Positions 1-17,387 of a stretch of DNA of 17,387 nucleotides are shown in pieces. The stretch lies in NCBI GenBank assembly GCA_964508365.1, contig CAZDTP010000069.1, forward strand, positions 1-17,387, written 5' to 3'. The stretch is from an uncultured archaeon. Its GTDB lineage: Archaea > Asgardarchaeota > Lokiarchaeia > Sigyniarchaeales > SOKP01. A program made the translations under genes and the position numbers. The notes under the pieces are model-generated. The model saw nothing but the letters and a program-made list of their open reading frames with translations, did not search any database and was not told the DNA's origin. The first letter of the stretch is position 1; each line of letters begins with the position of its first letter.

Positions 1-10
1 TACTCCTTTT
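1..10 (-). promoter_or_regulatory. Probable ribosome-binding site of a minus-strand gene starting just outside the window
   Basis: The reverse complement of 1-10 is AAAAGGAGTA, an SD-like GGAG at the window edge. The start codon is not visible. Confidence 0.35.
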
Positions 11-102
11 ACCTTATGATTATAATAGAATTTAGTTTTAATTAACTTAATGGAGACCAATTTTTGAAAAATCGAATATTCCAGTAAAAAGTAAATAGGT
101 TA

Positions 103-111
103 AAAAAAAAT
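103..111 (-). terminator. Oligo-T tract after fbaB, candidate archaeal-type terminator
   Basis: An A9 run on + reads T9 on the minus strand, about 10 nt downstream of the fbaB stop. Confidence 0.4.
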
Positions 112-120
112 TGTTATATT

Positions 121-1188
121 TTAAGCTATGGTTATATCTTTAGATAAATATACATCTTGTACTGCGTTAAGAATTCTAATTCCCTCCGGTGTTGGTTTCT
201 TAAACGCCTTTCTTCCTAATATGAGTCCCGTACCACCAGAGCGTTTATTGATGACTGCAGCCTTCACAGCATCAGCTAAGTCGTTTCCACCCGTTTCTCC
301 ACCAGAATTAATTAATCCAACCCTTCCCATATAACAATTAGCGACCTGATAGCGGTTCCATTCGATGGGATGATCTGTTGCTAATTTGTCGTAAACAAGT
401 TTGTCGGTTTTACCGTACTTTAAATCAAGGAAGCCACGATTTAACGTAGACAATTTCTGTTTTACAATATCAGCTTCTATAGTAACTCCGAGATAGTTTG
501 CTTGACTTTCTAAATCGTTTGCCGTGTGATAATCCTTTCCATCTTTTATAAATTCTTTCGTATTCCTAAGATAAGTCCATAGAACGCATACTAATCCAAG
601 TTCGTGAGCGTATTTGAACGCTTCAGATGTCTCTTGAATTTGTCTTCTTGAGTATGGAGACCCAAAATATATTGTGGAGCCAACAGCTGCAGCACCCATA
701 TCCCAAGCTTGATCAACGGTAGCGAACATAGTTTGATCTGATAAATCAGGTTTAGTTAGTAATTCGTTGTGATTTAGTTTTACAATAAATGGAATTTTGT
801 ACGAATACTTCCTACTTATCGAACCTAATACTCCTAGAGTAGACGCTACGCCGCTACATCCTCCCTCTATCGCTAATTTGACGATGTTTTCTGGATCAAA
901 ATATCGAGGATTGATTGCAAAACTGGCTGAAGCAGTATGTTCAACTCCTTGATCTACAGGGAGAATAGAAAGATAACCAGTACCCGCTAATCTACCACGC
1001 TGATTAAACATGCGTCCTATATTATTCAGTACTAAATTATTACGATCAGAATGCTCCCACACTCTATCTATAAAATCTGGACCAGGTACGTGAATCATTT
1101 CTTTTGGAATACCTGTACACGTGTGATTTAACAGGTTATCTGCATCATTGCCGAGTAATTTTTTAATTTCATCAAAATTTATTTTCAT
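121..1188 (-). CDS. fbaB: Class I fructose-bisphosphate aldolase, bacterial FbaB/DhnA long type
   Basis: Motifs [38 protein letters not shown] (Schiff-base Lys), GLINSGG and [11 protein letters not shown], plus the C-terminus [10 protein letters not shown], are colinear with E. coli FbaB as I recall it. GGTGA lies directly upstream of the ATG. Confidence 0.95.
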
Positions 1189-1278
1189 TCACCAGTTTTT
1201 TTAAATTGAAACTAACAAAGAAATAAGAGCCTTAATATAAAATGTTTTACTTTTAATTTTTTATCCAAAAATTAGAGC

Positions 1279-1572
1279 TTAATCTGAGTGAGAATCGGAG
1301 GCAAAAAATTCTTTTAACAAATCAGAAAGAAGGTGATAATTGTTTGAGTTTATCTTCGACTTACCGCATTCTAACTTTAACAAAATCTTACGCTTTTCAA
1401 ATCCATTAGTTTCCAGTTTTACTGTTAATTTTTTGCTAAGATACTGAGAGTTTTCAGCTGTTTTTGAACTTTTTCCCCATAAATCTTCTAATCGTTCGAT
1501 TGCTCTTTCTTTTTTATTCGCGCGGTCAATAGGATTTACGGTTTGAGTTCGAGATTTCTCCATTACATTCAC
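1279..1572 (-). CDS. Hypothetical Lys/Glu-rich protein, 97 aa (94 aa if the ATG at 1563 is the start)
   Basis: Fills the gap between fbaB and the divergent wHTH gene with no competing ORF. Composition is protein-like; no motif recognised. Confidence 0.6.
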   Translation of the reverse strand: MNVMEKSRTQTVNPIDRANKKERAIERLEDLWGKSSKTAENSQYLSKKLTVKLETNGFEKRKILLKLECGKSKINSNNYHLLSDLLKEFFASDSHSD

Positions 1573-1709
1573 ACTTCTTTAGATTTGAATATTTTAACTA
1601 ATATCTTTATTTTTAAAACTTTCTATAAAAAGTCCATTATTCTTTTTGTGTAATAACCCAATAAAAAACGCGTAAAAAAACTTTAATTTTGTATACCTTT
1701 GAATAATAT

Positions 1710-2048
1710 ATGCCAGATGAATTTGATTTTAAAAATTACAAATCAATGGAAGAATATAGTCAAACTATGGAGGGGACTAAATATTTGCACGATCTTTATT
1801 TAAAAGCAGTAAACCACCCTGTAAGAAGGGAGATATTGGAGATAGTGAATAAAACCAAGAAAATTTCCAGGAAAGAACTTCTTAAACAGCTTATAGATTC
1901 TAATTTTATTAAAGAAGAAGATCAATTAGTTTATAACATTGATTACTTAATAAAAGCTTTTTGTATAAATTCCATCAAAGATGATGTTAGCGGTGAAATT
2001 TTCTATAAAATTACTCAAAGCGGAAAAGTAATAGAATATTTTGAATGA
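1710..2048 (+). CDS. Winged helix-turn-helix protein (ArsR-like fold)
   Basis: KAVNHPVRREILEIV is an ArsR-type N-terminal helix. It is followed by the HTH region SRKELLKQL...QLVYNIDYL and a wing ending YKITQSGK. Confidence 0.8.
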   Translation: MPDEFDFKNYKSMEEYSQTMEGTKYLHDLYLKAVNHPVRREILEIVNKTKKISRKELLKQLIDSNFIKEEDQLVYNIDYLIKAFCINSIKDDVSGEIFYKITQSGKVIEYFE

Positions 2049-2111
2049 TATTATGCTAGAGATCTCTACCTAATTTATTTCAGCAGTTATAGCCGATCAT
2101 CAAAAGAGCAG

Positions 2112-3395
2112 CTACAAAAAATCAATACTTTTTTCTTTACTAGAAAAAAGATCATTCTCAATTTGTTGTGTTAATCTTTTAATTTTCATAACTTTTGAAG
2201 ATGCAAAGTACTCAAAATCGAAATCTACGATATCCCCTGCGTTTCTTTCAGGGATCGGCATGAGTCGAGCAGTCAGAGGTTTATTTAAATTTAAAGAAAT
2301 CGTACAAACATCTAGTAAAATATAAAATAACTCTCTTTCTGTTATATCACCCGGTAACGGAACACAATCTAATCCTGTTCCGCACATAGTTGCATAAAGT
2401 AGTAAAGTGTCCAAGTTAAAGTTGTTTTCTGATAGACTTTTAGCTATAGTATAATCCTCAAGAACAGAAGGCATAAATCCTGAGAATCCTATAACTTTCT
2501 TCTTTTTTGGAATAGCTTTTTTTATCAGAGCTACGCCTATTAGTGCTCCCGAAGCCCCAAAATATTCAAAATTTAATTTTTCGAAGGCAGTCCCTATGCT
2601 TCTTTCTACTGTAGGAAAGGGTGCTGGGGAAAAATCTATTCCTTTGAATTCGATTTTGTATTTATTTGCAACATCCTCACAGATACCAACTAAATTGTCG
2701 TAAATCTCGTTAAATCGTATTACTAAGTTATTATAAGCCTCTCCGATACTGTTTGAACTTTCGAAGACATCCACGACTTCATCTGCCATTTCCAAAGCTA
2801 GTCCAACCGAAGGATTTTCTGAAACATGATAAGCTGCCGGGAAAAAAGGAGTGTCCGGGGAAACATTAGAACTAACGCAAAAGTTCAAATTATTGAAAGG
2901 ATCTGGAATGGACAATGTTTTTATAATTTTAGCACTGGAACGAAGAGCACCTAAATTAATTCCGTTTTCCTTGGATGCTACATGAACAGAAGTAAAGAAC
3001 TTCTCTCTCCTCTTAATAAAGTTAGGTACTTCATTTAATAATAATTTCTCATATATTCCAAATTTTTGTATTTGTTCGTCCGCTAATACAGCGCAGGAAG
3101 CAAAATAATCAAATTCATATTTTGATACAATTCTTTCTATAATTTCCAACTGATCATAGATTCTTGTGATGGTTTCATTTAAGTTTTTAGAATAAAATTG
3201 CTGTTCATATGATAATATTGGTTGAGAGCACAATCTTTTTGTTTGTACTTCAATTTCTTTCTCGTTAAGCCTTTGAACAAGTTCATAATTGAAAGAGTAA
3301 AAATTTTGAAGATTATGATCCAATATTTCTTCAAGTTCTTTATCCTCTATCAAATACGGGATTTTATTTCCAACGGTAATAGCTCGAACTTTCAT
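2112..3395 (-). CDS. DUF711 family protein
   Basis: Motifs GIDFSPAP, GFSGFMPSVLED, MCGTGLDCVPLPGD and KPLTARLMPIP are characteristic of DUF711. Confidence 0.85.
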   Translation of the reverse strand: MKVRAITVGNKIPYLIEDKELEEILDHNLQNFYSFNYELVQRLNEKEIEVQTKRLCSQPILSYEQQFYSKNLNETITRIYDQLEIIERIVSKYEFDYFASCAVLADEQIQKFGIYEKLLLNEVPNFIKRREKFFTSVHVASKENGINLGALRSSAKIIKTLSIPDPFNNLNFCVSSNVSPDTPFFPAAYHVSENPSVGLALEMADEVVDVFESSNSIGEAYNNLVIRFNEIYDNLVGICEDVANKYKIEFKGIDFSPAPFPTVERSIGTAFEKLNFEYFGASGALIGVALIKKAIPKKKKVIGFSGFMPSVLEDYTIAKSLSENNFNLDTLLLYATMCGTGLDCVPLPGDITERELFYILLDVCTISLNLNKPLTARLMPIPERNAGDIVDFDFEYFASSKVMKIKRLTQQIENDLFSSKEKSIDFL

Positions 3396-3469
3396 AATTT
3401 TTCAATTAAAAGAAATTTGGTTCGTAGTTTAGTTTATAAAAGAAAAATAGCCTTAAAATCCTTACATCT

Positions 3470-5869
3470 TTATAATTCATTTAATTTTGCTTTTTTTTTC
3501 TCTTTCTTGTTTTCACCAACATATGGTTTTTGATATTCTCCTGGTTTTACTGGTCCTAATTTTTCAAGTTCAGTTTTAAAATTTGACACAACCCGTGCGA
3601 ATTTTTCCCCTTCTCCAGCAGAAATACTCTCTATCCTCACGCGATTTTCATTTAATCCCGCCTCGCTGAGGATTTCTCTAATACTTTCATATCTATTGGC
3701 CGCTTTTATAAAACCCGTATCGTAGTGGCAATCTTGTGGGTGGCAACCTGCAATCAATACTCCATCGGCTCCATTAAAAAAAGCTTCAAATACTAATGAT
3801 GGGTTTAGCATTGCTGTACACATAACCCTTATTGACCTTACATTAGTAGGATAATTTATTTTGCTGGTTCCAGCCAGATCTGCTCCCATATAAGAACACC
3901 AATTGCAAAGGAATGCTATAATTAATGGATATTCAGCTTTTTCACCCAAAATCCTATTAATTTGAACGCTTATCTGTTTTTTAGTAAAACCAGGGATATA
4001 TAACGCATCAGTATGACACATCGCTGCGCATGCCCCACATCCCGTACAATTGGCAGTAGTGATATTCAATTTATTGTTTTCTATTTTTAGGGCATTATAT
4101 ATACAAATATTCTCACATAGTCTGCATAAATCACATTCATTTGAATTAAAGTGTACGATATGAGGATCAAGCTCGACATGTCCTTTGGACATTAAGGCAA
4201 TTGCTTTCGCGGCCGCACTTTCAGCGTGAGCTATACTATTCGGAATATCTTTAGGACCTTGGATAGCTCCTGCTAAAAATATACCATTTACGGACGTTTC
4301 AGAAGGTTTTATCTTAAGATGCTTTTCTAATAAAAATCCATATGGACCTTGAGAAATGTTAAGTAATTGACTTAATTCATCTGTGTTTTCAGCAGGTTCA
4401 ATTCCAACGGCCAAAACGACGAGGTCAGCCTTTCTTTCAAAAAGTCTATCATTTATTACATCTTCGCCCCGAATCAATAATTCTCCAGTTTTAGATAAGT
4501 CATCCTTAAGAACGGCAGATATATTACTCTTAATAAATCTAATACCAAAAACTTCTTGTGCGCGATTGTAGAACTCTTCACAGTTTTTTCCTATTGCTCG
4601 TATGTCATTATAATATATACTAATCTCAGTTTCTGGATGCTCTTTTTTTATCATTACAGCTTGTTTAATTGAAACATTACAGCAGACTTGACTGCAATAG
4701 TCGTGGTGAATCGCGCTATTTCGTGAACCTACACATAGAATAAATGAAACTTTTGTAGGTATCTCTCCATTAGATGGTCTCACTATCTTACCGTGCGTCG
4801 GTCCATCAGTATTTAGCAAACGTTCAACTTGCATGGTTGTAACTACGTCCAAATATTTCTGGTAATTGAATTCACTAAGCAAACTAGGATCAAATGTTTT
4901 GAATCCTGTAGCGGTTATTATAGTTCCAACTTCAAATTCAATTATCTCGGATTTTTGCTCGAAATCAATTGCGTCGCGATCGCAAGCTTGGGCACACGCT
5001 TTACATCCAATACAATACTCCTCTAATATGTTTGGAATGAGAGGAATCGCCTGTGGATAAGCTACATCTATAGCTTTTCTAGGAAAGAAAGTGTCTTCAA
5101 CATCAATGGGACAAACATCCCTACATAAATTGAAGCAACCAACGCAAGTTTCTTCGTTAACAAAACGGGGTTGTTTCTTGACTCTTACGGTAAAGTTTCC
5201 AACATATCCATCAATACTTTCTATGTTACTATAAGTAAATAACTCAATATTCGGATGATCCTTGACTTCTAACATCAGTGGTCCAAGAATACATATAGAA
5301 CAATCTAGCGTAGGAAAAGTCTTGTCAAAAAGGGCCATTTTGCCTCCAATTGTTAAGTCTTTTTCCACTAAGTAAACCTTGTACCCCGCATCTGCTATAA
5401 CTAGCGAAGCTTTAATCCCCGCAATTCCACCCCCAATAATTAGTGCCGAAGGATTGACTTTCGCACGTTGAACTTCTAAGGGTTCGAGAAGTTTAACTTG
5501 TTCTATTGCCATATTTATTTGATCTATTGCTTTCGTTGTAGCTTTCTCAGGATTATCGTCATGCACCCAGGAATTTTGTTCTCTGATATTTGCAAAAGAT
5601 ATCAAATATCGATTGATACCAGCTTTTTCTATTGTTTTTCTAAACAACAATCCATGCAATTTAAAAGAACAAGCAGCAATTACTACCCGGTCGATCTCGT
5701 GTTCTTTTATCTCGCTAGTAATTTTTGTTAAACCTAATTCTGCGCATAAATATTGATCTCCTATCACGTGAACATCAGGGTACTCTTTAAAGTGGTCTAT
5801 TAATTTGCTGTTGTCAATTACTCCGCTAATATTCTTACCGCAGTCGCAGATGAATAAGCCAATTTTCAA
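3470..5869 (-). CDS. hdrA: Heterodisulfide reductase subunit A-like flavoprotein fused to a C-terminal MvhD domain
   Basis: HdrA N-terminus (FICDCG, AACS...H, ANIREQ), FAD motif GGGIAG, CVGSR, YCSQVCC, four ferredoxin-type Cys motifs and GIFLAG. The MvhD motifs FLCNWCSY, RVMCT and AGCHPQDCHY follow. TTG start with GTGAGG upstream. Confidence 0.92.
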   Translation of the reverse strand: MKIGLFICDCGKNISGVIDNSKLIDHFKEYPDVHVIGDQYLCAELGLTKITSEIKEHEIDRVVIAACSFKLHGLLFRKTIEKAGINRYLISFANIREQNSWVHDDNPEKATTKAIDQINMAIEQVKLLEPLEVQRAKVNPSALIIGGGIAGIKASLVIADAGYKVYLVEKDLTIGGKMALFDKTFPTLDCSICILGPLMLEVKDHPNIELFTYSNIESIDGYVGNFTVRVKKQPRFVNEETCVGCFNLCRDVCPIDVEDTFFPRKAIDVAYPQAIPLIPNILEEYCIGCKACAQACDRDAIDFEQKSEIIEFEVGTIITATGFKTFDPSLLSEFNYQKYLDVVTTMQVERLLNTDGPTHGKIVRPSNGEIPTKVSFILCVGSRNSAIHHDYCSQVCCNVSIKQAVMIKKEHPETEISIYYNDIRAIGKNCEEFYNRAQEVFGIRFIKSNISAVLKDDLSKTGELLIRGEDVINDRLFERKADLVVLAVGIEPAENTDELSQLLNISQGPYGFLLEKHLKIKPSETSVNGIFLAGAIQGPKDIPNSIAHAESAAAKAIALMSKGHVELDPHIVHFNSNECDLCRLCENICIYNALKIENNKLNITTANCTGCGACAAMCHTDALYIPGFTKKQISVQINRILGEKAEYPLIIAFLCNWCSYMGADLAGTSKINYPTNVRSIRVMCTAMLNPSLVFEAFFNGADGVLIAGCHPQDCHYDTGFIKAANRYESIREILSEAGLNENRVRIESISAGEGEKFARVVSNFKTELEKLGPVKPGEYQKPYVGENKKEKKKAKLNEL

Positions 5870-6128
5870 TTTAAACCCTCACATTTATATTCAATTTTTG
5901 CAAACCTATGAGTAATATAAAATGATGTGTATATTAATTGTTCCTAGTATATGATTAAAATTAATTTTAACCATTGTTTAGAATAAAGATTTTGCGGTTT
6001 TTACTTATTTAGCATATCTTTTGATAAGAAAGAGTATATGCCGAAGATATCAGGTTTAATAAAAGATCCCGAGCCAATCACTGCGATTTTGTCTTTATTT
6101 TTCTAAAATCAATTCTAATCCTTATTTT

Positions 6129-7436
6129 TTATTCAAGCTCGATTTGTATATATTTCTTTTGAAGTTTTAACATTGAATCTAAAATTTTTTTTGCTTGCGA
6201 TGTGCAATTTATAACGGGATCGGCAAGAAGCGCTTGTAGAGCAACTTTCTTTGATTTTGTAAGAATTGCCTCAACGACAAGGTCTTGAACAGAAGCCTGA
6301 TTTCTTAATAAAGCGGCTAAACCTTTGGGATATTCTCCAAGCGGTACTCCGTGAAGGCCATCTTTATTAACGACAGCAGGACATTCTACTACAAGGTCTT
6401 GCGGAAGATTCGTAATAATACCATCATTTGGAATGTTCACTGAGGATTCTTCGTGATTGTCATTAGTAATTATGCCTTCAATAATAGGAATGGCTCTTTC
6501 ACTATCAGCTTTCACGAGTTTAGCGCCCTTTCCGCCTTCTATAGTTCTTTTTATTCGATTAAAACTTTTAGTTAAAAGAACTTCGTAGGATTCCCAGAAC
6601 TCACGGCCATGGAGCAAGTTTGCAACTTCCCACGCCCATGACATGTATTCCCCATAGTGGTTGTCCGTCGTGTATGCATAATAATCATATATTTCTAAAA
6701 TGAATTTAATTAAAGAAAGGTCTGTTTTTTCAGCCAATCTCCCTAAAATTGCAGGGCCTTTCTGACGAATATCTGGATAAGCATCTCTACCAGTATCGCG
6801 ATATTTTGCTTCTAGAACAACTCCAAAATGATTTAATCCTCCTGCTTTAATTTCAATGTTTGACATCGGCGTATCAAGAATTTTTGGAAGGATCTGAGGG
6901 GCATTATTTCCTAATTCGTGGCATAAGCCTACAAATTTTTGATTTGGAAATTTTCGTTTAATTGCCAGACAAATTCGACTCATAGGATTGGAGTAATTTA
7001 TAAAAAACGCATGAGGACAGATCTTCTGAATGTCCTCACAAATGTCTAAAATAGGAGGTATCACTCTCAATGAATGGAAGAAACCTCCAGGTCCACCATT
7101 CTCACCAGTAATTTGCGTGCTACCCCACATCATTGGAAATTCAAAATCCCACCTTAAGAGTTTAAATCGTGGAGGTATTTCTATTGCGTTGATAACAAAT
7201 GTTGCGTTTTTTAAGGCTTCTTTTCGATCTAAAGATAATTCAACGGTATAGTTTAATTTACCACTCTCAACAGCAGATTGACATGCTTGAGTTGCTAAAC
7301 TTAAAGTTTCTTCGTTTATATCGTGAAGACATATTGTAGAACCATCTAAACTCTCACTATGTATTACACTGCCCACGGAACCTAATCCAAATTGAAGAGA
7401 CCCGGCACCAATCACTACTATTTTTTCTTTACTCAT
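6129..7436 (-). CDS. Glycoside hydrolase family 4 (NAD+/Mn2+-dependent alpha-glucosidase/alpha-galactosidase)
   Basis: Rossmann motif IVVIGAGS, then GENGGPGG, NYSNP, VGLCHE (metal Cys) and GLNHF (metal His), and a C-terminal ALQALLADP. Confidence 0.9.
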   Translation of the reverse strand: MSKEKIVVIGAGSLQFGLGSVGSVIHSESLDGSTICLHDINEETLSLATQACQSAVESGKLNYTVELSLDRKEALKNATFVINAIEIPPRFKLLRWDFEFPMMWGSTQITGENGGPGGFFHSLRVIPPILDICEDIQKICPHAFFINYSNPMSRICLAIKRKFPNQKFVGLCHELGNNAPQILPKILDTPMSNIEIKAGGLNHFGVVLEAKYRDTGRDAYPDIRQKGPAILGRLAEKTDLSLIKFILEIYDYYAYTTDNHYGEYMSWAWEVANLLHGREFWESYEVLLTKSFNRIKRTIEGGKGAKLVKADSERAIPIIEGIITNDNHEESSVNIPNDGIITNLPQDLVVECPAVVNKDGLHGVPLGEYPKGLAALLRNQASVQDLVVEAILTKSKKVALQALLADPVINCTSQAKKILDSMLKLQKKYIQIELE

Positions 7437-7541
7437 TATTAATCACTGATAACTAAATTTTTCAATACAGATATTTATATTTATATTGTTCATGGATATT
7501 TTAATTTTTAGCAACAAAAATGAGAGGAATGTTAAAATCGG

Positions 7542-8153
7542 TTATGAAATCATATCTTTTGACAAGAAAGGGTACACTTTGAAGATATTAAAATCGTTTC
7601 GTCTCATCTCAAAAAAATATTCTTTCTCCATTTCGTATTCTTCGTTAGCCCATTTTATTATCTCCTCTTTCGAATAAAACTTTCCTTTGTTATCAAGCGA
7701 ATTTTGAAGCGCGGGACATTTTTTAGAGTAATCATTAAAATTGCTTACGCTATTAATGAGCATGTTCCATCCAATTGGGAACGCGCGACATTGGAAAGGT
7801 CTAGCTTTGTAGATCGTACATTCGTTTTCTTTTAAGAAGTCGCAATGCTCGTCGTCCCCCGTAAACTTAAACCCAAGAGATTTATATCTGTAGGTTTTTC
7901 CTTTTTCTTCTCCAGGTTCCTTCCAAAAGAACGAATCGTCTATTACTTTAAGGTACTCCTTCGCGAATTGTTTTAACCCTAAAGTACCCCTTATCTTTAA
8001 GTGCTTCGCTAACCTTTTAATGTCGTCTTGGTACAAATACACTTCTCCTTCCTTAAAACCCCGACAACAAGAACCGCACGTCTCGCAGGTGAAATACACG
8101 CCGTTTTCGAACTTCTTTGCTAGCTGAATTTTACGCGAATACGAATCGGTCAC
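7542..8153 (-). CDS. YkgJ family cysteine-cluster (Zn/Fe-chelating) protein
   Basis: FTCETCGSCC, CDFLKENECTIYKARPFQCRAFP and a distal CPA. GTG start. Confidence 0.88.
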   Translation of the reverse strand: MTDSYSRKIQLAKKFENGVYFTCETCGSCCRGFKEGEVYLYQDDIKRLAKHLKIRGTLGLKQFAKEYLKVIDDSFFWKEPGEEKGKTYRYKSLGFKFTGDDEHCDFLKENECTIYKARPFQCRAFPIGWNMLINSVSNFNDYSKKCPALQNSLDNKGKFYSKEEIIKWANEEYEMEKEYFFEMRRNDFNIFKVYPFLSKDMIS

Positions 8154-8192
8154 TTACAATCAGATACAAAAATAAGTATTGTTAAATAGATA

Positions 8193-10547
8193 TTAGCTTT
8201 TAACACATATTAATTTCTCGATATCCTCAAGGATCCTTCGAGGAATCCCCCTAGTTACTATAAATTTGTTCTTTTTCTCTTGCCATAATCGTACAAATTC
8301 TTTAATTTCTGCCCTAAGTATTTCGGGATCGAATTCGAGCGCAGTATGACTGCTAAACGAAAGACATTTTACTTTAAAATGATTAAGGTTACAATGATTT
8401 TTGATTCTTTGTTTAACCATTATTCCGTAGGACGCAATCTGTGGAAGGGATTTATAAATCTCGTACGCGTCTTTTTTGTAATCGCAAACAAATAAAGTAT
8501 CTTCTTTAACCATAATTAAATCTATGTGCCCAGTAAAAAAGGAGTTTTCTTCCTTCAATTCCTTCCAAATAGGCGTCTCTATTGCAATTACATCTCCGTT
8601 ACCTTCTAGTAGTTTCGTTAAAATCGGTTCGTGAAACGAGTTATCGGGGGGAGTTACCCCTTCTTTTTTGTATCTTTTTATTACGTCCTTCGCAATCGCG
8701 CACAATTCGTAGTTCTCGTCGTGCTCTACTTTGTGCTTTAAAGTATCGATTAAATGCTCTTTTATGTTTATGTCAGTTCCAAGCTTTCCTCTCTTTATGG
8801 CGATTAACTGAACGCTCTTATCACCTTTTAATATCAAGTCCGAAGCCCTATATCCCTTCATTTCTTTGAAAAACGAGCGCGGTATGTTCTCTTTTAAAAT
8901 CTCAGTAATTAAATGGGTCAATCCTTTTTTAATCTCAGGGTTAGCGTTTTCTAATTTAGATAAGTTGACTTTAAAGTGATATATTTTGCCCTTGTGGTGA
9001 AAATGCCTGTCGGTTATTAATTTCTTTTTATACTCCTCTTTTTCAGTTCTAAAATAAGCGTTCGAAACGTAGGAATACAGATCGTTAAAACCGTGATAGC
9101 GAATTTTATAACGCTGGATTTGATTTAATGATTTCACAAACTCTTTTTGGGGTAACACAATTCCTCTAAAATAATTTAGGTAAACACAAAGAAATACAGA
9201 AGCGATTAATTTTGGTTGTCTTGAACCAGAAGGTAGATTTTCGTAAAAATCTTCACTCAAACTTTTCTCGTATATTTCTATAACGCTTTCAGCTAAATTC
9301 TTTGAATCGTTGATAATCTGACAATATTCTTTAACGTAATTTGTTACCAATCGAAAATATTCTTTTTCGCTTAGAGATTCCGAAGGCATTAATTTACGAA
9401 TAACCTCGTACTTAGGTCTATGTTTCAGGCGATTGAGAACAAAATTTACTCCTATATTGAACTTAGGGTAACTTATTTTTAACTTTTGAGCAATTTCGTT
9501 TTGTTTTGGTAAGGTCGATTTTCTGTCGTAGGAATCAATCGTGTAAACAATAAAGAGCAAAGCGGAAAAAAAGTGCTTGTACCCAATTTCTTGTTGCTTA
9601 AACGCTTTGTAAAAATTTTTAAACCCAATTATTCTATTGTACTTATCGAAATCGTCCATAAGGCAATCAAATGCTTCTAAAGCCTTAGAAATAAGTTCGT
9701 TGCCTAGATTAAGTTTTCTAGCGTCCGTTAAAAGATTTCTATTCATTAATTTTGAAAACGAGTTAAGGTTTAATTCTGTTTGATTCTCAAGATAAACTTT
9801 CTCGTAATTTAGAACTCGTTCCAAAGTAGAATGAAAGATGTTACACGAGTCGGAAAACATCTTCCTCTTTAGTCGCACGATTTCGGAAAAACTACTTTTA
9901 GTAATCTTCTTATGAGGTTCTACAATTTCTTCTTTCAACAGAATATAATAAAGTATCGAACTCGATACATACGCTGGTTCTTTTATAGGGGAGAGGTCGC
10001 AAAATAATTGCTTAATTGACTTTTTCTTAGATTCAGAATTGAATTTATTTAATAGCTGGTTATACAATTCTATAGATTTATTAAGTAAGGTGTTGTAGTT
10101 CATACTCGTAAGATTAGCGTTAATTATTACGGTACAATAATGGTTTAAATATCTCTTAACCAGAAAATCTAAGTCTAAAAGAGATATGTTTTTACTCGAG
10201 GGAAGGTAAATAACTCCGTATCCATCTATTTTCTTAACCCATTGTAAAACGACGGGAAATACTTTATCTAATCCGCCAATAGAGAACGAATCGAAAAGGC
10301 GAATCACGTCTTTTCTATAAATGACGCCAAAATTACTCTTTCTTATGTTTCTCCAGTTAAGTAAATAGGTAATTAACGCTCCCGCTATATATTTTGGGTG
10401 TTTTACCGTGGTAGGTAAAGCGTTGTAGAACTCTTTAAAAGCAGATTCCTTACTTTCGCAATGTTTTCGAATCGAATCTAAAATAAGATTAAAGAGTACG
10501 AACGCTTCGTTTTTAAAATCGCTATTGAGCCCGTTATTTTTTCCCAT
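8193..10547 (-). CDS. Multi-domain protein: about four TFIIB/TFB-like cyclin boxes plus a C-terminal PD-(D/E)xK nuclease domain
   Basis: Repeats HPKYIAGALITYLL (aa ~50), EPAYVSSSILYYIL, KHFFSALLFIVY...KQNEIAQKLKIS and RQPKLIASVFLCVY...PQKEFVKSL (aa ~443). Nuclease motifs IAIETPIW (E657), TGHIDL (~672), CDYKK (D689) and PQIASY. The frame stays open 47 codons upstream of the annotated ATG. Confidence 0.8.
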   Translation of the reverse strand: MGKNNGLNSDFKNEAFVLFNLILDSIRKHCESKESAFKEFYNALPTTVKHPKYIAGALITYLLNWRNIRKSNFGVIYRKDVIRLFDSFSIGGLDKVFPVVLQWVKKIDGYGVIYLPSSKNISLLDLDFLVKRYLNHYCTVIINANLTSMNYNTLLNKSIELYNQLLNKFNSESKKKSIKQLFCDLSPIKEPAYVSSSILYYILLKEEIVEPHKKITKSSFSEIVRLKRKMFSDSCNIFHSTLERVLNYEKVYLENQTELNLNSFSKLMNRNLLTDARKLNLGNELISKALEAFDCLMDDFDKYNRIIGFKNFYKAFKQQEIGYKHFFSALLFIVYTIDSYDRKSTLPKQNEIAQKLKISYPKFNIGVNFVLNRLKHRPKYEVIRKLMPSESLSEKEYFRLVTNYVKEYCQIINDSKNLAESVIEIYEKSLSEDFYENLPSGSRQPKLIASVFLCVYLNYFRGIVLPQKEFVKSLNQIQRYKIRYHGFNDLYSYVSNAYFRTEKEEYKKKLITDRHFHHKGKIYHFKVNLSKLENANPEIKKGLTHLITEILKENIPRSFFKEMKGYRASDLILKGDKSVQLIAIKRGKLGTDINIKEHLIDTLKHKVEHDENYELCAIAKDVIKRYKKEGVTPPDNSFHEPILTKLLEGNGDVIAIETPIWKELKEENSFFTGHIDLIMVKEDTLFVCDYKKDAYEIYKSLPQIASYGIMVKQRIKNHCNLNHFKVKCLSFSSHTALEFDPEILRAEIKEFVRLWQEKKNKFIVTRGIPRRILEDIEKLICVKS

Positions 10548-10765
10548 TGGAAAGCTTAATTCTATTTCTCTATCCTGTATTTTCCTATTTAAGGCGTCAA
10601 CAAGCTTAGTGATAGATTCCCATACTTTTTTTTCGTATATGTTCGTTTTAAGCAGTATTTTCTCACATCTCGTATTAGTTTCGTTAATTTATAATTCTAT
10701 TTTTAACATAATAAATAAAAAGAGATAATAGATTTATCGTTCATAATGTTCGTACCAACTGAGGC

Positions 10766-11044
10766 TTATATCCCACAATTATTTCGAATTTCTTCCTCGG
10801 AATAAAATTTATCGCATTTAATGCAATAGCAGATATTACTATCTAAAATTTCTAATACCGTATCGCACGCAAAACAATAAACTTTTATCTCTCGGTGGTT
10901 AGTGCTTATTTCTTCTTTTAAATTGTTTAACTTTTGTAATATTCCATTCAAATCTTCCTTATTAAAATAAAAGGGAACGTCATTGTTTTTCTGCAACGCA
11001 AAATAGTCGTTGACTATAGATTTTAAGATTCTAATTTCAGCCAT
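10766..11044 (-). CDS. Small protein with a C-terminal Zn-ribbon (CFAC-x12-CIKC)
   Basis: Two CxxC pairs. The ORF track starts at GTG 11065, but the in-frame ATG at 11044 overlaps the upstream TGA (ATGGCTGA), which fits translational coupling. Confidence 0.65.
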   Translation of the reverse strand: MAEIRILKSIVNDYFALQKNNDVPFYFNKEDLNGILQKLNNLKEEISTNHREIKVYCFACDTVLEILDSNICYCIKCDKFYSEEEIRNNCGI

Positions 11045-11366
11045 CTTCTCGTTTTCCTCTTGCACTGCTATAACCTACTCCTTTTGGCACTTTTATTAAT
11101 CCACAATGACTACATTCAAAGATATCTCCCCGCTTCTCCATGTATTCAATTTGTCCGTTATTATAGCTCGTAGGACAACTTAGACAAACTCTCGCGATTG
11201 AATCAGATTTGTAATCCCTCTCGCAAATAATGTTCCCGTTTTGGTCTAATTGTTCTATTTCATATTCTTTAAGGTCGTAAAACCTTTTAGAATGCTTCAC
11301 GGTTATCTTACGCACCACGCTGTCGTGATACCCGTTCCCGTGCGCCCTTCCAACTTTTATTGACAT
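11037..11366 (-). CDS. Small Zn-ribbon protein (CLSC-x20-CSHC), 109 aa
   Basis: ATG start, two CxxC pairs, and its stop overlaps the next gene's start. Confidence 0.7.
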   Translation of the reverse strand: MSIKVGRAHGNGYHDSVVRKITVKHSKRFYDLKEYEIEQLDQNGNIICERDYKSDSIARVCLSCPTSYNNGQIEYMEKRGDIFECSHCGLIKVPKGVGYSSARGKREDG

Positions 11367-11390
11367 TTTTCTCTTTTCATCTCATTTAAT

Positions 11391-11505
11391 GTTATACTTA
11401 GTGTATACTTAGTATTATACCAAACCTAGTTAAATATCAAAGGGGGGTGTGGATTTTTTGTATTATACCTAAAGTTATAAATAGTATAATAGTTTATGTA
11501 TACCT
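11391..11505. promoter_or_regulatory. Divergent promoter region with clustered TATAC/GTATAC repeats
   Basis: TATAC at 11393, 11404, 11416, 11464 and 11499. TATACTTAG occurs twice 11 bp apart. GTATTATACC occurs at 11412 and 11460. A TATA-like TTATAAATA is at 11475-11483. Confidence 0.55.
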
Positions 11506-11658
11506 ATGGAAAAAGAATTAATTACCATTCTCGTGAAAAAACCCTCAAAAAAAGGAAATAACTACTATTTCAGCATACCAATCGAATTTATTCGCACAGC
11601 AAAAATTGATCCTGAAAAAGACTACGAGATTCACATTTTCTCTATTACTCAAGATTAA
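11506..11658 (+). CDS. 50-aa AbrB/SpoVT-like (swapped-hairpin) putative DNA-binding protein, absent from the ORF track
   Basis: Manual translation gives MEKELITILVKKPSKKGNNYYFSIPIEFIRTAKIDPEKDYEIHIFSITQD*. The pattern KxGNxYYFSIPxxF...IDPxKxYEI fits AbrB-like beta-hairpin proteins. A TATA-like box lies about 25 nt upstream. Confidence 0.8.
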   Translation: MEKELITILVKKPSKKGNNYYFSIPIEFIRTAKIDPEKDYEIHIFSITQD

Positions 11659-11765
11659 ATAGTTGTGTGAAATAAAAAATTAGCAGAGCTCTATTATTTA
11701 TAAGGGTGTATTTTCTTATTTACCGTAAAAACATTGTTTTTTAAAAAGATTAATTGCTAATTGAA

Positions 11766-12917
11766 ATGAAATTAGAAAAAGTAAAACTCTATTATTATGT
11801 TTATCGGGTTACACCGTATTTTATCTTTCTTAATCTCGCACTAAACACCTTGATCAATTTTAATTTTTTTATTTATTTATTAATTACATGTCTTTTAATC
11901 CCAATATTTGTGTTATCTTTAATTCAATATAATGAACTAGAGAAGAAACTGAAAGAAGAAGTAAAATTAGAATTAGATAAACTGGATGAAGCTGCAAAAA
12001 ATGTGGAAACTAGTACTTCTTTGGTCACTCCTGAGTTTGCCCTATCATTTACTAAGGATTATTTCTTTTCTTCCGAAGATAGGGGGGATATTAAGGAGTA
12101 TTTCCTCGAATACTTGCTGGAAAATAAAAAGCAAGAGAGTAAAGCAATATTAACCAGATTTCAAAAAAGTTATTTAACGATTATGCATGAATCTTTAGAA
12201 ATTTTACTTGATTTTCTAAATTTAGAAGAATATAAGTTGAATAAGTTTCTATCTATTAAGAAAAAGCATTACTTCCTTATTTGGTCAACAGTTCAAGTAA
12301 TTGTCATAATTGCAACTTTAGTTTTTGGCTTTTTATTTGCCTTTATTCAATTATCGAACTTTTTTTACGCTACTCTGTTTATTCTCTATTTACTTTTTAA
12401 AGATATTAAAATTTTCGTTAAAGGAAAGTTCCAAAATGGACTTTATAGGTACCAGAAGAATAGAAAAATATTCAATGATTACCAAATAAATTTTAATCTA
12501 TTATGCAACAATCATCGTTTACAATCCTTTAAACAATTTGAGGAGATCGCGCCACTATTAAAATTAGCAAATAAAAAAATTAATTATTATAAGGAAATTA
12601 TACAACCTTACTACTTTTATCTACAAAAATACGAAATCGTTGGTTTTCTAGGAATTCTTGTAGTAATTATATCAGTAATTATTCAAGAGATTATTCACAA
12701 AATGCCCATCACATTTTTTAATTTCGATATTGTTAATATATTCTTCTTTTTACTCCTTTTTTATGGTTTTATAATATTTCCAATAATATACAATAGAAAA
12801 TCGACTCAAATTAATATTCTAGCTGACGAAAAAGGTATAAATCTCAAAGAAAACTTAGAGACACTGAAAGTAACACACTATCAATTCATTTACGACTCTA
12901 AAAATCAAAGTCAATAG
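11766..12917 (+). CDS. Hypothetical polytopic membrane protein (about 6 TM in three hairpins)
   Basis: Three paired hydrophobic stretches separated by charged linkers. The ORF track starts at TTG 11754; the in-frame ATG at 11766 is preferred. Confidence 0.7.
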   Translation: MKLEKVKLYYYVYRVTPYFIFLNLALNTLINFNFFIYLLITCLLIPIFVLSLIQYNELEKKLKEEVKLELDKLDEAAKNVETSTSLVTPEFALSFTKDYFFSSEDRGDIKEYFLEYLLENKKQESKAILTRFQKSYLTIMHESLEILLDFLNLEEYKLNKFLSIKKKHYFLIWSTVQVIVIIATLVFGFLFAFIQLSNFFYATLFILYLLFKDIKIFVKGKFQNGLYRYQKNRKIFNDYQINFNLLCNNHRLQSFKQFEEIAPLLKLANKKINYYKEIIQPYYFYLQKYEIVGFLGILVVIISVIIQEIIHKMPITFFNFDIVNIFFFLLLFYGFIIFPIIYNRKSTQINILADEKGINLKENLETLKVTHYQFIYDSKNQSQ

Positions 12918-13003
12918 TATACCCTTTTTTAGGTAACTTAATTATATTATTTTCTCCTAATCTTAATTTCTAGTCCTATTAATGAGTTACTTTAATACTC
13001 AAC

Positions 13004-13109
13004 AAAATGCACTCCCACCGTGGCGACTCGGGCGCGTCCGCTCCGAAGGGGCGGTAGGACGCCAAGCCACGCATTAAGCGAAGCGCCAATATCAAAGTCG
13101 AAATTTTAA
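13004..13109. repeat. GC-rich palindromic dispersed element, copy 1
   Basis: Near-identical to 17252-17350. Nested stems CGTGGC/GCCACG, GCGTCC/GGACGC and GCTCC-GAA-GGGGC. Weaker homology extends upstream to about 12981. Confidence 0.92.
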
Positions 13110-13330
13110 TTAATAGTAATAATATAAATTCGTAAAGTTGTACAAGGCAATATATATCCTAAAATTTTATTTTATCCATCTATTGGGATCATTATTTAAA
13201 TTACTCATTTACTTTTATACAGTCTAAAAAATGCAAAAATTATTATCTAGTGACAATTATAATTTTAATTAAATGAAATGAAATATAAATCATGAATACA
13301 TTTTAAACGCTAAAGAAGAATTAACATCAT

Positions 13331-14008
13331 GTGATCGTTATGAATTTAAAGCGAAACGAATTTAAGAAAACACAAATTTCAGATAAAACGATCAATTCTT
13401 TAAAGATTGAAAGAGGTTGGCAAGGTAAGGGTTCAAATTTCGAACCAATTATTATTGATGATTTAAGAGATTTACGCCCGAGCTTAAGAATACATCGCAG
13501 TACTCTACATTACAATATTAAGAATCTCATCATCTACAATCTAACATGCCGCTACACCCAAAATATCACGATCGAAAATTGCACGATTTACAAACTTAAA
13601 ATTAAAGGTTGTTATAACATGACTCTATTAAACAATAAAATCTTAAATCATAAAATAGTGAATTCTAAAGGAAACACCTTTATAGGTAATAAACTATCGC
13701 AAATTCAAAAACTTAAAAAGAACGATGATATACCTGCATTCAATCCACTAATTAGGCAGTGGGCAAACCCTCTTACCTGTTTCCTTGCTTTCACAGCAGC
13801 TTCGGCTTTTTTATCGAGAACCGAATACTGGTTTATGGGTTTTATTCCGTTTGGCTTGCTTGCATTAATGAATTATTTCATCTACACTCGGCGTAAGAGA
13901 ATAAAGAATAAAAAAGACAATGTTTATGTTAATAACACTGAGCTTCAAAATAAAAATGCGATCTTAAATGAAATTATACACCATTATAAAGACTTTGATA
14001 AGATTTAA
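13331..14008 (+). CDS. Hypothetical protein: short parallel beta-helix-like domain plus two C-terminal TM helices
   Basis: GWQGKGSNFEPIII resembles the GxGTxxDPYII motif that precedes NosD/CASH beta-helices. Repeats NITIENCTI, NMTLLNNKI and GNTFIGN follow, then two hydrophobic segments. Start is GTG 13331 or ATG 13340. Confidence 0.7.
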   Translation: MIVMNLKRNEFKKTQISDKTINSLKIERGWQGKGSNFEPIIIDDLRDLRPSLRIHRSTLHYNIKNLIIYNLTCRYTQNITIENCTIYKLKIKGCYNMTLLNNKILNHKIVNSKGNTFIGNKLSQIQKLKKNDDIPAFNPLIRQWANPLTCFLAFTAASAFLSRTEYWFMGFIPFGLLALMNYFIYTRRKRIKNKKDNVYVNNTELQNKNAILNEIIHHYKDFDKI

Positions 14009-14356
14009 TATCAAGGTAATTTACTTATAATTTATTGTATATTCTCTATTGTCGGATTAAAAATTCTACTTATTTTTATTGTCTATAATTGGTTTAATAG
14101 CAGTCATGGGAAAATGAGGAAATGGCTATTAATTTAATTCGATGAATTTTAATTACTACAAAATTTAATAGTATTTTTTAAATCAGTTAAATAATAATCA
14201 TTTCTTAAAATTTTCTCAGGTTTAAGAGGAAAATCCTTCGGTTGAATTATAAATTCAAGCTTATGAATTTTAAAAAAACTTACAATCCCCCCATTTAAAT
14301 TGAATTTTTAGTCATGTTATTTAATAAAAAATCGTAATTTAGCAATAAAGCTGTAT

Positions 14357-14367
14357 AAAAAAAAAAA
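14357..14367 (-). terminator. Oligo-T tract after the 170-aa gene
   Basis: An A11 run on + reads T11 on the minus strand, about 9 nt after the stop at 14376. Confidence 0.45.
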
Positions 14368-14375
14368 GTTATTTT

Positions 14376-14888
14376 CTAATATGATATCAAACCCGAATCT
14401 TCAAAAAATTGCCATTTTCCAACTAAATGGTTATAGCATGGTCCAAAAGTGGCTTCAATGTTATCAGAAGCATCATATTCAATTTTTAGCGTTATATCGT
14501 AATAATTAGAGGAATCCCAAATATAAGAAAACCTTCCATGCACTTCATACGTAATTATAATAGGACGATGACATATTGGACAACGATAAATATCAATATT
14601 TTCAGAATATTCTGTCCAACTCCAGTAGTAAGAAAGGGTATCATATTCTTCTGCATGGGACGAAATAAAATAATGTCCACACTCTGGGTCATATGTTCTT
14701 TCTGTTATTATTTCAATTGTAAGCTCCCAACCAAATACCCACCACCAAAGATAAAAATATTCTCCCTTTTTTTCCATCCATGCACCTCTATTATAAGCTT
14801 TGACAGGAAAAGCAAGTAATATTAAAGAGTGTGAAAGAAAGGAAATTATTAATCCTGTTTTAATTTTATTATTGATTTTCATCTTCAA
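14376..14888 (-). CDS. Hypothetical exported, aromatic-rich protein with CPICH and ECGH motifs
   Basis: The N-terminus KINNKIK-TGLIISFLSHSLILLAFPVKA looks like a signal peptide (VKA cleavage-like). The mature part is rich in Trp and Tyr. Start is TTG 14888 or ATG 14882. Confidence 0.7.
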   Translation of the reverse strand: MKMKINNKIKTGLIISFLSHSLILLAFPVKAYNRGAWMEKKGEYFYLWWWVFGWELTIEIITERTYDPECGHYFISSHAEEYDTLSYYWSWTEYSENIDIYRCPICHRPIIITYEVHGRFSYIWDSSNYYDITLKIEYDASDNIEATFGPCYNHLVGKWQFFEDSGLISY

Positions 14889-14977
14889 TACCTTTTTGGT
14901 TAGATAAGGATTTTACTCCTCAAGATAAACTATTAATTATCGTATATTTAAATCTTCTGATAAAATTGTCCAAATTT

Positions 14978-15008
14978 TTTTCGATTCAAAATTATGAAGA
15001 ATCGAAAA
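14978..15008. promoter_or_regulatory. 10-bp perfect inverted repeat, candidate operator
   Basis: TTTTCGATTC-N11-GAATCGAAAA in the divergent intergenic region between the 170-aa gene and the ABC operon. Confidence 0.45.
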
Positions 15009-15290
15009 TTAGATAACTTCGTTAATTAGTTTAAAGGTTGATTAATAGCATCCTTATTTTTATTAACGGATGAATCACTAGATTATTTTCAAGAACAAAG
15101 TAATTGTTAAAGAAAGGATAGTTGAAGCATTTGGAATAACTTTTAATGTAATTCTTTGATTTTTTATTATTATTTTCTCATAGAATATCCAAAAAAACAC
15201 CTAAACCCCATATGAAATCTATTTAAATAAGATTTGTGTAAAAACTCAAGTATTTATTTAATTAAAAACAAAATATTTAGTGACAATAAT

Positions 15291-16292
15291 TTGAACGAAA
15301 TAGTATTAAAAATAGACAACTTAAGTAAGAAGTTTAAACAATTTGTTGCAGTTAATAATGTAAGTCTTGAGGTTAACAAAGGGGAGACGGTGGGATTTGT
15401 CGGTCCAAATGGAGCTGGTAAAACAACAACTATAAAATTAATCGCAAAACTATTAAAACCCACTTCTGGAAATGTCTTAATAAAAAATATGGGGGGAGAT
15501 TTACAGGATATACGCATAAATTCGCAGGATCTCGTCTCAATGGGCTTTTTAATCGACATTCCCGTGTTTTACGATTCAACTCCTTATGTTTTATTAAAAC
15601 ATTACGCTCAACTTCACAAATACCCAAAAAATAAAATAGATCAACGAATTGACGAATTGCTTTATTTTTTTGATTTAGCAAATTGGAAAAAAAAAAGGAT
15701 AAAAAAATTTTCGAAAGGCATGAAACAAAAACTAGGATTTATACAAGCTATCATTCACGAACCAGAGATTATATTCTTAGACGAGCCTCAAACGGGGTTA
15801 GATCCAAAGGCTCGAATCAAAATTCGCCAATATTTGATGACTCTCAAAGAACAAAAAAAAACGATCTTTATAGCATCGCATATGCTACGAGAGATATCAG
15901 AAATATGCGAGAAAATTGCGTTTATAAACAACGGAGAAATTATTAAATTTGATCGAATCGAAAATATGGAAAAAGTGCTTAAAACAAGCGAAATTGTGTG
16001 CCAACTTCTTGAGCCAATTCCAAAAGAAAGATTTGAGCTGGTCGAGAAAAAACTTAACGAAAAATTAGCTCCGTATTTGGATAAAAATATTGATCCTACG
16101 ATTGTAGAATCGCCCGTGCAATATCAACCCTCAAGCAAGAATCTTACCATCTACTACGATGGGAGACTTGAATCTAAAGGAGAGATTTTTAAAATTTTAG
16201 GAAAAGATTTCGATTCAGAGTTTACCGTAATATCGTTTTCACAATCAAAAACATCGCTCTTAGAAAAACTATACTTAGAAAAAATTAAATAA
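15291..16292 (+). CDS. ABC transporter ATP-binding protein (ABC-2/CcmA-like exporter)
   Basis: Walker A GPNGAGKTT, signature FSKGMKQK, Walker B IIFLDEP and H-loop ASH. The ORF track starts at TTG 15234; the in-frame TTG 15291 gives a typical N-terminus (NEIVLKIDNLSKKF). Confidence 0.93.
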   Translation: MNEIVLKIDNLSKKFKQFVAVNNVSLEVNKGETVGFVGPNGAGKTTTIKLIAKLLKPTSGNVLIKNMGGDLQDIRINSQDLVSMGFLIDIPVFYDSTPYVLLKHYAQLHKYPKNKIDQRIDELLYFFDLANWKKKRIKKFSKGMKQKLGFIQAIIHEPEIIFLDEPQTGLDPKARIKIRQYLMTLKEQKKTIFIASHMLREISEICEKIAFINNGEIIKFDRIENMEKVLKTSEIVCQLLEPIPKERFELVEKKLNEKLAPYLDKNIDPTIVESPVQYQPSSKNLTIYYDGRLESKGEIFKILGKDFDSEFTVISFSQSKTSLLEKLYLEKIK

Positions 16293-16317
16293 GAATAAGA
16301 TAAAACGGGAACAAGAA

Positions 16318-17139
16318 ATGGATAAAAGAATAGTAAGAGAGAAAAAAAAGAACTTCAATCCATTCCTAAGGACATATTTGTTGGAACTTAGGTTGCGATG
16401 GAAGAGAGTTTTATTTTTTAGTATCATTTCTGTTGTTTATGTGCTTTTATTTTCGTTTTTTTATCCTTATCATTTTGATGAGGGTCAATTTTTTCGATAT
16501 GAACTTGATTTTTTTAGGTTTTTTATTCTATTCGTTTCGTGTTTCTTTTTCTCTGACATCGTGTGCTCAGAATTCGATAAGAAAACGGGGTATATTCTGT
16601 TTCCGAAAATTAATAAAAATAAATTAATAGGAGGAAAATACCTCGCCAATTTAAGTATTATTATTCTTTTAGTGATAATACATTATTTGATGTTGGATAT
16701 CTCTGTAGTGGTTATTTACGACACCGTAATCCCAGAATCGTTTATTTCGCTTGGAATAGCTATTTTCTATACAATAACTCTAAGCGCTTTAATATTGTTA
16801 TTTAGCACAATTATGCCGAAAGCAAATTTAACCACTATCGTTGTCATTTTGATATATCTTGTAGGATTTCTGGTCCTCGAGCAAGTTTTAACAGCAATAA
16901 ATCAAGAAATAGAGCCCATTTTTTCGTTAAATTATATAGGAAATTTAATAAATTTTATCATCCCAGGGGGTCTACTTGAGGGTCAACGGTGGATGTGGGT
17001 GTATTACGCAGGAGACGTACTTCCTCCCGTAAAAGTTTGGCGTACGCCAACCATCGAAGTGGGGATTTTGATTATGAGCCTCTATACAGCGTTGTCGTTT
17101 TTTTTTATATTCTTAGCCCTTAAAAAAAAGGAATTATAG
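16318..17139 (+). CDS. ABC-2 type transporter permease
   Basis: About 6 TM segments, an ABC-2 loop motif SEFDKKTG...PK...LIGGKYLA, and a position 25 nt after the ATPase. Confidence 0.88.
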   Translation: MDKRIVREKKKNFNPFLRTYLLELRLRWKRVLFFSIISVVYVLLFSFFYPYHFDEGQFFRYELDFFRFFILFVSCFFFSDIVCSEFDKKTGYILFPKINKNKLIGGKYLANLSIIILLVIIHYLMLDISVVVIYDTVIPESFISLGIAIFYTITLSALILLFSTIMPKANLTTIVVILIYLVGFLVLEQVLTAINQEIEPIFSLNYIGNLINFIIPGGLLEGQRWMWVYYAGDVLPPVKVWRTPTIEVGILIMSLYTALSFFFIFLALKKKEL

Positions 17140-17251
17140 ATTTCGAACTAACTGGTTGGAACAATTTCAACCTATTAAACGAGGAGCTATACTTCTATAT
17201 GACGATAAAGAGAACAGCTTAGGTATAAAAATGAGTAACATCAACGCTCCG

Positions 17252-17350
17252 AAAATTCACTCCCACCATGGCGACTCGGGCGCGTCCGCTCCGAAGGGGC
17301 AGTAGGACGCCAAGCCACGCTAAGCGCCAATACCAAAGTCGAATTTTTAA
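17252..17350. repeat. GC-rich palindromic dispersed element, copy 2
   Basis: Same orientation as copy 1, differing by 5 substitutions and 7 nt of deletion in my manual alignment. Its ends AAAATTC-ACT and AGTCGAATTTT form an imperfect inverted repeat. Confidence 0.92.
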
Positions 17351-17387
17351 AGGAGCAACGGTTGTGAAATGATATTTATGAATGAAA

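Follow-up and report, generated by a model that had tools for sequence, protein, structure and literature searches.

To our knowledge, the cyclin repeats of TFB/TFIIB occur almost solely in factors of transcription initiation; a distant relative is the TFIIB-like Orc6. The TFB/TFIIB core (PF00382; structures 1AIS, 1D3U, 5WH1 and 1VOL; paralogues Brf1 and Brf2) consists of two repeats of a five-helix cyclin fold, in which an AAAxLYxA-type helix is followed by a helix-turn-helix (HTH)-like pair. Cyclin folds frequently bind proteins, not DNA, and Rb, which has four of them in its N-domain and pocket, is a tandem cyclin binding platform. The nucleases of the RecB family, among them Cas4 (SSO0001/4IC1), AddA/AddB (3U44), MGME1 (5ZYT) and RecE (3H4R), have an alpha-beta core with E/GxhD/DxK/QxxxY motifs and an N-terminal helical arch region. 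Homing endonucleases of the I-Ssp6803I type, in which the PD-(D/E)xK fold serves a selfish site-specific endonuclease, are small and intron-encoded and recognise DNA via the nuclease fold itself. The WHO/HO homing genetic elements of yeasts encode a free-standing nuclease with a DNA-binding module fused to it; the element lies beside a host gene, with duplicated fragments of that gene on its flanks, and its copies decay (Coughlan et al. 2020, PMC7282813).

The stretch of DNA analysed here (the window; 17,387 nucleotides) is from a Loki-type Asgard archaeon, and contains a gene, P0001, that consists of two pairs of TFB-core-like cyclin repeats, without a Zn ribbon, and an intact-looking PD-(D/E)xK domain (Table 1). 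Four tandem repeats of about 125 aa precede the nuclease domain of about 275 aa. Two ribbonless TFB cores together with a C-terminal nuclease had been proposed in a preliminary description of this DNA, and repeat homology, fold and motifs all agree with it; the segments that it listed as four TFIIB-type cyclin boxes are helix 2 and the helix-turn-helix part of R1–R4. The architecture was not known to it as described, and our own search of the searchable literature likewise yielded no description of this combination of cyclin repeats and nuclease. The family has no Pfam or NCBIfam annotation and spans dozens of 50%-identity clusters.

Table 1. Positions of the features of the P0001 locus in the window
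Feature	Position	Strand	Remarks
P0001 ORF, 784 aa	8193..10547	minus	first ATG to stop codon inclusive; four TFB-like cyclin repeats and predicted RecB/Cas4-type nuclease
Cyclin-like repeat R1, residues 1-130	10158..10547	minus	family HMM domain E 5e-25; completed only by the upstream extension
Cyclin-like repeat R2, residues 131-258	9774..10157	minus	family HMM domain E 3e-24
Cyclin-like repeat R3, residues 259-385	9393..9773	minus	TFB-type cyclin fold best supported here
Cyclin-like repeat R4, residues 386-508	9024..9392	minus	with R3 collinear to the whole TFB/TFIIB core
C-terminal PD-(D/E)xK nuclease domain, residues 509-784	8196..9023	minus	
Catalytic motif block E657, G-H-I-D676, D689-Y-K691, Q703xxxY707	8427..8579	minus	conservation and PDDEXK_1 alignment
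CxxCxxCC gene (PF03692)	7542..8153	minus	39 bp downstream of P0001
99-aa Zn-ribbon protein, upstream	10766..11065	minus	conserved only beside close orthologues (L050, L051)
109-aa Zn-ribbon protein, upstream	11037..11366	minus	conserved beside orthologue L050
In-frame 37-codon N-terminal extension	10548..10658	minus	conserved in 821-aa orthologues; supplies first helix of R1
AT-rich TATA-like box, putative	10685..10695	minus	27-37 nt upstream of ATA codon; inferred from sequence

The repeats R1–R4 are mutually homologous, with pairwise hhalign P values of 2.6e-8 to 4.1e-18, and R1R2 aligned with R3R4 over 209 columns (P=1e-24). Homology to TFB was detectable with profiles: R3 aligned across the full TFB cyclin repeat (hhalign probability 92.9%, P=3.7e-7), and R3R4 aligned with TFB over 159 columns (hhalign, 63%). 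When a repeat HMM made from the P0001 family only was used to search the complete set of 10,636 ORFs in the genome, the non-self matches were only TFB or TFB-like (E=2.3e-8, the next 5e-3), and an R3R4 HMM matched TFB with E=1.8e-5. The Pfam TFIIB model, which the preliminary description had named as a check, does not detect the repeats: PF00382 gave no match to P0001 even at E<=10, the ORF was absent from the genome-wide search with this model, and one of the 28 family members was matched (E=0.016). A single-sequence search of the PDB sequences with P0001 gave no match, Pfam and NCBIfam together gave no TFIIB match, and a profile search (alignment A3) of the PDB sequences gave nothing significant.

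The same description had made its reading depend on the repeats adopting a cyclin fold, and in the AF2 model they do: each repeat has the five-helix fold, with an AAAxLYxA-type helix ahead of an HTH-like pair. The model was made with 145 sequences (pLDDT 84); an earlier one from 5 sequences (pLDDT 44) was usable only for residues 260-385. The best fold matches were the TFB/TFIIB cores, with Z scores of 11.6-11.8 for R3 or R3-R4 against the core of Pyrococcus woesei TFB (1AIS_B; 190/193 residues aligned) and 11.7 for R3 against the human TFIIB core (5WH1_A; rmsd 2.7 Å over 99 residues). R4 alone matched Rb pocket B (Z 9.7, rmsd 3.3), the P0001 model aligned with Rb over 331 residues (Z 8.7), and its likeness to Orc6 reached Z 6.8-8.4. 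Both Rb and Orc6 are eukaryotic and without nuclease, and no specific sequence relationship of either to P0001 was seen; TFB is the closer relative.

P0001 nevertheless differs from TFB/TFIIB in several respects. It has four repeats instead of two, each with an extra 15–30 residues or so between helices 1 and 2, it is joined to a nuclease, and paired repeats are predicted to lie in an orientation unlike that in TFIIB (rmsd 10-15 Å with both repeats aligned versus 2.7 Å with one). The TFB-type sequence of the HTH recognition helix is not retained in the hhalign alignment. The net charges of R1 to R4 are +6, +6, +11 and +1. The N-terminus of P0001 contains no Cys motif, and the 37-aa orthologue extension contains no Cys. 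P0001 was rejected as a TFB general transcription factor, as a Zn ribbon, a B-reader and a B-linker are all missing and Pfam TFIIB does not match it. The Zn-ribbon proteins encoded upstream were likewise rejected as a detached TFB ribbon, the result for the 109-aa ribbon (hhalign P=0.0026, probability 12%) being not significant.

The C-terminal domain appears to be an active nuclease of the RecB/Cas4 type, as judged from its residues. It has the motifs, the alpha-beta core and the N-terminal helical arch region of the RecB-family nucleases, and as a feature of its own a subdomain of about 130 aa at its N-terminus (residues 509-640). E657, G673, H674, D676, D689, K691, Q703 and Y707 were conserved in at least 90% of 145 sequences, and the E...D...DYK...QxxxY site noted beforehand is thus near-invariant among the relatives. 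Pfam PDDEXK_1 (PF12705) matched 19 of the 28 fused family members. P0001 itself scored 19.0 bits (E=0.0014), under the cut-off of 22 bits, and its relatives P0058 (24.5), P0048 (22.3) and P0057 (22.1) scored above it; the domain is a sequence family separate from its RecB-family relatives, at or under the Pfam threshold. In the model, pLDDT exceeded 90 across residues 600-770. The fold matches (VIA) had moderate Z scores, namely Cas4 (4IC1_A, Z 6.8), AddA (3U44_A, Z 6.4), NucS (2VLD_B, Z 6.2) and MGME1 (Z 6.1), and Foldseek returned RecE, Cas4 and MGME1 with probabilities of 0.75-0.94. PADLOC gave weak domain-level matches of P0001 to Cas4 and Aga_Cas4-like_Nuc (E 5e-4 to 5e-3). Cas4 in the strict sense was rejected: the four conserved Cys of its Fe-S cluster are missing, C728 being the only near-invariant one, and the window contains no cas genes. 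The score of P0001 below the PDDEXK_1 cut-off, and the fact that cyclin folds are often protein binders, speak against a reading of P0001 as a nuclease targeted by its repeats.

Most relatives of the nuclease domain are stand-alone proteins of about 245 aa. This form was present in 136 of the 300 Asgard genomes searched, and in the genome of P0001 its gene adjoins rpl15e. The fused nuclease domain is recruited from this stand-alone nuclease, a core gene of these archaea.

The fusion was also found in five orthologues and about 25 paralogues. The orthologues, drawn from ENA, JGI and NCBI data, align collinearly with P0001 end to end, and dN/dS was 0.24 overall and 0.17-0.32 per domain. The gene is real and under constraint. 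An assembly chimera, which the preliminary description had named among the findings that would refute it, was rejected, since independent datasets show the same domain junction. The long fused forms are sporadic, being confined to one Lokiarchaeial family with 0-3 per genome and missing from most genomes searched. A search of the genome contigs with alignment A1 gave no further related loci, and there were none in viral contigs; the additional matches of a second word-based homologue search were fragments only, and ESM Atlas contained no usable match.

At every related locus examined in which the downstream side was present, the CxxCxxCC gene adjoins the nuclease gene or what remains of it. 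In relatives, the region is flanked by a diverged second copy of this gene, split at codon 121/122; its complementary fragments comprise codons 6-121 and 122-202, and the intact CxxCxxCC gene lies downstream. The 5' fragment showed a dN/dS of 0.06-0.27 and has evidently undergone gene conversion with the full copy, both of which contradict a neutral relic or simple pseudogene. The same two features leave room for a duplication or rearrangement unrelated to the nuclease, a point against homing. A conserved multi-gene module was rejected, as the Zn ribbons and the CxxCxxCC gene are kept beside close orthologues only and not beside paralogues. Across the paralogues no consistent gene neighbourhood or shared partner gene was found, and no integrase, terminal repeats or viral context was found.

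The locus of P0001 is decayed in related genomes. In G252 the gene is truncated at residue 367, and in G002, G004, G009 and G014 a 3' remnant of 36-49 codons is all that is left, with differing breakpoints. A paralogue with three repeats (G229) is a clean single-gene insertion of 2.65 kb directly after the rubredoxin stop codon; the site is without insertion in G176, G159 and G047, and relatives have a stretch of about 50 bp there. Of the earlier suggestion that a mobile element might be directed to promoters, the link to mobile or accessory genes thus gained indirect support, from the sporadic fused genes, the clean insertion of the paralogue and the locus decay in congeners. Its other suggestions, namely targeting to promoters or TBP-TATA complexes (taken up below), TFB mimicry or decoying, and transcription coupled to cleavage, gained no specific support. 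Using tblastx around the 9 paralogue loci with enough flank, no convincing duplication was found, one weak match of 42 aa (26% identity, E 8e-5) being the exception. In a sister subfamily, the gene lies between uvrB and uvrA, as an insertion in an otherwise tight junction and not as a conserved operon member, and is flanked by a recoded uvrA 5' end. This insertion was rejected as direct evidence for the P0001 family: the N-terminal module of the sister subfamily is a different one (hhalign probability <1% to the TFB repeats), and the insertion therefore bears on the nuclease domain family only. The clearest homing-like footprint is hence that of a subfamily which has the nuclease domain alone in common with P0001.

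We estimate a probability of about 55% that P0001 is an accessory DNA nuclease aimed by a TFB-derived repeat array. The four cyclin-fold repeats are descended from the archaeal TFB core and form two duplicated pairs, each repeat with an HTH-like end. The positively charged array could act as a targeting module that binds a DNA-protein complex or a long DNA site, where it would place the RecB/Cas4-type domain. With its presumed fast turnover, the gene would most likely encode a free-standing selfish (homing-type) endonuclease, and in the second place a defence nuclease. The copy in the window may be weakened or dying, because it has ATA (10656-10658) in place of the ATG with which the orthologues, probably 821 aa long, start. 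The fragments of the CxxCxxCC gene and the decay of copies resemble what is found with the WHO/HO elements; this is a resemblance in behaviour only. The WHO/HO nuclease is derived from a LAGLIDADG/intein protein and its DNA-binding module consists of zinc fingers, both unrelated to the parts of P0001. Enzymes of the I-Ssp6803I type have the PD-(D/E)xK fold in common with P0001 and, unlike it, have no cyclin or TFB repeats. A more far-reaching proposal, which we make only tentatively, is that Asgard archaea have made the DNA-binding core of TFB, their basal transcription factor, into an array of tandem repeats by which selfish nucleases are targeted. On this view P0001 would encode the nuclease of a homing cassette that disrupts the CxxCxxCC gene and itself includes an intact copy of it, an archaeal counterpart of yeast WHO/HO, and the array of 3-4 cyclin/HTH repeats would be a new DNA-recognition module for long sites.

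Compatible with other readings, and rather doubtful in itself, is the explanation that the gene in the window is a decaying relic without current function. The ATG of the orthologues is replaced by ATA, a start at the next ATG of the window would leave R1 without its first helix, and the truncated or remnant copies in congeners also fit a relic. Against this, the frame is fully open through the extension (831 codons), the catalytic residues are intact, and the ATA may reflect an error in sequencing or serve as a rare start codon.

A defence nuclease, with a TFB-like array that senses or mimics part of the initiation machinery (for example TBP, a viral TFB or viral promoters) and a nuclease that then destroys invading DNA, is an unlikely explanation. 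Quick gene turnover and sporadic distribution would suit such a role, as would the fact that Asgard viruses carry their own TFB and the weak matches to Cas4 and an Argonaute-associated Cas4-like nuclease. One orthologue (L052) adjoins SIR2-TPR, TIR-like and DUF4062-SIR2-TPR genes; these are weak evidence, because SIR2, TIR and TPR genes abound in Asgard genomes. A HerA/FtsK-like ATPase gene lies downstream at two loci (L051 and L058). However, PADLOC gave no system-level match and matched no partner genes, the neighbourhoods of the other paralogues consist of housekeeping genes, and a conserved partner gene is lacking.

The HerA-like neighbour at these two loci would also be expected of a host repair or recombination accessory factor, in which the repeats are a protein scaffold, as in cyclins, Rb and Orc6, that recruits an end-processing nuclease to a partner such as this ATPase. 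The stand-alone nuclease belongs to the conserved core genes, the fold relatives Cas4, AddA, MGME1 and RecE process DNA ends, and the sister-subfamily gene sits between uvrB and uvrA. We regard this role as improbable, since the fused form is missing in most genomes searched and lost in congeners, and the position between uvrB and uvrA is that of an insertion. Least probable is a nuclease directed to promoters or TBP, or a DNA-processing factor coupled to transcription, whose cyclin pairs dock on TBP-TATA/BRE while the nuclease cuts nearby: R3-R4 is collinear with the full TFB core and the many TFB paralogues in the genome mean that a TBP-binding scaffold was available, but the features of TFB that are missing from P0001, its HTH recognition helix, the modelled repeat orientation and the absence of a TBP gene next to P0001 all argue against it.

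Should the array prove to bind DNA, it would constitute a new recognition scaffold of modular build, and a selfish or defence nuclease would have captured a core transcription-factor domain. Binding to TBP or promoters would link transcription initiation to DNA cleavage. Both outcomes are directly testable with recombinant protein.

The window is the entire contig C69 of the source genome (4.07 Mb in 149 contigs), and its neighbour genes showed up to 92% identity to MAGs labelled Promethearchaeota/Promethearchaeia (Loki-type Asgard archaea). The fusion gene has a stop-free translation of 784 aa. Four close homologues from ENA, JGI and NCBI data (821–825 aa, 67–82% identity) were collinear with it over their full length. 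An assembly chimera was ruled out, since the junction between repeats and nuclease was found again in independent assemblies. The 37 extra N-terminal residues of the homologues are also encoded in frame in the window (open frame of 831 codons), where this stretch is intact and conserved. At the position where all orthologues start with ATG (L050 and L051 among them), the window has ATA; this could mean that the start codon has been lost, that a rare one is used or that a base is wrong. The gene is under purifying selection in its own lineage: comparison with a metagenomic orthologue of 80% identity gave a dN/dS of 0.24 overall, and of 0.20, 0.32, 0.19, 0.17 and 0.24 for repeats R1, R2, R3 and R4 and the nuclease, respectively.

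Residues 509–784 belong to a large nuclease family (190 clusters at 50% identity, E<1e-3). Within 145 sequences H639, E657, G673, H674, D676, D689, K691, P702, Q703, Y707 and C728 were near-invariant, and by sequence these positions correspond to RecB/Cas4-type motifs. The PDDEXK_1 score was slightly under the cut-off for the fusion protein and over it for some relatives. Fold matches were to Cas4, AddA, NucS, MGME1 and RecE (Z 5.9–6.8). Together, the motifs and the modelled fold bear out the predicted C-terminal PD-(D/E)xK nuclease with an intact-looking site. PADLOC gave weak Cas4-type matches; however, the four-cysteine cluster of Cas4 is not conserved, so the domain is not Cas4 proper.

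Register-shifted matches in iterative HMM searches (154 collected relatives) suggested internal repeats in the remainder of the protein. The family alignment was divided into R1 (7–130), R2 (131–258), R3 (259–385) and R4 (386–512), and all pairs matched each other in hhalign with P between 2.6e-8 and 4.1e-18. R1R2 aligned with R3R4 over 209 columns (P=1e-24), which points to duplication of a two-repeat unit. By a single-repeat HMM, this orthologue group has four repeats and most paralogues of ~780 aa have three. The net charges of R1 to R4 are +6, +6, +11 and +1.

The preliminary description had read the repeats as four TFIIB-type cyclin boxes. The Pfam TFIIB model did not detect those of the fusion protein and matched only 1 of 28 family members (E=0.016); the assignment instead came from profile comparison. 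In hhalign against the genome's own TFBs, R3 matched with 92.9% probability (P=3.7e-7) over the entire cyclin repeat, its second match being the other TFB repeat, and R3R4 was collinear with both TFB repeats (159 columns, 63%). All ORFs of the genome with 60 aa or more (10,636) were searched with profiles built from the fusion family alone. At E<1e-3, the only non-self match of the R3R4 profile was one bona fide paralogue of TFB (E=1.8e-5). With the single-repeat profile, the same paralogue (2.3e-8) was followed by another TFB (5e-3) and by a pair of divergent ORFs (5.7e-3 and 4.7e-2), each having two repeats and a Zn ribbon. The fusion protein itself contains no Zn ribbon, as had been proposed.

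Structure models agreed with a cyclin fold. In a first, poor model R3 alone was confident; its best matches in all PDB (VIA) were the P. woesei TFB core (1AIS_B, Z 11.8) and the human TFIIB core (5WH1_A, Z 11.7, rmsd 2.7 Å over 99 residues), with further matches to yeast TFIIB, Brf1 and T. brucei TFIIB, then cyclins, Rb and Orc6. In a second model (145 sequences; pLDDT 83.7, pTM 0.56) R3-R4 matched whole TFIIB/TFB cores over 190–205 residues (Z 11.0–11.7) with an rmsd of 10–15 Å, and therefore the predicted orientation between repeats differs. Foldseek ranked TFIIB, TFB and Brf2 first with probability 1.00, at modest E values from 6.6e-3. The Z scores of cyclins lie no more than one unit from those of TFB, so fold alone cannot single out TFB; it is the sequence comparisons that pick it out as the specific relative.

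The source genome has an expanded TFB set, with about eight canonical genes (contigs C16, C20, C21, C23, C25, C38, C49 and C60), one or two short fragments (90-aa ORFs on C22 and C17) and four or more divergent ORFs that resemble TFB. Those on C54 and C48 comprise a Zn ribbon and two repeats and were found only by the fusion-family repeat HMM.

The nuclease domain was a stand-alone protein of ~245 aa in 37 of 40 relatives. A search of 300 Asgard genomes found this form in 136, chiefly in three families, most genomes of which keep it; a 241-aa copy in the source genome adjoins rpl15e (ribosomal protein L15e). Long fusions (580–1470 aa) were sporadic and confined to one family, with 0–3 per genome and at least two types of N-terminal module, the TFB-like repeats and an unrelated module of ~460 aa.

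Within the genus the fusion locus decays. One genome (G252) retains residues 367–784 alone; four others (G002, G004, G009 and G014) preserve the HdrA...CxxCxxCC synteny with only the last 36–49 codons of the fusion gene, and their breakpoints and upstream sequences are unlike. The gene is accessory in distribution and has been lost repeatedly. In G229 a three-repeat paralogue forms a clean 2.65-kb insertion upstream of fprA, directly behind the stop codon of the rubredoxin gene; three relatives have ~50 bp at this place. A 29-bp insertion rewrites the last rubredoxin codons relative to these three relatives and may be a scar of the paralogue insertion. In G011 a sister-subfamily gene is inserted after uvrA codon 12. 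The old 5' end of uvrA remains upstream of the insert, and downstream of it lies a new 5' end with synonymous recoding; uvrB-uvrA spacing is 40–220 bp in at least 17 of 30 relatives. This arrangement is a homing-like footprint, of a gene with a different N-terminal module.

At the window locus the nuclease gene is followed by an intact CxxCxxCC gene. There is also a second, diverged copy, broken at codon 121/122 into pieces that flank the nuclease/CxxCxxCC region; in the source genome its 5' part is on contig C57. The last 55 bp of the window are identical to the first 55 bp of this contig, and the two are therefore probably neighbours; in congeners, sequence past the gene remnants corresponds to C57. 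G252 and G014 carry the diverged 5' part too, and in G014 the 3' part lies beyond the intact copy. A split gene with an intact copy is what would be expected if a cassette had inserted in a resident gene and brought a replacement copy along, as yeast WHO/HO elements do (PMC7282813). Duplication followed by rearrangement is a possible alternative, because the fragments, whose frames are open, have exchanged sequence with the intact copy by gene conversion and have a low dN/dS (0.06–0.27).

At close orthologues the conserved block runs 109-aa Zn ribbon, 99-aa Zn ribbon, fusion gene, CxxCxxCC. Outside it flanking genes vary: the window has a GH4 hydrolase, L051 a HerA/FtsK-like ATPase, and L052 has SIR2-TPR and TIR-like genes on the upstream side. 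Paralogue loci have unrelated neighbours. The 109-aa protein has a C-terminal CxxC...CxxCGL(I/V) ribbon, the second half TFB-ribbon-like (RG[DE]..C..CGL[IV]); against the genome's TFB N-termini hhalign gave only P=0.0026 (probability 12%). The L052 region, beside a 69%-identical orthologue fragment, encodes 811-aa SIR2-TPR, 115-aa TIR-like and 1388-aa DUF4062-SIR2-TPR proteins and looks like a defence island. The membrane-anchored HerA/FtsK-like (DUF87) ATPase recurs at two otherwise different loci, split (333 + 239 aa) downstream of the L051 orthologue and as 578 aa downstream of a three-repeat paralogue (L058). An ABC-type ATPase in the window matched PADLOC mad3 (E=3.6e-26), along with several further models of defence ATPases, and may simply be an ABC transporter; the 273-aa ORF following it had no match in Pfam or PADLOC. 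A GC-rich element occurs twice in the window (84% identity over 129 bp, blast), one copy adjoining the contig end.

Coordinates of the fusion gene and of associated features
Feature	Location	Strand
Fusion gene	window 8193-10547	minus
Orthologous start codon	window 10656-10658	minus
109-aa Zn-ribbon protein	window 11037-11366	minus
ABC-type ATPase	window 15234-16292	plus
GC-rich element	window 12981-13109; 17230-17350	
Identical contig ends	window 17333-17387; C57:1-55	
Diverged CxxCxxCC, 5' part, source genome	C57:1275-1622	minus
Diverged CxxCxxCC pieces, other loci	L063:7199-7543; L070:8920-9264 and 5759-5989; L069:6829-6936	
Divergent TFB-like ORFs	C48:24157-25068; C49:5061-6134; C51:1628-2917; C54:20724-21929	
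Stand-alone nuclease, source genome (L053)	C45:6448-7173	
Rubredoxin gene insertion, G229	L054:8985-9030	
uvrA insertion, G011	L056:7760-7830 and 10340-10430	
SIR2/TIR-like region	L052:1-7660	
HerA/FtsK-like ATPase	L051:3540-5267; L058:5162-6895	

The repeat region has no model in Pfam, NCBIfam or PHROGs, and no description of the fused TFB-repeat/nuclease architecture was found in the literature. The protein combines four TFB-derived cyclin folds with an intact RecB/Cas4-type active site, and the basic repeat array would be a putative targeting module for the nuclease. Promoters or TBP as its targets, as put forward in the preliminary description, are possible but unlikely. We infer that the nuclease encoded by the fusion gene is selfish and homing-like; a role in defence is less likely.
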